NCBI GenBank assembly: GCA_963695545.1
Contig: OY968796.1
Coordinates: 1,440,001 to 1,504,000, forward strand
Source: Terriglobia bacterium
Lineage (GTDB): Bacteria; Acidobacteriota; Terriglobia; Acidiferrales; UBA7541
Direction: 5' to 3'
DNA: 64,000 nt
Shown here: one piece after another, positions 1 through 64,000 of the stretch
Layout: each line of letters starts with the position of its first letter
How positions within the stretch are numbered: the stretch's first letter is position 1
Made by a program: the position numbers and the translations under genes
The notes under the pieces: generated by a model
What the model saw: only the letters and a program-made list of their open reading frames with translations
What the model was told of the DNA's origin: nothing
Database searches by the model: none

Positions 1-1
1 G

Positions 2-1666
2 GTCATTCGACTCGAGCCGCTTCAGCGCGTGATTGTGGGCGACGTAAGGACCGCGCTTCTGGTGCTTTTCGGAGCCGTCGGCCTCGTGCTGCTGATGGCT
101 TGCGCGAATATCTCAAACCTTCTGCTGGCTCGGGCCACCTCGCGCGGCAAGGAAATCGCTCTGCGCATCGCGCTTGGCGCAGGACGCGCTCGCGTGGTGC
201 GCCAACTCCTGACCGAAAGCGCGGTCCTCGGTTTGCTCGGAGGCGCGGGGGGAGTCCTGCTTGCTTATTGGGGCGTGCACGCGTTCAGCTCATTGCTTCC
301 TGAAAATCTTCCTCAAATCAATGCTGTTCGCGTCGACGGCGCTGTTTTGTTCTTCGCGCTGACGCTTGCGCTCCTGGCGGGGATGCTCTTCGGACTCGCG
401 CCTGCTTTTTTTGCCGTGAGGACCAACGTGCAAGGCACACTGAAGGAAGGCGCCACGCACTCGAGCGAATCTGGCGCTCGCCGCTTCGCCCGCAGCGTCC
501 TGGCCGCCAGCGAAGTCGCGCTGGCCATGGTGCTGCTGGTGGCTGCCGGCGTTCTGCTTCGCAGCTTCGCTGCGCTCACCTCGGTGAACCCCGGCTTCAA
601 CATCGCGCAGGTGGTGAAAGCGGACATCCAGCTGCCGCGATTTCAGTACTCGAAGCCCGAGCAGTGGACCGCGTTCTCCGATGAACTACTTCGCCGCTTG
701 CAATCGCAGCCGGGAATGAACGACAGCGCCATCGCCGTGCCTCTCCCGCTGAACAAGCAAGGCGCCGCGAGTCTCCCTTTCGAGATCATGGACCATGCGG
801 CGTTGGCGAAAGGCACTCCCGAAAGCGCGGATTTCGTCTCGATCAGCCCAGGATATTTCCATGTGATGGGAATAGCGCTGCTTCGCGGCCGCGCATTCAA
901 CGAGCAGGACGTGGCGTCCGCCCCGCGCGTGACCATCATCAGTGAAGCGTTCGCGCAGCGCTTCTTCGCGAACGAGGATCCCATCGGCAAACAGCTGGTC
1001 TTTAGCTTTCCGCCCAATCCCGGCGTTCCGCGCCAGATTGTTGGCATCGTGCGAGACGTTCGCGATGTGTCCATCGGCCAGGATCCCGGCCCCATGATGT
1101 ACGTTCCATTCAGTCAAATGCCGTTCTGGGGAGGAGAAGTGGTGGTGCGCAGCGAACTCAACGTGGGTAGTGTCGCCGCCACCATTCGCCAGGAAGTGCA
1201 CGCGGTAGATAAAGACTTGCCCGTCACGGGCGTCGTTCCCATGTCTGACCTCATCGATACTTCCGTGGAGCAGCCGCGATTTCGTACATGGCTGCTCGGC
1301 TCGTTCGCCGTGATGGCTCTGGTTCTTGCAGCTGCCGGAATTTTCGGAGTCATCTCGTACTCCGTTTCCCGCCGGACGCATGAGATCGGAATCCGCGTCA
1401 CTCTCGGAGCCTCGCCTGTCAACGTCATGCGTCTAATCCTCACCGAGTCCACGCGCCTGGTGCTCATAGGATTAGCGGTCGGCATTCCCATCTCGCTTGG
1501 ACTCGGCCGTTTCCTCTCGAATCTCCTGTTCGGCATCCACGCTGCCGACCCAGCCACCTTCACCGCTGTGGCATTCCTTCTATTTACAGTCGCAACTCTA
1601 GCCGCCTACATCCCCGCTCGGCGCGCGACCCGCGTCGATCCCATGATCGCGCTGAGGTACGAGTAG
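2..1666 (+). CDS. ABC-type permease, ADOP (duplicated FtsX/MacB) family, 5'-partial
   Basis: Frame is open from position 2; two FtsX-type repeats ([52 protein letters not shown]), MacB-like periplasmic part, C-terminal [15 protein letters not shown]. Confidence 0.9.
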
Positions 1667-1896
1667 TTCTCCGCGCAGGTGGTCACGAGCCATTCTTTCG
1701 CTGACCTTCCCGTACGAGCCGATCGACCTTGGCTCAGTGATGATAAGCGCTGCCGGCTCAGGCGGTCGATTACCGGCCTTCTCTCAAACTGACCCACCGC
1801 CGATCGAGATAGTGGAGGCGAGGACACTCCGATCGGAACCACATTGGAACAGTGTTGTTGTTGTACAATTACCACACCCAGTCCGGAAACATGATT

Positions 1897-1909
1897 TAAT
1901 TCATTGATT
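1897..1909 (-). promoter_or_regulatory. Candidate IHF-type binding site upstream of lpxC
   Basis: Reverse strand reads AATCAATGAATTA, an exact match to WATCAANNNNTTR, in an AT-rich intergenic stretch. Confidence 0.35.
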
Positions 1910-1970
1910 GCAAAGGACTAATATTGTATCGCAACGGCCTTTGAGCTGCACTATTATAGGGCAGACGCTT

Positions 1971-2897
1971 ATGCATTGGCAGACTACCATTGGGCGACAG
2001 GTTGAGATGCACGGCGTCGGATTGCACACGGCGGTGAAGAGCCGGTTGCGATTGGTGCCGGCACCGGCCGACACGGGGATCGTATTTCGGCGCGTGGACC
2101 TGGACGGTTTCGAGATCGAAGCGCAGGCGCGGAACGTGGCTCGCGTGAGCTACGCGACGAGCCTGATGAAGAAAGGCGTGCTGCTTTCGACTACTGAGCA
2201 CCTGCTGGCGGCGCTCTATTCCTGTGGCGTGGACAACGTCTACGCCGAAGTGGACGCGCTCGAGCTGCCGATTCTGGACGGATCCTCTCAACCGTTCATT
2301 GAAATGCTCGAAGAGGCTGGAATCCGCAGCCTGCGCAAACGGCGCCGCTATCTGAAAGTGGTGAAGCCGTTTGAGGTCGCCGAAGGCGATCGCCGCATCG
2401 GAGTGTATCCGTCGGATCACTTCAGCGTGCACTGTTTGGTGGACTATGCGCACCCGGATGTTGGGCAACAGGAGATTGCGCTGAACGTGACGCGTGAAAC
2501 ATTCAGCAAGATGCTCGCGCCGGCGCGCACGTTCGGCTTCACGCGGGACTTCGACGGGCTGCGGGCCATGGGACTGATTCGCGGCGGCTCGCTCGAGAAC
2601 GCCATCGTGCTGGATGATAGCGGCATCCTGAATGGGCCGCTGCGCTTCCCGAACGAATTCGTGCGACACAAGGCGCTCGATCTGATCGGCGATCTCGCGC
2701 TGGTCGGGAGGCCGCTATTGGCGCGGGTCGAAGCGCATAAAGCGGGACACGCTTCGCACACGCAATTGGTGAGCCGGCTTCTGGCCGATACCTCGCTTTG
2801 GACGGAAACCACCGACCCGGCGTCGAGCGAAGCGGAAGCAGCCGAAACATTTGAAGCGACGCCGGCCCCGATCGCCGCACCGGGCGCAACCCCGTAA
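1971..2897 (+). CDS. lpxC: UDP-3-O-acyl-N-acetylglucosamine deacetylase
   Basis: QTTI..GVGLHT start, TTEHLLAAL, ELPILDGSS, APARTFGF, EFVRHKALDLIGDL zinc motif. Start set at ATG 1971 (track ORF begins 1908). Confidence 0.96.
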   Translation: MHWQTTIGRQVEMHGVGLHTAVKSRLRLVPAPADTGIVFRRVDLDGFEIEAQARNVARVSYATSLMKKGVLLSTTEHLLAALYSCGVDNVYAEVDALELPILDGSSQPFIEMLEEAGIRSLRKRRRYLKVVKPFEVAEGDRRIGVYPSDHFSVHCLVDYAHPDVGQQEIALNVTRETFSKMLAPARTFGFTRDFDGLRAMGLIRGGSLENAIVLDDSGILNGPLRFPNEFVRHKALDLIGDLALVGRPLLARVEAHKAGHASHTQLVSRLLADTSLWTETTDPASSEAEAAETFEATPAPIAAPGATP

Positions 2898-3033
2898 TTT
2901 CATTCCACTCGCAATCGAGGACCTTGGCTGTTTCACGGGCTGAAGCTCCAACCTCGTAAAGATGGCGGATTGACCGCCGAAACTGCTCCTCCGGATTGTC
3001 AAACGCACCTTAACATCGGAGAATCGTTCTCCA

Positions 3034-4545
3034 ATGTCTCGATCGGACATCGTGATCGTTGTGCTCGCTGCGGGCAAAGGCACGCGACTGAAATCCGCGC
3101 GCGCAAAAGTTCTGCACGAGGTTGGCGGCAGGACGCTGGTGGATCATGTGGTGCACGCGTGTTTGCCGCTTCGGTCGCGCGAGATCGTTGCGGTGGTGGG
3201 ATATCAGGCCGATGAAGTCCGCGCGGCGGTGGAACCGCTGGGCGTGCGCACGGTTTTACAAGAGCCGCAGCGCGGTACCGGGCATGCGCTGCTCGTTGCG
3301 CGCAAGGCGATTGGGAGCGCGCGCCACGTTTTGGTTGTGCCGGGGGATGCGCCATTGCTGCGGGCCGAGACGCTTTCGGCGCTGGTGCGCGCGCACCTAC
3401 AATCGGGCGCAGCGGCGACGATTCTCTCCGCCGAGGTTGCGAATCCGGCGGGCTATGGGCGCGTGGTTCGCAACGACGATGGCAGCGTGGCCGCTATCGT
3501 GGAAGATTCGGCGGTGAATGAAGAACAGCGCGGAATCCGTGAAATCAATTCAAGCACGTACTGCTTCGCGCTCGAACCGCTATGGCCTTGCCTTGCGCAG
3601 CTGAAGCCGACAAACGCGCATCGCGAACTCTATCTGACCGATGCCATCGCGCTGTTGCGTTCGCGCGGACAAACGGTGCAGGCCGTGATGGCCGCGGACG
3701 CGAACGAAATTCTGGGCTGCAACACGCGCGCGGATTTGGCGGCGGCGGACAGCATTTTTCGCGCGCGCAAGCGCGACGCCGTGATGGAGTCCGGCGTGAC
3801 GATCCGGCTGCCGGAGACGGTGCTGATCGATCCGGAAGTCACGGTGGGAGCGGACACGGTGATCGAACCGTGCGTGCAACTGCTGGGGCGCACGCGGATC
3901 GGCGCTGAGTGCAAGATTGGAACGGGAAGCGTGCTGATCGACGCGGTGCTCGAAGATCGCGTGATCGTGAAGCCGCATTCGGTGGTTCGCACAAGCCATT
4001 TGGGGCGCGGATCGAGCGTCGGTCCGTTCGCGCACTTGCGCGATGGAGCGCGCCTGGAAGAAAACGCGCACGTGGGCAACTACGTGGAAGTAAAAAAAAG
4101 CACGCTCGAACCGGGCGCGAAGGCCATGCACCTGACGTATTTGGGCGATGCTCGAGTGGGGCGCGAAACGAACATCGGAGCGGGCACGATCACCTGCAAT
4201 TACGACGGCGTGCGCAAGAACGCCACGATCATCGGGCGGCGCGTGTTCATCGGCAGCGATTCCGCGCTGGTGGCGCCGGTGCGCATCGGGGACGGGGCGT
4301 ATGTGGCCGCGGGATCGATCATCACGGAGAACGTGCCGCCGAACGCGCTGGGCATCGCGCGAGGACGGCAAGTGACTAAACTTGGCTGGGCTACGGCGCG
4401 GCGCAGAGAGCAGGCGGCCGCGGCGTCGGCTGGCGCGAAGCGGCCGAAGAAAAAGAGCGCGTCGCGAAGCAAAGCCTCGCGGCGGCGCCGTGCGTCGCCG
4501 AAAAAATCTTCGCGAAAATCCGCGCGCAAATCTTCGCGCCGCTGA
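3034..4545 (+). CDS. glmU: Bifunctional UDP-GlcNAc pyrophosphorylase / glucosamine-1-P acetyltransferase
   Basis: LAAGKGTRLKS..KVLH, GTGHA, GYGRVVR, ELYLTD, hexapeptide repeats, HLTYLGDA, NIGAGTITCNYDG; extra basic C-terminal tail. Confidence 0.96.
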   Translation: MSRSDIVIVVLAAGKGTRLKSARAKVLHEVGGRTLVDHVVHACLPLRSREIVAVVGYQADEVRAAVEPLGVRTVLQEPQRGTGHALLVARKAIGSARHVLVVPGDAPLLRAETLSALVRAHLQSGAAATILSAEVANPAGYGRVVRNDDGSVAAIVEDSAVNEEQRGIREINSSTYCFALEPLWPCLAQLKPTNAHRELYLTDAIALLRSRGQTVQAVMAADANEILGCNTRADLAAADSIFRARKRDAVMESGVTIRLPETVLIDPEVTVGADTVIEPCVQLLGRTRIGAECKIGTGSVLIDAVLEDRVIVKPHSVVRTSHLGRGSSVGPFAHLRDGARLEENAHVGNYVEVKKSTLEPGAKAMHLTYLGDARVGRETNIGAGTITCNYDGVRKNATIIGRRVFIGSDSALVAPVRIGDGAYVAAGSIITENVPPNALGIARGRQVTKLGWATARRREQAAAASAGAKRPKKKSASRSKASRRRRASPKKSSRKSARKSSRR

Positions 4546-4581
4546 CGAGATAGAAAGCAAAATTCTCCGCCGGTGCGGCTG

Positions 4582-4606
4582 TGCTACAATGAATTTATCC
4601 GGAGGG
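4582..4606 (+). promoter_or_regulatory. Candidate extended -10 promoter and RBS for purQ
   Basis: TGcTACAAT at 4582-4590; GGAGGG at 4601-4606, 10 nt before ATG 4617. Confidence 0.45.
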
Positions 4607-4616
4607 CGCAATCGAA

Positions 4617-5327
4617 ATGCAATTCGGCGTCGTAGTGTTTCCTGGATCAAACTGCGATCACGACGCTTGGTACGCTCTCGGCACGGTCCTCGGCCAGAAC
4701 GTTCGATTCCTGTGGCATCAATCTGAAAATCTCGAAGGGTGTGACGCCGTGATTCTTCCCGGCGGGTTTTCTTACGGCGATTATTTGCGCACCGGCGCGA
4801 TCGCGCGATTTTCGCCGGTGATGGGCGCGATCGAGAAATTCGCGCGGCGCGGCGGATTGGTGCTGGGCATTTGCAATGGATTTCAGATTTTGTGCGAAGC
4901 GGGATTGCTTCCGGGAGTGCTGATGCGCAACACAGGTCTGCGATTTGTGTGCAAGCAGGTTCACGTTCGCGTCGAAACCACAGATACGCCGTTCACGGCC
5001 GCCGCCGAGATGGGGCGAGCGCTGCGCATGCCGATCGCGCACGCGGAAGGAAGTTATTTTTGCGATCCGGAGACACTCGCTGAACTTGAACGCAACGCGC
5101 AGATCGTATTTCGCTACTGCACGCCTGATGGGCGCATTACGGCGGAGGCCAATCCGAACGGCTCGCTACAGAACATCGCAGGAATTTGCAGCCGCGAGCG
5201 CAACGTTATGGGATTGATGCCGCATCCGGAGCGCGCGGCGGAAGAAATTTTGGGATCGGCGGACGGCGCGGTGGTGTTGCGGTCGACCATCGCGTCGCTG
5301 GCGCGCGCGGGAGCCGTGTCGGCGTAA
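4617..5327 (+). CDS. purQ: FGAM synthase glutaminase subunit
   Basis: [41 protein letters not shown]. Confidence 0.97.
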
Positions 5328-5394
5328 GCGCGCGAGGTTCCCGATTAAAACTGCCGGACGCGGAATTCTTAACACGGTTCGTTGAAAGACAGGG

Positions 5395-7692
5395 ATGCTC
5401 GAAACCGAAGTCAGGGCCACGATTGAATTGGCGGCCGAACACGGCTTGACCGCCGATGAATACGCGCGCGTCCTCAAAATTCTCGGCCGCGAACCAAATC
5501 TTACCGAGCTGGGCGTTTTTAGCGTGATGTGGAGCGAGCACTGCTCGTATAAGTCCAGCCGCGCGCATTTGCGGCGCTTGCCGACGCGCGCGCCGCAGGT
5601 GGTACAAGGGCCGGGCGAGAACGCCGGAGTGGTGGACATCGGCGACGGGCTCGTGGCCACATTCAAATTGGAATCACACAATCATCCGAGCTACGTCGAG
5701 CCGTTTCAGGGCGCGGCGACGGGCGTGGGCGGAATTTTGCGCGACATTTTCACGATGGGCGCGCGGCCGATCGCGGTGCTCGATTCGCTGCGGTTTGGGC
5801 CGATCGCGGTTGAGGCCGGCACGGACGCGGCTACGGCGGCGCGCAACCGGCGGTTGCTGGACGGCGTGGTGCGCGGCATCGCGTTTTACGGAAATTGTTT
5901 CGGCGTGCCGACAGTCGGCGGCGAAGTTGCGTTCGAGGCGGGCTACTCGGGCAATCCGCTGGTCAATGTTTTGGCGCTGGGTATCGCGAAAAAAGAAGAT
6001 TTATTTTTTGCGCGAGCGAGCGGCGAAGGCAATCCGGTGTTGTATGTGGGCGCAAAGACGGGGCGCGACGGGATTCACGGAGCTTCGCTACTGGCCTCGG
6101 CGGAATTTAACGAGGCGAGCCAGGAAAAACGTCCGAACGTGCAGGTGGGAGATCCATTTCTCGAAAAATTGCTGCTGGAAGCATGTCTTGAGGCGATGCA
6201 GACCGGCGCGATCGTGGCGATTCAGGACATGGGCGCGGCGGGACTGACGAGTTCGTCGTGCGAGATGGCTTCGCGTGGCGGCGTGGGTATCGAGATGAAT
6301 CTGGATCTTGTGCCGCAGCGCGAAATCGGAATGAGCGCTTACGACATGCTGCTAAGCGAATCGCAGGAGCGCATGCTGCTGGTGGCCGAGCGCGGGCGCG
6401 AAAACGAAGTGCTGGCGGTTTTTACGAAGTGGGGATTGGATGCGGTGGAGATCGGGCGCGTCACCGGCGATGGATTGTTGCGCGTGCTGCATCGCAGAAA
6501 TGTTGTTGCGGAAATTCCAGCGCAGGCGTTGGCGGACGAGGCGCCGGTTTACCAGCGTCCTATTGCGGCGCCGGCGCGACCGGCTGCGCGTGTTGAAGTG
6601 CCGTTGACGGCGGCGGGGGCGGACTTAACGCCAAATTTTCTGCGCGTGCTTGCGTCGCCGAGCGTTGCGTCGAAGCGCTGGATCTTCGAGCAGTACGACT
6701 ACATGGTGCGCACGAACACGCTGGAAGGTCCGGGTGCGGGAGACGCCGCGGTGTTGCGCGTGAAACCTACGCGGCGCGGGCTGGCATTGTCGGTGGATGG
6801 AAACGGGCGATGGTCGCGTCTGGACCCGCGCATGGGAGCGAAAGCGGCGGTGGCCGAAGCGGCGCGCAACGTGGCGTGTGCGGGGGCGCGTCCGTGGGCT
6901 GCGACGAACTGCCTGAATTTCGGCAATCCGGAAAAGCCCGAAGTGATGTGGCAATTCAGCGAAGCCGTGGACGGAATCGCGGAAGCGTGCGCGGCGCTGG
7001 AAATTCCGATCACCGGCGGGAACGTGAGCTTTTACAACGACACGCTGGGGCGATCGATCGATCCCACGCCGGTGCTCGGTGTGCTTGGTGTGTTGGAAGA
7101 TGCGGCGCACGCGCTGGGCATGGCGTTCCGGGCTGAGGGAGACGTCGTGATTTTGCTGGACGGGCTCGATGATAATGCGGCCCCGGCGGCCGGTGACGCG
7201 GCTAGTTTTTCGTCTTCCGAATACGCCAAGACGATCCGCGGCATCGTCGGAGGAATTCCGCCGTCGGTGGATTTGGCGGCGGAGAAGCGCCTCGTTCGAT
7301 TGCTCGAAGCGGCGGCGCGGGAACAGGCGATTGCATCGGCGCACGACGTGAGCGACGGAGGATTGGCGATCGCGCTGGCGGAATGCTGCACGGCAAGCGA
7401 CGAATTTTCCGTGGATGCGCGCATCGAAGCGGCGGAACCAGCCGAGCACGCCTGCTTTGGCGAGCGTGGCGCGCGCGCGATCGTTTCGTGCGATGCGGCG
7501 CGAGTTGCCCGGCTGCGCGCACTTGCCTCACAATATGGCGTGCGGGCCGACGAAATTGGGCGCGTTGAGCGCGGTGCATTTCGCGTGGCGTGCGGTGAAG
7601 CAGTTGTGGTGAACGCGGCGATGGAATCGGTGCGCGAGGCGTGGGGCGGCGCGCTGAAGCAACTGATGGAATCTGAAACGCACGGGACGTAA
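5395..7692 (+). CDS. purL: FGAM synthase subunit PurL (small type)
   Basis: [59 protein letters not shown]. Confidence 0.97.
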
Positions 7693-7722
7693 AGAGCACG
7701 CGCGGCGGAAGACGAACACAAA

Positions 7723-9201
7723 ATGGCCTTTCACGTCGACGACGATCATTTCCACGACCATTGCGCCGTCTGCGGGGTGTACGGACATCCCGAGGCGGCC
7801 AAGCTGGCTTACCTTTCGCTCTACGCGTTGCAGCATCGCGGTCAGGAATCGGCCGGAATCGTTTCCAGCGATGGCCAGCGGCTGCACGCGCACCGGCAAA
7901 TGGGTTTGGTTCAAGACGTTTTCCAGCCGGATGTTTTGGCCGGGCTCAAGGGTTCACTGGCGATCGGGCACACGCGCTACTCGACGGCGGGCGACACATC
8001 GCTTGCGAACGCGCAGCCCATCGTAATCGATTGCAATAAAGGCCCCCTCGCGGTGGGGCACAACGGCAACTTGACGAACGCGCTGGAATGCCGGCGGCGG
8101 CTCGAGCATCGCGGCTCGATCTTCCAGACGACCAGCGACACCGAAGTGATCGTGCACATGGTGGCGCGAAGCGCGGCGCGAAATTTGTCGGGCGCGCTGA
8201 CGGACGCGCTGCTGCAGGTGGAAGGCGCGTTCTCGCTCGTGGTGCTGACGCGCGATGAGTTGTGGGCCATTCGCGATCCGCGCGGTTTTCGGCCGCTGGC
8301 GCTGGGGCGGCTCGGCGACGCGTGGCTTGTGGCCTCGGAGACGGCGGCGTTCGATTTGGTTGGCGGAACGTATCTGCGCGACGTTGAGCCGGGCGAAATG
8401 GTGCGCATATCGCGCGCGGGGCTTGAATCGCTGTCGTTCGCGCCGGAAAAGCCGCATCAATATTGCATTTTCGAGCATGTTTATTTTTCGCGGCCGGATA
8501 GCGTGGTCTTCGGGCGGCCGGTGTACCGCAGCCGCGAAAATCTCGGCCGCTTGCTTGCGCGCGAACATCCGGCCGACGCCGATATCGTCGTGCCCGTGCC
8601 GGATTCGGGCACGCCGGCGGCAATCGGGTACGCGCTTGAATCCGGCGTGCCGTACGGCATGGGCCTGATTCGCAACCATTACATCGGCCGCACGTTCATC
8701 GAACCGGTGCAGGAAATTCGCGATTTCGGCGTGAAGCTGAAACTGAATCCCGTGCGCGAACTGCTGCAAGGCAAACGCGTGGTGCTGGTAGACGATTCGC
8801 TGGTGCGCGGCACGACCAGCCGGAAGATCGTGCGCATGGTGCGCGAAGCGGGCGCGACGGAGGTGCACGTGCGCATCAGTTGCCCGCCGATTATTTCTCC
8901 GTGTTATTACGGGATCGACACGCCCACGCGCGAGGAGTTGATCGCCGCCGGGCCTTCGCGCATTCGGCCGATTATGAGCGATGCGGATCTGGCCGCCCTG
9001 CCGCGCCCGATGACTTCCGAGCAGAGAACCATCGAAGAAATTCGCCGCTTTTTGGGCGCGGATTCGGTGGGATATCTTTCGCTTGAATCGTTGCGCGACG
9101 CCGTGGGAGACCGCGACGAAAAATTCTGCACATCGTGCTACACGGGAAGTTACCCGACGGAGCTCGTGCAACTGGAAACGGCGGCGCATCGTGACGCTTG
9201 A
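7723..9201 (+). CDS. purF: Amidophosphoribosyltransferase
   Basis: Short propeptide then Cys (DHC), LQHRGQESAG, GHTRYST, HNGNL, VDDSLVRGTT, C-terminal CTSC. Confidence 0.97.
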   Translation: MAFHVDDDHFHDHCAVCGVYGHPEAAKLAYLSLYALQHRGQESAGIVSSDGQRLHAHRQMGLVQDVFQPDVLAGLKGSLAIGHTRYSTAGDTSLANAQPIVIDCNKGPLAVGHNGNLTNALECRRRLEHRGSIFQTTSDTEVIVHMVARSAARNLSGALTDALLQVEGAFSLVVLTRDELWAIRDPRGFRPLALGRLGDAWLVASETAAFDLVGGTYLRDVEPGEMVRISRAGLESLSFAPEKPHQYCIFEHVYFSRPDSVVFGRPVYRSRENLGRLLAREHPADADIVVPVPDSGTPAAIGYALESGVPYGMGLIRNHYIGRTFIEPVQEIRDFGVKLKLNPVRELLQGKRVVLVDDSLVRGTTSRKIVRMVREAGATEVHVRISCPPIISPCYYGIDTPTREELIAAGPSRIRPIMSDADLAALPRPMTSEQRTIEEIRRFLGADSVGYLSLESLRDAVGDRDEKFCTSCYTGSYPTELVQLETAAHRDA

Positions 9202-9931
9202 AGGCGGCGGAGCGCCGGAAAACGTAAGGCAGGAGCGCGCGCACACCCAGCGTGGCGGGAAAACGCCGAACGGGAAAATGCTCAGCGGGAAAGTCTGGCG
9301 CGAAGTCGTTTCCTGGTTCTGGGTAATTCTTGTATTTCTTTTCGTCGAAGGCACGCTGGTGCAGGCACGGGTGATTCCGAGCGGCTCGATGGAAGACACT
9401 GTGTTGATCGGGGATCATTTGATCTTGAGCCGGATCGGTTACGACGCGGGCATCCCATTCACGCGCTGGCAAGTGCCGCTGTGGCGCGAACCGAAACGGC
9501 AACAAATCATCGCATTCCGAGCACCGTTCACCGAGGATGGCGGAACGCCCGATCTGATAAAACGCACCATCGGATTGCCCGGCGACACGGTCGAAATCAA
9601 GCAAGGCGTAGTATTCGTAAACGGCCAAGCATTGTCCGAGCCGTATCGCCCCGATCCACCGAATCCGATGGACAACAGCGGACCATACAAAGTGCCCGCG
9701 GGGAACTATTTCATGCTGGGCGACAATCGAGAAAATTCCTTCGACAGCCGCTACTGGGGATTCGTTCCCCGGGAGAATATCATAGGAACGCCAGTTCTTA
9801 TATATATGTCCATCGACGCGCCGGAAGAAGCCTGGGAACCCGGGCACCTGAGCGAGCGGTTCGAGACGTACCTCAGCGCTGCCATTCATCCGAGTGAGAT
9901 TCGCTGGAAGCGCATGTTCCGCACGTTTTAG
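9191..9931 (+). CDS. lepB: Signal peptidase I
   Basis: TM segment then IPSGSMEDT (Ser), LIKRTIGLPGD (Lys), GDNRENSFDSRYWGFVP. Start uncertain (GTG 9191 or ATG 9278). Confidence 0.92.
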   Translation: MTLEGGGAPENVRQERAHTQRGGKTPNGKMLSGKVWREVVSWFWVILVFLFVEGTLVQARVIPSGSMEDTVLIGDHLILSRIGYDAGIPFTRWQVPLWREPKRQQIIAFRAPFTEDGGTPDLIKRTIGLPGDTVEIKQGVVFVNGQALSEPYRPDPPNPMDNSGPYKVPAGNYFMLGDNRENSFDSRYWGFVPRENIIGTPVLIYMSIDAPEEAWEPGHLSERFETYLSAAIHPSEIRWKRMFRTF

Positions 9932-9980
9932 AATTTTTTAGATCGCGATCAAGCCCCTTCGGAATAGAGGAAAATTCTGC

Positions 9981-11027
9981 ATGCGCTATGCCGATGCAGG
10001 CGTAAGTATTTCGGCCGCGGATGAAGCCAAGCGGCGCATCCGGCGCCTCGCGTCGCGTACATCGCGCCGCGGCGTGCTGGGCGGCGTCGGCGCGTTCGGC
10101 GCGCTGTTTGCGCTGGACACCAAGCGCTGGCGCGAGCCGGTGCTGGTTTCAAGCGCGGACGGAGTGGGAACGAAAATCAAGATCGCCTGCGCCATGGGCG
10201 TGCATCAAACTGTCGGCGCCGACCTCGTCTATCACTGCGTGAACGACATCCTGACGCAGGGCGCACAGCCGCTCTTCTTTCTGGACTATCTGGCACTGGG
10301 GCGCATGGATCCCGACGTTGTCGAGCAAGTGCTTGAAGGGATCAGTCGCGCGTGCCACAAAACGGGCTGCTCGCTGGTGGGCGGCGAGACGGCGGAAATG
10401 CCGGGAATGTACGCGCCGGGGGAATACGATTTGGCGGGATTCATCGTCGGCGTGGTCGAGCGCAGCCGCTTGCGCCGCGCGAAACTTCCCAAGGCGGGCG
10501 ATATTCTGCTCGGATTGCCTTCGAGCGGATTGCATACCAACGGCTACTCGCTCGCGCGAAAGCTTATTTTTGAGGTTGCGGAGCTCACGCCGGACGCGTA
10601 CGTGGCCGAAATTGGAAACAAGATCGGTGCGGAGCTGCTGATACCGCATCGCTGCTATTGGCCGATGATGAAGCGCATTGTGGCGCAGGATTGGCTTTCC
10701 GGAATGGCGCACATTACCGGCGGCGGAATTCCGGGCAATCTTCCGCGCGCGTTGCCGCGCGGGGTGCAAGCGGTTGTGGAGCTTGGCTCCTGGCCCGTGT
10801 TGCCGATCTTTAAATATTTGGCTGCGTTGGGAAATTTGAATCGCGAAGAGATGCTGCAAACGTTCAATCTAGGATTGGGCATGATTCTGATCGTGCCGGA
10901 GCGCAGCCTCCGGAGCGTCGAGGCGGAACTGAAACGGCGCCGAGAAACATTTCATCGCATCGGCGTGGTGCGCAGCGGCGATACGCGCAAGCCGCAGGTG
11001 GTATACACGGGACAGTTGCAGGTCTGA
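9981..11027 (+). CDS. purM: Phosphoribosylformylglycinamidine cyclo-ligase (AIR synthetase)
   Basis: YADAGV, DGVGTK, FFLDY, GGETAEMPG, SSGLHTNGYSL, HITGGG. Confidence 0.97.
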   Translation: MRYADAGVSISAADEAKRRIRRLASRTSRRGVLGGVGAFGALFALDTKRWREPVLVSSADGVGTKIKIACAMGVHQTVGADLVYHCVNDILTQGAQPLFFLDYLALGRMDPDVVEQVLEGISRACHKTGCSLVGGETAEMPGMYAPGEYDLAGFIVGVVERSRLRRAKLPKAGDILLGLPSSGLHTNGYSLARKLIFEVAELTPDAYVAEIGNKIGAELLIPHRCYWPMMKRIVAQDWLSGMAHITGGGIPGNLPRALPRGVQAVVELGSWPVLPIFKYLAALGNLNREEMLQTFNLGLGMILIVPERSLRSVEAELKRRRETFHRIGVVRSGDTRKPQVVYTGQLQV

Positions 11028-11110
11028 TCCGCCGTTCTCGAATTCGGCGCCCGCGCGCGATTCAAATGCGCCGAGGGGTTGCGCCAACCTTGTGCTAACT
11101 TTATCCGGCT

Positions 11111-11746
11111 ATGACCAAGCGCATTGGAGTGTTGCTATCGGGCCGCGGCTCGAATTTTGACGCCTTGGCGGACAGCGTTGCCGCGGGCCGCATTCCCGAT
11201 GCGGAAATTTCGATCGTGATCAGCAATCGCGAGGGCGCCGAAGGAGTGGCGCGGGCGCAGGCGCGCGGGATTCCTGTGCGCGTGATTCCGTCGAAGGGTC
11301 TCGAGCGAGAGGCCTACGATCGCATGGTGGTCGCTGCGCTCGATGATGGGCGCGTGAATCTGGTTTGCCTCGCCGGATTCATGCGCTTGCTTTCGCCTTA
11401 TTTTGTGGCCGCGTTTTCCAATCGCATCCTGAATATCCACCCATCGCTACTGCCGGCCTTTCCTGGACTCGAGGCGCAGCGTCAGGCGCTTGAGTACGGC
11501 GTGAAATTTTCCGGCTGCACCGTGCATTTCGTGGACGAGAATCTGGACGCAGGGCCGATCGTCGCGCAGGCCATCGTGCCGGTGCGCGATGACGATACGC
11601 CGGACACGCTGGCAGCTCGCATTCTGGCCGAGGAGCATCGCATTTACACCGAAGCCGTGCGGCTGGTTCTCTCGGGGCGCTATCGTGTGGTCGCGCGGCG
11701 AGTGGTGGCGCTCGACGCGGCGGAGGCGCCGCAGGCCAAGCGATGA
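11111..11746 (+). CDS. purN: Phosphoribosylglycinamide formyltransferase
   Basis: [42 protein letters not shown]. Confidence 0.97.
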
Positions 11747-12978
11747 CATCTGCTAAAAACTTTCTTCCCGTCGAAGAACAGCTCGGGCGTTTGCGCCGCG
11801 GCGCCGCGGAAATCATCCGCGAGGAAGAGCTGCAAGCGAAGCTGGCGCAATCGGCGCAAACGGGCAAACCGTTGCGGGTCAAGCTTGGCGTCGATCCCAC
11901 GGCACCGGACCTGCATCTGGGCCATACCGTGGTGTTGCGCAAGCTGCGCCACTTTCAGGAGCTTGGGCACACGGCAATTTTCCTGATCGGCGATTTCAGC
12001 GCGATGATCGGCGATCCCACCGGGCAATCCGAAACGCGGCCGCCGCTGACGCGCGAGCAGGTGGACGCCAACGCGAAAACGTACCTCGCGCAAGTGGCGA
12101 AGATTCTCGATCCGGAGAAAACCGAAGTTCGCTACAACAGCGAATGGCTTGGAAAAATGACCGGCGAGGATTTGATTCGGCTGTGCGCGCACTATCGCCT
12201 GGCGCGGATGCTGGAGCGCGAGGATTTTCATAATCGCCTGGAAGCCAACCTTCCGATTTCGGTGCATGAGCTGCTTTATCCGCTGCTGACGGCATATGAT
12301 TCCGTGGCGCTGAAATCGGATGTGGAGCTCGGCGCGACGGAGCAGAAATTCAATTTGCTGGTGCACCGCGAAATTCAGCGCGAATACGGCCAGCCTTCAC
12401 AAGTGGTGATGACCATGCCGATCTTGGTCGGGCTCGACGGGCAAAGGAAGATGTCCAAGAGCCTGGGGAATTACGTGGGCATCACGGAGCCGGCGGGCAC
12501 GATGTTCGGCAAGTTGATGTCGATCTCGGACGTGCTGATGTGGTCCTACTTTGAATTGTTGAGCGAGCGGCCGACGGCGGAAATCGCCGCATTGCGCGCG
12601 GGAGTCGAGGCGGGCGCGCTGCACCCGATGGACGCGAAGATGGGACTCGCGGAGCAGATCGTCGCCAATTTCCACGGGCCTGATGCCGCGAAACACGCCG
12701 CGGAAGAATTTCAACGCGTGTTCCGCGATCGCCAGGCGCCGGCGGAGGCGCCGGTGCGCAAGATTCGGCCGGGCTCGCCGCAAAAACTTTCGGCGCTGCT
12801 GGTGCAGCTTGGTTTGGCGGCGTCGCGCAGCGAAGCCGAGCGGCTGATGAAGCAGGGCGGCGTGGAAGTGGACGGCGCGCGCGTGAGCGACATCAAGCGA
12901 GAAATGGACGTATCGCGGCCGGGCGGATTCTTACTGCGCGCAGGGAAAAAGAAATTTCTTCGGGTGGTGGTCGAGTAG
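11743..12978 (+). CDS. tyrS: Tyrosine--tRNA ligase
   Basis: [13 protein letters not shown] (HIGH), KMSKS, C-terminal S4 domain; ATGA overlap with purN. Confidence 0.96.
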
Positions 12979-13010
12979 CGAATCCAGGATAGCCCATTGC
13001 CGGCGGCGCC

Positions 13011-13931
13011 TTATTGCTCAGAACGCGCCGGATAGACCCGCGCGAACAGAAGCATCGCCAGCACCACCACGAGGACACCGGTCACGCTCCCCTCCGGGCC
13101 GACCGCTCCACCGGTGAGCCAGGCGGGGCCGTGGAACGTCGAGTGAAGCAGGGTTCCGGGCGCGACGGTTCCGCTGTCGGGGGCCGAGAAGAGGAACGTC
13201 TGGCCGAAGTCCCACGCAGCGTGCAGGCCCACTGCGAACCACAAACTTCCGGTTCGGCGCAGCGTCAGGCAGAAGAGCATCGAGATCAGGAAAATCTCCG
13301 GCACTCCGACCCACCCCTCTCCGCCGTTGGTCAGGTGCACGGCTCCGAACACCGCGGAGAGCACCGAGGCGGCCGGCCAAAAGCCGATGCCTTCGGCGAG
13401 CGTCGCGAGCGTGTAGCCCCGAAAGAAAAATTCCTCCCACAGGCCGACGGTGCAGAATCCCGTGGCCCAAGCCAATGTTTCCCAGAGGAGCTTTTCGCCG
13501 TGGAGCGCGATCCCGCCGAATGAGAATCCACCCGCGCCGGCGATTAGAAGGATTACGACGGTCATCATCACGAGTCCCCAGACGGCACCGCGCCAGAATT
13601 GTCCGCCAAACGCCGAGCGAACCGCCAGGCCGTAGGAATCAAACGGGCGGCGCTCGATGCGCGACATCACGATTGAGGCGACGATCGTTGCGAAGAGCGA
13701 GCATATTTCTTGCGTCAGCACCGTCGCGGGCGTCACTACGGATCTAGATATGGGCAGCGGCAGTCCCACTAGCGTCGCGGCGAGAAATGCCAGCGTCACA
13801 AGCGGGAAGAAGATCAGTAGAAAAATCGCGAGCCGCCAGCCGGCGCGCAAGCCGTCGCCTCCAAGAAAGATGCTCTCCCATCCGGTCGGCGGAGCTGCGG
13901 ATGGTGTTGGAGTCGAGGGCTCGCTGGCCAT
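13011..13931 (-). CDS. CPBP (Abi/CAAX protease-like) intramembrane metalloprotease
   Basis: Multiple TM segments; EEFFFRGY, FGAVH, GLHAAWD motifs. Confidence 0.88.
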   Translation of the reverse strand: MASEPSTPTPSAAPPTGWESIFLGGDGLRAGWRLAIFLLIFFPLVTLAFLAATLVGLPLPISRSVVTPATVLTQEICSLFATIVASIVMSRIERRPFDSYGLAVRSAFGGQFWRGAVWGLVMMTVVILLIAGAGGFSFGGIALHGEKLLWETLAWATGFCTVGLWEEFFFRGYTLATLAEGIGFWPAASVLSAVFGAVHLTNGGEGWVGVPEIFLISMLFCLTLRRTGSLWFAVGLHAAWDFGQTFLFSAPDSGTVAPGTLLHSTFHGPAWLTGGAVGPEGSVTGVLVVVLAMLLFARVYPARSEQ

Positions 13932-14150
13932 TCATTCCTCCGGGAAGCCGCGCGGACATCTCCAAACGATCAGTCGCATTCTCTAATCCCGATCCTAATT
14001 GTCGGCGCTTGCAAGCGAAATGCAAAGAAAAAGCGGAGCCTTGCATCCAGAATACTCACGCGGGCTTTGTCAACTGTGGCGCCGCGCGATGGGACGGATA
14101 TAATTGGGCGGAGTTGGGATGGCGCTTCTGTGCCCCGCGGATCGGATCGC

Positions 14151-15398
14151 ATGAAATTATCGAGCGTTCGTTCTTTCTTGCTTTCGTACCGCATGCCGGA
14201 GCCGGTGCGGCTTCCGTTCTATGGAGGCGAACGGACGATTCTGAAGCGCGACGCCATGCTGATTCGCGTGGACGCGGCGCGGGATCTGGTGGGCTACGCG
14301 CCGGGACCCGCGAGCGAGAAGGCGCATCTCGCGATTCAAACCACGATCGCGCCGTTTCTTGAGGGCCGGGAGATTTCCGATCTCGACGCTCTCCGCGCTG
14401 AGTTTGTGGCGGGGCGTGGCCGGAATTTGGAATTGGCCAAGGTTTATTGCGCAGTGGAGGTCGCACTTTACGATTTGCTAGCGCGTGCGCAGGGCGTGCC
14501 ACTTTCCGAAATGATCGGCGGACGCGTGCGCGATCGTATTCGGCTGTACGGCAGCGCCGGAATGTACATGCCACCTGAGAAATACGCCGAGGAAGCCGCG
14601 GCCGTGCAAGCGATGGGTTTCCGCGGATACAAGATGAGGCCGGCGCTCGGCCCGGAGAAGGACGTTGAGACAGTGCAGCTCATGCGCCGCGCCGTCGGGC
14701 CGAATTTTGCGCTGATGGTGGATGCGCACGCGTGGTGGCGCATGGGCGACCTCAGCTACGACTACGCGACGATCGAGCGGCTCGCCCGGGAAATGGGGAG
14801 CGAAAAGGCGGCGTGGCTTGAAGAGCCCTTGCCGCCCGACGATCACGCGGCCTATCGCAAGCTCAAGCAAGCGGGAATTTTGCCGCTGGCGAGCGGCGAA
14901 CACGAGCCGAACGAGGAGCGCTTTCTCGATCTGATTTGCACGCGATGCGTCGATTACGTGCAGATGGATGTGTGCTGCCAGGGCGGTTTCGCGATGGCGC
15001 GGCGGATTTTCGCGGCGATTGCCGCCGAAGGGCTGAAGTTTGCATTTCACAGCTGGGGCACGGCGCTCGAGGTTCTGGCGGCAGCTCAATTGGGAATTTG
15101 CTGGCCGGAGAGCGTGGTCGAGTGGCTCGAATATCCGTGCTATTCGACGGAGACGCGCGCCGGAATGTATCCGTTTCCGCTGGCCGAAGAGATTTTGAAG
15201 CAGCCGCTTGAAATCGCCGCAGGCGATTTGATTGTGCCGCGCGCGCCGGGATTGGGAATTGAGATCGACGAAAGCGTGATCGAACGCTACCCGTGGATTC
15301 CTGGGCCGTGGTCTTATTTTCGGATCGATTCGCCGCCGGAAATGCTGGCCGTCACGTCCGACCACAGCGTGCAGTGGGATGGGAAAGAGGCGCGCTGA
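14151..15398 (+). CDS. Mandelate racemase / muconate lactonizing enzyme (enolase superfamily) protein
   Basis: VEVALYDLLAR..GVPL..MIGG, GFRGYKMR, LMVDAH, WLEEPL, ASGEH, PRAPGLGIEID. Start at ATG 14151. Confidence 0.88.
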   Translation: MKLSSVRSFLLSYRMPEPVRLPFYGGERTILKRDAMLIRVDAARDLVGYAPGPASEKAHLAIQTTIAPFLEGREISDLDALRAEFVAGRGRNLELAKVYCAVEVALYDLLARAQGVPLSEMIGGRVRDRIRLYGSAGMYMPPEKYAEEAAAVQAMGFRGYKMRPALGPEKDVETVQLMRRAVGPNFALMVDAHAWWRMGDLSYDYATIERLAREMGSEKAAWLEEPLPPDDHAAYRKLKQAGILPLASGEHEPNEERFLDLICTRCVDYVQMDVCCQGGFAMARRIFAAIAAEGLKFAFHSWGTALEVLAAAQLGICWPESVVEWLEYPCYSTETRAGMYPFPLAEEILKQPLEIAAGDLIVPRAPGLGIEIDESVIERYPWIPGPWSYFRIDSPPEMLAVTSDHSVQWDGKEAR

Positions 15399-15408
15399 AT
15401 CTATTATC

Positions 15409-15873
15409 TTATTTGTCGGGCTCAGCGAGCCGCTTCAATCGCTTGAGGAAATCGCGATTTCTCCGCGCGACGGCGTGGCGCGTTAGGATCCAGTTCACCG
15501 CGCGCGCCACAAATCCGGTAAATTCGTAATCGCTGCGCATGCGCAGGAGAGTTCCGGGCGTTCCGCCGATTTCGACGGGCTCGAAATCCCAGCGCTCGGT
15601 GCCGCGAAGGCCAGAGCGGTCCTCGAAGCGCCACTCAAGCGTCTCTCCCCACCGGCACTCCGTGACCACGGCCGTATGCGATACCTGCCTGCGGCCGATG
15701 CGCCCGGAGATGCGCACCTTTTGCGCGACGGCGAATTCCGCCGCGCCGTCGGACACCTCAAACTCCGTTTGTGTGTTCGGGCCGTACCAGTAGCCGATTC
15801 GTTGCGGAATAAAATAGGCGAAAAGCCGGCGAGGCGAGAGGGCGACGTGCACTTGCGTCTCGATGCGCGTCAT
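15409..15873 (-). CDS. SRPBCC (START-like) family protein
   Basis: 154 aa; N-terminal IETQVHVALSPRRLFAY, central beta strands, C-terminal helix (LKRLKRLAE). Confidence 0.65.
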   Translation of the reverse strand: MTRIETQVHVALSPRRLFAYFIPQRIGYWYGPNTQTEFEVSDGAAEFAVAQKVRISGRIGRRQVSHTAVVTECRWGETLEWRFEDRSGLRGTERWDFEPVEIGGTPGTLLRMRSDYEFTGFVARAVNWILTRHAVARRNRDFLKRLKRLAEPDK

Positions 15874-15949
15874 GGTGATTGAGTATGCCTTTTACCACGA
15901 CGCTCGGCACGCGGTCGTGCGCGGGTTTTGCGCGCGCACGACGCATCGC

Positions 15950-17332
15950 TCACTTCACGAACCTCGGCGGCTCGCCTTTCGACCACGGATCATAAGTGCG
16001 CGCAAATCGAATCCGCTCGTCGACCGAGGGATGGTCTTCAAACCAAATTTTATCGATCCATGACGGATGAGGCTCTTCAAGATCCACTTCGCCCAGAATC
16101 TCGAAGGCGCGCGCGGCAACTTCAGGCGCGTCCGGCACGATTCCGTGGATCACTTCGAGGCCGAATTGATCGGCTTGATGCTCGAAATACCGGCTGACGG
16201 CGTTATCGATCGGCGTGAACAGAAAACCGAAGATGGAAAGGAGCAGGAACAAAATCGGGAGCGAAGCCAAGTCGTCGGGCGCGCGAATGGAACACTTGCC
16301 GCCGCGCCAGGCCAGCAGCGAGCGCAGAAAGCGATCGCCCAAGAAGAAAAAAATCAGCAGCACGACGGACGAAAACGCGATGCCCTTTGGAATATGATGG
16401 AGAACGTAGTGTCCCATTTCGTGGCCGACCACGAAGAGAATTTCCGGCGGCGTCATGCGCGCAATCGTAGTGTCCCACACGACGACGCGCTCGGACGCGC
16501 CGATGCCGGAGACGTAGGCGTTGACAGAGTTCACTTTCGCGCTGGCGGTCATTTCGTAGATGCGGTCTTGCGGAATATCCAGACCGCCGTGGCGCACGAG
16601 CTGCTCGATTTCAGCCGCGAGCGCCGGCTGCGTTTTCGCGAGCGGCTTGAAATCGAAGAAACGCGGTTCGATCACGAACGGGCTGATGAAAAGCAGAAAA
16701 ATCAGAATCGGGATCGAAGCCAGCCAGAAGTAGAACCACCAGCGTTTTGGGCTTCGGCGAAGAGTGGCGTACAGAATCCACACCAGGAAAATGGCGAGGA
16801 TCATGCTGAGCCCTTCGGCTTTCAGCCAATCGAGAAACCACGGGGCCCAGCCTTCGATCGATTGGTGAAACCGCCGCTCGATGCATTGCTGCCAGATGGA
16901 AATCGGCAAACTCGCGATGTCGATCGTAAGCAGCAGCAACGGTGCGTAAAGAAGGGCTTGCCAAAAATGGTGGAGGGGCGCCGCGCGCTCGGCCAAATCG
17001 CGATAGAGCGGCGCAACTCGGAATTCCAGGATCACAATCAAGAGCAGCAGGCCGTACGCGAAATCAACGAAATACAGATGATGCTGCGCGCGGCTGTAGG
17101 CGATCGCTTCGTCGGCCGTGGCGGCCGGCGGCTGATACGTTTCGGGCGCTTCGTTCGGCGAGGTAGCTGGGGCGGCGCTGGATGCGGCGGGAGACGCGGC
17201 TTGGCCAACGGGGGCTTGCGCGCGGGCCGTGACTCCGGGCAACAGCAACTGCGCCGCGAGGAACAAAACCGCAGCGATCCAAAATCTTGATCGCAGTCGA
17301 CGCCCACGCGAACTACGGAGCGGCAATTTCAT
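15950..17332 (-). CDS. M48 family (Ste24-like) zinc metallopeptidase
   Basis: TM segments, NAYVSGIG..RVVVWDT, HEMGH, EHQAD, HPS..ERI. Confidence 0.9.
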   Translation of the reverse strand: MKLPLRSSRGRRLRSRFWIAAVLFLAAQLLLPGVTARAQAPVGQAASPAASSAAPATSPNEAPETYQPPAATADEAIAYSRAQHHLYFVDFAYGLLLLIVILEFRVAPLYRDLAERAAPLHHFWQALLYAPLLLLTIDIASLPISIWQQCIERRFHQSIEGWAPWFLDWLKAEGLSMILAIFLVWILYATLRRSPKRWWFYFWLASIPILIFLLFISPFVIEPRFFDFKPLAKTQPALAAEIEQLVRHGGLDIPQDRIYEMTASAKVNSVNAYVSGIGASERVVVWDTTIARMTPPEILFVVGHEMGHYVLHHIPKGIAFSSVVLLIFFFLGDRFLRSLLAWRGGKCSIRAPDDLASLPILFLLLSIFGFLFTPIDNAVSRYFEHQADQFGLEVIHGIVPDAPEVAARAFEILGEVDLEEPHPSWIDKIWFEDHPSVDERIRFARTYDPWSKGEPPRFVK

Positions 17333-17350
17333 CGAAGCGCGGTACGTGCG

Positions 17351-17983
17351 TTAGGCTTCCTGGCCAGCATCGGGGCCAGCGAAGGCGCCGCGCAGGCCGG
17401 CTTCAAGTCCCGTGGCCAAGGCCCGCCGGGCGCGCCAGATGCGCGCCTTCAGAGCGTTCGGCGTAACGCCGAGCGCTTTGGCGGTTTCTTCCGTGCTCAA
17501 TTCCTGGATCTTGCGCATGCGGAACGACTCACTGAGCGCCGGAGAAAGCTTTTCGAGATTCTCCTCGACGCGGCCGGCCAATTCGACTCCGGCATAGACC
17601 TGCTCTGGATTCGGGCCCGGATCGGCGAAGCGCTCGGCGGCCGGCTGCTCCTCCGCGCTGAGCGATTCGTCGAGCGAGACGGCGGGGCGCGCCTTCAGGC
17701 TGCGCAGGCGCATGCGAGCGGCGTTGATCACGATGCGCGTGAGCCATGTCGAAAATTTCGCGCGGCCCTCGAAGCGCGGCAAGTTGCGATATGCGGCCAG
17801 CAATCCTTCTTGCACCGCGTCTTCGGCATCTTCGCGATTGCCAAGAACGCGCAGCGCAATTTGGTACAGGGCGCGCGTGTTGCGGGCGAAGAGCTTATTG
17901 AGCGCCTCGGAATCGCCTTCGAGCGCCTTGCGCACCAAGGGCGCCTCGGGATCGCTCTTGCCCTGCTCGTTGTGGGCTGACAT
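17351..17983 (-). CDS. ECF RNA polymerase sigma factor
   Basis: DAEDAVQE, FEGRAKFSTWLTRIVIN (region 2); ELSTEETAKALGVTPNALKARIWRAR (region 4). Confidence 0.92.
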   Translation of the reverse strand: MSAHNEQGKSDPEAPLVRKALEGDSEALNKLFARNTRALYQIALRVLGNREDAEDAVQEGLLAAYRNLPRFEGRAKFSTWLTRIVINAARMRLRSLKARPAVSLDESLSAEEQPAAERFADPGPNPEQVYAGVELAGRVEENLEKLSPALSESFRMRKIQELSTEETAKALGVTPNALKARIWRARRALATGLEAGLRGAFAGPDAGQEA

Positions 17984-18006
17984 GGTCCGCTTCTCCTATC
18001 TCCATT

Positions 18007-19590
18007 CTAATGCATGGATGCAGATCCGGCTTTATGCGGCCGCATCTTTTTCAACAAGAACATGCAGGGCACGATGGCCAGCGATATAAGGGCCAAAGTC
18101 CTGAAATCGTCCACGTAGGCCAGCATGGTCGCTTGCCGCTCGATCATTCCGTAGAGCAACGCCTGCGCCTGAGCCGCCGCCTGGGCGATGCTCGATCCGT
18201 GCGCGATCAAATTCTGCGCCGTGCCGGAGAGCATGGAGCGGTAAAGATCCGAGAGCGGCGTGGCGTGGCCGACGAGATAAGCCTCGTGCACTTGTGAGCC
18301 GCGCTCGATCTGCGTGGTCACCATGGAGATGCCGACGCTTCCGCCGATGTTGCGCGCTAGGTTGATGATGCCGGTGGCGTTGCTGGTTTTTTCCTTGGGG
18401 ATGAAATAGAACGCCATGACGTTGACCGGCACGAACAAGAAAGCCATGCCGCAGCTCTGATAAATTCGCGCCATCAGTGCCGTATGGAAATCGAGATCGA
18501 GATCGAAATGCGACATGTAGAGCAGCGAAACGGCGAGGATGGCCGCGCCGAACGTCACTAGCCACCGCGCTTCAACCCTTCCAAGCAGCCAGCCTACGAA
18601 CGGCAAAATCGCGATCAACACCAGCGCGCCGGGCGAAAGAACCATGCCGCTGGCTAAAGCCGTGTAGCCGAGAAGCGTCTGCAACATTTCGGGTAAGAGC
18701 ACGGTCGTGCCGTAAAGCACCAAACCCAGAACGAACATCGTGAGCGTGGCCAGCGCGAAATTCCGCTCGCGGAGAAGTCCGAAGTCCACGACCGGCGCTT
18801 TCGAGCGCAACTCCCAAATCACCATGCTCACCAGACACACCACGGCGATCACGGCGCAGGCCACCATGAAGTGCGAGCTGAACCAATCGTCGCGCTCGCC
18901 CTTATCGAGCAGGATCTGCAGCGCGCCGAGGCCCAGGCCCAATAGGCCGATGCCCATGTAGTCGATCTTCAGCGTGCGCAGATTTTCTCGCTTCAGGTAC
19001 GGCGGATCGGAGATCAGGAACTGCGTCATCAGCAGCGAAACCACTCCGACCGGAATGTTGATGAAGAAAATCCAGCGCCAACTGAAATTGTCCGTGATCC
19101 ATCCGCCAAGCGTCGGACCAACGGCCGGTGCGAAGACCACTCCCATCGCATAGACCGCCATTGCGGCGCCTTGCTTGGCCTTTGAAAAGCTCTCGACCAG
19201 AATCGCCTGCGACACCGGCTGCAGCGCGCCGCCGCCGATGCCTTGCAGCACGCGGAAGGTGACGAGAAGCGGCAGCGTGGGCGCGAGACCGCACAGGAAC
19301 GAGCTGATGGTAAACAGGCCGACGCAGAACATGTAGAAGTTTTTTCGTCCGAACAAACGCGAGAACCATCCCGAGAGCGGCAGCACGATGGCGTTTGAGA
19401 CCAAATAACTGGTGACCACCCAGGTGCTTTCGTCCACGCTGGCCGAAAGGCTGCCGGCGATGTGCGGCAGCGCGATGTTGGCCACGCTGGTGTCCAGCAC
19501 TTCCATGAACGTGGCCAGCATGACGGTCACGGCGATCAACCACGGGTTGATCTCGCCGTCACGCTGCGTGAATGAAGGCATGTCGCTCAT
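18007..19590 (-). CDS. emrB: DHA2 family MFS efflux permease (EmrB-like)
   Basis: ATFMEVLDTSVANIAL, FRVLQGIGGG, WRWIFFINIPVG, LQILLDKGERDDWF. Confidence 0.9.
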   Translation of the reverse strand: MSDMPSFTQRDGEINPWLIAVTVMLATFMEVLDTSVANIALPHIAGSLSASVDESTWVVTSYLVSNAIVLPLSGWFSRLFGRKNFYMFCVGLFTISSFLCGLAPTLPLLVTFRVLQGIGGGALQPVSQAILVESFSKAKQGAAMAVYAMGVVFAPAVGPTLGGWITDNFSWRWIFFINIPVGVVSLLMTQFLISDPPYLKRENLRTLKIDYMGIGLLGLGLGALQILLDKGERDDWFSSHFMVACAVIAVVCLVSMVIWELRSKAPVVDFGLLRERNFALATLTMFVLGLVLYGTTVLLPEMLQTLLGYTALASGMVLSPGALVLIAILPFVGWLLGRVEARWLVTFGAAILAVSLLYMSHFDLDLDFHTALMARIYQSCGMAFLFVPVNVMAFYFIPKEKTSNATGIINLARNIGGSVGISMVTTQIERGSQVHEAYLVGHATPLSDLYRSMLSGTAQNLIAHGSSIAQAAAQAQALLYGMIERQATMLAYVDDFRTLALISLAIVPCMFLLKKMRPHKAGSASMH

Positions 19591-19642
19591 CGTTATTGAT
19601 AGTGCCCAGGCTGAAAGTTCCCGGCGGCGGGGCGCGCCTCTC

Positions 19643-20923
19643 CTACTGAGTCAGAATCGTGACGTCCACATTCATCCCAGGCCGGAGAATGGCTTTTTCC
19701 GGCGGAATCGGATCGAGCAGGATCTTCACCGGAATGCGCTGCACGACTTTGACAAAGTTGCCCGTGGCGTTTTCAGGCGGCAGAAGCGAAAGGCGCGCGC
19801 CCGTTGCGCCTGCGATCGAATCCACGTGCCCCGTAAAAGTTTCGTCGTACATGTCCACGTGAATTTCGGCTTTTTGGCCCGCGTGAACGTCGGCCAGTTG
19901 CGTTTCCTTGTAGTCGGCCGTCACCCACACGTCGTTCAGCGGCACGATCACCAGCAAGCCCTGGCCCGGCTCGACGATCTGGCCAACTTCGACCGATTTG
20001 TGCGTCACCACGCCGTCGACCGGCGCCAGAATGTTCGTGTAGCTCAGTTCGAGTTCGGCGGCGTCCAGATCGGCTTGGGCCTCTGCCACGCGCGCGCGGG
20101 CCGCGGCCGCATCCGAGGCGCGGACGGTCACCATCTTGGAACCGGCGCGCGCTTCGGCCAGGTGCGCGGTGGCCGCGTGAAGATTGGCGTCGGCGATTTG
20201 CTCTTTCTTCTCCGCCTGTGCGAGTTTTTCTTTATCGGCCTGAAGCTGGCCCGCGGCCACGCTCGCCGCTTCCACGTAGCCGTCGTAATCCTGCTGCGAA
20301 ATTTCCGCTTTATCCGCTAGCGGTTTCATGCGCGCGAGATCGGCTTGCGTCTTGTCATACGCTGCTTGGCTCTTTGCGACGTTGGCCTGCGCGTAGGCCA
20401 CGTCGGACGAAGTGGCTTCCTGATAGGCCGCTTGCGAGCTGGCGGCCTCAGCTTCGGCGGCACTGACGTCGCTGGTTGACGTCGCCTGCGTCAGCGGAAC
20501 TTCCGTCGATGCGCCGTTCGCTTGGCTTTCGGCCAGCGCCAACGCCGCGCGGGCTTGGTCCACCTTGGCTTGACTGTCGCGCGGGTCAATGCGCACGAGG
20601 ACTTGACCAGCTTTCACCTGCTGATTGTCCAGCACGAGTATTTCGGAAATGTTGCCGTAAATTTTCGAGGCGATCGGGGTGACGTGCGCGTCGACTTCAG
20701 CGTCGTCGGTTGAAACGCGATTGCGAAAATAAAAATACATTGCCAGCACGATCATGAGCGCCACTACGCCGGCCGCGGCCAGAATCCGCTTGCGCGCGGG
20801 TGTGAGCGCGGAAGCGGGAGCGGATGGCTCCGCGCCGCCGCTGCCGGCTGCAAGGCTGGCTGTGGCTGGTCTCGATTCGAGTTCGAGTGTTTCCGTGCTT
20901 CGTGTATCGTTTTCACTTGGCAT
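19643..20923 (-). CDS. emrA: HlyD/EmrA-type membrane fusion protein
   Basis: VSTDDAEV, lipoyl-like hairpin, LLPPENATGNFVKVVQRIPVKI. Start at ATG 20923. Confidence 0.9.
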   Translation of the reverse strand: MPSENDTRSTETLELESRPATASLAAGSGGAEPSAPASALTPARKRILAAAGVVALMIVLAMYFYFRNRVSTDDAEVDAHVTPIASKIYGNISEILVLDNQQVKAGQVLVRIDPRDSQAKVDQARAALALAESQANGASTEVPLTQATSTSDVSAAEAEAASSQAAYQEATSSDVAYAQANVAKSQAAYDKTQADLARMKPLADKAEISQQDYDGYVEAASVAAGQLQADKEKLAQAEKKEQIADANLHAATAHLAEARAGSKMVTVRASDAAAARARVAEAQADLDAAELELSYTNILAPVDGVVTHKSVEVGQIVEPGQGLLVIVPLNDVWVTADYKETQLADVHAGQKAEIHVDMYDETFTGHVDSIAGATGARLSLLPPENATGNFVKVVQRIPVKILLDPIPPEKAILRPGMNVDVTILTQ

Positions 20924-22325
20924 AGAGCGACTCCATTTGTCCGGTCGAGCGGGCCAGATCCGCGCGCGCTTGGTTGTAGCTGTAGAGCGCGGCAATTTGA
21001 TTGTCGCTGGCGCGCGCGAGGGCGTCCTGCGCCTGGATCACCTCGATGTTGTTGGCCACGCCCGCCGAGAAGCGATCGCGCGCCTGCTGTACTTCTTGCT
21101 GTGCCAGCGAAACGCCCTGGTTCGCCACGTCGACTTCGTTGCGGGCCGAGGCCAGCTCGGCCGCGGCGGTTTTGACGTCGAGCGCGATTTGATTTTCGAG
21201 ATCCTGGCGTCGCTGCGCAATTTTTTTCAATTCCAAATCGCCCAAAACGTCTTCGGCGTGGATGCGACCGCCGGTAAAAAGCGGCACGTCAAACACGACG
21301 GCGTAGTTGTAAGTCGGGATGCCGGTCGCGCTCGAGAGGCCTTCGTAGTCCCAATTGCCGACGACGCGCATCGAGGGCCAGCGCGATTCGCTCGCCGCGC
21401 GCTTCTCATCCGCCGCGGCACGCTCTTGGGCTTCGAGCGCGCGCATCTCGGGACGCGCGGCGTAGGCCGCTTCGAGGCTCTGCTCGATGTTGGCCTCGGG
21501 CGTTTCAAAGAAACTGAGCGCGTCGTCGAGCTCAATCGTCTGGCTCGGGTCCACGTTCAGCAATTGCGCGAGGCCGTAGAGCGAGGTCCGCTCGGTGGTT
21601 TGCGCCACGAGCAGCACCTGCGTTTCGTTTTGCAGCTCGACGTTGGCGCGCAGCGTATCGATTCCGGTCCCCGCGCCGTGCTGCTGCAAATCGTTCGCTT
21701 GATCGTAAAGCGCTTTCGCCAGATCGGCGCGCGATTGCGCGGCGCGCACGTCGGCCGCGGCACGCAGGCAGCCCAAATATTGTGAGACAACCAGCAGCGT
21801 GATTTGTTCGCGCACCGATTGGCGGTCCGCATCGCTCGCGCGAACGTCTTCGCCCGCGGCCTGCCACCGCCGCCACAGCGAAAGGTCCAGCACGGACATC
21901 GAAAATTGCGGCCCCGCCGCGAAAACTTGAAATGGGCCGAGATGTTCCGGCAGGCCCGCGAACGGCTCGCCGAATTCAGCTTCCAGGTTTGCGCGGATCA
22001 CGGAGTCCGAAGCCTCGAGCTTGGCCTGCGGCAATAGCGCCGAGCGCGCCACGTTTTTGTTTTGCACGCTCTCGGCCAGATTGAGCGCGGCAATTTGCAC
22101 TTGCGGATTTTGCCGCAGCGCCAGCGCGACGGCGCCTTGAAGTGTCAGGTGCAACTCGGCTGGCTGCGGAGCAGGAGAATCTTGCGCGTAGGCCGATCCC
22201 GCGAGGATAGCGAGGCCCGCGAGCGCGAGCGGCAAAATCGCTCCGCGCCGAAGGGCGCGGGTCGCCAATTCAACGCGCCGAACCAGCGCGGTAAGTTCTC
22301 GATAATTCCTAGTTTTCAGCATCAC
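20913..22325 (-). CDS. TolC family outer-membrane efflux protein
   Basis: Signal peptide, LTLQGAVALALRQNP, VPLFTGG, RFSAGVANNIEVIQAQ. Confidence 0.9.
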   Translation of the reverse strand: MMLKTRNYRELTALVRRVELATRALRRGAILPLALAGLAILAGSAYAQDSPAPQPAELHLTLQGAVALALRQNPQVQIAALNLAESVQNKNVARSALLPQAKLEASDSVIRANLEAEFGEPFAGLPEHLGPFQVFAAGPQFSMSVLDLSLWRRWQAAGEDVRASDADRQSVREQITLLVVSQYLGCLRAAADVRAAQSRADLAKALYDQANDLQQHGAGTGIDTLRANVELQNETQVLLVAQTTERTSLYGLAQLLNVDPSQTIELDDALSFFETPEANIEQSLEAAYAARPEMRALEAQERAAADEKRAASESRWPSMRVVGNWDYEGLSSATGIPTYNYAVVFDVPLFTGGRIHAEDVLGDLELKKIAQRRQDLENQIALDVKTAAAELASARNEVDVANQGVSLAQQEVQQARDRFSAGVANNIEVIQAQDALARASDNQIAALYSYNQARADLARSTGQMESLYAK

Positions 22326-22555
22326 GCCAACCTATTTCATCCCCGTTTCTGAGACGGCTTGCTGATGTGACGGCGCAAAGAAAAAACAATTACAGCACAC
22401 CTGAAATGCCATCCCCATTAGATTCTGATCGGAGCGACGGGATGCGGAAATGTCGCCGAATGTTCAGGATAGCATCGGGGTTTGTGGCGGCTCAACCGGA
22501 GACGCGAATGCGTGATTCGCCAAGTACGCCACAGCCATTTGAGCCGGCAGGCCGC

Positions 22556-23203
22556 TCAACTCTTCGGCAAATTCTCTGGGTTGCGGACGATGATCAGGAG
22601 GCGCTCGATCTCGTCCCGATACGGAGCGAGAAAACTTCGGTTGGCGGCGCCGGCTTCCGCGATGCGCCGCTCAAGCGGAGTGCGCGGCGGAGCGGAAGCC
22701 TCGCTCGATTTTTTCTCGCCGGCCACAAGCTGTGGATCCGGCACCACGGCCTCGACGGCGAGGGCGATGCCGAGATACGTGTCGGGATCAATGTGCTGCT
22801 CTTCGGACACGATTTGATCCATCTGCGTGCCGATCTCTGATGCACGTTCCAGTGTTCGCGCGTCCGACGAACTCGGCACGTGTCCCGCGGCGGCAGCAGC
22901 GATTATTTCCCGCGCCTGGGCGAGGGTGGCTTTGTCGTCCGCAGTGGGATTTTGCACGCGGGCGGCGGCGGCGCGCATCACGTTCAGATACAACTCGACG
23001 TCGCTCGCGGTGAGTGGATCAAGTTTCTGTTCAGTGAGCGGCGGGATGCCTGTGGAAGTCGGTGTGGTCGGACCTGCAGTTTGCGCGATCGGTGGCGGAT
23101 GGTTTCGATTGCATCCGGCCACGGTGAACGTCGCGAGTAACGCCAGCGCAGCCATACGACTGAGCGCCACGCTCCGCGGCGAACTGAACCCACTCATCGA
23201 CAT
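22556..23203 (-). CDS. Hypothetical lipoprotein
   Basis: Hydrophobic stretch ending TVAGC (lipobox), Pro/Thr linker, helical body; no family recognised. Confidence 0.6.
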   Translation of the reverse strand: MSMSGFSSPRSVALSRMAALALLATFTVAGCNRNHPPPIAQTAGPTTPTSTGIPPLTEQKLDPLTASDVELYLNVMRAAAARVQNPTADDKATLAQAREIIAAAAAGHVPSSSDARTLERASEIGTQMDQIVSEEQHIDPDTYLGIALAVEAVVPDPQLVAGEKKSSEASAPPRTPLERRIAEAGAANRSFLAPYRDEIERLLIIVRNPENLPKS

Positions 23204-23302
23204 TTATTTTTCACGGCGCGCGAAAATCATAGGCGCGCGGCGGCGGATGCGTCAATCGAAACCGGGCACAACGTCGCGGCTGTGGAAAACATAAATTATT
23301 TA

Positions 23303-23358
23303 TTGACAGTCTCTCTCTCTAACCGCATAATTATGCATGTAGTTGCATAATCTTGGCA
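23303..23358 (+). promoter_or_regulatory. Sigma70 promoter overlapped by tandem ARG boxes
   Basis: TTGACA 23303-08, 17-bp spacer, CATAAT 23326-31; palindrome GCATAATTATGC 23325-36 and a second TGCATAATCTTGGCA starting 20 bp later, directly upstream of argR. Confidence 0.85.
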
Positions 23359-23385
23359 TGGGTGGTCACGGAGTCCACGTCGACA

Positions 23386-23841
23386 ATGGCTGCAAGGGTC
23401 CAGAAACGGTTTCGGCAAGGGCAGATACTGAAGCTCGTCTCGAATGCGCCGATTTCGAGCCAGCACGAATTGCGCCGTCGCCTCGCGCACGTGAAGGTGC
23501 GCGTCACACAGGCAACGCTATCGCGCGACATGGCCGAACTGAAGTTGGTGAAAACCACCTCCGGCTACAAACCTCTGACGGACCCAGGCAACGACGCTTC
23601 GCCGCTGCCGCCGCTCGAGCGCGCCCTGCGCGAATTTCTGCTCGATCTGCGCCCCTCGGATAATTTGCTGGTTTTGAAGACGCCGCCGTCCGGTGCACAG
23701 CCGCTAGCCGCCGCACTCGACGCCGCGCGAATGAAAGAAGTCGCCGGCACGATCGCCGGCGACGATACGGTGCTGGTGATCGCGGCATCGCGTCAGGCCC
23801 GCGCCACATTGCAGAAGCGCATGGAGGAGATGATCCGGTGA
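23386..23841 (+). CDS. argR: Arginine repressor
   Basis: VTQATLSRDMAEL, LKTPPSGAQ, GTIAGDDT. Confidence 0.95.
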   Translation: MAARVQKRFRQGQILKLVSNAPISSQHELRRRLAHVKVRVTQATLSRDMAELKLVKTTSGYKPLTDPGNDASPLPPLERALREFLLDLRPSDNLLVLKTPPSGAQPLAAALDAARMKEVAGTIAGDDTVLVIAASRQARATLQKRMEEMIR

Positions 23842-24875
23842 CGGAACCCACACGGGTCGCCGTCGTCGGAGCTACGGGCTACGCAGGTTTCGAATTGGCC
23901 CGGCTTCTTCTGCGGCACCCACAAATCCCGACGCCCACGTTTTACCTCCGCGAGAGTTCCGCGCCGGGGGTGCGCTGCATTTCCGAATTGTATCCGCAAC
24001 TGCGCGGCGTGGCCGAGGCGCCCTGCCGCACGCTTTCGGTGGACGCCATCGCCGCAAGCGGAGCGACGGTCGCGTTTCTTTCCACACCGCATGAGGCTTC
24101 GGTCGAGCTCGCGCCTGCGCTGCTCGACGCCGGCTTGCGCGTCGTGGATCTTTCGGGAGCGTTCCGCTTCCGCGAGCCCGAGAAATTTGCGCAGTGGTAC
24201 AAATTGCCGGAGCCTCCGCGCCGCTGGACCGAGCAAGCCGTCTACGGCTTGCCCGAGCTCTATGCCGATAAATTGCCGAAGGCGCAGCTCGTGGCCAATC
24301 CTGGTTGCTATCCGACGTCGGTGATCCTGGGATTGAAGCCGCTCGTCGAATCCGGATGGATCGCGCAAGGCCGCGGCGTGGTTTGCGATTGCAAATCCGG
24401 CGCGACGGGCGCGGGTAAAGAACCGAAGCGCGAACTGCAGTTCGCCGAAGTGGACGAGAATTTCCGCGCCTATGGCTTGTTCTCACATCGCCACACGCCG
24501 GAAGTGACGGACCACACGGGCCTCGATCCGCAGGAAATTATTTTTTCGACGCACCTGCTGCCACTCGTGCGCGGAATTCTCTCGACGCTCTACGTGTGGC
24601 TCGACAAGCCGAAGAGCGGCGAAGAAATCGAAGGCTTATACCGCAAGTTCTACGCGGGCCGGCCGATGGTTCGGATCTGGCCGGCGGGGCGCCTGCCGGA
24701 GTTGCAGCACGTGGCGCACACGAATTTCTGCGATATCGGTTTCGCGCTCGATCCTTCGGGCGAACGGCTGGCCGTGGTTTCGTGCCTGGATAATTTGGGC
24801 AAGGGCGCGGCGGGCCAGGCCGTGCAGAACATGAACGGAATGCTGGGAATTGAGGAGGCAATGGGACTCCGATGA
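23838..24875 (+). CDS. argC: N-acetyl-gamma-glutamyl-phosphate reductase
   Basis: GATGYAG, DLSGAFR, ANPGCYPT, DNLGKGAAGQAVQNMN. Confidence 0.96.
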   Translation: MTEPTRVAVVGATGYAGFELARLLLRHPQIPTPTFYLRESSAPGVRCISELYPQLRGVAEAPCRTLSVDAIAASGATVAFLSTPHEASVELAPALLDAGLRVVDLSGAFRFREPEKFAQWYKLPEPPRRWTEQAVYGLPELYADKLPKAQLVANPGCYPTSVILGLKPLVESGWIAQGRGVVCDCKSGATGAGKEPKRELQFAEVDENFRAYGLFSHRHTPEVTDHTGLDPQEIIFSTHLLPLVRGILSTLYVWLDKPKSGEEIEGLYRKFYAGRPMVRIWPAGRLPELQHVAHTNFCDIGFALDPSGERLAVVSCLDNLGKGAAGQAVQNMNGMLGIEEAMGLR

Positions 24876-25690
24876 GAATGGTCGTCAAATTCGCCGGCGC
24901 TCTTCTGGATGATCCAAAGACCGTCGAGTCGTTGGCTCGCCAAGTGGCGCAGCTATCGCAGCAAGGGCACGAGCTGCTCGTGATCCATGGCGGCGGAAAG
25001 ATTTTCACCGCGACGCTCAAGCGCATGGGCATGGAGAGCAATTTCATCAACGGACTCCGCGTGACGGATCGCGAAACGCGCGACGCCGCGGTCATGGTAT
25101 TCGCCGGTCTGCTGAATAAGCGCCTCTCGGGCGCGATCTCGGCGGCGGGTCAGCCGGCGGTTGGAATCTGCGCGTCCGATTCCGCATGCTTCCTGGCTGA
25201 GCCGATGGTTCACAACGAAGTCTCGGGCGGACTGGGCTACGTCGGTTACCTAACCGGCGTGAACCTGGAATTTTTGGAATCGCTGTGGAAGTCCGGCCTT
25301 GTGCCGGTCGCGCCGCCGCTCGGCCTTGGCGTTGACGGCGAACTTTATAACATCAACGCCGATCACATGGCCGCAGCCTGCGCCGAATTTATTCACGCCG
25401 ACCGGCTGATCTATCTCACTGACGTCGCGGGCGTGCTCGATGGTCCGAAAGTGGTCAAGGTGCTTTCCTGCGAAGAAGCCGAGGATTTGATACGCCATCA
25501 AAAGGTTTCCGGCGGAATGATCCTGAAACTCGAAGCCTGCAAGCGCGCGCTTTCCGGCGGCGTGGGCCAGGTGCGCATCGTCGGCGGGACACATCAGCGC
25601 GGCCTGCTTTCCGCGGCCAATGGCGAAAAGGGTCCGGGCACGCGCGTGCTGCCCACATTTCCGGCGACCGCGGCAGCGGTGATGCGGTGA
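24872..25690 (+). CDS. argB: Acetylglutamate kinase
   Basis: VVKFAG, IHGGG, GLRVTD, NINAD, LTDVAGV, GGMILK. Confidence 0.94.
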   Translation: MRMVVKFAGALLDDPKTVESLARQVAQLSQQGHELLVIHGGGKIFTATLKRMGMESNFINGLRVTDRETRDAAVMVFAGLLNKRLSGAISAAGQPAVGICASDSACFLAEPMVHNEVSGGLGYVGYLTGVNLEFLESLWKSGLVPVAPPLGLGVDGELYNINADHMAAACAEFIHADRLIYLTDVAGVLDGPKVVKVLSCEEAEDLIRHQKVSGGMILKLEACKRALSGGVGQVRIVGGTHQRGLLSAANGEKGPGTRVLPTFPATAAAVMR

Positions 25691-27006
25691 AAGCGAAGTC
25701 GAAACACGCGCGGCGGAAACCATCGCCTGCGGCCAGGCCTGCAACCGGAAAAATGGCGCAGGCTCTGCGCGACGAAGCCCGCCACCTGATGAATACCTAC
25801 AAGCGCCCTGCGCAGGTCTTCGTGCGCGGGCGTGGCTGCTATGTCTACGATCAAAAGGGCCGCGCGTATCTCGATTTTCTCGGCGGCATCGCGGTCAATG
25901 CGCTGGGCTACGCGCATCCGCGCATCGTTCGCGTGATTCGGCGGGAATCGGCGCGCGCGATTCACGTCTCAAATCTGTTTCACAACCCGTATCAGGGTCC
26001 GCTGGCGCGCAAGCTCGCGGAATGGTCCGGTATGGACCGCGCGTTTTTCACCAACAGCGGCACCGAAGCGGTTGAAGGCGCGCTGAAACTGGCGCGTCTT
26101 GCGGCGCATGCGAAATCCGGCGGCAAGAAAACGCGATTCCTGGCGCTTGAAAATTCCTTCCACGGACGCACGTTCGGCGCGCTTTCGATCACTTACGGCG
26201 CAAAGTATCGCGATCCGTTCGCTCCGCTGGTGCCCGGCGCGGAATTCGTGCGTTTCAACGACGTCGCCGATCTTGAATCGAAATTCGACGACTCCGTCTG
26301 CGCCATCGTCATCGAGCCGATTCAGGGTGAGGGCGGAATTTATCCGATCAGTCCCGCCTTCTGGCAGAAATCGCGCCAATTGGCCACGCGTTACGGCGCC
26401 GCACTGATCGCCGACGAAATTCAGTGCGGCTTGGGCCGCACCGGTCGCCATTTCGCTTACCAGCGCTTGCCGGGATTGCCGGACATCGTTGTGGTGGCGA
26501 AATCCCTTGGCGGCGGTTTGCCGCTCGGATCGTTTTTGGCGCGCGAAGAATTCGCGTCCGCGTTTTCGCCGGGTCTGCATGGCTCGACCTTCGGCGGCGG
26601 GCCGCTGATCTGCGCCGTTGGCCTTGAATTCCTGGCCACGGTTGAAGAAGAAGATTTGCTCGAGAACGTCCGAGCACGCGGCGCGCAGCTTCGCAAGGGC
26701 TTCGCGCAATTGGCGGCCAAATTTGATTTCATTCGCGAGTTTCGCGGCGAAGGATTGATCCTCGGCCTGGACCTGCGAGTGGAAGGCGGTCCTTACGTCG
26801 CGGAAGCCATGCGCCGAGGCTTGCTCATCAATTGCACGCACGATCACGTGCTTCGCTTTCTCCCGCCGTTCATCCTCACGGCGCGGCAAGCGGAGCAGGG
26901 ATTGGCTGTGCTCGAATCCGTGCTTGCCGAGACCGCGCGTCCGCAGGAAGTCGCGACGCCAACCGGCGGCGAAGCCGCTGCGCTCGAAATGGCGGCCGCC
27001 AGGTGA
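25687..27006 (+). CDS. argD: Acetylornithine aminotransferase
   Basis: LDFLGGIAVNALG, NSGTEA, SFHGRT, EPIQGEGG, DEIQCGLGRTG, AKSLGGG. Confidence 0.93.
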   Translation: MKAKSKHARRKPSPAARPATGKMAQALRDEARHLMNTYKRPAQVFVRGRGCYVYDQKGRAYLDFLGGIAVNALGYAHPRIVRVIRRESARAIHVSNLFHNPYQGPLARKLAEWSGMDRAFFTNSGTEAVEGALKLARLAAHAKSGGKKTRFLALENSFHGRTFGALSITYGAKYRDPFAPLVPGAEFVRFNDVADLESKFDDSVCAIVIEPIQGEGGIYPISPAFWQKSRQLATRYGAALIADEIQCGLGRTGRHFAYQRLPGLPDIVVVAKSLGGGLPLGSFLAREEFASAFSPGLHGSTFGGGPLICAVGLEFLATVEEEDLLENVRARGAQLRKGFAQLAAKFDFIREFRGEGLILGLDLRVEGGPYVAEAMRRGLLINCTHDHVLRFLPPFILTARQAEQGLAVLESVLAETARPQEVATPTGGEAAALEMAAAR

Positions 27007-27013
27007 TCGCGCG

Positions 27014-27955
27014 ATGAACGCACTCGCTCCCACAGTCGAAGCGGCCAACGATCTGCTCACCGGCACCGAATGGGGCCCCGCGCAGGTGCGCGAGTTGCTT
27101 CAGCTCGCTGCTGACGTCAAGGCGCAGCCGGAACGCTATCGCGGCGCTTTGGGTGGCCGGTTTCTGGCGATGATCTTCGAGAAGCCTTCGCTGCGCACGC
27201 GCGTGACGTTTGAAGTCGGCATCCAAAGCCTGGGCGGCTCGGCTATTTTCTTGGATCACTCGAATGCGCGCCTTGGCGCGCGCGAATCGATCCCCGACGT
27301 GGCGCGCAATTTATCTCGCTGGGTCCAGGGAATCGTCGCGCGAGTCTTCGAGCAAAAAACGCTCGAAGTTCTCGCCGAGTACGCTTCGATCCCGGTCGTC
27401 AACGCGCTTTCCGACCGCTTCCATCCATGCCAGGCGCTTTCGGATTTCTTCACGCTCGAAGAGCGCTTTGGCGCCCTGCGCGGCTTGAAGCTCGCGTTCA
27501 TCGGCGACGGCAACAACATGTGCCATTCGCTGCTGCTCGCAGGGGCGCGCGTCGGCGCGCATCTGCGCGTGGCCTCGCCTGCGGGCTACGCGCCCGATCC
27601 GCAGATCGTCGCCGAAGCGCGGCGCACGGCCAAAGAAACGCGCGGCAAAATCGAATTGTTCCGCTCGCCGCAAGAAGCTGTTGCGGGCGCGCAAGCGGTC
27701 TACACCGACGTCTGGACCAGCATGGGCCAGGAATCCGAAACCGACGAGCGGGCCGCGAAATTCGCGCCCTATCAAGTGAACGATGAATTGATGTCGCTCG
27801 CCGCGCCGGACGCCGTGTTCCTGCATTGCTTGCCGGCGCATCGCGGCGCGGAAGTCACCGACGCCGTAATGGATGGGCCGCGCTCGATTGTCTTCGATCA
27901 AGCGGAAAACCGCCTGCATGTGCAGAAAGCCATCCTCTTGAAGCTTCTGGGTTGA
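27014..27955 (+). CDS. argF: Ornithine carbamoyltransferase
   Basis: [40 protein letters not shown]. Start at ATG 27014. Confidence 0.95.
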
Positions 27956-27968
27956 AAGGAATTCCCCC

Positions 27969-29162
27969 GTGCCAAAGAAAGCGGTGCTCGCCTATTCAGG
28001 CGGGCTCGACACTTCGATCATTATCCCGTGGCTGAAGGAGACGTACGGCTGCGAAGTCATCGCCATGATTGGCGACGTCGGCCAGCAGGAAGATCTCGAA
28101 GCGGCCCGAAAAAAAGCGCTGGCGACCGGCGCGTCGAAAGCCACCATCGAAGATCTGCGCGAGGAGTTCATCACCGAATATATTTGGCCGACGCTTCGCG
28201 CCGGCGCCGTTTACGAACACAAATATTTGCTCGGCACTTCTTTCGCGCGACCCGTGATCGCCAAGCGCCAAGTGGAAGTGGCACTTGCTGAGGGCGCCGA
28301 TGCCGTGGCCCACGGCTGCACGGGCAAGGGCAACGATCAGGTGCGTTTTGAATTGACGTACAAGGCGCTCGGACCAAAATTGCAGATCCTCGCGCCTTGG
28401 CGCGAATGGAAAATCGCTTCGCGGGAGGACGCCATCGCTTACGCCAGCGCGCACGGCGTGCCCGTCGAGCAATCCAAGGCCAATATTTACAGCCGCGATC
28501 GCAATATCTGGCACTTGTCGCACGAAGGCGGCGTTCTTGAAGATCCCGCGAACGCCCCGGACGAAGCCATGTGGCAATGGATCGCTCCGCCGGAAAAAGC
28601 GCCCGCCACTGCGGCCGAAATTGAAATCGGATTCGAGGCCGGCACGCCGGTTTCCGTGAACGGAAAGCGTTTGGCGCCGCTTGCGCTGCTCACCGAGCTC
28701 AATCGCGTTGCCGCCGAACACGGAATTGGCCGCATCGATCTCGTTGAGAATCGTTTGGTCGGCATGAAATCGCGCGGCGCTTATGAAACGCCCGGAGGCA
28801 CGCTTCTTGTTGCCGCGCATCGCGAACTCGAGGCGCTGTGTCTCGATCGCGAGACCGCGCATTATTCCCAGATGCTTTCGTTGCGCTACGCCGACATGGT
28901 TTATTACGGCCTGTGGTTCACCGCGCTGCGCGAGGCCATGGATTCCTTCTTCTCGAAGGCGCAGGAGCGCGTCACCGGCGCCGTCGGCCTCAAGCTCCAC
29001 AAAGGCAATCTCACGATCACGCGCCGCACCTCGCCCTATTCGCTTTATCAAACCGATTTGGCCAGCTTCAGCATGGACCACTACAACCCGAAGGACGCCG
29101 AAGGCTTCATCAATCTTTTCGCGCTGCCGGTCACACTCGCTGCGCGGAAGGAGATTCCGTGA
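27969..29162 (+). CDS. argG: Argininosuccinate synthase
   Basis: [32 protein letters not shown]. Confidence 0.97.
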
Positions 29163-30580
29163 GCGCCGGCGACGACTCCGGTTCCGGTAATAAGTTGTGG
29201 GGCGGCCGGTTTGAACGCCCGCCGGATAAAGTCTTCTACGAGTTTCAGCGCTCATTTTCCTTCGATCGCCGGCTTTTGCCGTACGAACTCGCCGTGGATC
29301 GTGCCTGGGCGCGCGCGCTCGAAGCCGTGGGCGTGCTGACTCGCGACGACGTGCACCGCACGATCCAGGCTCTTGAAGCCATCGGCACTCGCGCGGCAAG
29401 CGAACCCTCGTGGCTTGATGCTTCGCCCGCCGAGGACGTGCATTCCTTCGTCGAGCAGGCGCTCGTCGAGCGCGTGGGCGCGCTCGGCTACAAATTGCAC
29501 ACCGGCCGCAGCCGCAACGAACTCGTGGTCACGGATTTTCGTCTCTTTGTCCGCGACGCTTGCCGGCACACTCTCGCGCGGCTGGCAGGACTGATCCGCG
29601 CGCTCGTCGAGCAGGCCTCGCGAAATCTCGATGTGCCCATGCCGGGCATGACGCACCTGCAACACGCGCAGCCGATTCTGCTTTCCCATTTTTTGCTCGC
29701 GCACGCGGAGGCTTTTTTCCGCGACGCCGACCGCGTGAAAGCCGCGCGCGCCTCGGCTGACGCTTGCCCGATGGGCTCGGGCGCGCTGGCCGGCTGCGCT
29801 CTGGCCATCAACCGCGAGGCGCTGGCGCAGGAATTGGGTTTTTCGCGTCCCACGGCGAACAGCCTGGACGCCGCAAGCGATCGCGATTTCGCGCTCGATT
29901 ATCTCTATGCGCTGGCCGTCACGGCCACGCACATTTCGCGCCTCGCCGAAGATTTCGTGCTCTTCGCCTCGCAAGAGTTCGGTTTTCTCCTGCTGTCCGA
30001 CGAATTTTCGACCGGCAGCAGCCTGATGCCGCAAAAGAAAAACCCGGACGCTTGGGAATTGCTGCGCGGCAAGACTGGTCGCATTCAAGCGGCGCTCTCG
30101 AGCCTGCTCGTCACGCTAAAGGGATTGCCATCGAGCTACCAGCGCGATTTGCAGGAAGATAAAGAACCACTGTTCGCGGCCCACGATCAGACTGTCGCCA
30201 TTCTTGAAATCGCCGCTGGCGCGACAGCCGCTTCGCGTTTTCACGAAGCGCGATTGCGTCAAGCCGCCGCCGATCCTGCTCTGGTTTCAACCGAAGCCGC
30301 CGACTATTTGGTTCGCCGGGGCGTGCCGTTTCGCCAGGCGCACGAAATCGTCGGAAAAATCGTGCGCGAAGCCGAACGCGCCGGCGGTTCCTGGGCCGCA
30401 CTTCCGTTCGAACAACTCAAGAAATTTTCGCCGTTATTCGAGGCCGATCTGTACGCTGCGCTCACGCCCGAGGCGGCCCTCGCTGCCCGCGCGGTTCACG
30501 GTGGAACTTCTCCCGAACGAGTGCGCGAGGCTGTGGCCGCGGCCAAAAAACGTCTCGACGCATTTGAGGCTTCGGCGTGA
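29159..30580 (+). CDS. argH: Argininosuccinate lyase
   Basis: [41 protein letters not shown] overlap with argG. Confidence 0.96.
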
Positions 30581-31812
30581 GCGTGAAATTGACCGCACGC
30601 ATTTTGCCGCGCGGTTTCCGCTTCGCGGGTATGCACTGCGGCATCAAGAAAAGCGATCGCCTCGATCTCGGCTGGATCGTGGCTGACGCGCCTTGCACTG
30701 CTGCCGGCGTTTTCACCACCAATCGCATCAAGGCCGCGCCCGTCGTGCTGTCGCAAGCGCACGTGCGCCGCGCCGCATCACGCATGCGCGCCGTGGTCGT
30801 GAATTCGGGAAACGCGAATTGCGCCACCGGACCCGACGGCATGGAAGCTTCGCGCGCGACCGCCGTCGCCGCAGCGCGCTTGCTCGGATGCCGGCCCGAA
30901 CAAGTGCTCATCTGTTCGACCGGAGTGATCGGCGTGCCGCTGCCGGTGGACCGCATCGTCGGCGCGCTGCCGCGTTTGCTGCCGCAACTGGCGCGCGATG
31001 CGGCTTCCTACGAAGCGCTTGCGAAATCCATCTTGACCACGGACACGCGCCTCAAATGCGCCGCCGCGAGTTTCCGCATCGGCGGACGCACCGTGCGCGT
31101 GCTCGGCTGCGCCAAAGGCTCGGGCATGATTCATCCGCAGATGGCCACCATGCTCGCGTTTGTGATCACGGACGCGGCCGTTCCAGCGGGCATCTTGCAG
31201 CGCGCGCTGCGGGAGGTTACTGCGCGCACGTTCAATGTGATAACGGTCGACGGCGATACCTCGACCAACGACACAGTTCTGGTATTCGCAAGCGGGGCTT
31301 CGGGGGCGCCCGTCGTTCGCGCGGCGAAAGGAAGCAATTATCGAAATTTTGTCGCGGCGCTTGAAACTGTTTGCCGCGAACTCGCTCTCGCCATCGTCGC
31401 CGATGGCGAAGGCGCGAGCCACCTTGTCAAAATCGAAGTCCGCGGCGCGGCTTCCGATCGCGACGCGTATCTCGTCGCCACGACCATCGCGCATTCGCCG
31501 CTCGTCAAAACCGCCGTGGCGGGCTCCGATCCCAATTGGGGCCGTATCCTGGCCGCCGCGGGACGTTCGGGCGCGAAGCTCGATCCCGATCGCGTCGAAA
31601 TCTGGTTCGGCGGAGTCCGAATGTACGGCCAGCCACGCGGCGGAGGCGCGTCGCGCCCGCTGCCGTTTGATGAAGCAGACGCTCACCAGCGCCTGCTGGC
31701 TAATCAGGTCGACATAGGCGTCGATCTGAAGAAGGGCCGCGGCCGAGCCTGCGCCTGGACCTGCGACTTCACCACCCGATACATCGAGATCAACGCAAGC
31801 TACCGCACCTGA
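30577..31812 (+). CDS. argJ: Bifunctional ornithine acetyltransferase / N-acetylglutamate synthase
   Basis: NSGNANCATG, STGVIG, KGSGMIHPQMATML, DGDTSTND, DGEGA, INASYRT. Confidence 0.96.
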   Translation: MSVKLTARILPRGFRFAGMHCGIKKSDRLDLGWIVADAPCTAAGVFTTNRIKAAPVVLSQAHVRRAASRMRAVVVNSGNANCATGPDGMEASRATAVAAARLLGCRPEQVLICSTGVIGVPLPVDRIVGALPRLLPQLARDAASYEALAKSILTTDTRLKCAAASFRIGGRTVRVLGCAKGSGMIHPQMATMLAFVITDAAVPAGILQRALREVTARTFNVITVDGDTSTNDTVLVFASGASGAPVVRAAKGSNYRNFVAALETVCRELALAIVADGEGASHLVKIEVRGAASDRDAYLVATTIAHSPLVKTAVAGSDPNWGRILAAAGRSGAKLDPDRVEIWFGGVRMYGQPRGGGASRPLPFDEADAHQRLLANQVDIGVDLKKGRGRACAWTCDFTTRYIEINASYRT

Positions 31813-32065
31813 ACTCGTCGCCCCAGCACGTACTTATCGCGGCAATACCAGATCAGCTACGGCCCCGCCCCGCTAAGTCCTTAGGTTCTGCATACTTTCC
31901 GTTGAAGTAATATTCTTTGGTTGACGCGATTCCCATTTAGGGAGAAGATGCCCGCCATCGCTGAGGCGGCGAGGGTTCCCGCGGAGCAACAAGTCTTCAT
32001 ACCAGTGCGGCCTGGCTCTTCGGCGCATTCCAGGCACCTTCTTGGCAAATGGGGGGAACGTTCTA

Positions 32066-32473
32066 GTGAAGAAACTCTATATCGGGAATCTTCCGTTTCA
32101 GGCCACTGAAGAAGAAATCACTGAATGGTTCACGCAAACCGGAGTAACTCCTTCCAGCGTCATGCTGATCCGCGACCGCTTCACGGGCCAACCTCGTGGC
32201 TTCGGCTTCGTAGAAATTCAAAACGATGAAGAGGCCCTGCGCGCCGTCCAGGCGCTGAACGGGCAGCAGCTCAAGGGAAGAAGCATCGTGGTTAACGAAG
32301 CGCGTCCGCCGCGAGATGGCGGTGGAGGCGGCGGGCGCCCCGGGGGCGGCGGTGGTGGGCGCGGCGGATTTGGCGGAGGCGGAGGTGGTGGCCGCGGTGG
32401 CGGAGGCGGCGGGCGCGGCGGCGGTGGTGGCCGAGGCGGCGGGGGCGACCGAGGCGGCGGGCGCGACTGGTAA
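32066..32473 (+). CDS. RRM RNA-binding protein with Gly/Arg-rich tail
   Basis: KLYIGNLPF (RNP2), RGFGFVE (RNP1), VVNEARP, RGG/GGG tail; GTG 32066 follows a G-rich RBS. Confidence 0.92.
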   Translation: MKKLYIGNLPFQATEEEITEWFTQTGVTPSSVMLIRDRFTGQPRGFGFVEIQNDEEALRAVQALNGQQLKGRSIVVNEARPPRDGGGGGGRPGGGGGGRGGFGGGGGGGRGGGGGGRGGGGGRGGGGDRGGGRDW

Positions 32474-32500
32474 GAATAGTCTTCTCATCGGATCGGCGCC

Positions 32501-32608
32501 GACCTGCTCGGGGCGCATTGCTTCAATCAGCTGCGTGTAACGCACTGCTTTAATCAACCACGCGGAGCGCACGCCTTCAACCAACCGCGCGGAGCACATT
32601 GCTCTAAT
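32501..32608 (-). repeat. Four degenerate 27-bp tandem repeats (same family as 43135-43215)
   Basis: + strand units gacctgctcggggcgcattgcttcaat / cagctgcgtgtaacgcactgctttaat / caaccacgcggagcgcacgccttcaac / caaccgcgcggagcacattgctctaat. Confidence 0.8.
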
Positions 32609-33881
32609 GGGCCGAGGCGCGGTGAGCTTCGGCCCGCTCCGCGGCGTTTCCGGATCGCACCTCTTCGATCTGCTCAACGCGCCCGCCCGAATAGCGGTAG
32701 CGTTCGCGTGTCGCCGACTCGACGCCGCGCGCCACCAGTGCAGGCACATCCAGGCGCGCTTCGGCCTGATCGAGTTCTTCCGCGAGCGCGTGCAGCGCCG
32801 GAGTGCGCGGCAGAAACAGCGGACAGCAATCGTGAAATGGCTCCGCGGAAATTTCGTAGGTTCCGATCTTCCGCGCGATCGCCAGAATCTCCTGCTTGTC
32901 GTCTCCCGCCAAAGGACGAAACACCGGCATGCGCACCGCGTCGCCCACGGCCACCATGTTGTGCAGCGTTTGCGAGGCCACTTGTCCCAGGCTATCTCCC
33001 GCGACGATGCCTTGCGCGCGATCCGCGAGCGCCAGACGTTCCGCGATGCGCAGCATCATCCGGCGATAGAGCAGCACGCGATACGTTTCCGGCGCCTGAC
33101 CCACGATTTCGCGCTGGATCGCCTCAAACGGCACCAGATGCAGTTTCGCCGTAAATTGATACGGCACCAGGCGCCGCACCAGTTCGCGCGCCACGTGCAC
33201 CGAGCTTTCTCCCGCCCGCGCGCCGCCGCCCCAGAAATGCACGAAGCTCAAGTGCGCCCCGCGCTTCATCATTTTGTACGCGGCCACCGCGGAATCGAAA
33301 CCGCCCGAAAGCAGGCACGCCATGCGCCCCGCCGTGTTCGCCGGCAGACCGCCCGGCCCCGGAATTTTTCGCGCGTAAACCAGCGCCGGTCCCGGCGGAA
33401 TCTCGATGCGGCAGGTCAGCTCCGGATCGCGCAACTGCACGCGAACTTCATGCCCCGCTGCCCGCAGCCGGTCGAGCAAATATCGACCCACGATCGTTTC
33501 GATTTCGGTCACGCTGTGCGGGAACGATTTGTCGCTGCGCTTGGCGCGCACGGCGAAAGTCGAAAATCGCTCGGACGCAATTTCCTCCCACGCCGCGCGG
33601 CAAATATCTTCCATCGGTCGCTCGCCGCCCCGATCCACCGGCCGCGCCACGGCGTAATAAGCCACGCCGAAAACGCGCTCGAGACGCGCCCGCGCCTCAT
33701 CGAGCGATGGCCCTTCCCCCAATTCGATCACCAGCCGGTCCGCGGGCCGCGTCACGCGCACAAGCTCCAGCCCCTCGAGCGTCGAGCGCACCGCCGCAAC
33801 CAGCTTCGAGAGGAAAAATTGGCGATTTCCCCCCTTCAGCCACAGTTCGTGATAATGCGCGACGATCACTCGTTTCGTCAT
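32604..33881 (-). CDS. thiI: tRNA 4-thiouridine synthase (no rhodanese domain)
   Basis: HYHELWLKGGNRQFF, THUMP domain, PP-loop LLSGGFDS, GDSLGQVASQT, DCCPLF. Start at ATG 33881. Confidence 0.94.
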   Translation of the reverse strand: MTKRVIVAHYHELWLKGGNRQFFLSKLVAAVRSTLEGLELVRVTRPADRLVIELGEGPSLDEARARLERVFGVAYYAVARPVDRGGERPMEDICRAAWEEIASERFSTFAVRAKRSDKSFPHSVTEIETIVGRYLLDRLRAAGHEVRVQLRDPELTCRIEIPPGPALVYARKIPGPGGLPANTAGRMACLLSGGFDSAVAAYKMMKRGAHLSFVHFWGGGARAGESSVHVARELVRRLVPYQFTAKLHLVPFEAIQREIVGQAPETYRVLLYRRMMLRIAERLALADRAQGIVAGDSLGQVASQTLHNMVAVGDAVRMPVFRPLAGDDKQEILAIARKIGTYEISAEPFHDCCPLFLPRTPALHALAEELDQAEARLDVPALVARGVESATRERYRYSGGRVEQIEEVRSGNAAERAEAHRASAH

Positions 33882-33914
33882 AGGAGCAATTCCAGGAAGG
33901 TTCGTTGCCCGTAA

Positions 33915-33923
33915 AGTATAACA
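33915..33923 (-). promoter_or_regulatory. Candidate extended -10 for thiI
   Basis: Minus strand TGtTATACT about 35 nt upstream of the thiI ATG. Confidence 0.4.
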
Positions 33924-33991
33924 GCAGACGCCGCCGCGGGCTGAGATGAGCTCGTGATGCGTATTGCGAGAGCGAGATCGCGGCGGGAGGG

Positions 33992-34055
33992 GGGTACACC
34001 CCCGGGTATGTTTCGCGTAAGCGCGGCAAGCACAGGGCTTGCAGGAAAAGAGTGA
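33992..34055 (-). repeat. Dispersed ~63-bp non-coding element, copy 1
   Basis: Reverse complement aligns to 53983-54044 with 6 substitutions and 2 single-base gaps. Confidence 0.85.
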
Positions 34056-34525
34056 GAAAGAGTGCGCAAGAGATTGAGCGCAATGGGTTTGCGAGCGTTT
34101 ATTTTCAATAAGATGCGCACTCCTTTGCATTTGGTTTGGAATCATTCGTTTACGGCGACACAATTGTGCGGGTAAGCGCGGTTCGGTCGCGATCAATCGA
34201 TGATATTTTGTAGACCAGGCCGGGCGGGCGACAGGGAGGCTCCGCCGTGCGTGCGCGGACTTGACCGCCAAGATTCGCACGGTTGAGCTGGGCTCGAACG
34301 GAAAAATCTTGAGCGGGCGAGCGGTTGGGAGGTGTGGTTCGAGGCTCATGCGTGATGGTAGCACGAAGGGCAACGCAATGTCAATATTATCTATGAGTTA
34401 TAATTCGAATGCGATGGGTGTGAGGGCATAGCGGAATGATTTTGCGTGAGATTTCCAGAGTCTTGGTCCTCCGTCTTGTAACGATTGCGATACGGGCGAG
34501 ACGACCCGCGACGGGCGAAACATTG

Positions 34526-34548
34526 AGAAAACGTCCCGTCTGTCCCCG
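34526..34548 (+). repeat. 23-bp direct repeat AGAAAACGTCCCGTCTGTCCCCG, copy 1
   Basis: Identical to 34871-34893. Confidence 0.9.
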
Positions 34549-34551
34549 ATG

Positions 34552-34854
34552 ATCCTGCCAGACATGTCCGCTGGACTTGTGAGACGCGTTCCAATACGAA
34601 GCATAGCGCCCATGGGTTTGTTTCAAGGCCAACGCGAGGGCTTGGGTCTTGCGCGGAACGACCACTAAATGCATGTGGTTGGACATCAGGCAGTAGCCCA
34701 GCAGCGATAAGTCGTGGAGTTGAACGTACTGGCGTAACAGCTCCAGGTAAACCGAGCGTTCGCCATCGGAAGCGAGAAGGAGTTGCCGCGCGTTACCGCG
34801 CTGCGTTACATGGTGCGGGACATTGGCGACTACGATACGAGCCAAGCGAGCCAT
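34552..34854 (-). pseudogene. Truncated Y1 (HUH) tyrosine transposase, second RAYT/IS200-like type
   Basis: MARLARIVVANVPHHVTQRGN...YCLMSNHMHL...SGHVWQ, then stops resembling the family at the 23-bp repeat; the catalytic Tyr region is missing. Confidence 0.85.
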
Positions 34855-34870
34855 CACCCGATAAAATACC

Positions 34871-34893
34871 AGAAAACGTCCCGTCTGTCCCCG
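34871..34893 (+). repeat. 23-bp direct repeat, copy 2
   Basis: Identical to 34526-34548; followed by partial echo TCCGTCCCCGG. Confidence 0.9.
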
Positions 34894-34940
34894 GGTTCCG
34901 TCCCCGGTTTTCGCGGCCTTCCATTCGCGGTCGAGAGGAT

Positions 34941-35351
34941 TCAATCCTTTTGATTCAAGAAGCGGCCGAGATATGCATTCAGTAGTGCATTCTCGATCAG
35001 GGTGGCGAAGAAAAACTCGATTAGCCCGACCTGTCTCAACCGCAGTAGGACCACGAATCCCAGGCCGAAGTGGAGAATCGAAAACAGCACCAACGGGCCC
35101 CAGAATCTGCGCGATCTCCAAAAGGGTTCGGAGTGGCGTATCGCATTGCCGAAAACCAGGGCGCTCATGATCCCGAACCCGAGCCACTTGAGCGGCAGTC
35201 CGGACGTTCGACCCAGCCTGCCTTGGTGGACTGCGTAAACCCCGCCAACGACGACTAGTAGAATACCAATCAGGCAGTAGAGCAGCAGGTCCCGAAGCCT
35301 CCGACGGACAGTGCCTGGATGCGGATTGTTCGCAGGTGCGTTCAATGGCAC
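34941..35351 (-). CDS. Small membrane protein (about 4 TM), candidate immunity protein
   Basis: Hydrophobic segments; start overlaps the stop of the fragment at 35342-35559. Confidence 0.6.
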   Translation of the reverse strand: MPLNAPANNPHPGTVRRRLRDLLLYCLIGILLVVVGGVYAVHQGRLGRTSGLPLKWLGFGIMSALVFGNAIRHSEPFWRSRRFWGPLVLFSILHFGLGFVVLLRLRQVGLIEFFFATLIENALLNAYLGRFLNQKD

Positions 35352-35559
35352 CCTCCGCTGGTTGCCGTCTCCCCTTCCTGGATGTCTGCCTGAAACAGGG
35401 CACCGTCGATATATCCGGCGGCCGTCTCGGCCGCGCTCTCCACAGCACTTCCGTTCTTGATATTGTTGAACGGTCTAGAATTGTTAGGGGCGATGAGTCC
35501 TGTCCCCCCTTCAACGTTGGGCCTTGACGCGGCGTACTTCATCGCGTTACCAGCCCTGA
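35342..35559 (-). pseudogene. Orphan C-terminal fragment, probable polymorphic-toxin tip
   Basis: Frame VRAGNAMKYAASRPNVEGGTGLI...SGGCH* begins exactly at the element end (35560) and is coupled to a small membrane gene; identity is inferred from context only. Confidence 0.45.
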
Positions 35560-36464
35560 CGGGCGGGTGGCGCGCCCTTCCGTGAGCATGTGCATTTTCG
35601 ATCTCCACGCGCGAATGATACCATTAGCGACCTTCACCTTCGAGTAACATCGCGTGTCAGTCGGGATGCGGTTTGCGCAGCCCGGGGTGGCCCATTCTTT
35701 GTCCGCCGCGGCGGACAAAGGGTGGGGATTTCGATTTCGGGGTCGCTTCTACGGGCCCTCGTCGATCCGGACGAGTCCTTCCACGCCCTTCGCGTAATAC
35801 GACCAGCTGCTCCACGGCCAATCCTTTGGATGACCCACCAGCTTGTTCTTCACCGGATTCATGTGCATGTATTCGAGCTTCTCGATTTTTTTCTTGTGAC
35901 TCCACACGTTGAAGTCGTGAAATCTGCGCTGCCAGAATTGGCGCGGCACGAGTTCGCCTTCGACGAATGCGAACGGCAGCTGCGTTTCCGGCGCGCGCTT
36001 CTTCCTCGCGCGCAGGCGGCGCGAAACTCTTTGCTTCAGCACTTGCATCACGGTGGAAGGCGTTCCTTTCGCCGGTTCGCTGATTAGCAGGTGAACGTGG
36101 TTGGGCATCACGACGTATCCGACGAGGAGAAATCCGTAGCGGTCGCGCACTTCCCCGAGAATTTTTATGAACACGTTTCTGGCACGCGCGGAGGCAAGCA
36201 ACGGCAACCGCCGGTAGCACGTGTAGGTGAGGAAATGCAGGTCTTGATTGCCGTAGTAGCGTTTGAGATTCCAGGGCATGAAGGCGAACCCACGGACCCA
36301 CCCTTTGTCCGCCGCGGCGGACAAAGGATGGGCCACCCCGGGCTGCGCAGACCGCAGCCCGATGGACGCGCGATGTTACTCCAAGGTGAAGATCGCTAGT
36401 GGTGTCATCCTCGCGTGAGGACTAAAAAACTACAGAAGCAAACAGAGGGTGCGCCACCCGCCCG
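35560..36464. mobile_element. RAYT-like element 1: ~165-bp inverted arms (35560-35726 type A; 36297-36464 type B) around a Y1 transposase
   Basis: Arms are reverse complements over most of their length; each holds the palindrome CTTTGTCCGCCGCGGCGGACAAAG and ends in GCGGGTGGCGC. Confidence 0.85.
35749..36279 (-). CDS. REP-associated tyrosine transposase (HUH Y1), copy 1
   Basis: HFLTYTC, YVVMPNHVHLL (HUH), FWQRRFHD, YMHMNPVK (catalytic Tyr), DWPWSS. Confidence 0.92.
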   Translation of the reverse strand: MPWNLKRYYGNQDLHFLTYTCYRRLPLLASARARNVFIKILGEVRDRYGFLLVGYVVMPNHVHLLISEPAKGTPSTVMQVLKQRVSRRLRARKKRAPETQLPFAFVEGELVPRQFWQRRFHDFNVWSHKKKIEKLEYMHMNPVKNKLVGHPKDWPWSSWSYYAKGVEGLVRIDEGP

Positions 36465-36515
36465 TGCGCCGAAGTTGTCCAGATTGGATTCTGTGTCCCG
36501 TTCTTTGCCGGTATA
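36462..36515 (-). pseudogene. RHS repeat-associated core fragment (N-terminal part)
   Basis: YTGKERDTESNLDNFGAR, cut at the element end where YY...GRF..PD would normally follow. Confidence 0.8.
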
Positions 36516-36850
36516 ACGTGATCCGCCACGATTTTCCAGCAACGCTCCGTCTATCCCTAGTGCGCTCGCGGAGTTAGACCACGCACTGCCCTGATGTGGT
36601 GCTACATTTTTCCTCGCGAACCCCAGACGCGAGTTTTCGCCTACACCCTCGAAAGCATCTAAAGGAAAAAACACACACGGATCGCTGCATGACCCACGGA
36701 ACACGTGTTCTTGAGCTGCTTCCATTGGCGGGTACCCGACTCCCTCCGCACGCTCCTGGGTCAAGCAAGACGCCGCCAGCACGGTTTCACGCGGCGGTCT
36801 AACCCTCCCCTACTGTTTGTCAGGCTCCGGCTTTGGGAGCTTTCGGGCCT

Positions 36851-37381
36851 TTACGTTGGCAACGGAAAAATCACGAGCCGATATCCGGCGAAGGGAAGGG
36901 GATGGCCCCATCCTCCCCATTTGCCGACGACCTTGCCCGACACATCATGGAGAAGGCCTAACGAGTCTTCGGTGGTTCCAGCCGGGACTGTGGCAACCTC
37001 CAGTTTTCCGGTTAGGGCTGCCTGAACCTGGTACATAGGGCATGCCTCGCAAGGGCGCTCTTTCGTTCCTTTGTAGACTGCGCTTGTGTACTTTTGAAAA
37101 CGCTTGAGATTCGCGTCGGGATGCTCCTTAAAATTCGGAGATTCCTCGCCAGCTTCTCCGTACACGAGCACAACTGCATCCCGACATCCCGGAATGTTGA
37201 GCAGCATGTCGTGCGGACCATCCACAACGCTTCCTTGGAGCGTGACAGTCTGGCCATTCGTGTATGACGAAAGCGCGCAAGCAGTCTGATTACCCTGTTG
37301 TGCGACGGCGGTTGCTGAACAGAACAAGAGAAAAAATATCGGGCACGCTAGTGCAGACACGGCAGCGCGCGCAGGCTTCAC
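36851..37381 (-). CDS. Secreted Cys-containing hypothetical protein
   Basis: Signal peptide (..ATAVA|QQ), CxxC (CEAC); GTGA overlap with the upstream gene. Confidence 0.65.
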   Translation of the reverse strand: MKPARAAVSALACPIFFLLFCSATAVAQQGNQTACALSSYTNGQTVTLQGSVVDGPHDMLLNIPGCRDAVVLVYGEAGEESPNFKEHPDANLKRFQKYTSAVYKGTKERPCEACPMYQVQAALTGKLEVATVPAGTTEDSLGLLHDVSGKVVGKWGGWGHPLPFAGYRLVIFPLPT

Positions 37382-37842
37382 TTCTTTCCTGCTGGCATAT
37401 CCACTGTACCGGGCCAGCGTAGGGCTTCCACTTCAACTGCCGAGGGGAGGTTGAGTATCACGCGCGGATTATTTTGGGATGGTTCTAGGTCCGTCACAAG
37501 TTTGTAGGTGTAGGTCACGGTGAACGTGGTTGGCGTGTGGGGCGAGAACTGCCACGTTCGGAGGTTCTCCTCAGCAAAATCAGCTAAGAGCTTATGGCCG
37601 TCCTCAACTTGTATGGAGACTACGTGGTGGCCATCCGTCGTGGCCTTAAGGTGCACTACCCCTTCAACATTTGCGAGGCGTGCTGTCGGAGGGTACAGAG
37701 GCACTTGGGCCGAAGTAACCATAGGTAGGGCCACGCGCACTTGCTGTGCGCCTATCGCCAAGCTTTCCAAAAGTAGAAGACTCGCCGCCCCGACTGCTCG
37801 CCAAAGAAAATTGCCTTTCATCAGATTTGCTCCTATGCCCAT
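37378..37842 (-). CDS. Small secreted TonB C-terminal-domain-like protein, in immunity position
   Basis: Signal peptide; PLYPPTARLANVEGVVHL..G....V....GH..L....EENLRTWQF pattern; no Pro-rich linker; TGATG overlap with the RHS toxin stop. Confidence 0.7.
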   Translation of the reverse strand: MGIGANLMKGNFLWRAVGAASLLLLESLAIGAQQVRVALPMVTSAQVPLYPPTARLANVEGVVHLKATTDGHHVVSIQVEDGHKLLADFAEENLRTWQFSPHTPTTFTVTYTYKLVTDLEPSQNNPRVILNLPSAVEVEALRWPGTVDMPAGKK

Positions 37843-38582
37843 CAGTTCGGCCAGGGATTGTGTGGCGTCGTCTCTGGATGAGTCGGTTGTCCGTTTTGGT
37901 CATGGAATCTCGTAACGAAATTGGTGATGTTCTTATCCACTTGCGCCCAACTTCCGTTCCAAAGAACGTAGTTCGTTCCGTCGTAACTCCGAGAAAACGA
38001 GGTCGCTCCAAGCGCGGACGCAGCGAAGATTGAAGTCTGGTATCCGCGATATTCGGTGGAGAAAGGGCTAAGGCTTGGCAAGGATCCGAGAGTGATGTAG
38101 TCGTTGACAGCCTGTGTTAGGAAATCCTCGACGTGCGTACCCTCGTGAGCCGCGTCTATCGCATACTCGCCCTGGCTGCTTATCTTGCTCGGATCGAAAG
38201 TGATAGTAGCTCCAAGCATGCCACTTTGACTGGCGCTGAAATCGGTTTGGGCGGCTGCATCCCCGCTCAGTGCGCCAAACGTGACGTTCACTCCGTTGTT
38301 GTCGCCTTGGGTTCCTAGCGCCGTCAGTGATGCTTCGAGCCTATCTTTTGCAGCGCCGTTCTTCATCTTGTCCACTTGCTTCTGTAAGTTGGACAGCCCA
38401 TTCTTCAAGTCCTTCGCGTGCTGATTGAACTGCTTGTTGCATTTCTTGTCGTCTGAGGCGCAGTTGTTCACCAGGTCGTAGAGTCCTGTTGGATCGATGA
38501 TGTTGAGCGGATTGTTTAGCGCATAGGCGTACCGATTCCACGTTTGAGGATTGCTAGGTCGTCCGCTGTTCAGCAACGGATC
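37842..38582 (-). pseudogene. Orphan RHS core end plus C-terminal toxin domain (HExxH metallopeptidase-like)
   Basis: DPLLNSGRPSNPQTWNRYAYALNNPLNIIDPTG core end, then about 210 aa with AAHEGTH and TEYRGY; begins at the element end. Confidence 0.85.
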
Positions 38583-39483
38583 GCGGGTGGCGCACCCTTT
38601 GTCTGCGTCTGTAGTTTTCAGCCGTCACGCGCGGATGATACCACTAGCGACCTTCACTGTGGAGTAACGTCGGACGTCCGTCGGGCCGCGGTGTGTGCAG
38701 CCCGGGGTGGCCCATTCCTTGTCCGCCGCGGCGGACAAAGGGTGGGGCTTTCGATTTCCGGGGTCGCTTCTACGGACTCTCGTCGATCCGGACGAGTCCT
38801 TCCACGCCCTTCGCGTAATACGACCAGCTGCTCCACGGCCAATCCTTTGGATGACCCACCAGCTTGTTCTTCACCGGATTCATGTGCATGTATTCGAGCT
38901 TCTCGATTTTTTTCTTGTGACTCCACACGTTGAAGTCGTGAAATCTGCGCTGCCAGAATTGCCGCGGCGCGAGTTCGCCTTCGACGAATGCGAGCTGGAG
39001 TTGCGTTTGCGGCGCGCGCCTGTTCCTCGCGCGCAGGCGGCGCGAGACTCTTTGCTTCAGCACTTGCATCACGGTGGAAGGCGTCCCTTTCGCCGGTTCG
39101 CTGATTAGCAGATGAACGTGGTTGGGCATCACGACGTATCCGACGAGGAGAAACCCGTAACGGTCGCGCACTTCTTCAAGAATCTCAACGAACACGTTTC
39201 TGGCGCGCGCCGAGGCAAGCAGCGGCAAGCGCCGGTAGCAGGTGTAGGTGAGGAAATGCAGGTCTTGGTTGCCGTAGTGGCGCTTGAGATTCCAGGGCAT
39301 GACGGCAAACCCACGGACCCACCCTTTGTCCGCCGCGGCGGACAAAGGATGGGCCACCCCGGGCTGCGCAGACCGCAGCCCGACGGACGCGCGATGTTAC
39401 TCCGAGCTGAAGGTTGCCAGTGAATCCATTCCCGCGTGGAGATCGAAAATGCGCACCCTCACGGAAGGGTGTGCCACCCGTCC
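38583..39483. mobile_element. RAYT-like element 2: inverted arms (38583-38746 type B; 39318-39483 type A) around a Y1 transposase
   Basis: Same arm architecture and palindrome as element 1. Confidence 0.85.
38770..39300 (-). CDS. REP-associated tyrosine transposase (HUH Y1), copy 2
   Basis: Same motifs as copy 1; 11 differences over 176 aa by manual comparison. Confidence 0.92.
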   Translation of the reverse strand: MPWNLKRHYGNQDLHFLTYTCYRRLPLLASARARNVFVEILEEVRDRYGFLLVGYVVMPNHVHLLISEPAKGTPSTVMQVLKQRVSRRLRARNRRAPQTQLQLAFVEGELAPRQFWQRRFHDFNVWSHKKKIEKLEYMHMNPVKNKLVGHPKDWPWSSWSYYAKGVEGLVRIDESP

Positions 39484-39611
39484 TAGGATTCACATATGCG
39501 CATTGGCGGCAAAAATGGATCGAGGGCGGAATGGTATGGAAACGCGTGAGCCTAAAGCCTCCGCCAAATTGGCACCCTGGAGACCAACTGCGGCATGTGC
39601 TGCCCGCATGA
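39480..39611 (+). pseudogene. C-terminal gene fragment cut by element 2
   Basis: VLGFTYAHWRQKWIEGGMVWKRVSLKPPPNWHPGDQLRHVLPA* starts at the arm end; resembles from memory the tail of small CPCC-like proteins found beside toxins. Confidence 0.4.
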
Positions 39612-39808
39612 TTCACCCTTCGGAGCCGGGCGGTGACGATTTTGAAACAGGATCGAAACAACGGCGAGTTCACCGTAGACGCCCACCACCTTTGGGCGTA
39701 TACGACAATCTCTGACGTGGACCGTGGCTTTGTGTGACCTTTCGAGGGGCTAGAGCATCTGAGATACTTCAGGCGCTCCGGTCAAGCGAGCAGACGGGAG
39801 TTGTTGAT

Positions 39809-40075
39809 GTGGATAAGCGGGATTGGGAAGCATATTTCGAGATTGCCCGGACTCCCGGGCGGCGCCGCCGTCCGCCCCGGCCGATCTGCCCGAGTGAGGC
39901 CAACCACATTCTTCCGGCCATCGGCTTCAGTCTATCTGAGCTTGACGACGCCGGGATTGACGTCGAACTCGCCGAACGTCTCGGCCTGCCCGTAGATGCC
40001 GGACGCATTGGAGCTTATGGTCCCAATGTCTCGAGCCTGCGCGAGTTTGCCAGGATGGCCCGCCGTCCCGGTTAA
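39809..40075 (+). CDS. Small protein resembling ribosomal protein eL13 (L13e)
   Basis: GFSLSELDDAGIDVELAERLGLPVDAGRIGAYGPNVSSLREF fits the L13e core pattern without gaps; GTG 39809 has GGGAG 8 nt upstream (track start 39734). Confidence 0.65.
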   Translation: MDKRDWEAYFEIARTPGRRRRPPRPICPSEANHILPAIGFSLSELDDAGIDVELAERLGLPVDAGRIGAYGPNVSSLREFARMARRPG

Positions 40076-40123
40076 CGCTCGGTAGTTCTATTACTGGGTG
40101 CAGCCGCCGCGCCTGCAATTCGC

Positions 40124-40151
40124 TTGACGGCCCGGAAACTTTCGGTAAACT
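40124..40151 (+). promoter_or_regulatory. Candidate sigma70 promoter, near-leaderless
   Basis: TTGACG 40124-29, 16-bp spacer, TAAACT 40146-51, ATG at 40161. Confidence 0.5.
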
Positions 40152-40160
40152 GCCAACTTC

Positions 40161-40454
40161 ATGCTGACGATGATGACGCCCGCGACCGTGATCCTTTCCG
40201 AAGAGGCGGATTTCGCCTTTCCGCAGCGCGAAGCGGCCTTCTTCTACGGTCTATTCCTGCGCGGCCACTCCGCCGACGAGTTGCGCCGCGATATCGAGGT
40301 CCCGCCAACCATCCTGGCAAAATGGCATCGCGAGGCCGAGCGCGAGCCGGACCTGCGCGACGTCTTCGACCGCATGATCACCTACCGGCGCCACGTGCTG
40401 GCCATCTTCGAGTCGCTGGTTGGCAACGAGAACCAGATCCAACGCGTGCAGTAG
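40161..40454 (+). CDS. Hypothetical protein (97 aa)
   Basis: Strongly GC-biased third codon positions like host genes, own promoter; no family recognised. Confidence 0.7.
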   Translation: MLTMMTPATVILSEEADFAFPQREAAFFYGLFLRGHSADELRRDIEVPPTILAKWHREAEREPDLRDVFDRMITYRRHVLAIFESLVGNENQIQRVQ

Positions 40455-40563
40455 CCCGTCCCGGCTGCGCGCCCGCTCGCCGGCCGTCTTTACTTCCGGT
40501 TTTTCGTCCGCTACACTCCGCGCTTGAGTCGCCGAAAACCCTTCTTTCGCGGATCCCCAGGAT

Positions 40564-40638
40564 TCCCCGGTAGCTCAATGGTAGAGCATTCGGCTGTTAA
40601 CCGAAGGGTTGCTAGTTCGAATCTAGCCCGGGGAGCCA
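40564..40638 (+). tRNA. tRNA-Asn(GTT)
   Basis: Acceptor TCCCCGG/CCGGGGA, D-arm AGCTCAATGGTAGAGC, anticodon arm TTCGG-CTGTTAA-CCGAA, GTTCGAATC, encoded CCA. Confidence 0.97.
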
Positions 40639-40670
40639 AACTCCGATTCCTCAAGCAGTTCGATGAAGCA

Positions 40671-40699
40671 GGAGCGTTCGATCGTCTATTGAATGCTCC
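40671..40699. terminator. Hairpin between convergent tRNA-Asn and the DinB-family gene
   Basis: GGAGCGTTCGAT-cgtct-ATTGAATGCTCC pairs with two G-U; no clear U-tract. Confidence 0.35.
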
Positions 40700-40724
40700 C
40701 CGCAATCGCTCGATTGTGGCGAAA

Positions 40725-41222
40725 TTAGCCGAACGGTTTCTCGTCCGCGCTGGGGCCGTAAATCGAAGGCACCGGAACGTCCAGCATCCGCAGATAGACC
40801 GAAAGCTGCCCGCGATGGTGGTAGTTATGATTCATCAGGATTGAGCGCACGAATCCGATGCGCGGGATGGTCATCAACACTTTTCCGTTTTTCGTCAAGC
40901 TCCACATGGACATCAGGCGAGCGTCGTCCATCTTGTTCAGCGTTTCCTTCGCGCTCGCCAGGCTTTTCGCGAAAGCGTCCAGGATTTCCTGCCGGCTCTT
41001 CGGCTCCGCCTGCGAGAAGCTCGGAGCTTCAAACGTGTCCTGCGCGGCCGCCGCTGCCACGCGGCCCTGCAGAGACGCAATGTGCAGGCCCAATTGTCCC
41101 AGCGAGTACGATTTCGGGTGCGGCTTCCACGTGAGGTTGTCCTCGGGGATTCGATCCAGCACCCGTTTCGTCGTCTGTGCTTCCTGATCAATCTCCATCA
41201 AGAGAGAATCGACAATTCTCAT
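40725..41222 (-). CDS. DinB/YfiT-like family protein
   Basis: WKPHPKSYSLGQLGLHIA and HNYHHRGQLSVYLR..VPSIYGPSAD. Confidence 0.9.
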   Translation of the reverse strand: MRIVDSLLMEIDQEAQTTKRVLDRIPEDNLTWKPHPKSYSLGQLGLHIASLQGRVAAAAAQDTFEAPSFSQAEPKSRQEILDAFAKSLASAKETLNKMDDARLMSMWSLTKNGKVLMTIPRIGFVRSILMNHNYHHRGQLSVYLRMLDVPVPSIYGPSADEKPFG

Positions 41223-41292
41223 GCGTGTTCCTTTCCGTGCGGAGAAGTTTTGCCGTTCAAATTCCTAATTCCTGGCTACAGCGCGCCGAGAT

Positions 41293-41763
41293 TCACCGTG
41301 CGCGCGCCGCCTCGGCCCGCTTACGAGTCTCCTCATTGAAATGCGTCCATCCCTTGCCCAGCCCCGTTCGATGCTCGTCTTGAATCAGCCCGAACGCCGT
41401 GTGACGAAATGTAATCAGCGTCCCGCCATTCTCCTCGCTCAGCCGATACTGCACATTCGAGATCACCGGAGACGACATGAACAGCGGCCCGCTGAATTCA
41501 AGCAGCGTCGGCCGCTTGATCGCCTGCACGTTGGCCCAGAAGTGGCCGTCCTCGCCGCCAAGATCGCGATACCACCGTCCGCCGGGCCGCGCCTCCAGCT
41601 TGAACGGCAACGCCTTCCCCTCGGGAGTGCTGTTTTCGGGGCCGAGCTGCTCGAGCAGCGCCGCGAAAGTCACATCCAGCGGCGCCTTCACGTGGATTTC
41701 CTGCGTGATGTTCAAGGTCATATCTTCGATCGTTCTCTCTAGCTTCGGTGCTGTCGAATTCAT
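41293..41763 (-). CDS. SRPBCC/AHSA1 domain protein
   Basis: QEIHVKAP, EARPGGRW, GTLITFRH, GW C-terminal helix. Confidence 0.85.
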   Translation of the reverse strand: MNSTAPKLERTIEDMTLNITQEIHVKAPLDVTFAALLEQLGPENSTPEGKALPFKLEARPGGRWYRDLGGEDGHFWANVQAIKRPTLLEFSGPLFMSSPVISNVQYRLSEENGGTLITFRHTAFGLIQDEHRTGLGKGWTHFNEETRKRAEAARAR

Positions 41764-41826
41764 CGTTCCTCCTAGAATTAAGAATTTGTCGTGCAGCTCG
41801 GATCAAATCCGGTCCTGCTCGTCGCA

Positions 41827-42162
41827 CTACTCTCGCTCGCCGCGTTTCCCTTCCGCCCGCTCCTTCACACGATTCAACTGATGCCGCCAGTACCGCTCGA
41901 ACGTGCTGGTCCATTCGTGCAACGGTTGGATCGCCTCGGCGTTCACTCGATACATCCTTTTGCGGCCGTCCCGGCGCACGTTCACCAGGCCAACGTCGAG
42001 CAGCACCCGCAGGTGTTTTGACACCGAGGGCTGCTCCATCCCCAGCGCCGCCACAATTTCCCCGACCGGCCGCTCCCGCAGCACGAGATAGTTCAATATC
42101 TCCCGCCGGCGAGGCTCGGCGACCGCGTTGAACGCATCGGAGGTAGTTGCTGCGCGAGCCAT
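41827..42162 (-). CDS. ArsR/SmtB family transcriptional regulator
   Basis: AFNAVAEPRRREIL, QPSVSKHLRVL..VGLV, RRDGRKRMY. Start at ATG 42162. Confidence 0.92.
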   Translation of the reverse strand: MARAATTSDAFNAVAEPRRREILNYLVLRERPVGEIVAALGMEQPSVSKHLRVLLDVGLVNVRRDGRKRMYRVNAEAIQPLHEWTSTFERYWRHQLNRVKERAEGKRGERE

Positions 42163-42169
42163 GTGCGTC

Positions 42170-42197
42170 ATTATATGTCCATATGAGAATATGTCAA
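42170..42197 (-). promoter_or_regulatory. Consensus sigma70 promoter with internal palindromic operator
   Basis: Minus strand TTGACA-16-TATAAT-7 nt-ATG; ATATTCTCATATGGACATAT imperfect palindrome spans the spacer. Confidence 0.8.
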
Positions 42198-42236
42198 GCG
42201 CTTTTTTTCTGCCGTTCCAGCAGGGTTCGGCGCTGC

Positions 42237-42290
42237 TTGACAATCCCGGCAGCTTCTTCCAAAATCTGCCAAGGCGAACAAAAAGCGAAA
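42237..42290 (+). promoter_or_regulatory. imuA promoter with LexA (SOS) box
   Basis: TTGACA 42237-42, 17-bp spacer, CAAAAT 42260-65; GAAC-AAAAAGC-GAAA at 42276-42290 (one mismatch to GAAC-N7-GAAC). Confidence 0.7.
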
Positions 42291-42330
42291 ATTATAGACA
42301 CTCCGCTTTCTCCGCGCCGCCGCTATTTCC

Positions 42331-43230
42331 GTGCCTCAAAACCTTTCCGCCTTGCGATCGAAACTCGAAGCGGCTCTGGCCGGTCGCGTCGCTGCGCCTT
42401 TTGCGGTTCGCGATCGCCAGCTTTTTCAGACGGTTTCCGCGGGCATCGCCGAAATCGACTTTCTGACCAGCGGTTTGCCGCGCGGAGGGCTCACGGAAAT
42501 TTATGGCCCGTTCTGCTCCGGCCGCACGAGTTTGCTGCTTTCGGCCTTGGCGTCCCGGACAAATACCGGCGAGGTCTGCGCTCTTGTGGATGGATGCGAT
42601 GCCTTCGATCCGCATTCGGCGCAAGCCGCCGGCGTGGAATTGAAAAAGCTGTTGTGGGTGCGTTGCCGGAATCTGGACCACGCCCTGCGCGCCACGGATT
42701 TGCTTTTGCAGGGCGGCGGCTTCAGCCTGATCGCCCTCGATCTGAGCGATATTTTTTGGAAAACCATCCGCAATGTGCCGCTGCATGTCTGGTTTCGTCT
42801 GCGGCGCGCGGTGGAAAACACGCCCACGATTCTGATTCTTCTGAATCGGGAGTCCCAGGCAAAAACGTGCGCCTCGCTGGTTCTGCGTCTCGAAGCCGAG
42901 CCAACCTGCCGGATCACCGTGCCGGAAATTTGCGATCCCCGTTTTTTTCAGCATTCGTGGACATGTTTGTTTGATGGATTTGAAATCCACGCGGAACGAA
43001 TCCGTTCTCGCGTGCAATCCGTCACGGACGCATATGGCGGCAATGTCGCCGCCCCGGTAATCGCGGACAGCAAGGCGTCAACGTTTAAAACCCGGGCCCT
43101 CTGGAGTTACTTCAGCCGCGATGCGCTCCGCGGCCCATTGAAGCAATGTGCTCCGCACAGCCCGGTGAAGCAATGCGCTCCGCACAGTCCATTGAAGCAA
43201 TGCGTTCCGCGCAGTCCGGTCGTGAGGTGA
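42331..43230 (+). CDS. imuA: ImuA / RecA-like translesion cassette protein
   Basis: SGLPRGGLTEIYG...SGRTSL (degenerate Walker A), ALVDG.DAFDP.SA..AGV.L..LLWVR, LIALDL; precedes imuB-dnaE2. Confidence 0.85.
   Translation: MPQNLSALRSKLEAALAGRVAAPFAVRDRQLFQTVSAGIAEIDFLTSGLPRGGLTEIYGPFCSGRTSLLLSALASRTNTGEVCALVDGCDAFDPHSAQAAGVELKKLLWVRCRNLDHALRATDLLLQGGGFSLIALDLSDIFWKTIRNVPLHVWFRLRRAVENTPTILILLNRESQAKTCASLVLRLEAEPTCRITVPEICDPRFFQHSWTCLFDGFEIHAERIRSRVQSVTDAYGGNVAAPVIADSKASTFKTRALWSYFSRDALRGPLKQCAPHSPVKQCAPHSPLKQCVPRSPVVR
43135..43215 (+). repeat. Three 27-bp tandem repeats inside the imuA 3' end
   Basis: ccattgaagcaatgtgctccgcacagc / ccggtgaagcaatgcgctccgcacagt / ccattgaagcaatgcgttccgcgcagt, encoding PLKQCAPHS, PVKQCAPHS, PLKQCVPRS. 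Confidence 0.9.
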
Positions 43231-43264
43231 GGATTGGGCAGGTTTCTTTCCCGATCGCGTTTTT

Positions 43265-44884
43265 ATGGCTTTTGCCGCCATTCACGTTCCCGACTTCATG
43301 CTGCAAGCCGTGGTGCGCGCCGAGCCGCATCTTCACGGCCGCGCCCTGGTTCTCATCGAAGGCGCTGCTCCCCTCGAGATCGTTGTGGCCGCCAGCGAAG
43401 CCGCCTTGCGCGCGGGAATTGAGCTCGGCATGGCGAAGTCTCAAGTGGAGCAGTTCTCCGTCATGGAAATTCGTCATCGTTCCTGCGCGCAATCGCGCGC
43501 GCAGGAAAAATCCGCGCACGCGGCCTTGCTCGATCTCGGATGGTCCTTTTCGCCGCGCCTTGAAGACGTTGCGCCGGATACCATCGTTCTCGATCTCGCG
43601 GGTCTGCAAGTTCTTTACAGTTCCAAGGAAAATATCGCGGAGCAATTGGCCGTGCGCGCCCGCGGTCTGGGTCTTGCGGCGAACGTCGCGATCGCGTCCG
43701 AGATTGAATCTTCCATCATCGCCGCGCGCAGTTTTTCGGGAATTACATTGATTCCCGCGAGCCAGGAAGCGAAGCGCTTGGGCTGTTTGCCGGTCGCGGC
43801 GCTTTCGCCGTCCGCGGAACTTCGCGAAATATTGGAACGCTGGGGAGTGCGCACCTGCGCGGCGCTGGCTGCGTTGCCCGTTCTCGATTTGTCGGAACGA
43901 TTGGGGCAGGAAGGTGTGCGCCTCCATGCGTTGGCTCGAGGTGAAAATGCGCGCGCGTTGATCCTTGCCGAGCCGGCCGCAACTTTCGAGGAGGAAATGG
44001 AACTCGATGACGCCGTGGAGGAACTCGAGCCGCTGGCGTTTATTCTCGGCCGGCTACTCGATCAACTTTGCGCCCGCTTGAATGCGCGTTCGCTCGCCGT
44101 GCAAGTGATTCGCCTGCGATTCGATCTCGAACGCTCCCCCGAAAAAAACATCCGGTCCCTGGAAGAAGACTCGCGCCAAAAACCAAACGCGGCCATTTAC
44201 GAAAAAACCGTGACGCTGCCAGTGCCAATGCGCGATTCCAAAATGCTTTTGCGATTGCTGCGCTTGAAGCTGCAAGCGGATCCGCCGCCGGCCGCGATTT
44301 GCAAAGCCGTGATTGCCGTCGATCCCGCCGGGCCGCGCTCGACACAAGGCGGATTATTTCTTGCCGGTTTTCCCGATCCCGAAAAGTGGGAGTTGATGAT
44401 CGCGCGTCTCGCAAATCTGGTGGGCGAAGCCAATGTCGGCTCGCCCGAGCTGATGGATACGCATCTTCAAGGTGAATTCCGGATGGACCGGTTCGCAACT
44501 TTTGCAAAAGAAGCGGGCCTTGCTCGAAACAGAAAAAGTGTCCCGGCGCAAGACCCCGTGACGGCGTTTCGTGTTTTTCGGCCGCCCTTCGCGGCCAAGG
44601 TCGAATTGCGCGAGGAGTGTCCCGTGCGCATTGTGTTTTGCGGCGTGCGCGCCGAAGTGATCGCCGCCTCCGGTCCGTGGCGCACATCGGGAAATTGGTG
44701 GGCGGAAAATGTTTGGCAGCACGACGAATGGGACATCGAGATTCGCTGTGATTGTGTTTCTGCTGACGATGTGCGCGGACGAAATTCAGCCGCGCGCTCC
44801 GAAACGCCTCCGCGCAATGGAATGTACCGCATTTATTTCGACGGCCTGCGCCGAAGCTGGTTTGTGCGCGGAGTCTACGATTGA
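43265..44884 (+). CDS. imuB: ImuB, inactive Y-family polymerase-like protein
   Basis: AALRAGIELGM, FSPRLE..PDTIVLD, WGVRTC, QGGLF clamp-like motif, ASGPWRTSGNWW, GVYD end. Confidence 0.88.
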   Translation: MAFAAIHVPDFMLQAVVRAEPHLHGRALVLIEGAAPLEIVVAASEAALRAGIELGMAKSQVEQFSVMEIRHRSCAQSRAQEKSAHAALLDLGWSFSPRLEDVAPDTIVLDLAGLQVLYSSKENIAEQLAVRARGLGLAANVAIASEIESSIIAARSFSGITLIPASQEAKRLGCLPVAALSPSAELREILERWGVRTCAALAALPVLDLSERLGQEGVRLHALARGENARALILAEPAATFEEEMELDDAVEELEPLAFILGRLLDQLCARLNARSLAVQVIRLRFDLERSPEKNIRSLEEDSRQKPNAAIYEKTVTLPVPMRDSKMLLRLLRLKLQADPPPAAICKAVIAVDPAGPRSTQGGLFLAGFPDPEKWELMIARLANLVGEANVGSPELMDTHLQGEFRMDRFATFAKEAGLARNRKSVPAQDPVTAFRVFRPPFAAKVELREECPVRIVFCGVRAEVIAASGPWRTSGNWWAENVWQHDEWDIEIRCDCVSADDVRGRNSAARSETPPRNGMYRIYFDGLRRSWFVRGVYD

Positions 44885-47800
44885 AGTACGTCGAATTGCA
44901 CGCGCGTTCCGCCTTCAGTTTTCTCGAAGGGGCCTCGCTGCCCGAAGCGCTGGCCGCGGAATGCGCCAAGCATGAAATGGGAGCCATGGCGCTGCTCGAT
45001 CGCGACGGCATGTATGGCGCGCCCCGATTTTATCTGGCCGCGACAAAACTTTCTCTGCGGGCGCATATCGGCGCGGAGGTCTCTGCGGCAAGCGGCTGGC
45101 GTTATCCGCTGCTGGTGGCTTCGCGCGCGGGATACCAAAACATTTGCCGCCTGATTACGCGCATGAAACTGCGCGCGCGAAAAAACGAAGGCCACGTAGA
45201 TGAAGAAGAGTTTCTCGAAAATTCCTCCGGCCTGATTTGCCTCACAGGCGGCGAAGAAGGGCCGCTGGCGCACGCGCTTAAACAAGAAGGAATCGCGGGC
45301 GGACTCGCCTGCGTGGCGCGACTCGCGGAACTTTTCGGCCGCGAAAATGTCTATGTCGAATTGCAGCGCCACTTTTCCCGCGAAGAAGAGGCGCGCAACC
45401 AGGCGGCTATCGAAATCGCGCAAACCGCGCGTCTGCCTCTTCTGGCCACGAACGGCGTTTGCCACGCGCTGCCGCACGAAAGAGAAGTGCTGGACGTTTT
45501 CACCTCTCTGCGTCATCACCGCACTCTCGCCGCCGCCGGACGCCTTCTTTCCCGCAACGCCGAGCGCCATTTGAAAGCGCCCGCGGAGATGGCCCGATTG
45601 TTTCGAGACATTCCCCAAGCCATCGCCAATACCGAAACTCTTTCCTCTCGCCTCGAATTCACTTTGAAAGACCTGGGATATCAATTCCCAAAATATCCGG
45701 TTCCGGATGGCGCGTCGGAAATGCAGTTTCTTCGCGAACGCACACGCGACGGATTGCTGCTGCGCTATGGTCCTGACGACGAAAAAGCGCGGCGGCAGAT
45801 GGAACGCGAGCTGGCTTTGATCGAAAAACTCGAGCTCGCCGGTTATTTCCTGATCGTTTGGGACATCGTTCGTTTTTGCCGCGAGAAAAACATTCTGGTG
45901 CAGGGGCGCGGCTCGGCCGCCAATAGCGCGGTCTGCTACGCGCTGGGGATCACCGCCGTCGATCCCGTCAAAATGGATTTGCTCTTCGAGCGATTTCTCT
46001 CCGAAGAGCGCGGCGAATGGCCCGATATCGATCTCGATCTTCCCAGTGGAGATCAGCGCGAGCGCGTCATTCAATACGTCTACGAGCGCTACGGAAAATT
46101 GGGCGCGGCGATGACCGCCAACGTCATCACCTACCGCAGCCGCTCGGCGGCGCGCGAAATCGGCAAAGTTCTCTCGTTCGAGTCCGACACGCTGGAGCGC
46201 CTGACGAAAGTGGTGGGAGCCTGGGGATATAAAGATGCCGACGAAACCCCCGATCGGCAGTTTCGCGAGGCGGGTTTTGATCTTCGGCATCCGCAAGTTC
46301 GCAAATTTTTCGATCTCTGGCGAATGATTCAGGATCTGCCGCGTCATCTCGGGCAGCACTCCGGCGGAATGGTGGTCTGCCAGGGCCAGCTCGATTCGGT
46401 CGTGCCGCTCGAACCGGCCACGATGCCCGGGCGCGTCGTGGTGCAATGGGACAAAGAAGATTGCGCCGACATGGGCATCGTGAAAGTGGACCTGCTCGGC
46501 TTGGGCATGATGTCCGTGCTGGAAGATTCCATAAAAATAATTCGCAACGATTACGGCGAGGAAGTGGATTTGGCGCACCTGCCGGCCGACGATCCCGCGG
46601 TTTACGACACGCTGCAAAAGGCGGACACCGTCGGCATGTTTCAGATCGAAAGCCGCGCGCAGATGTCTTGTTTGCCGCGCCTGCGCCCGAAATGTTTTTA
46701 CGACATCGTCGTGCAGGTGGCCATCATCCGCCCCGGTCCGATCGTCGGCAAGATGGTGAATCCATATTTGAAGCGCCGGCAGGGCCGCGAGCCGCCGGAT
46801 TGCCTACATCCATCGCTGGAAGCTGTGCTCGCTCGCACGCTGGGAGTGCCTCTGTTTCAAGAGCAGTTGTTGCGCATGGCCATGATCGCCGCCGGATTCA
46901 CGGGCGGCGAAGCCGAAGAATTGCGCCGCGCCATGGGCTTCAAGCGCTCGGAGCTGCGCATGAAATCCATCGAGGAAAAGTTGCGCGCGGGAATGACGCG
47001 CAATGGAATCTCGAGCGAAACACAGGACGCCATCGTGCAATCCATCGTGTCCTTCGCGCTCTATGGCTTTCCCGAATCGCACGCCGCGAGTTTCGCGTTG
47101 CTCGCCTACGCCAGCGCTTATTTGAAGTGTCATTATCTCGCGGCATTTACGGCCGCGCTGCTCAATAACCAGCCGATGGGCTTTTACAGTCCCGCGGTTC
47201 TTGTAAAAGATGCGCAGCGCCACGGCCTGCGCGTCAAACCGGTCGATGTGACTTGCTCGGATTGGAACTGCACACTCGAGTGCGATCGAGAGAATTTTGC
47301 CGTGCGCCTCGGCCTGCGATACGTTAAAGGCTTGTCTGCCGCCGTGGGCGCCGAAATCGCCTGCCAGCGCGTGATTCGCGCATTCACAACCATCGACGAT
47401 TTGAAGCTGCGCGTCCCTGCGATATCGAAATCCGAACTCACGGCGCTGGCGGAAGTCGGCGCTCTGAATTTCATCGCCGGCCACACAGCGTTTCATCGCC
47501 GCGACGCCTTGTGGCAAGTCGAACGCGCCGCGCGCCGTGCCGGCCCGTTGCTCGAAACGTTGGAAGAAACGCGAGAGCCGGAAAAAGAAAGTGATTCGAT
47601 TGTTTTCCCCTCGATTTCTCCCGCAATTTCTCCGGCAATTTCCTCCGCTGCGGCAGCCTCGCCCTTATCGCCCATGACTTCGGATGAAAGATTGATCGCC
47701 GATTATCGTGGCACGGGCCTCACCGTCGGCCCTCATCCCATGGCCTACCGCCGCGCGCAAATCAAAGCGCAGGGCATTCGCGCGGCGTGCGAGCTTCGCG

Positions 47801-48090
47801 ATCTTGCCGATGGCGTCCGAGTGCGCATCGCCGGAGCTGTGATCGCGCGTCAACGCCCCGGCACGGCGAAAGGCTTTGTGTTTTTGAGCCTCGAAGACGA
47901 AACCGGCATCGCCAACGCCATCCTCACGCCGCAAGTCTTCCGTGAAAATCGCTTAGTGGTCGTCGAGCAGCAATTTCTGGTCATCGAAGGCCAGTTGCAA
48001 AATCAAGAGGGCGCGATTTCGGTGAAGGCCGAATCGGTCTGGCCGCTCTCCATCACGCGCGTGGACGCCCAGTCGCACGATTTTCATTGA
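44881..48090 (+). CDS. dnaE2: Error-prone DNA polymerase DnaE2 (ImuC)
   Basis: YVELHARSAFSFLEGAS, GRGSAANS, PDIDLD, PRHLGQHSGG, YGFPESHA, RQRPGTAKG, C-terminal SHDFH. Confidence 0.96.
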   Translation: MKYVELHARSAFSFLEGASLPEALAAECAKHEMGAMALLDRDGMYGAPRFYLAATKLSLRAHIGAEVSAASGWRYPLLVASRAGYQNICRLITRMKLRARKNEGHVDEEEFLENSSGLICLTGGEEGPLAHALKQEGIAGGLACVARLAELFGRENVYVELQRHFSREEEARNQAAIEIAQTARLPLLATNGVCHALPHEREVLDVFTSLRHHRTLAAAGRLLSRNAERHLKAPAEMARLFRDIPQAIANTETLSSRLEFTLKDLGYQFPKYPVPDGASEMQFLRERTRDGLLLRYGPDDEKARRQMERELALIEKLELAGYFLIVWDIVRFCREKNILVQGRGSAANSAVCYALGITAVDPVKMDLLFERFLSEERGEWPDIDLDLPSGDQRERVIQYVYERYGKLGAAMTANVITYRSRSAAREIGKVLSFESDTLERLTKVVGAWGYKDADETPDRQFREAGFDLRHPQVRKFFDLWRMIQDLPRHLGQHSGGMVVCQGQLDSVVPLEPATMPGRVVVQWDKEDCADMGIVKVDLLGLGMMSVLEDSIKIIRNDYGEEVDLAHLPADDPAVYDTLQKADTVGMFQIESRAQMSCLPRLRPKCFYDIVVQVAIIRPGPIVGKMVNPYLKRRQGREPPDCLHPSLEAVLARTLGVPLFQEQLLRMAMIAAGFTGGEAEELRRAMGFKRSELRMKSIEEKLRAGMTRNGISSETQDAIVQSIVSFALYGFPESHAASFALLAYASAYLKCHYLAAFTAALLNNQPMGFYSPAVLVKDAQRHGLRVKPVDVTCSDWNCTLECDRENFAVRLGLRYVKGLSAAVGAEIACQRVIRAFTTIDDLKLRVPAISKSELTALAEVGALNFIAGHTAFHRRDALWQVERAARRAGPLLETLEETREPEKESDSIVFPSISPAISPAISSAAAASPLSPMTSDERLIADYRGTGLTVGPHPMAYRRAQIKAQGIRAACELRDLADGVRVRIAGAVIARQRPGTAKGFVFLSLEDETGIANAILTPQVFRENRLVVVEQQFLVIEGQLQNQEGAISVKAESVWPLSITRVDAQSHDFH

Positions 48091-49217
48091 TCGCTGGAAT
48101 TCCACCGCGGCAATTCGCGGCGCCCTAATAAGACTTCCGCCGCCCACGCGCCGAGATACGTGGAAAGCGCCACGCCGTGTCCGCAGTAACCGCCCAACAC
48201 GATCGCGCGCTCGCTGAGCGGATGCCGCTCGAAAATCGGCTGCCAATTTTCGGTCAGCAGAATCGGTCCGCCCCAGCGATGAGCGATCGCCACGTCGCGA
48301 AGCGCCGGATGCAAATTCCGAACGCGCGTTTCCAAACGATCGAGAAGCGTTTTCGTTTTCCCCTTCTCGACCGACAAGCCATACAAGCCCTGCCAATCAT
48401 CCACTTCCACCAATCCGCATCCAAAGATCGCGGCGTTGTTGCGCAGCATGCGCCCCCACAGATAAGGGAAATCGACAGTATAAAAAGGTTTTCGCGCGCC
48501 GAGCCCGATCGCTTCGATTTGCTGTTCGGAAAGCGGCTCGGTCGCAAGCGCCAGCGTGAGCTTCGGCGTCGTGCTATCCGCGAGAGCGCTCAGTTCGAGT
48601 GACATCGCGTTCGTCGCAATCAAAATCCGCCCGGCGCGAATCTCGCGCCCCGCGACCGTCAGCCGCACCGGATTTTCAAACGCGATCTCATCCACTCGCG
48701 CGTTCTCAAATATCATCGCGCCCGCGTCCTGAGCCGCGCGCGCCACGCCGCTGACAAGCTTGCCCGGATCGATCGTGCCGCCGGCGACTTCGCCCACCAC
48801 GCGCAGCTTCCCCGAATCCGACCACGCGATCGGTGAATCCCCCGAGCCGCCCGAACGCCCAATTTCCCATGCGCCGCGGAGATCAAGATCGCAATCAATT
48901 CCGAGCGCCCGCAAAATCTCGCTGAATCCCGCAAGCACGTCGCCGAGTCCCGGCAAATCGCCCGACGCTGCTTCCGAAAGCGCCATGCCGCCGGTTCGCC
49001 CGCTCGCTCCCGCGCCAATGGATTCCGCTTCGAGCAGCACTACAGTGTGCTCAGGCGCGATACGCGGCAACCACGCGGCCGCCGCAAGCCCGGTGAAGCC
49101 ACCGCCCACAATCGCGACATCGATTTCTGAAGGAATCGCCGACGGAATCGAATCCTCCGCCGCGCGAAAATCAATCGTCCACGGCGGATCGCCCCACGGA
49201 TGCGTGCCCCGCGCCAT
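48084..49217 (-). CDS. FAD-dependent oxidoreductase (DAO family)
   Basis: DVAIVGGGFTGLAAA, GAGASGRTGG, GYCGHGVA. Confidence 0.88.
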   Translation of the reverse strand: MARGTHPWGDPPWTIDFRAAEDSIPSAIPSEIDVAIVGGGFTGLAAAAWLPRIAPEHTVVLLEAESIGAGASGRTGGMALSEAASGDLPGLGDVLAGFSEILRALGIDCDLDLRGAWEIGRSGGSGDSPIAWSDSGKLRVVGEVAGGTIDPGKLVSGVARAAQDAGAMIFENARVDEIAFENPVRLTVAGREIRAGRILIATNAMSLELSALADSTTPKLTLALATEPLSEQQIEAIGLGARKPFYTVDFPYLWGRMLRNNAAIFGCGLVEVDDWQGLYGLSVEKGKTKTLLDRLETRVRNLHPALRDVAIAHRWGGPILLTENWQPIFERHPLSERAIVLGGYCGHGVALSTYLGAWAAEVLLGRRELPRWNSSDQ

Positions 49218-49496
49218 AATTTACGCTTGCGTGCCCGCGCGCTGACAACCGTCGGCGCCGGCGCGGCATCGAAACAATCGATTACGCGGAGTGTCTCGAT
49301 TCGAACCATCGGGTAAACGTTGTATAGACGCGTACGCCGCCGCAAAGGACAATAGGTGGGAATCAGATCTCATCTCATTCTGATTTGTGAGCGAAGGCTC
49401 ATGATTTCCGCGCGTCAGTTTTCCCCGGTCTCGACCGAACGAAACTAACACACTCCGCGCGAACTATGCAGCACGTGCATTCTCAGGTAGACTTCC

Positions 49497-50261
49497 ATGG
49501 TTTCTGCCGAAAAAACGCTTCCTATGCTGACCCCGCCGTCAAACGAGACGCCATGCCCGAGCGTCATCGAATTGGTGAACGTCTCGAAAGTCTACGGCAA
49601 CGGCGCGGCCGTGCACGCGCTTCGCAATCTCGATCTCTCCGTCGCGCCGGGCGAGCGCGTCGCGGTGATGGGCCCCTCCGGATCCGGTAAATCGAGCCTG
49701 CTGAATTTAATTTGTGGGCTTGACGCGCCCACTTCTGGCTCTGTGAAAGTGGCCGGCGTCGAACTATCCGACCTCAGTGACGACGCCCGCACGCGCCTGC
49801 GCCGCGAAAAAATCGGCATGATCTTCCAGACGTTCAATCTCCTGCTCACGCTCACCGCGCTTGAAAATGTCGCCCTGCCGCTTCGTCTGCAAGGTGTGCG
49901 CAAGCGCGAAACCGACTCCCGCGCCCTCGCCATGCTCGAACGCGTCGGCCTCAAAGATCGGATCGATCATCGTCCCGACGAACTCTCCGGCGGCGAGCGC
50001 CAGCGAGTCGCCATCGCCCGCGCGCTGATCTTTCATCCCCCGCTTCTGCTCGGCGACGAGCCCACCGGCAATCTCGATTCCGCCACCGGCGAAGAAATCC
50101 TCTGCCTGCTCGATGAATTGCATCGCGAATACAACAGCACTCTTCTGCTGGTCACGCACAATGACGAGGCCGCCAGCTACTGCGATCGCATTCTCACTCT
50201 GCGCGACGGCCAAATCGTCAAATCCGAACGCTCCACTCGCCGCGGCTCCGGGGCCGCCTAA
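49497..50261 (+). CDS. ABC transporter ATP-binding protein (LolD/MacB-like)
   Basis: GPSGSGKS, LSGGERQRVAIARAL, DEPTGNLD, VTHN. Confidence 0.93.
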   Translation: MVSAEKTLPMLTPPSNETPCPSVIELVNVSKVYGNGAAVHALRNLDLSVAPGERVAVMGPSGSGKSSLLNLICGLDAPTSGSVKVAGVELSDLSDDARTRLRREKIGMIFQTFNLLLTLTALENVALPLRLQGVRKRETDSRALAMLERVGLKDRIDHRPDELSGGERQRVAIARALIFHPPLLLGDEPTGNLDSATGEEILCLLDELHREYNSTLLLVTHNDEAASYCDRILTLRDGQIVKSERSTRRGSGAA

Positions 50262-52822
50262 TGCTCCTCGCGCTGTGGCTGATCACCCGGCGCCAGTGGC
50301 GCGCGCATCGCATTCGCGTAATTCTCACCACGCTGGGCATCGCTCTCGGCGTCTCGGTCTTTTTCGCCATCCGCACCGCCAACACTGCTCTGCTCGAATC
50401 GCTGTCGCAGACCGTCGAAAAAGTCGCCGGCAAATCCACCTTGCAAGTCACCGCCGGTGAATCCGGTTTCCCCGAGCAAGTTCTCGATACCGTCCGCGCC
50501 ACGCCCGGCGTCCAGATCGCCGAGCCCGTGATCGAAGTCGATACCCGCACGTTATTTCCCGGCGAAGGCAACCTCCTCGTGCTCGGTGTGGACACCACCG
50601 GCGATTCGCAGTTGCGCGACTACGAATTCGATCGCTCCGCCACCGAAATCGTCGACCCGCTCACCTATCTCGCGCAGCCCGCCTCCATCTTGCTCTCCCG
50701 CACCTTCGCCGAGCGCCACGCCCTCAAAATCGGAGACACTCTTCCTCTGCTCACCGCCGACGGCCGGAAAGATTTCACGGTAGAAGGAATTTTCAAGCCC
50801 ATCGGCGTCGGCGCGATCTTCGGCGGAAATATCGCCGTGATGGACGTCTACTCCGCGCAAGTCGTGTTCGGCCGCGGCCACAAATTCGATCGCATCGACC
50901 TGATGAATTCCCCCGATGTTCCCGTCGCCACCGTGCAGCAGCGCCTGCGCGCGCAATTGCCCGATGGATTTCAAGTCGACCGGCCGGAAGCGCGCAGCGC
51001 GGATCTGGATAACGCCGTGGGCGCCTTGCGCATCGGCATGCAGATCACCAGTTTCATCGCCCTGCTCGTCGGCGTGTACATCATCTTCAATTCCTTCACC
51101 ATCGCCGTGAATCAGCGCTGGAAAGAGATCGGCGTCCTGCGCGCCATCGGCGTCGAAGGCCACAACGTCAACCGCATGTTTCTCTACGAAGCGTTCCTGA
51201 TGGGCGTGCTCGGTTCCGCCGTCGGAATCGCCGGCGGCTACGCCTTGGCTGCCGGAGCCGCGAAAATCATGGGCGACGTCACTGGTGCAATCTACGGCGT
51301 CGTTTCCTCGCCCGCGCGCGTGCATTGGGACACCCGCGCGGCGCTTGTCGCCATGGCCCTCGGCGTAGTGGTTTCACTCCTCGGAGCGTGGTTTCCCGCT
51401 CGCGCCGCCTCGCATCTCGATCCCATTCTCGCGTTGCACAATGTAGAGACGCGCGGTCAAGAGCATGTGCTCGGATGGGTGCGCATCGCCGTGGGCTTGA
51501 CCCTCGCCGCCAGCAGCCTGCTTCTGATTCGATTGTTTCCGCCGCACGTCGGCATGACCTTGCCGTTCTTCTACGCCGCGCTGATGCTCTTGGGTCTCAC
51601 GGCCCTCTTGCCCATCATGGTTCGCGGTCTCGCGCGCGCCTTGCGCCCGCTGATGGATTGGGCCGGAGGCTCCGAAGGCGCGCTCGCCGTCGACTCTCTG
51701 ATCCATGCGCCGCGCCGCAGCTCGGCGACCGTCGGCGCCCTGATGGTCGGCCTCATGTTTGTCTTCGCCACCACCGCCTATATCCAAAGCATTCGCCACG
51801 TCATGGATCGCTGGATGAATCAGATGATCAACGCGGATCTGTTCGTCACCACGTCCGCGACCCTGCGCACATCCACTTACCATTTCACCGAGGATCTCGG
51901 CCTGCACATCGCCCAAATCCCCGGAGTCAAGCGCGCGGAAGACGTGCGCTTCACGTCCATACCGTTTCGCGGCGATTCCGCTGCGCTGGTCGCGATCGGA
52001 ATGAACGATTTCCTCATTCGCGCGCACGGCGCTATTGACGGCGCCAATCAGAAAACCGTCGGCGCTGCGCTAACCAGCGGCCGAGGCGTGCTCACTTCTC
52101 GCAATTTCAATACCCGCTGGGGCCTCGCCGTGGGCGACCGCCTGGGCCTCAGCACTCCCACCGGCCCGCTCGTCTTGCCCATTGTCGGAGTCGTCGACGA
52201 TTACCGCTCCGAAAAGGGCACGATTTTCATGGACCGCGATCTCTACAAGAAACATTGGAACGACTCCGCCGTCGATTTCATTGATGTCGATCTCAAGCCC
52301 GGCGCCGATCCCGCCGCCGTGAAGCAGTCCATCGAGCAGCTCACCTCGGGAAACATGCAGGCATTCGTTTACACCAATGTCGAATTTAAGCATTGGGTCT
52401 CCGGACTCGTCGATCAATTCTTCTCCCTCGACTATATGCAACTCGTCGTCGCCGTTCTCGTGGCCATGATCGGCATCGTGAACACGCTGATCATTTCCGT
52501 GGCCGAGCGCCGCCGCGAAATCGGAATCGTTCGCGCCATCGGCGCGCTCCGTTCGCAGGTCCGCAAAATCGTTCTGCTCGAAGCCGTCGCGATTTCGATT
52601 ATCGGAGTGATCGTCGGCACTCTCGCCGGCGTGCTTGACACGCTCTTCATGGCCCACACCCAGTCCGTCATCCTGGTCGGCTACGCGATTCCGTTTTATT
52701 TTCCTTGGAGTCTCATCTTGTTGACATTGCCCGTGGTCATCGTCGCGTCTCTCATCGCTGGATGGTGGCCCGCGCGCAACGCTGTTCGCATGCAAGTGAT
52801 TGAGGCCATCGGCGGTGAATAA
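50261..52822 (+). CDS. ABC transporter permease with two FtsX domains
   Basis: LTTLGIALGVSV; QRWKEIGVLRAIG; ERRREIGIVRAIG; TAATG overlap with the ATPase. Confidence 0.9.
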   Translation: MLLALWLITRRQWRAHRIRVILTTLGIALGVSVFFAIRTANTALLESLSQTVEKVAGKSTLQVTAGESGFPEQVLDTVRATPGVQIAEPVIEVDTRTLFPGEGNLLVLGVDTTGDSQLRDYEFDRSATEIVDPLTYLAQPASILLSRTFAERHALKIGDTLPLLTADGRKDFTVEGIFKPIGVGAIFGGNIAVMDVYSAQVVFGRGHKFDRIDLMNSPDVPVATVQQRLRAQLPDGFQVDRPEARSADLDNAVGALRIGMQITSFIALLVGVYIIFNSFTIAVNQRWKEIGVLRAIGVEGHNVNRMFLYEAFLMGVLGSAVGIAGGYALAAGAAKIMGDVTGAIYGVVSSPARVHWDTRAALVAMALGVVVSLLGAWFPARAASHLDPILALHNVETRGQEHVLGWVRIAVGLTLAASSLLLIRLFPPHVGMTLPFFYAALMLLGLTALLPIMVRGLARALRPLMDWAGGSEGALAVDSLIHAPRRSSATVGALMVGLMFVFATTAYIQSIRHVMDRWMNQMINADLFVTTSATLRTSTYHFTEDLGLHIAQIPGVKRAEDVRFTSIPFRGDSAALVAIGMNDFLIRAHGAIDGANQKTVGAALTSGRGVLTSRNFNTRWGLAVGDRLGLSTPTGPLVLPIVGVVDDYRSEKGTIFMDRDLYKKHWNDSAVDFIDVDLKPGADPAAVKQSIEQLTSGNMQAFVYTNVEFKHWVSGLVDQFFSLDYMQLVVAVLVAMIGIVNTLIISVAERRREIGIVRAIGALRSQVRKIVLLEAVAISIIGVIVGTLAGVLDTLFMAHTQSVILVGYAIPFYFPWSLILLTLPVVIVASLIAGWWPARNAVRMQVIEAIGGE

Positions 52823-53687
52823 ATCCGCAGCAATTTCGTGCACGCGAAGAAAGTCTGATCCGCGACGCTTGATCTTGTTGTCCGCGGGCGTCTTCGCTGC
52901 GCTTTTCTTCGCGCCTCCCGCCGCTCCCAATCCGCCCGATGCACTCGACGCCGCGAAGATCATGAAAAGCGTCTATCAGCAGAACACCAGCCGCGATATG
53001 ACGCTCAAAGCCTCGCTCGACGTTTACGACAAGCAGGGGCAAATGCTGCGCAAGCGATTTGTCCTCCTGCGCATCGGCTCCCTCGGCGATAGCAAGACTC
53101 TTGTTCGCTTCACCGATCCCAAAGAAATTCGCGGCGTCGTGCTGCTCTCCGTGAATCAGCGCGGCGCGAACGACCAGCAATGGATGTACATACCCGCAAC
53201 CGATCGCGTGCGCAGCGTCGCCCCGCAAGAACGCTCCGAGCGGTTCGTTGGCAGCGACTTCACCTACGAAGACATCGCCGAAGACCCGCTGGAGAATTTC
53301 ACCTATCGGCTGCTCAGCGACAACGAGCTCATCGACGGCCGCAAAACTTTCAAGATCGAAGCCACTCCCGTCTCCCCGGACCGCTCGCAATATAAATTCA
53401 TTTATTACTGGGTTCTCCAGGATGTCCCCTGCATCGTCAACGCCGAAATGTACGATCAGGACGGCCGCGAAGTCCGCACTCTGCACGCCACTCAGTTGAA
53501 AAAAGAGTCCGGCATCTCCGGTTTCCGCCGCATCGAAGTCACTTCCGTCGCCGATGGCACCCACACCGTCCTCACCGTCGACGAAGCCCACTTCAACACC
53601 GGCCTAAGCACCGACCTCTTCACGCCCGACGCTCTCGGCAAGCCGTCCCCCGCCATCCCCGGCTCCGATTCCCCCTCCGATCATTAG
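52815..53687 (+). CDS. Outer-membrane lipoprotein-sorting (LolA-like) protein
   Basis: Signal peptide, KTLVRFTDPKEIRG..LL, QWMYIPA..RVR, FVGSDFTYED, FNTGLSTDLFT. Confidence 0.8.
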   Translation: MNKSAAISCTRRKSDPRRLILLSAGVFAALFFAPPAAPNPPDALDAAKIMKSVYQQNTSRDMTLKASLDVYDKQGQMLRKRFVLLRIGSLGDSKTLVRFTDPKEIRGVVLLSVNQRGANDQQWMYIPATDRVRSVAPQERSERFVGSDFTYEDIAEDPLENFTYRLLSDNELIDGRKTFKIEATPVSPDRSQYKFIYYWVLQDVPCIVNAEMYDQDGREVRTLHATQLKKESGISGFRRIEVTSVADGTHTVLTVDEAHFNTGLSTDLFTPDALGKPSPAIPGSDSPSDH

Positions 53688-53982
53688 GTTGATTCGAATC
53701 CCGAGCATCGGTGCTCTTGCAAGCCACACATAAGCGCGAACTTCTCGCGTGCTGTAAATATTGTTTCGAATACTCAGTTAGTACTTAACGTTATATTTAT
53801 TTTGTGCTATCCTACTAAATGTTCGCGCCGGCCCATTCGAATAATCGCCCTCGCCGACTTTCGGTTCACGTAGGCTCGAAGCTCGCCTCCGCCCACTTTT
53901 TCGCGCCGCTGCACGAGTCAATCTCATCGCTTCCAAGTCTGTCAACAAATCGTTATTCTTCAGGCGATTCCACACTCCTCGG

Positions 53983-54044
53983 TCACTCTTTTCCTGGAAG
54001 TCCTGTGTTTGCCACTCTTACGCAAAACATACCGGGGTGTACCC
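53983..54044 (+). repeat. Dispersed ~63-bp non-coding element, copy 2
   Basis: tcactcttttcctggaagtcctgtgtttgccactcttacgcaaaacataccggggtgtaccc; matches the reverse complement of 33992-34055. Confidence 0.85.
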
Positions 54045-54203
54045 GCCCACCGGTCACCCGACATTTTGTTTTCATTACGTTACGGCAACCTCGCGGCCGC
54101 GCATCGCCGTCGAATTACGCCTCCTCCGCCACGATTCGGAGTTATGCTGTCCGTTCGCCCGGACCGCTCTGGGCAGATCATCCGCAGTCGAAAGGCCTCA
54201 AGA

Positions 54204-56768
54204 ATGAAATCCATCCGCGGGCAATTCTGGATCATCGTTGCAATCTTTACCGTCGCGGTTGCCGCCCTCGCGCAGAACGTAGCGCGCACGCCGGCGGATA
54301 TCGAATCGCGCGTCGATTCGATCCTCTCCAAAATGACGCTCGATGAAAAAATAGATCTCATCAGCGGCGTCGACGGCTTTTTCATTCGCGGCGTTCCTCG
54401 TCTCGGCGTGCCGCGCCTCAAAATGGCCGATGGCCCGATCGGCGTCCGCAACTACGGGCCTGCCACGACTATGGCCGGCGGCGTCGCGCTCGCCGCCACC
54501 TGGGATCCCGATCTCGCCGTGCGCGTCGGCACTCAGATCGGCCGCGACGCTCGCGCCAAGGGCGTCCACTTTGTGCTCGGCCCGGGCGTAAATATTTATC
54601 GCGCCCCGATGAACGGCCGGAACTTCGAGTATCTCGGCGAAGATCCCTTCCTCGCCTCCCGCATCGCCGTCGGTTATATCGACGGCATGCAGAGCCAGGG
54701 CGTCAGCTCCACCATCAAACATTTCATGGGCAATAATTCCGAATTCGATCGCCACAACACAAATGATCTGATCGACGAACGCACTCTCCGCGAGCTGTAT
54801 TTGCCGGTCTTTGAAGCTGCCGTGAAGGAAGCGCACGTTGGCGCCGTGATGGCTTCCTACAATCTCACCAACGGCCAGCACATGACGCAGAACTCGATCC
54901 TCGATACCGACATCCTGAAAAAAGAGTGGGGATTCCAGGGCGTGCTCATGTCCGATTGGGATGCCACCTACGACGGTGTGGCCGCGGCCAATGCCGGTCT
55001 CGATCTGGAAATGCCCTCCGGAAAATTCATGAATCGCCAGACGCTCGAGCCTGCCATTCAACAAGGCCTCGTCTCCCAAGCCACCATCGACGACAAAGTG
55101 CGCCGCATCTTGCGCGATGCCGTGCGTTTTGGCTGGCTCGATCGCGACCAACTCGATCTTTCGATCCCGCGCTACAACCAGCAGGGTCGCGAAGTCGCCC
55201 TGCAGGGCGCGCGCGAGTCCATGGTGCTTCTGAAAAACGATGGCGCCGTTCTGCCGCTCAACAAATCGGCCATCCACTCCGTCGCCGTCATCGGCCCCGA
55301 TTACTATCCGGCCGTTCCGGTCGGCGGAGGCAGCGCACGCGTCGAACCATTCCACGCCATCAGCTTCCTTGAAGGCATCGGCAATTATCTCGGCCCCAAC
55401 GTAAAAGTATTTTCCGCGCGCGGCGTCCCAACCGTCTCCGAATTGGCCGCCGCCACTCAGTTCTCGACCGCTGCGGACGGCGCCCAGTCTGGCCTGAACG
55501 CCGAATATTTCGCGAGCAGCGATCTGACGGGCGCCGCCGTCGTCACGCGCGTCGATGCGCACGTCAATTTCGGCATGGGATCGAACATGCAGCCCGCCGA
55601 GCACACACTCTCCGCGCGCTGGTCCGGTTATTTCACGCCCGTCGCTGCCGGCGCTCACGATGTTGTCGTCCAATCGACTGGCGAAGGTGGGGGTTTCTAC
55701 CGACTTTTCGTCGACGACACGCTCGTGCTCGATCACTGGAAACTCTCAACCGCCAGACTCAATTACGCCACGCTCGACCTAACCGCCGCGCCGCACAAAA
55801 TCGTCCTCGAGCAGCGCGGCCGCTCCGGCTGGCTCGGCGGCGAGTTCCGCATGGGCATCGTGGCGCACGATAGTTACGTCGACCCCGCCGCCAAGCAACT
55901 TGCGGCCAGCGCCGATGTGGTCGTCGTCGCCGCGGGTTTCGATCCCGAAAGTGAAAGCGAAGGCTCCGATCGCACCTTTGGTCTGCCGCCCGGGCAAGAC
56001 GAGCTGATCCAAGCCATGGCCGCGGCCAATAAGAACACGATCGTCGTCCTCACCTCCGGCGGAGGCGTCGATATGCGCGCGTGGCTCGATCGTGTTCCCG
56101 CGCTCATTGAAGCCTGGTATCCCGGCCAGGAAGGCGGCACGGCGCTGGCCGAAATCCTCTTTGGCGACGTCGATCCCTCCGGCCGCTTGCCGGTCACCTT
56201 CGATCGCAGCTGGGATGAAAGCCCCGTACATGACAGCTACTATCCCGCCGAGGGCACAACCAGCGTCGCTTACAGCGAAGGAGTTTTCTCCGGCTATCGC
56301 GGTTACGATCACGCCGGCCGGAAGCCGCTTTTCCCCTTCGGCTTCGGTCTTTCCTACACCACTTTTTCCTTCTCGCATCTTGTCATCACGCCATCGAGCT
56401 CAACCGACGGCCATTGCGACGTTTCCTTTGACGTCACCAATACCGGCACACGCGAAGGCGCCGAAGTCGCGGAAGTTTACGTCGGCGATAAGCACGCCAG
56501 CGTCCCGCGCCCGCCGAAGCAGCTAGAAGGATTCGCAAAAGTCGATTTGCAACCGAAGGAAACGCGCCGCGTCACCGTGAGCCTCACGAAGCGCTCGCTT
56601 TCCTATTACGACGTCGCCGGGAAATCCTGGCGCGCCGATCCCGGCGAATTCCAAGTGCTCGTAGGAAGTTCGGATGAACAGATCGAACTGCGGGGCGCCT
56701 TCACGCTCGAAGCCGGCCAAGCGAGCGCCGCAAGTTCAGCGCACACAAAGTCAGGGAACGATCGTTAG
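54204..56768 (+). CDS. Secreted GH3 beta-glucosidase with PA14 and Fn3-like domains
   Basis: Signal peptide, MTLDEK, DGPIGVR, GRNFEYLGEDP, KHF, VLMSDW nucleophile, ESEGSDR, PFGFGLSYT. Start at ATG 54204. Confidence 0.93.
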   Translation: MKSIRGQFWIIVAIFTVAVAALAQNVARTPADIESRVDSILSKMTLDEKIDLISGVDGFFIRGVPRLGVPRLKMADGPIGVRNYGPATTMAGGVALAATWDPDLAVRVGTQIGRDARAKGVHFVLGPGVNIYRAPMNGRNFEYLGEDPFLASRIAVGYIDGMQSQGVSSTIKHFMGNNSEFDRHNTNDLIDERTLRELYLPVFEAAVKEAHVGAVMASYNLTNGQHMTQNSILDTDILKKEWGFQGVLMSDWDATYDGVAAANAGLDLEMPSGKFMNRQTLEPAIQQGLVSQATIDDKVRRILRDAVRFGWLDRDQLDLSIPRYNQQGREVALQGARESMVLLKNDGAVLPLNKSAIHSVAVIGPDYYPAVPVGGGSARVEPFHAISFLEGIGNYLGPNVKVFSARGVPTVSELAAATQFSTAADGAQSGLNAEYFASSDLTGAAVVTRVDAHVNFGMGSNMQPAEHTLSARWSGYFTPVAAGAHDVVVQSTGEGGGFYRLFVDDTLVLDHWKLSTARLNYATLDLTAAPHKIVLEQRGRSGWLGGEFRMGIVAHDSYVDPAAKQLAASADVVVVAAGFDPESESEGSDRTFGLPPGQDELIQAMAAANKNTIVVLTSGGGVDMRAWLDRVPALIEAWYPGQEGGTALAEILFGDVDPSGRLPVTFDRSWDESPVHDSYYPAEGTTSVAYSEGVFSGYRGYDHAGRKPLFPFGFGLSYTTFSFSHLVITPSSSTDGHCDVSFDVTNTGTREGAEVAEVYVGDKHASVPRPPKQLEGFAKVDLQPKETRRVTVSLTKRSLSYYDVAGKSWRADPGEFQVLVGSSDEQIELRGAFTLEAGQASAASSAHTKSGNDR

Positions 56769-59700
56769 CAGCAGGTCTTTCGCCTCGACCTGTGATCCGG
56801 TCGAGACCAAAATTTTCGCGATGCGCCCCGCGATCGGCGCATAAATGTTGGATTGCATTTTCATCGCTTCGAGCGTCATCAATTTCGCGCCGCGCGCCAC
56901 CAGTTGATTGGCCTGCACCGCGATACCGGATATCAATCCCGCGGTCGGCGCCGCCACCTGCCCCGTGTCCGCCGGATCGGCTTTGGGATGCGTGCGCGCC
57001 TCCACGCGCAACGCGCGATCGCGCACCGTCACTTCGCGCGGCTGCCCGTTCAGCTCAAAAAAGAGCAGCCGCGTCCCGTCGGGCCGCGAATCGCCCACGG
57101 CCAGAAATTTGATGATCAGCGACTTGCCGGATTCGATTTCCGCGGTGATTTCGTCGCCCGGCTTTAGGCCGTAAAAAAATGCCGGCGTCGGCAGCACGCT
57201 CACATCGGAATAAGTTCGCCGGAATTTGTCGTACTGCGCAAACACTTCGGGGTAGAGCAACGATGTCAGCAGCTCGTCGAGGTGCACGCTGCGCTCTTCG
57301 CGTTTTTCAAGCGCGCTCTGCGTCGCCGCAAGATCAACCGGCGGCGAGCTTGCTCCCGGGCGCCCCTTATGCGGCTCTTCGCCGCGCAGGATGATGCGCT
57401 GAATTTTTTTCGGCCAGCCTCCCGGCGGCGTTCCCAGGCTTCCGGCGAACATCTCGACCACGGAATTCGGCAGCGCCAGATTGTGCTTCGCGTCCAATCG
57501 CAGAATGTCCGCCGGTTGCATTTCGTTGGCCACCAAAAACATTGCCATGTCGCCCACCACTTTGCTCGACGGCGTGACCTTCACGATGTCGCCGAACAGT
57601 TGATTCACTTCGGCGTACGCGCGCTCCACTTCGTGCCAGCGATGCCCCAGCCCCATCGACTCAGCCTGTTCGCGCAAATTGGTGTATTGCCCGCCGGGAA
57701 TCTCGTGCTGATAAATGCGCGCCGATCCTGTCGTCGGCCCCGTGTCGAACGGCGCGTAGTAGCGTCGCACCACTTCCCAATAATCCGAGCACTCGTTCAG
57801 CGCCTCGATGTCCAATCCGGCTTCGCGCGGGGTGTGCCGCAGCGATTCCACCAGCGAATTCAGATTAGGCTGGCTCGTGCCGCCGCTCATCGCCGCGACC
57901 GCGGCGTCCGCCACGTCCACGCCCGCGTCTGCAGCCATCAGAACCGAAGCGCCTGCCAGGCCGCTCGAATCGTGCGTGTGAAAATGGACCGGAATGCCGA
58001 TTTCTTCGCGCAGCGCCTTCACGAGCTGGAAGGCCGCGTAGGGTTTGCACAGACCGGCCATATCCTTGATCGCCAAAAAATGCGCGCCGAGTTTTTCCAG
58101 CTCCTTCGCCATCTTCACGTAGTAGCTGAGCGAATATTTCGGCCGGCTCGCATCGAGAATATCGCCGGTGTAGCAGATCGCCGGCTCGCACACCGCGCCG
58201 ATCTCGAGCGCCGCGTCCATGGCCACGCGCATGTTCTCGATCGAGTTCAGCGAATCGAAGATGCGAAAAATGTCGATCCCTTGCCGGTGCGCTTCGTGCA
58301 CGAACGCGGCGACCACGTTGTCTGGATACGACGTGTACCCGACGGCGTTTGCGCCGCGCAGAAGCATCTGCAAGCAAATATTCGGAACGCTCGCGCGCAG
58401 TTCGCGCAGTCGTTGCCAGGGATCTTCGTGCAGAAATCGCAGCGCCGTATCGAACGTCGCGCCGCCCCACATCTCGAGACTGAACAAGTTCGAGAGCCTG
58501 TGCGCGACCGCCGGCGCCGTGGCCAGAAGATCGCGCGTGCGAACACGCGTCGCGAGAAGCGATTGGTGCGCGTCGCGGAACGTTGTGTCCGTGAATAGCA
58601 AACGTTTTTCGTTGCGCGCCCATTCCGCGAAGCGTTTCGGGCCGAGCGAAAGCAAAAGCTGCCGCGAGCCCGGCGGTGGCGCTGCCGCAGGGAAATGCGG
58701 AATCGGCGCTATCTCAAAAACGCCCGGAGCGGTTTTGCCCTTTACTTCCGGATTGCCGTTCAGGATCACGTCGCCGAGATACGCGAGCAGTTTCGTCGCG
58801 CGATCCGCGCGGCGCGGCATGCGAAACAATTCCGGCGACTCGTCGAGAAACCGCGTGGTGACGCCGCCGGACTGAAACGTCGGATGGTGAACCACGTTTT
58901 CAAGGAACGGGATATTCGTCTTCACGCCGCGAATGCGAAATTCACGCAGCGCGCGATCCATGCGCTGGCACGCCTCGGGCAGCGTGATGCCCCACGCGGT
59001 GACCTTCACCAGCAGCGAATCGTAATAAGGCGAAAGCGCCGCACCGGCATAAGCCGTGCCGCCGTCCAGACGAATGCCGAAGCCTGCGGGAGAGCGATAC
59101 GTCGTGAGCTTGCCGTAATCCGGCGCGAAATTGTTTTCGGGATCTTCGGTCGTAACGCGGCACTGCAATGCCGAACCGTACAGCGGAACAGCGTCCTGCT
59201 GCGGCAATCCGAGCGGCGCCTGGTGCAGATGATGCCCCTGCGCCACCAGAATCTGCGAGCGCACAATATCGATTCCCGTCACAACCTCGGTCACGGTGTG
59301 CTCAACCTGAATGCGCGGATTCACCTCGATGAAATACCAGCGCCCCGAATCCGCATCGAGCAAGAATTCGACCGTGCCCGCGTTGCGGTAACCCGCGCCT
59401 TTCATCAGACGCACGGCCGCGGCACACAATTCGCGGCGAATGGATGGATCGAGATTCGCCGCCGGCGCCACCTCGATCACTTTCTGATGCCGGCGCTGCA
59501 CCGAACAATCGCGCTCCCAGAGATGCAGCACCTTGCCGTGATCGTCGCCGAGGATTTGCACTTCGATGTGCCGCGCGCGCGCCAAATATTTCTCGATGAA
59601 GACGGACGCGTCGCCGAACGCGCCGAGGGCCTCGCCTTGCGCTTCTTCGAGAAGCGCGTCGAGTTCGCCGGCCTCGCGCACGATGCGCATGCCGCGTCCG

Positions 59701-60191
59701 CCCCCGCCCATGGCGGCCTTGAGCATCACGGGATAGCCGAGTTTCGCCGCGGTGCGCCGCGCTTCTTCCGGCGAATTGACGGGCGCCTCGCTCCCCGGCA
59801 GCACCGGCACGCCGACAGACTCGGCCAGACGGCGCGCCGAGGTTTTGTCGCCGAGCATTTCGAGAAGTTCCGGCGTCGGTCCGATGAAAGTGATGCCGGC
59901 TTTCTGGCAAGCGCGCGCGAACGCGGGATTTTCGGAGAGAAACCCGTAACCGGGATGAATCGCGTCCACGTTTTTTTCAAGCGCGAGCGCAACGATGCCG
60001 TCGATATCGAGATACGCTTCGACCGGACCTTTTCCCTCGCCGATCAGATACGCTTCATCGGCCTTGAACCGATGCAAGCTCAGCCGATCTTCCTGGGAAT
60101 AAATCGCAACCGTGCGCAGACCGAGTTCATCGGCGGCGCGCAGGATGCGAATCGCGATTTCGCTGCGGTTGGCTGCCAGGATTTTTTTCAT
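56751..60191 (-). CDS. pyc: Pyruvate carboxylase
   Basis: ANRSEIA, HPGYGFLSEN, RDCSVQRRHQK, RDAHQSL, IKDMAG, HFHTH, KVTPSSK, EAMKM biotin site. Confidence 0.97.
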   Translation of the reverse strand: MKKILAANRSEIAIRILRAADELGLRTVAIYSQEDRLSLHRFKADEAYLIGEGKGPVEAYLDIDGIVALALEKNVDAIHPGYGFLSENPAFARACQKAGITFIGPTPELLEMLGDKTSARRLAESVGVPVLPGSEAPVNSPEEARRTAAKLGYPVMLKAAMGGGGRGMRIVREAGELDALLEEAQGEALGAFGDASVFIEKYLARARHIEVQILGDDHGKVLHLWERDCSVQRRHQKVIEVAPAANLDPSIRRELCAAAVRLMKGAGYRNAGTVEFLLDADSGRWYFIEVNPRIQVEHTVTEVVTGIDIVRSQILVAQGHHLHQAPLGLPQQDAVPLYGSALQCRVTTEDPENNFAPDYGKLTTYRSPAGFGIRLDGGTAYAGAALSPYYDSLLVKVTAWGITLPEACQRMDRALREFRIRGVKTNIPFLENVVHHPTFQSGGVTTRFLDESPELFRMPRRADRATKLLAYLGDVILNGNPEVKGKTAPGVFEIAPIPHFPAAAPPPGSRQLLLSLGPKRFAEWARNEKRLLFTDTTFRDAHQSLLATRVRTRDLLATAPAVAHRLSNLFSLEMWGGATFDTALRFLHEDPWQRLRELRASVPNICLQMLLRGANAVGYTSYPDNVVAAFVHEAHRQGIDIFRIFDSLNSIENMRVAMDAALEIGAVCEPAICYTGDILDASRPKYSLSYYVKMAKELEKLGAHFLAIKDMAGLCKPYAAFQLVKALREEIGIPVHFHTHDSSGLAGASVLMAADAGVDVADAAVAAMSGGTSQPNLNSLVESLRHTPREAGLDIEALNECSDYWEVVRRYYAPFDTGPTTGSARIYQHEIPGGQYTNLREQAESMGLGHRWHEVERAYAEVNQLFGDIVKVTPSSKVVGDMAMFLVANEMQPADILRLDAKHNLALPNSVVEMFAGSLGTPPGGWPKKIQRIILRGEEPHKGRPGASSPPVDLAATQSALEKREERSVHLDELLTSLLYPEVFAQYDKFRRTYSDVSVLPTPAFFYGLKPGDEITAEIESGKSLIIKFLAVGDSRPDGTRLLFFELNGQPREVTVRDRALRVEARTHPKADPADTGQVAAPTAGLISGIAVQANQLVARGAKLMTLEAMKMQSNIYAPIAGRIAKILVSTGSQVEAKDLLLTIVP

Positions 60192-60260
60192 GTGCCGGTT
60201 CCGAATCTTAGCCGAAGTTGGCGGGCCAAGGAATGCCTAAGCGGGCGCCGCCGCATTGAC

Positions 60261-61400
60261 TCAAACTTTCGCGGCGGGGACAGCGTCGAGAACTTTTTGG
60301 TAGTAGGCTTCGTAAATCGGAATGATGTCGTTCGAGCAATATTTTTTCTGTGCGTTGATACGCGCGAGCTGGCCCATCGCGCGGCCGCGGTCGGGGCTGG
60401 TCAAAATTTGCAGCGCAAATTTGGCCGCGGCCGCGACGTCGCGCGGCGCCACCAGATAACCGTCCACGCCATTTTCGACGACTTCCGGCAGGCCGCCGAC
60501 ATTCGTCGCGATCACGGGCACTTCGCACGCCATGGCTTCAAGCGCCGCCAGACCAAACGATTCCAGATCCGACGGCAGCAGAAATAAATCCGCGAGCCCC
60601 AATTTTTCCTGCACGCGATCCTGCTTGCCGAGAAACAGAACGTCGCGCCCCAAACACTTTTGCCGCACCAGCCATTCCGCCGAGGCGCGCTCCGGCCCAT
60701 CGCCGATGAGCACGAGCTTGGCGGGAATTTTCTCGCGCACCAGCGCGAAAATGTCCACAGCGTCCGTCACGCGCTTCACCGGCCGGAAATTCGACAAGTG
60801 CATCAGGATCGGTTCGCCATCGGGCGCCCACGTGGCGCGCAGTTCCATGTCGTCCGAGCGCTGATAAAGATCGCAATTCACGAAATTCGGAATCACATCG
60901 ATGGGGCGCTTGATGTTGAATTCGAGAAGCGTCTGCGCTTTCAGATAATTCGAGATCGCGGTCACGCCGTCGCTTTGCTCGATCGAAAATTTCGTGATCG
61001 GCAAATAGCTGCGGTCGTTGCCGACGAGAGTGATGTCCGTGCCATGCAGCGTGGTGATAAACGGCAAGCGCCGCGCGCCGGCCATCGACCGCGCAAGCAG
61101 CGCGCTCACCGAATGCGGAATGGCGTAGTGCACGTGAAGCAGATCGAGTTCCGCGGATTCCGCCACTTCCAGCATCTTCACCGCGAGCGCCAAAGTGTAC
61201 GGCGGATGTTGGAAGAGCGGATAATTCGTGGCCTCAACCTCATGGAAGTAAACCTGCCCGCCCGCCGGACCCATGCGGATGGGCGGCGCGTAGCTGATGA
61301 AATGTATTTCGTGGCCGCGCGCGGCGAGCTCAAGGCCCAATTCCGTGGCTACAACGCCCGATCCACCGTACGTGGGATAGCATGTGATGCCAATCTTCAT
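60261..61400 (-). CDS. bshA: N-acetyl-alpha-D-glucosaminyl L-malate synthase (bacillithiol biosynthesis)
   Basis: MKIGITCYPTYGGSGVVATELG, LHVHYAIPH, TTLHGTDIT, HLSNFRPVKR, ESFGLAALEAM. Start at ATG 61400. Confidence 0.93.
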   Translation of the reverse strand: MKIGITCYPTYGGSGVVATELGLELAARGHEIHFISYAPPIRMGPAGGQVYFHEVEATNYPLFQHPPYTLALAVKMLEVAESAELDLLHVHYAIPHSVSALLARSMAGARRLPFITTLHGTDITLVGNDRSYLPITKFSIEQSDGVTAISNYLKAQTLLEFNIKRPIDVIPNFVNCDLYQRSDDMELRATWAPDGEPILMHLSNFRPVKRVTDAVDIFALVREKIPAKLVLIGDGPERASAEWLVRQKCLGRDVLFLGKQDRVQEKLGLADLFLLPSDLESFGLAALEAMACEVPVIATNVGGLPEVVENGVDGYLVAPRDVAAAAKFALQILTSPDRGRAMGQLARINAQKKYCSNDIIPIYEAYYQKVLDAVPAAKV

Positions 61401-61579
61401 CTCTACTTCACTGTACCAGCGCGCCGCAGCTTCGGGCAATCCGCGGCGCGATGATTGCCGGCATGTGCCGCAAGCAACCTCTCAATCCCGCTCGCGGCTG
61501 CCCTGGGCGGGGTTGTGGTATATCTGTCTTGGCCACATCGCACCGCAAAAATCGCTCCCACGCATCGAGGACACGCTTC

Positions 61580-64000
61580 ATGACGGCATCGAGGCCCCGA
61601 AAAGAAACTGAATTTCTGCGCGCGCTGTTTCGCCCAATTTTCCCCGCGTTGCTGGCCATCGCACTCGCGCTCGTGGGGTTGCGCGTCGTTGCGCAGACGC
61701 CGTCCCCCGCGCAAGTTGCGATCGTTCCCGAACCCGATGCACAGGCCCTGCAAATCGACCGCGGTGCCGCTGGCCTCTGGCAGATGCTACTTAAACTGCA
61801 CACGCGCGCGAGCCTGATTCAAATCGTGGCGCACCCGGACGACGAAGACGGCGGCATGCTGACGTACGAATCGCGCGGTCAGGGCGCGCGCGTCATCTTA
61901 ATGACGCTGAATCGCGGCGAAGGCGGCCAGAACGTGATGAACGATGAATATTGGGACGCGCTGGGCCTCGACCGCACGATGGAACTGCTCGCGGCGGATC
62001 GCTACTACGGCGCGAATCAGTATTGGGGCACGGTGATCGACTACGGCTTCTCAAAAACGAAAGAAGAAGCGCTTGAGAAGTGGACGCACGAGCGTGTGCT
62101 AAGCGATGCGGTGCGCGTGGTGCGCATGACGCGTCCTCTCGTGGTGACTTCGGTCTTCGTCGGCGGACCGACGGATGGTCACGGGCATCATCAAGTCTCA
62201 GGCGAAGTGGCGCAAGAAGTTTTCAAAGCCGCGGCCGATCCGAATGCATTTCCCGAGCAGATCAAAGAAGGTCTCCGGCCATGGGCCCCGCTCAAGGTTT
62301 ACGCGCGCGTCCCCGCCAACGCCATTCGTCCGCAAGGGATTTTCGATTCCGCGAACGGGCAGTGGGCGCCCGCGCGATTTCAGGATTACGTGAATAACAC
62401 GTGGATCGAAGGCCTGCCCGCAATCAATCTTCGCGTGCCCGAAGGCACGTACGATCCGCTGCTTGGCGCGTCGTACTCCCAAATCTCGCGCGAAGGATGG
62501 GGCTTGCAGAAATCGCAGTACGGCGGACCGATCATCCAGGAAGCCGGCCCGGTTTCAACGCCGTATCACCGTTTCGGCTCGAGCGTGCAGAGCGCTGACC
62601 AGGAGCAAAACTTTTTCGACGGCATCGACGTTTCGCTCGCGGGCATCGCGGATCTCGTGAAGGATGGCGACGCGACATTCCTGCGGCAGGCGCTCGTCGC
62701 GATCAACGCGCAGGTCGAGCTGGCCATGAGCCAGTTTTCGGCCGATCACCCGGAAAAAATCGCGCCAACGCTGGCCGAAGGCTTGAAAGCCACAACGGCG
62801 CTGATCGATCAAGTGAACGCGAGCAATCTTTCCGGCGAATCGAAATACGACGTGCTGCACGAACTGCAAATCAAACAGGCGCAGTTCAACGACGCACTCG
62901 CACTCGCGCTCGGATTCGCGTTCGATGCCACCGTCGCTCCGCCGCCCGCGGGTTCCGGAGGCGGGCCCGGCGGGCCGTTTGGCGAAGGCGGAGGATTCGG
63001 ACCCGCAGCGTCATTTCAATTCGCGATCCCCGGCCAGAATTTTTATGTTCGCGTGCACGCCGCAAATCAAGGCTCGGAATCGATCGAACTCAAGCGCGTG
63101 TGGCTCGAAAACCCGCAAAGTGAAGACTGGAAATTCGAGGTTGATGGCAAAACGCAGGGCGGGCCGCTCGCCGGCGCAACGGTCGTGGACCAGCGATTCA
63201 GCGTGAGCGTTCCGGCCGACGCCGCGCCGACGGTTCCTTACTTCACGCGGCCGATCATCGAGCAGCCCTACTACGATCTGATCGACCCGCGCTATCGGAA
63301 TTTGCCGTTCGCGCCGTATCCACTTGCGGCGTGGGCCGAGTTTACTTACGACGGCGCAACGGTGCGCGTTGGGCAGCTCGTCGATACAACTTCGCGGCAA
63401 ACAGGTCTCGGCGCCGTGAAAAACCCGCTGATGGTCACGCCGGCGATTTCCATTGCGATCTCGCCGAGCGCGGGCATCGTGCCACTGGGACAAAAACAAT
63501 TCACGCTGACCGCGACGCTGAAGAGTGAGGTGAAAGGCGCGGCGCAAGGCACAGTGAAGCTCGAATTGCCCGAGGGTTGGCGCGCCACGCCCGCCAGCGC
63601 TCCGTTTGCGACGACTATTGAGGGCGAAACGCAAAGCGTGGAATTTCGCATCGTGCCGGCCGGCCTCGCGGAGAAGCAATACACGGTGACGGCCGTGGCG
63701 AACTACGACGGCAAGGATTACAAAGCCGGATTTGTGACCACGGGATATCCGGGATTGCGGCCGTACAACCTCTACTCGCCGGCGGAGTACCGTACGACCG
63801 GTGTGAACGTGAAGATGGCGAGCGGCGTCAACGTCGGATACATCGAAGGCACGGGAGACGATGTGCCGGGCGCACTCGAAGACCTGGGAGTGCACGCGCA
63901 CTTTTTGAGCGCCGAAGATATCGCGACGTCCGATCTGAAGAAATATGACGTCATCGTGATCGGAGAGCGAGCGTACTCGGTACGGCCGGAATTGGCCACG
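61580..64000 (+). CDS. Large secreted PIG-L family deacetylase with C-terminal Ig/NEW3-like domains, 3'-partial
   Basis: Not in the ORF track because it has no stop in the window; from ATG 61580: signal-like segment, AHPDDEDGG, TLNRGEGGQN, DYGFSKT, DGHGHH. Confidence 0.88.
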   Translation, partial: MTASRPRKETEFLRALFRPIFPALLAIALALVGLRVVAQTPSPAQVAIVPEPDAQALQIDRGAAGLWQMLLKLHTRASLIQIVAHPDDEDGGMLTYESRGQGARVILMTLNRGEGGQNVMNDEYWDALGLDRTMELLAADRYYGANQYWGTVIDYGFSKTKEEALEKWTHERVLSDAVRVVRMTRPLVVTSVFVGGPTDGHGHHQVSGEVAQEVFKAAADPNAFPEQIKEGLRPWAPLKVYARVPANAIRPQGIFDSANGQWAPARFQDYVNNTWIEGLPAINLRVPEGTYDPLLGASYSQISREGWGLQKSQYGGPIIQEAGPVSTPYHRFGSSVQSADQEQNFFDGIDVSLAGIADLVKDGDATFLRQALVAINAQVELAMSQFSADHPEKIAPTLAEGLKATTALIDQVNASNLSGESKYDVLHELQIKQAQFNDALALALGFAFDATVAPPPAGSGGGPGGPFGEGGGFGPAASFQFAIPGQNFYVRVHAANQGSESIELKRVWLENPQSEDWKFEVDGKTQGGPLAGATVVDQRFSVSVPADAAPTVPYFTRPIIEQPYYDLIDPRYRNLPFAPYPLAAWAEFTYDGATVRVGQLVDTTSRQTGLGAVKNPLMVTPAISIAISPSAGIVPLGQKQFTLTATLKSEVKGAAQGTVKLELPEGWRATPASAPFATTIEGETQSVEFRIVPAGLAEKQYTVTAVANYDGKDYKAGFVTTGYPGLRPYNLYSPAEYRTTGVNVKMASGVNVGYIEGTGDDVPGALEDLGVHAHFLSAEDIATSDLKKYDVIVIGERAYSVRPELAT

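Follow-up and report, generated by a model that had tools for sequence, protein, structure and literature searches.

The window analysed here is a 64,000-nucleotide stretch of a Terriglobia bacterium genome (GCA_963695545.1, contig OY968796.1). It contains a variable island (33935..39628) between thiI and the conserved genes that precede tRNA-Asn, with a GC content of 57%, compared with 63% in the left backbone. The island was missing from the syntenic site in four relatives and replaced by an unrelated 3.3-kb insert in another, and its elements were absent from this site in all five congeners, a pattern brought out by the locus comparison that the original prediction had proposed. Two genes encoding RAYT (TnpA-REP) transposases were identified on the minus strand of the island (gene 1, 35749..36279; gene 2, 38770..39300). 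Their 176-aa products are 94% identical, contain Y1_Tnp as the sole domain, resemble TnpA-REP of E. coli (4ER8), and scored 109 and 112 bits against the NF047646 profile (cut-off 80). The HUH and Y-x3-NP signatures are present as H61-V-H63 and Y137-MHM-NP. The genome harbors three full copies of this family with 83-94% identity, and elements 1 and 2 form direct repeats that are 96% alike over 300 nt.

Each transposase gene lies between inverted arms of about 166 nt that are 79-87% complementary, in agreement with the original description of two HUH-Y1 genes in inverted arms. Arm A1 (35561..35726, plus strand), the 3' arm of element 1, consists of the terminus GGCGGGTGGC, a spacer, a GTGG foot (35687-35690), and a 16-bp hairpin (35691-35726). 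The 5' arm of element 1 is A2 (36297..36463, minus strand), and element 2 is bounded by the 3' arm A3 (38583..38746, plus strand; GTGG-hairpin at 38707-38746) and the 5' arm A4 (39318..39483, minus strand). All four arms carry GTGG followed by a 16-bp hairpin, that is, the GT[AG]G foot 5' of a hairpin that characterizes REP sequences. Over their outermost 50 nt, the outer arms (A1 and A4) are 88% alike and the inner arms (A2 and A3) 78%, compared with 56-66% for cross pairs; the window arms thus fall into two types, not one. About 17 arm copies were found in the source genome. The arms of the third genomic element are unmatched, and the three RAYT genes are mosaics in which no single crossover between elements 1 and 2 could be traced. 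A search of the island against Rfam returned no structured-RNA match. A replication-strand bias was considered and rejected, as the elements occur on both strands of one replichore (elements 1 and 2 opposite to element 3), based on three elements and a noisy GC skew.

The sequences cut by the four ends point to an orphan RHS array. Arm A1 cuts an orphan toxin tip of which the last 72 codons remain (35342..35560, minus strand); its homologues are 43-55% identical, and 8 of the 19 non-self homologues have an RHS core upstream. Coupled to this tip is a gene for a hydrophobic 136-aa protein (34941..35351, minus strand) without a Pfam name, whose position suggests that it is the putative immunity gene of the tip; a homologue (39% identity) at another locus is the immediate outward neighbour of a 5' arm. 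At the other side of element 1, an RHS core stub of about 17 codons (TGKERD..FGAR; 36464..36514, minus strand) reads into arm A2, and no conserved site was found upstream of the stub in the loci examined.

The central cassette, also on the minus strand, includes a core end and a complete tip (37842..38582), cut by arm A3. This 246-aa segment (DPLL..NPQTWNRYAY plus tip) matches the C-terminus of a 1705-aa RHS protein over the whole query with 76% identity, among 185 matches, and its HExxH motif (HEGTH) suggests a metallopeptidase-like tip. It is followed by a putative immunity gene (37378..37842; 154 aa, with weak TonB_C similarity below the cut-off) and an unnamed second gene (36851..37381; 176 aa, predicted signal peptide). 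The tip and the 154-aa gene recur with 96% identity on one contig from another study and habitat, and the match ends at the arm end, 38583. Arm A4 cuts a small gene whose type occurs behind an RHS tip elsewhere, leaving a 41-codon tail (39486..39611, plus strand). The only homologue of this tail in 200 other genomes of the order (36% over 36 aa) sits directly behind an RHS tip, and a further search with the tail gave no match; the end at 39483 is the weakest of the four RHS assignments. Accordingly, the original claim that all four ends cut toxin or immunity genes stands for the ends at 35560, 36464, and 38583, each at an RHS core or tip, and only weakly for the fourth.

The array thus combines a core end and variable tips that match the C-termini of full-length RHS proteins with a small gene coupled downstream of each tip. 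The small genes are putative protectors against their cognate tips, as judged from position; among 53 tail and small-gene proteins, only two exceeded a Pfam cut-off (DUF7674 and SAA). The tip beside the third element is at best a candidate RHS tip: one search gave no match, and a single homologue occurs in 300 genomes, whose next gene resembles the tip's neighbour by eye.

The link between this RAYT family and RHS loci extends beyond the window. RHS cores occur at two sites in the 4.16 Mb of the source genome, and each of the three full elements lies at one or the other, which is more than chance would give. An RHS core was found within 5 kb in 21 of 75 related genome loci (0.58 expected) and in 10 of 80 metagenome loci (0.23 expected), where the expected counts derive from 174 RHS cores in 220 Mb and the related genomes are non-independent samples. 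Among the best 150 RAYT matches in 50 genomes, 22 of 89 with a long alignment span, a proxy for the lineage rather than an assignment from a tree, lay within 5 kb of a core, compared with 1 of 61 other RAYTs (p 5e-5); the remaining 67 of the 89 (75%) lay farther away from any core. For the best 150 matches per family, enrichment near RHS cores was 24-fold for all RAYTs, 10-fold for integrases (a set that contains housekeeping Xer genes), and 8-fold for IS110 (7 of 150). Members with short arms also had RHS within 5 kb in 6 of 22 cases. Tandem arrays with tip-immunity cassettes between the elements occur at five other loci, including L105, so that cargo lies between direct repeats there as in the window. 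RHS cores are antiparallel to the RAYT gene in 18 of 21 loci, and parallel in the lineage of the window. These results indicate that the arm ends are not random relative to RHS genes and that the association is strong and lineage-specific.

At finer scale, 22 of 191 distinct ends abut an RHS body within 15 nt and 169 do not, compared with 2 hits in 1500 random windows of the elements' own genomes; in the source genome, 12 of 17 arm ends touch no RHS module. The 22 breakpoints are scattered at distances of 33-433 codons ahead of the core end, with 13 of the RHS genes reading away from the element and nine into it. This scatter does not fit a fixed crossover site, and core-specific targeting is rejected on this ground. 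A shorter rule emerged from 19 empty-site alignments, in 14 of which the junction was G^C; no longer target motif was found among them. None of 50 end pairs fell on a contiguous empty site, the signature of clean insertion or target duplication, among the few close relatives available. Element ends also cut neighbouring RAYT copies. Only 12 codons of the same core separate the two inner cuts of the window, and in 97 of 98 homologues this distance is 12 residues. The window layout is repeated at L105, where the elements are 99.5% identical and the inner cuts precede the core end by 144 and 92 codons.

The arms additionally carry an outward-facing, promoter-like sequence. An intact extended -10 motif, TGGTATCAT, is present on the minus strand in A1 (35615..35623), facing the 72-codon tip and its putative immunity gene, and in A3 (38635..38643), facing the 246-aa tip and the two genes downstream; both are candidate promoters. 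The corresponding sequences in A2 (TGGTGTCAT, 36400-36408) and A4 (39421-39429) are degenerate and face no tip-immunity pair. The consensus TGnTAnnnT is conserved 50-68 nt inside the element end and was found in long arms on the outward strand in 46 of 84 cases, compared with 2 of 84 on the inward strand, none of 123 short arms, and a background of 0.5%. It is also enriched upstream of host genes (160 sense vs 57 antisense, 1398 ORFs). No good candidate for a -35 box was found for the outward motif.

Retention of the motif follows the direction of the neighbouring gene. In the source genome, six arms retain it, of which five face outward-reading genes and A1, scored as ambiguous, faces the tip; 11 arms have lost it, of which ten face inward-reading genes and one is ambiguous (p 0.001). 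Of the scored ends, 51 of 62 on the 5' side and 17 of 45 on the 3' side have a flanking gene that reads outward, and an open tail plus small hydrophobic gene in outward direction was found at 27 of 70 5' ends, 5 of 49 3' ends, and 38 of 600 random sites. In the parallel lineage of the window, the intact motif sits on the 3' arms instead. Both the motif and the orientation bias had escaped the original prediction. These observations suggest that the long arm likely acts as an outward promoter for orphan tip and immunity genes. Nevertheless, the promoter can explain the association at most in part, because short-arm members without the motif show both the RHS link and the orientation bias, their flanking genes reading outward in 17 of 23 scored cases.

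Taken together, our preferred explanation, which we hold with belief and doubt about evenly balanced, is a mobile HUH-Y1 RAYT clade that is concentrated in the RHS arrays of Acidobacteria, truncates genes at G^C, and likely brings a portable outward promoter in its long arm. The transposase would bind the GTGG-hairpin on single-stranded DNA and join ends singly to a nearby G^C, which would give deletions, duplications, and tandem element-cassette-element arrays instead of clean insertions. Insertions that drop the RHS delivery part but leave the immunity gene transcribed may be tolerated or favoured, and the elements would then travel with RHS modules swapped by homologous recombination at the core.

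Several alternatives were weighed against this explanation. An assembly artefact at the repeats would be conceivable, given that elements 1 and 2 are direct repeats and that no single contig spans the whole island. However, each of the four junctions was bridged by single independent short-read contigs, with 0-3 differences, in three or four of the four runs from a study to which the source sample may belong; a second study likewise yielded a run that crosses junction 35560 without difference, and junctions of this type are found again in many genomes. The probability of an artefact is hence close to negligible, and the chimeras that the original prediction had named as a possible refutation can be set aside. 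A selfish, IS-like parasite could instead accumulate in RHS arrays, which are dispensable and frequently transferred, and be carried along with them, its motif serving the element itself (e.g., at a circle junction) and doing nothing for the host. The enrichment of IS110 and integrases near RHS cores, the destruction of RHS genes in both directions, the RHS link of motif-less short-arm members, the source-genome ends outside RHS modules, and the cut neighbouring RAYT copies are all in line with this account. Yet the sister RAYTs of the same genomes are unenriched, which counts against a purely selfish sink, and retention of the motif where a gene reads outward and its loss elsewhere are not predicted by purely selfish use. 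We regard it as possible, although doubtful.

The original prediction also held that RAYTs target, recombine, or move RHS cassettes; the association with cassettes was borne out, an aim at the conserved core was not, and movement is suggested by the layout. A site-specific shufflon, in which tips are exchanged at an RHS core that the transposase recognises, would fit the two inner window ends in the core and several related ends within the final 100 codons of the core region. It is very improbable in view of breakpoints spread over 400 codons, the lack of a shared target beyond G^C, and the absence of any restored in-frame RHS fusion among the loci seen. Alternatively, an element and the adjoining tip-immunity DNA could be released as a circle and, by recombining with a copy already present or with an RHS core, be inserted at a new site or in another cell, like a translocatable unit. 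The pairing of the arms by type hints at a possible arrival of the central cassette in this way, and the inner cuts only 12 codons apart, the same layout at L105, and the nearly identical central module from another habitat argue in the same direction. On the other hand, contigs, which drop rare forms, contained no element-cargo circle junction, the third element has unmatched arms, the mosaic genes reveal no single crossover, two insertions into successive array modules would yield the same layout, and the examples number two. Such a carrier is quite unlikely in our judgement. A broader version, in which the clade edits and carries Acidobacterial RHS arrays by excising tip-immunity modules as single-stranded circles, delivering them into other elements or RHS cores, and supplying a promoter, seems unlikely as well; if true, it would be an HUH-based counterpart of the integron for interbacterial toxin immunity.

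The benefit of RAYTs to their hosts is described as an open question in the accessible part of a recent study (10.1101/2024.07.17.603846). The preferred explanation would tie one RAYT lineage to one class of host locus. The lineage has a definite terminus and a target rule of two bases, and its candidate promoter is kept or lost in step with the reading direction of the adjacent gene, so that each step lends itself to tests with short oligonucleotides and reporters. It would offer a testable role for this enzyme family, supply an origin for the ends and expression of orphan toxin-immunity modules in a very abundant soil phylum, and reveal mobile behaviour in RAYTs, whereas those studied to date are inherited as single copies. 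In the literature within reach, which excludes most subscription papers, no report linking RAYT and RHS was found.

Among known systems, the TIRtrons (TIRYT; Di Nocera et al. 2013, PMC3733652) are similar in that, according to the accessible text, a Y1 transposase gene lies within long terminal inverted repeats, of which solo copies are dispersed; a clearly delimited group within the Acidobacteria (Koribacter, Terriglobus, Acidobacterium, and Granulicella) is named there. The window elements differ in their termini (GGCGGGTGGC instead of GGGGWSAS), in the true GTGG-foot REP inside the arms, and in lacking the C-terminal HTH of the main TIRYT group (subclass 2.1). That text gives no target rule, promoter, or RHS link, and the words "rhs" and "toxin" do not occur in it. 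With the RAYT REPtrons, as far as the accessible parts describe them (Quentin 2018, PMC6006769; Corneloup 2021, PMC8266576; Bertels 2017, PMC5581495), the window elements share the HUH and Y-x3-NP motifs, the GT[AG]G foot 5' of a hairpin, and a cut specificity at the dinucleotide level. In contrast, the window clade is multi-copy and tandem, absent from the syntenic site of congeners, and accompanied by few REP copies, and its junction is G^C rather than C|T. The traits of domesticated RAYTs (single copy, fixed site, and large REP population) are thus lacking, and the several copies, tandem arrays, and syntenic absence indicate mobile elements. In the same accessible texts, the Marinomonas enzyme is described as cutting at CC or CA when the foot was GTGG. 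This agrees with the element end as read on the outward strand (C|C) but disagrees with the target.

Orphan rhs-CT/rhsI modules (Poole 2011, PMC3150448; Starsta 2020, PMC7043789; Zhang 2012, PMC3482391) likewise consist, in the accessible descriptions, of a core fragment, a variable tip matching full-length RHS proteins elsewhere, and a small downstream gene without a delivery part, and can be transcribed from internal promoters. Here, transposon termini set the module ends and the element brings the candidate promoter; in the accessible texts, the word "transposase" is absent from Poole et al. and occurs once in Zhang et al. Compared with IS200/IS605, the window RAYTs scored below the NF033573 cut-off of 55 (45 and 47 bits) and have Y-x3-NP instead of Y-x3-Q. 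As to the clean insertion of IS200/IS605 next to a 4-5 nt target, the present data gave G^C as the sole target feature and, among the few close relatives available, no contiguous empty site for the 50 end pairs. Parts of the behaviour proposed here are also familiar from insertion sequences, whose outward promoters relieve polarity and which cause adjacent deletions, from the element-cargo-element direct repeats of IS26 translocatable units, and from the H-repeat IS resident in E. coli rhs loci. Those elements use DDE transposases, whereas the window elements combine a single-strand HUH enzyme with REP hairpins.

The window lies in a 4.16-Mb genome held in a single contig. Two genes of 176 aa each (35749-36279 and 38770-39300) scored over the cut-off of the RAYT (REP-associated HUH-Y1 transposase) profile NF047646 and under that of IS200, and each lies between two arms of 166 nt, one being the inverted copy of the other. 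From outside to inside, the arms contain the terminus GGCGGGTGGC, a spacer, and a REP in which a GTGG foot is combined with a 16-bp hairpin. The flanks of both elements were as the original prediction had described them. Arm A3 (38583-38746) adjoins an RHS core end with a complete tip, the best homologue of which is a 1705-aa RHS protein (76% identical), and about 17 codons of an RHS core remain as a stub that runs into arm A2 (36297-36463). Arm A1 (35561-35726) adjoins a 72-codon tip, with a core upstream in 8 of its 19 non-self homologues, and arm A4 (39318-39483) adjoins the 41-codon tail of a small gene, for which one homologue was found in 200 genomes, namely a gene behind an RHS tip at the related RAYT locus L245. 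The four junctions are not assembly chimeras, as each was bridged by public-run contigs of one study, possibly the source; the A1 junction was bridged in a second study as well, and a contig of a third study matched the tip beside A3 and its neighbor gene at 96% identity, with the match stopping at the A3 terminus. Across relatives, the site between thiI and tRNA-Asn lacked the 5.7-kb island in four congeners and carried a replacement in a fifth.

Several other features were identified in and around this island. Three genes at 42331-48090, compared by eye, resemble an imuA-imuB-dnaE2 mutagenesis cassette. Contigs of two runs had differing letters at 36515 and 36828-36829, reflecting strain differences or assembly errors. 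An ORF at 39734-40075, kept in congeners, is weakly similar to ribosomal protein L13e (NF008914, 38 bits against a cut-off of 96), and an extra G at 39810 in two runs indicates that the window may have a one-base error there. A RAYT fragment of a second lineage (about 34549-34860, minus strand) lies within 34527-34893 between repeats ending GAAAACGTCCCGTCTGTCCCC, and a similar end was also found beside the RAYT of locus L013. The segment 33936-34477 is a dispersed non-coding repeat with 45 genome matches and no match in an Rfam search; its longest copies are near arm loci (1200735, 1709298, 2955812, 3537848, and 2027090).

Next to a third full element (1198716-1199645 of the genome) are a tip-like tail and a small gene; the element is 7 kb from the sole other RHS core of the genome, which is split by an IS. 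Eleven more solo arms lie away from RHS genes, so that RHS-type modules are touched by 5 of the 17 ends and not by the other 12, and two RAYTs of other lineages are likewise away from RHS cores. Compared with the window copies, the RAYT gene of the third element (1198899-1199447) contains additional in-frame sequence close to the 3' end. At the same locus, an IS3-like element (family assigned by eye) interrupts a full-length RHS gene (1206356-1211328), behind which lie two small membrane genes that are similar to each other. Solo arms at 115572 and 269042 adjoin apparent tRNA gene ends.

RHS cores were present at 21 of 75 genome loci of the RAYT family against 0.58 expected, and at 10 of 80 metagenome loci against 0.23, the expectations being derived from 174 cores in 220 Mb (50 of the related genomes). 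The closest loci were labeled Acidobacteriota in 72 of 75 cases. Within these 50 genomes, taking 150 of the 174 cores, 23 of the best 150 of 299 RAYT matches lay <5 kb from a core (24-fold over expectation), compared with 7 of the best 150 of 267 IS110 matches (8-fold) and 8 of the best 150 of 587 integrase matches (10-fold). When the same 150 RAYTs were divided by alignment span, a proxy for lineage, 22 of 89 of the window lineage were near a core versus 1 of 61 others. The terminus is conserved throughout the clade and the RHS-linked members are dispersed over the entire tree. As related loci are not independent, the p-values overstate the significance. In addition, an RHS body was found inside 300 nt at 26 of 191 distinct ends and abutted within 15 nt at 22, whereas among 1500 windows drawn at random from this genome, 2 matched RHS; arm ends are thus not random with respect to RHS genes, in line with the original prediction. 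These results show that the association of this RAYT family with RHS genes is real, extends across the clade, and has a specificity that exceeds that of a general sink for mobile DNA.

Many more ends point at a short open tail with a small hydrophobic gene behind it. This arrangement was seen at 27 of 70 5' ends, 5 of 49 3' ends, 6 of 63 solo ends, and 38 of 600 random sites; Pfam named 2 of 53 such proteins, so their assigned role rests on position. At L103, L105, L225, L226, and L227, elements stand in tandem and have tip-immunity cassettes between them. Gene-bearing inserts break the REP hairpin of arms in L013 (about 4670-4970) and on both sides of the RAYT in L016. IS110 matches at these interrupted hairpins suggest that IS110 targets the REP, by which the IS110 control near RHS genes is inflated. 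In six cases among the best 150 integrase matches, a tyrosine integrase lay 0.9-1.3 kb from an RHS core (G031:C7 965000-1013000, G050:C10 190000-201000, and G049:C4), a candidate for a second RHS array system that is linked to integrases. At L026 (4388-4849), the RHS tip outward of a 5' arm contains a serum-amyloid-A-like domain (PF00277, 76 bits).

Breakpoints were located 33 to 433 codons ahead of the core end, with RHS reading away from the element at 13 and into it at 9. Among 19 ends alignable to an intact flank copy, several of these copies coming from the same locus or genome, 14 had a G^C break in which the G was retained, and no motif beyond these two bases was found. One end cuts a neighboring RAYT gene, and a contiguous empty site was found for 0 of 50 end pairs. 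This pattern argues against a fixed swap site in the RHS core, and the system is not a site-specific shufflon. It fits local, one-ended strand transfer by an HUH enzyme whose specificity covers two bases. Such specificity has been demonstrated in vitro for other TnpA-REP proteins (PMC8266576).

In long arms, one of two arm classes, the strand reading away from the transposase contained the promoter-like motif TGnTAnnnT, located 50-68 nt inward of the terminus (46 of 84 long arms; opposite strand, 2 of 84; short arms, 0 of 123; background, 0.5%). Its variable positions agree with the sigma-70 extended -10 consensus, and it was enriched upstream of host genes (160 sense vs 57 antisense, 1398 ORFs). 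According to a strand caller correct on 319 of 347 held-out genes, the flanking gene was directed outward at 51 of 62 scored 5' ends and 17 of 45 scored 3' ends. In 18 of 21 loci, the RHS core ran antiparallel to the transposase. In the window's lineage, both arms are long and the orientation is parallel to the modules; the intact motifs lie on the 3' arms, namely A1, A3, and the corresponding arm of the third element, all of which point toward a tip or tip-like tail with its small gene, and the motif is degenerate in A2 and A4. Over the 17 arms of this genome, the motif was kept in 6 facing outward genes (A1 scored ambiguous) and lost in 11, of which 10 face inward genes and A4 is ambiguous (p 0.001). 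Three of the six motif-keeping arms are solo, before non-RHS genes. At L002 (6467-9420; genome 1710467, 1711188, and 1713417), three same-direction solo arms with an intact outward motif each precede a non-RHS gene, one of which begins at the arm terminus.

The most likely reading, which we hold at about even odds, is that this clade reshapes RHS arrays through one-ended joins at G^C and that orphan modules receive a promoter from its long-arm branch. The RHS link (6 of 22) and the outward bias (17 of 23) are also found in short-arm members, which lack the motif; this counts against a promoter-only account. Selfish accumulation of the clade in RHS arrays is possible, with a clearly smaller share of our confidence. 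It is unlikely that the elements are carriers moving tip-immunity modules.

A related and doubtful reading is that the central cassette between A2 and A3 entered as an element-cassette circle. The cuts at the two inner ends fall in a single core at a distance of 12 codons, and the outer 50 nt matched at 88% between A1 and A4 and 78% between A2 and A3, with cross pairs at 56-66%. A circle of one element plus the cassette, recombining into a resident element, would give exactly the window layout, which is the same in L105. However, two insertions in successive modules would produce it equally, and the arms of the third element are unmatched; no circle joint was seen in public-run contigs.

Literature searches, with subscription papers mostly outside reach, turned up nothing that links RAYTs to RHS genes or describes promoters within RAYT arms. 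The motif, the profile score, and the REP all identify the enzyme as a RAYT, here mobile and multi-copy rather than domesticated. By sequence and position, the modules are ordinary orphan RHS tip-immunity pairs (PMC3150448). The architecture of the window elements is shared with the TIRtron, whose authors noted an Acidobacteria group (PMC3733652), and their alignment may include members of the window's RAYT clade.

Follow-up and report, generated by a model that had tools for sequence, protein, structure and literature searches.

A standalone eL13-like gene of Acidiferrales bacteria and a sister subfamily in a molybdenum hydroxylase operon

The window analysed here, 64,000 nucleotides from the genome of a Terriglobia bacterium of the order Acidiferrales, carries at 39807..40075 of its forward strand a standalone gene that is real and that encodes a true homologue of the archaeal and eukaryotic ribosomal protein eL13. 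One Acidiferrales family has kept it by vertical descent, as a near-core gene at a conserved locus. The explanation that we prefer, at a probability of roughly 45%, is an old acquisition that now acts as a small protein-binding, non-ribosomal accessory factor. A sister subfamily, encoded behind the FAD subunit of one molybdenum hydroxylase, is new here.

The eL13 fold, its altered surface and the gene model

The original prediction held that the gene product resembles eL13, and profiles, model and fold search all bear this out. An HMM search with Pfam Ribosomal_L13e (PF01294) gives a significant match that lies below the curated cut-off (E 8.8e-4, 19.6 bits against 24.9), and the same holds for NCBIfam L13e (NF008914; E 5.2e-10, 38.8 bits against 96). 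L13e is the sole family listed at E<=1 in both Pfam and NCBIfam, with no competing family. A named archaeal eL13 (P0211) also falls under the NCBIfam cut-off, at 74.9 bits, yet passes that of Pfam, at 46.9. The top PDB sequence match is the eL13 of Pyrobaculum calidifontis (9e6q_AH, E 2.4e-5). An AlphaFold2 model, built on 51 aligned sequences including three archaeal-like rows and without templates, has a mean pLDDT of 82, with residues 1–20 at 56–61. When it is searched against 48,161 chains, the best eight are all eL13 (Z 10.7–8.1) and the ninth row scores 2.9; the superposition on 9e6q_AH has a Z of 10.7 and an rmsd of 1.5 Å over 68 aligned residues. Foldseek agrees (eukaryotic eL13 match, E 4e-5), and the ESM Atlas returns three Acidobacteriota clusters and archaeal L13e clusters, with no others. 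The likeness to eL13 is far beyond chance. A reading as an IcmE/DotG-type decapeptide repeat (PF25296) was rejected: the protein has a single GFSxxELxxAG-like stretch, the IcmE matches are weak and none passes, PF25296 is not listed for the protein, and the fold search returns eL13.

By the function tests applicable here, the protein is not a member of eL13. Its host is neither archaeal nor eukaryotic, as the closest relatives are titled Acidiferrales or Acidobacteriota and the flanking genes are bacterial. In consensus and charge, it lacks the basic GRGF and DxRRR motifs, whose residues in eL13 we take to be rRNA-touching, together with the basic core. Charge was compared over a 48-residue core, the archaeal-like set being the 112 of 119 rows that carry the motif, many of them without a taxon label. 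The net charge of this core is −4.0 in the gene's family (n=225), −2.4 in the sister subfamily (n=83) and +5.6 in archaeal-like eL13 (n=112), and the number of Lys and Arg residues averages 3.6 across the 225 family rows versus 12.0 in the archaeal-like set. GRGFS has become PAxG[FY]S, and DxRRRS has become DAGRIG.

The protein consists of an aromatic N-terminal helix, followed by an Arg/Pro arm and the eL13 core at residues ~36–85, and its overall pI remains 8–9. Eight arginines are near-invariant in the gene's family (R5, R22, R25, R34, R67, R79, R83 and R86; 95–100% of 224 rows), as are W2, D6 and W7 over the same rows; the window protein has His at position 34. The acidic or neutral replacements at basic positions and the basic N-terminal patch, both pointed out in the original prediction, are genuine and family-wide. 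G, S, E, L, A, R, N and L, which stay invariant in every group, look like a folding core.

The gene had been read as the 88-codon frame at 39809–40075 (+), from GTG 39809, which is how it stands in the assembly. At codon 2 the closest relative has a G that is missing from the window. Two DNA runs of the same study yield contigs identical to 39600–40592 in every letter, save for one extra G behind 39810, and its absence from the window is thus an assembly error. Adding it restores the MW start of the family, whose proteins begin M-W or M-T-T-W, and the start is thereby corrected to ATG 39807, for a product of 89 amino acids. The GC3 of the gene is 0.65, in a family range of 0.53–0.82. RNA cover comes from one 180-nt contig of one RNA run, which spans 39957–40135 at a depth of 2.5; the second RNA run has none on the gene.

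Retention, locus and promoter motif

A protein search returned 871 relatives among 881 candidates, the nearest named one from Candidatus Acidiferrales. Within the order sample, 182 of the 191 genomes of the window's family have the gene, a count that takes in, for this purpose only, six unpublished positive genomes (G493, G477, G382, G319, G314 and G363). It is found in none of the nine genomes of the order's two other families and in none of six from one genus of the same family. Across a phylum sample, with 17 candidates scored per genome, four of 301 genomes matched, as did 0/14 control genomes, and no match was found in the viral contigs, plasmids or phages searched. The median dN/dS is 0.049 (77 sequences; 1,335 of 2,926 pairs with usable dS), and the gene is thus under strong purifying selection.

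The gene sits outside ribosomal operons. Of the 76 loci fetched, 68 have an RRM-like gene in the 3 kb upstream, 11 have thiI upstream and 52 have lipA downstream; some of these records are titled with other phylum names yet have the same gene order, and we infer that the titles are mislabels. Locus comparison identifies thiI (32604..33878, minus strand) as the usual divergent neighbour, beyond which come the RNA-binding, RRM-like gene (about 32066–32473) and then the arg operon. In the window, a mobile block of ~5 kb (approximately 34400..39500) separates thiI from the gene. In the block, two Y1 transposase copies that are nearly identical, with 36-nt palindromes at either end, stand around a TonB-C gene, an exported-looking protein and a C-terminal frame (37842–38576) that we presume to be Rhs-like by its motif, Pfam giving no such match. 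The original prediction had placed the gene at the edge of a mobile region, and the block does adjoin it. A 97% identical relative (L001) has the gene and lacks the block, and the gene's locus is conserved, which together make the block a later insertion and neither the gene's vehicle nor the source of a recent transfer; the GC3, within the family range, also counts against such a transfer.

Downstream lie a 97-aa gene (40161..40454, +), which matches no Pfam or NCBIfam family and looks helix-turn-helix-like by eye, and tRNA-Asn(GTT) at 40564..40638 (+), a tRNA that the 97-aa gene often adjoins. A direct count finds this neighbour in 4/76 loci, and its presence in 5/5 tested genomes that lack the eL13-like gene rules it out as a dedicated partner. 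In three genomes of the gene-less genus, thiI adjoins the 97-aa gene, with neither the eL13-like gene nor the promoter motif between them. Further along the window (42331–48090), RecA-like, Y-family-polymerase-like and DnaE2-like genes stand in a row, presumably as an imuABC-type mutagenesis cassette.

Upstream of the gene, at 39735..39762 (+), are two boxes 15 nt apart (score 10.1), a pattern resembling an ECF sigma-type promoter. The family consensus is GAACC-N15-GCATCCAA, and the window copy reads TGACC and GCATCTGA. GCATC occurs within 200 nt upstream of the gene in 77/77 loci, and in 68 of the 75 scored a GAACC-like box precedes it by 15 nt. Another 31 loci, possibly from genomes that are also in the first set, always have GCATC and a spacer of 15 at their best upstream site, and a score of 8 or more is reached upstream in 20 versus 5 of the 31 downstream controls. 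The motif is absent from 3/3 empty sites, i.e., loci without the eL13-like gene. A genome-wide scan gave 24 matches versus 14 in one shuffle, and wrong spacer lengths gave similar counts; we therefore claim no regulon, and matches near Lon and YceI-like genes were dropped as regulon members. Scoring 19 sigma-70 region-2 loci for self-promoters singled out no cognate sigma factor. The 97-aa gene has a sigma-70-like promoter match of its own (40124..40151, +; 9/12 positions), and a similar site is present in the empty loci L208–L210. This suggests, at the level of promoter matches, that the eL13-like gene is transcribed on its own. Five loci (L082, L084, L086, L087 and L088) have a second high-scoring copy of the ECF-type motif just downstream of the eL13-like gene.

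The sister subfamily and the origin of the bacterial branch

Distant matches led to a second bacterial eL13-like group, which HHalign shows to be homologous to the gene's family (probability 99.6) and which has the same fold, matching 9e6q_AH at Z 8.8. A metagenome scan with the pattern of this sister subfamily, and hence selected by it, gave 84 loci, of which 80 were kept and joined by three genome loci. In 73 of the resulting 83 the sister gene lies directly behind the gene for a FAD-binding subunit; of the ten exceptions, six are truncated where the contig ends, in one the FAD gene stands about 250 nt farther upstream, and the remaining three have different neighbours. Non-redundant representatives give 15/18, and the start of the sister gene overlaps the FAD stop by 4 nt in 65/74. 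The operon comprises the genes of a fused 2Fe-2S/Mo subunit of ~950 aa and of a FAD subunit for which 5y6q_B is the nearest match; neither subunit reaches an NCBIfam cut-off. Such an operon, with the eL13-fold protein as its last gene, is seen in L127, L161, L181, L112 and about 70 more of L117–L196. Among 201 genomes of one class, the unpublished G664 and G598 being among the negatives, the four with the sister gene are also the four with a close FAD orthologue (69–100% identity, the rest at 44% or less); these four belong to one family and are thus kin, and G527 among them looks rearranged. One member of the subfamily is named Candidatus Binatus, which indicates that the molybdoenzyme unit spans phyla. 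In the sister proteins from L136–L139 and L150–L156, the N-terminal arm contains 1–4 additional copies of a six-residue repeat, and this arm thus tolerates changes in length.

The window gene was considered as a molybdoenzyme-linked member and rejected, as it reads SLSELDDAG rather than SxLELERAG and has no such operon. The enzyme was looked for in the window genome and not found, the best matches being at 28–30% (large subunit) and 41.5% (FAD subunit). Any Acidiferrales partner is therefore not the molybdoenzyme of the sister subfamily.

For the phylogeny of the bacterial homologues, thinning at 72% identity reduced 436 sequences to 86, to which one was added, and 86 columns were kept. A branch with support of 98/96 sets all 38 standalone bacterial-type rows apart from archaeal eL13, and support for the enzyme-linked group is 100/95, in a tree that is unrooted, has few columns, a bootstrap that had not settled and no labelled Asgard or eukaryotic rows, and in which one unlabelled row (P0363) was moved to the bacterial group after a quick tree had been inspected. 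Further standalone eL13-like proteins on the bacterial side are P0208, P0210, P0207, P0199, P0203 and P0363. A different arrangement is found in L080:223-1707, which encodes a 494-aa protein upstream of, and overlapping, a DEAD helicase gene. Its C-terminal domain is a canonical basic eL13 (net +9, GRGFS and DRRRRS intact) that groups with the archaeal rows on a long branch, and this fused tail is apparently a separate acquisition.

The most economical origin of the standalone branch is an old transfer from TACK-type archaea. The original prediction of horizontal acquisition is in keeping with this, the patchy range making a transfer from archaea plausible; its link to the mobile region falls away, and the tree, being unrooted, gives one bacterial branch and names no donor. 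It is improbable that the direction was the reverse, the standalone bacterial branch being an old non-ribosomal family from which eL13 was recruited into the ribosome of TACK-type archaea. The bacterial forms are not nested in the archaeal sample and a long branch lies between, and Yutin et al. (PMC3353972), in the available portion of that paper, map the origin of L13e to the ancestor that Cren-, Thaum- and Korarchaeota share rather than to the archaeal root. However, the bacterial range is very patchy, fast change after the loss of rRNA contacts would also produce a long branch, and the tree is an unrooted one of 86 columns, without labelled Asgard or eukaryotic rows.

Function and comparison with known systems

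The loss of much of the RNA-gripping charge, together with the placement of the sister genes inside a molybdenum-enzyme operon, makes a new job outside the ribosome probable. The original prediction of a repurposed fold gains indirect support from the charge reversal, the ECF-type promoter motif and the enzyme-operon context of the sister; the loss of ribosome binding that it implies is something that we infer. In the preferred explanation, the gene would descend from the short archaeal type of eL13 and have entered bacteria long ago. An ECF sigma factor would switch it on in some stress or growth state, and the acidic eL13 lobe, along with the invariant aromatic N-terminal helix (W2, D6, W7), would dock on a conserved protein partner or, alternatively, eL13-like proteins would dock on each other as an oligomer. 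The low model confidence of this helix suggests that it probably folds on binding. Once docked, the protein may act as a stabilising or regulatory subunit, a role that the sister subfamily would play for its molybdoenzyme. Several observations weigh against this. The eight arginines and several aromatics, with a pI of 8–9, also suit RNA binding; the molybdoenzyme link is confined to the sister subfamily, with four related genomes behind the co-occurrence and a scan selected by the sister pattern; and the genome-wide regulon failed its control.

Those arginines are the starting point for the next candidate, a conditionally expressed ribosome or RNA binder in which a new arginine set, placed on the N-terminal arm and the C-terminal helix, would hold 23S rRNA in or close to the eL13 site, or else some other structured RNA, protecting or tuning ribosomes under stress. 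We consider this unlikely, though worth keeping in view. R79, R83 and R86 are spaced for one helix face, all 88 residues align with eukaryotic eL13 ~29–128, N-terminal helix included, and the available text of bioRxiv 10.1101/2021.01.31.429008 describes the N-terminal loop and first helix of archaeal L13e as projecting into the 50S core; the RRM-like neighbour and the low dN/dS fit as well. Against it, the canonical basic motifs are gone and the core is acidic, the N-terminal alignment is weak given its pLDDT, and the sister subfamily has the same altered core yet sits in an enzyme operon. Nor is there a matching insertion in 23S rRNA: comparing three genomes with the gene versus five without, no insertion or deletion segregates, and 41 single-base differences are indistinguishable from kinship. 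Large 23S insertions, of hundreds of bases near positions 600, 1224 and 1980, were seen in L203 (G386), L206 (G303) and L200 (G171), and that of G303 looks like an intervening sequence that codes for an endonuclease. The eL13-like protein replaces neither bL28 nor bL35, as both are present in the window genome. A working eL13, built constitutively into the Acidiferrales 50S subunit, would explain the single copy in nearly all family genomes, the size and fold of archaeal eL13 and the automatic database names, but it is very improbable for a protein with an acidic core that scores under both curated cut-offs, is missing from 6/6 genomes of one family genus and 9/9 of the order's other families, and has an alternative-sigma-type promoter motif. 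A DNA-binding regulator or modulator of the helix-turn-helix type is likewise very improbable. The accessible part of PMC11354259 places the eL13 fold in CATH 1.10.10, and the only rows under the eL13 matches in the fold search are weak MerR-type ones (Z 2.2–2.9); Z values below 3 are no more than background, both central helices are acidic, and neither a regulated operon nor an operator was found. A bolder and doubtful proposal gives one archaeal-type eL13 two careers: stress-time docking on the 50S subunit through a rebuilt arginine surface in Acidiferrales, and a dedicated third subunit of a molybdenum hydroxylase in other soil bacteria.

In the available portions of PMC3353972 and bioRxiv 10.1101/2021.01.31.429008, eL13 is treated as a ribosomal protein specific to archaea and eukaryotes, with L13e patchy among archaea and bacterial copies unmentioned; in the parts of bioRxiv 10.1101/2024.11.12.623245 on Dri, L13 does not occur. 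Our literature search, whose coverage stopped short of most subscription journals, supplements and COG or family tables, found no paper on bacterial eL13 homologues. Some members already bear the automatic JGI and NCBI names "L13e" or "eL13 family ribosomal protein", so that databases already record the homology, although our search brought up no study of it. What such labels tell about these bacterial genes is their ancestry and not their function. That nearly all genomes of a large family of soil bacteria contain a standalone, strongly conserved version means that the eL13 fold crossed domains and was kept, and the molybdoenzyme-tied branch points to a change of jobs. Were the protein to bind the 50S subunit, it would be a cross-domain addition to the bacterial ribosome; were it to bind a protein, it would clearly exemplify how a ribosomal fold is put to new use, as a subunit of an enzyme or in stress; and two careers would mean both a bacterial ribosome with an archaeal/eukaryotic protein and a ribosomal protein turned enzyme subunit.

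Among known systems, the molybdenum hydroxylases of the xanthine oxidase family (PaoABC, 5g5g; aldehyde oxidase, 5y6q; 4-hydroxybenzoyl-CoA reductase, 1rm6) compare with the relatives' operon and not with the window: the sister operon encodes a fused 2Fe-2S/Mo and a FAD subunit of this kind, but it adds a coupled eL13-fold gene and reaches no NCBIfam equivalog cut-off. The helicase-partner tail of L080 is likewise an eL13 fold in a bacterium outside ribosomal operons; it is fused and basic, whereas the window gene is a standalone ORF, as in 77/77 loci. With eukaryotic eL13 (4v8p_AU, 8g6j_LL) the protein shares the globular domain, and its whole 88 residues align (Z 8–9.4), with the match of the N-terminal helix resting on a low-confidence part of the model, but it has neither the C-terminal extension of ~100 residues nor the basic surface. 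Archaeal eL13 (NF008914, PF01294; 9e6q_AH) has the same fold and length class and has in common with the gene's family the invariant core residues G-F-S-x-x-E-L, A, G, D-x-x-R and N-x-x-x-L. In contrast, the gene's family has an acidic core (−4 vs +5.6) with PAxG[FY]S and DAGRIG, adds a W-x-K-R-D-W helix and an RPPRP arm, scores below both curated cut-offs, and is found in a bacterial host under an ECF-type promoter motif of its own.
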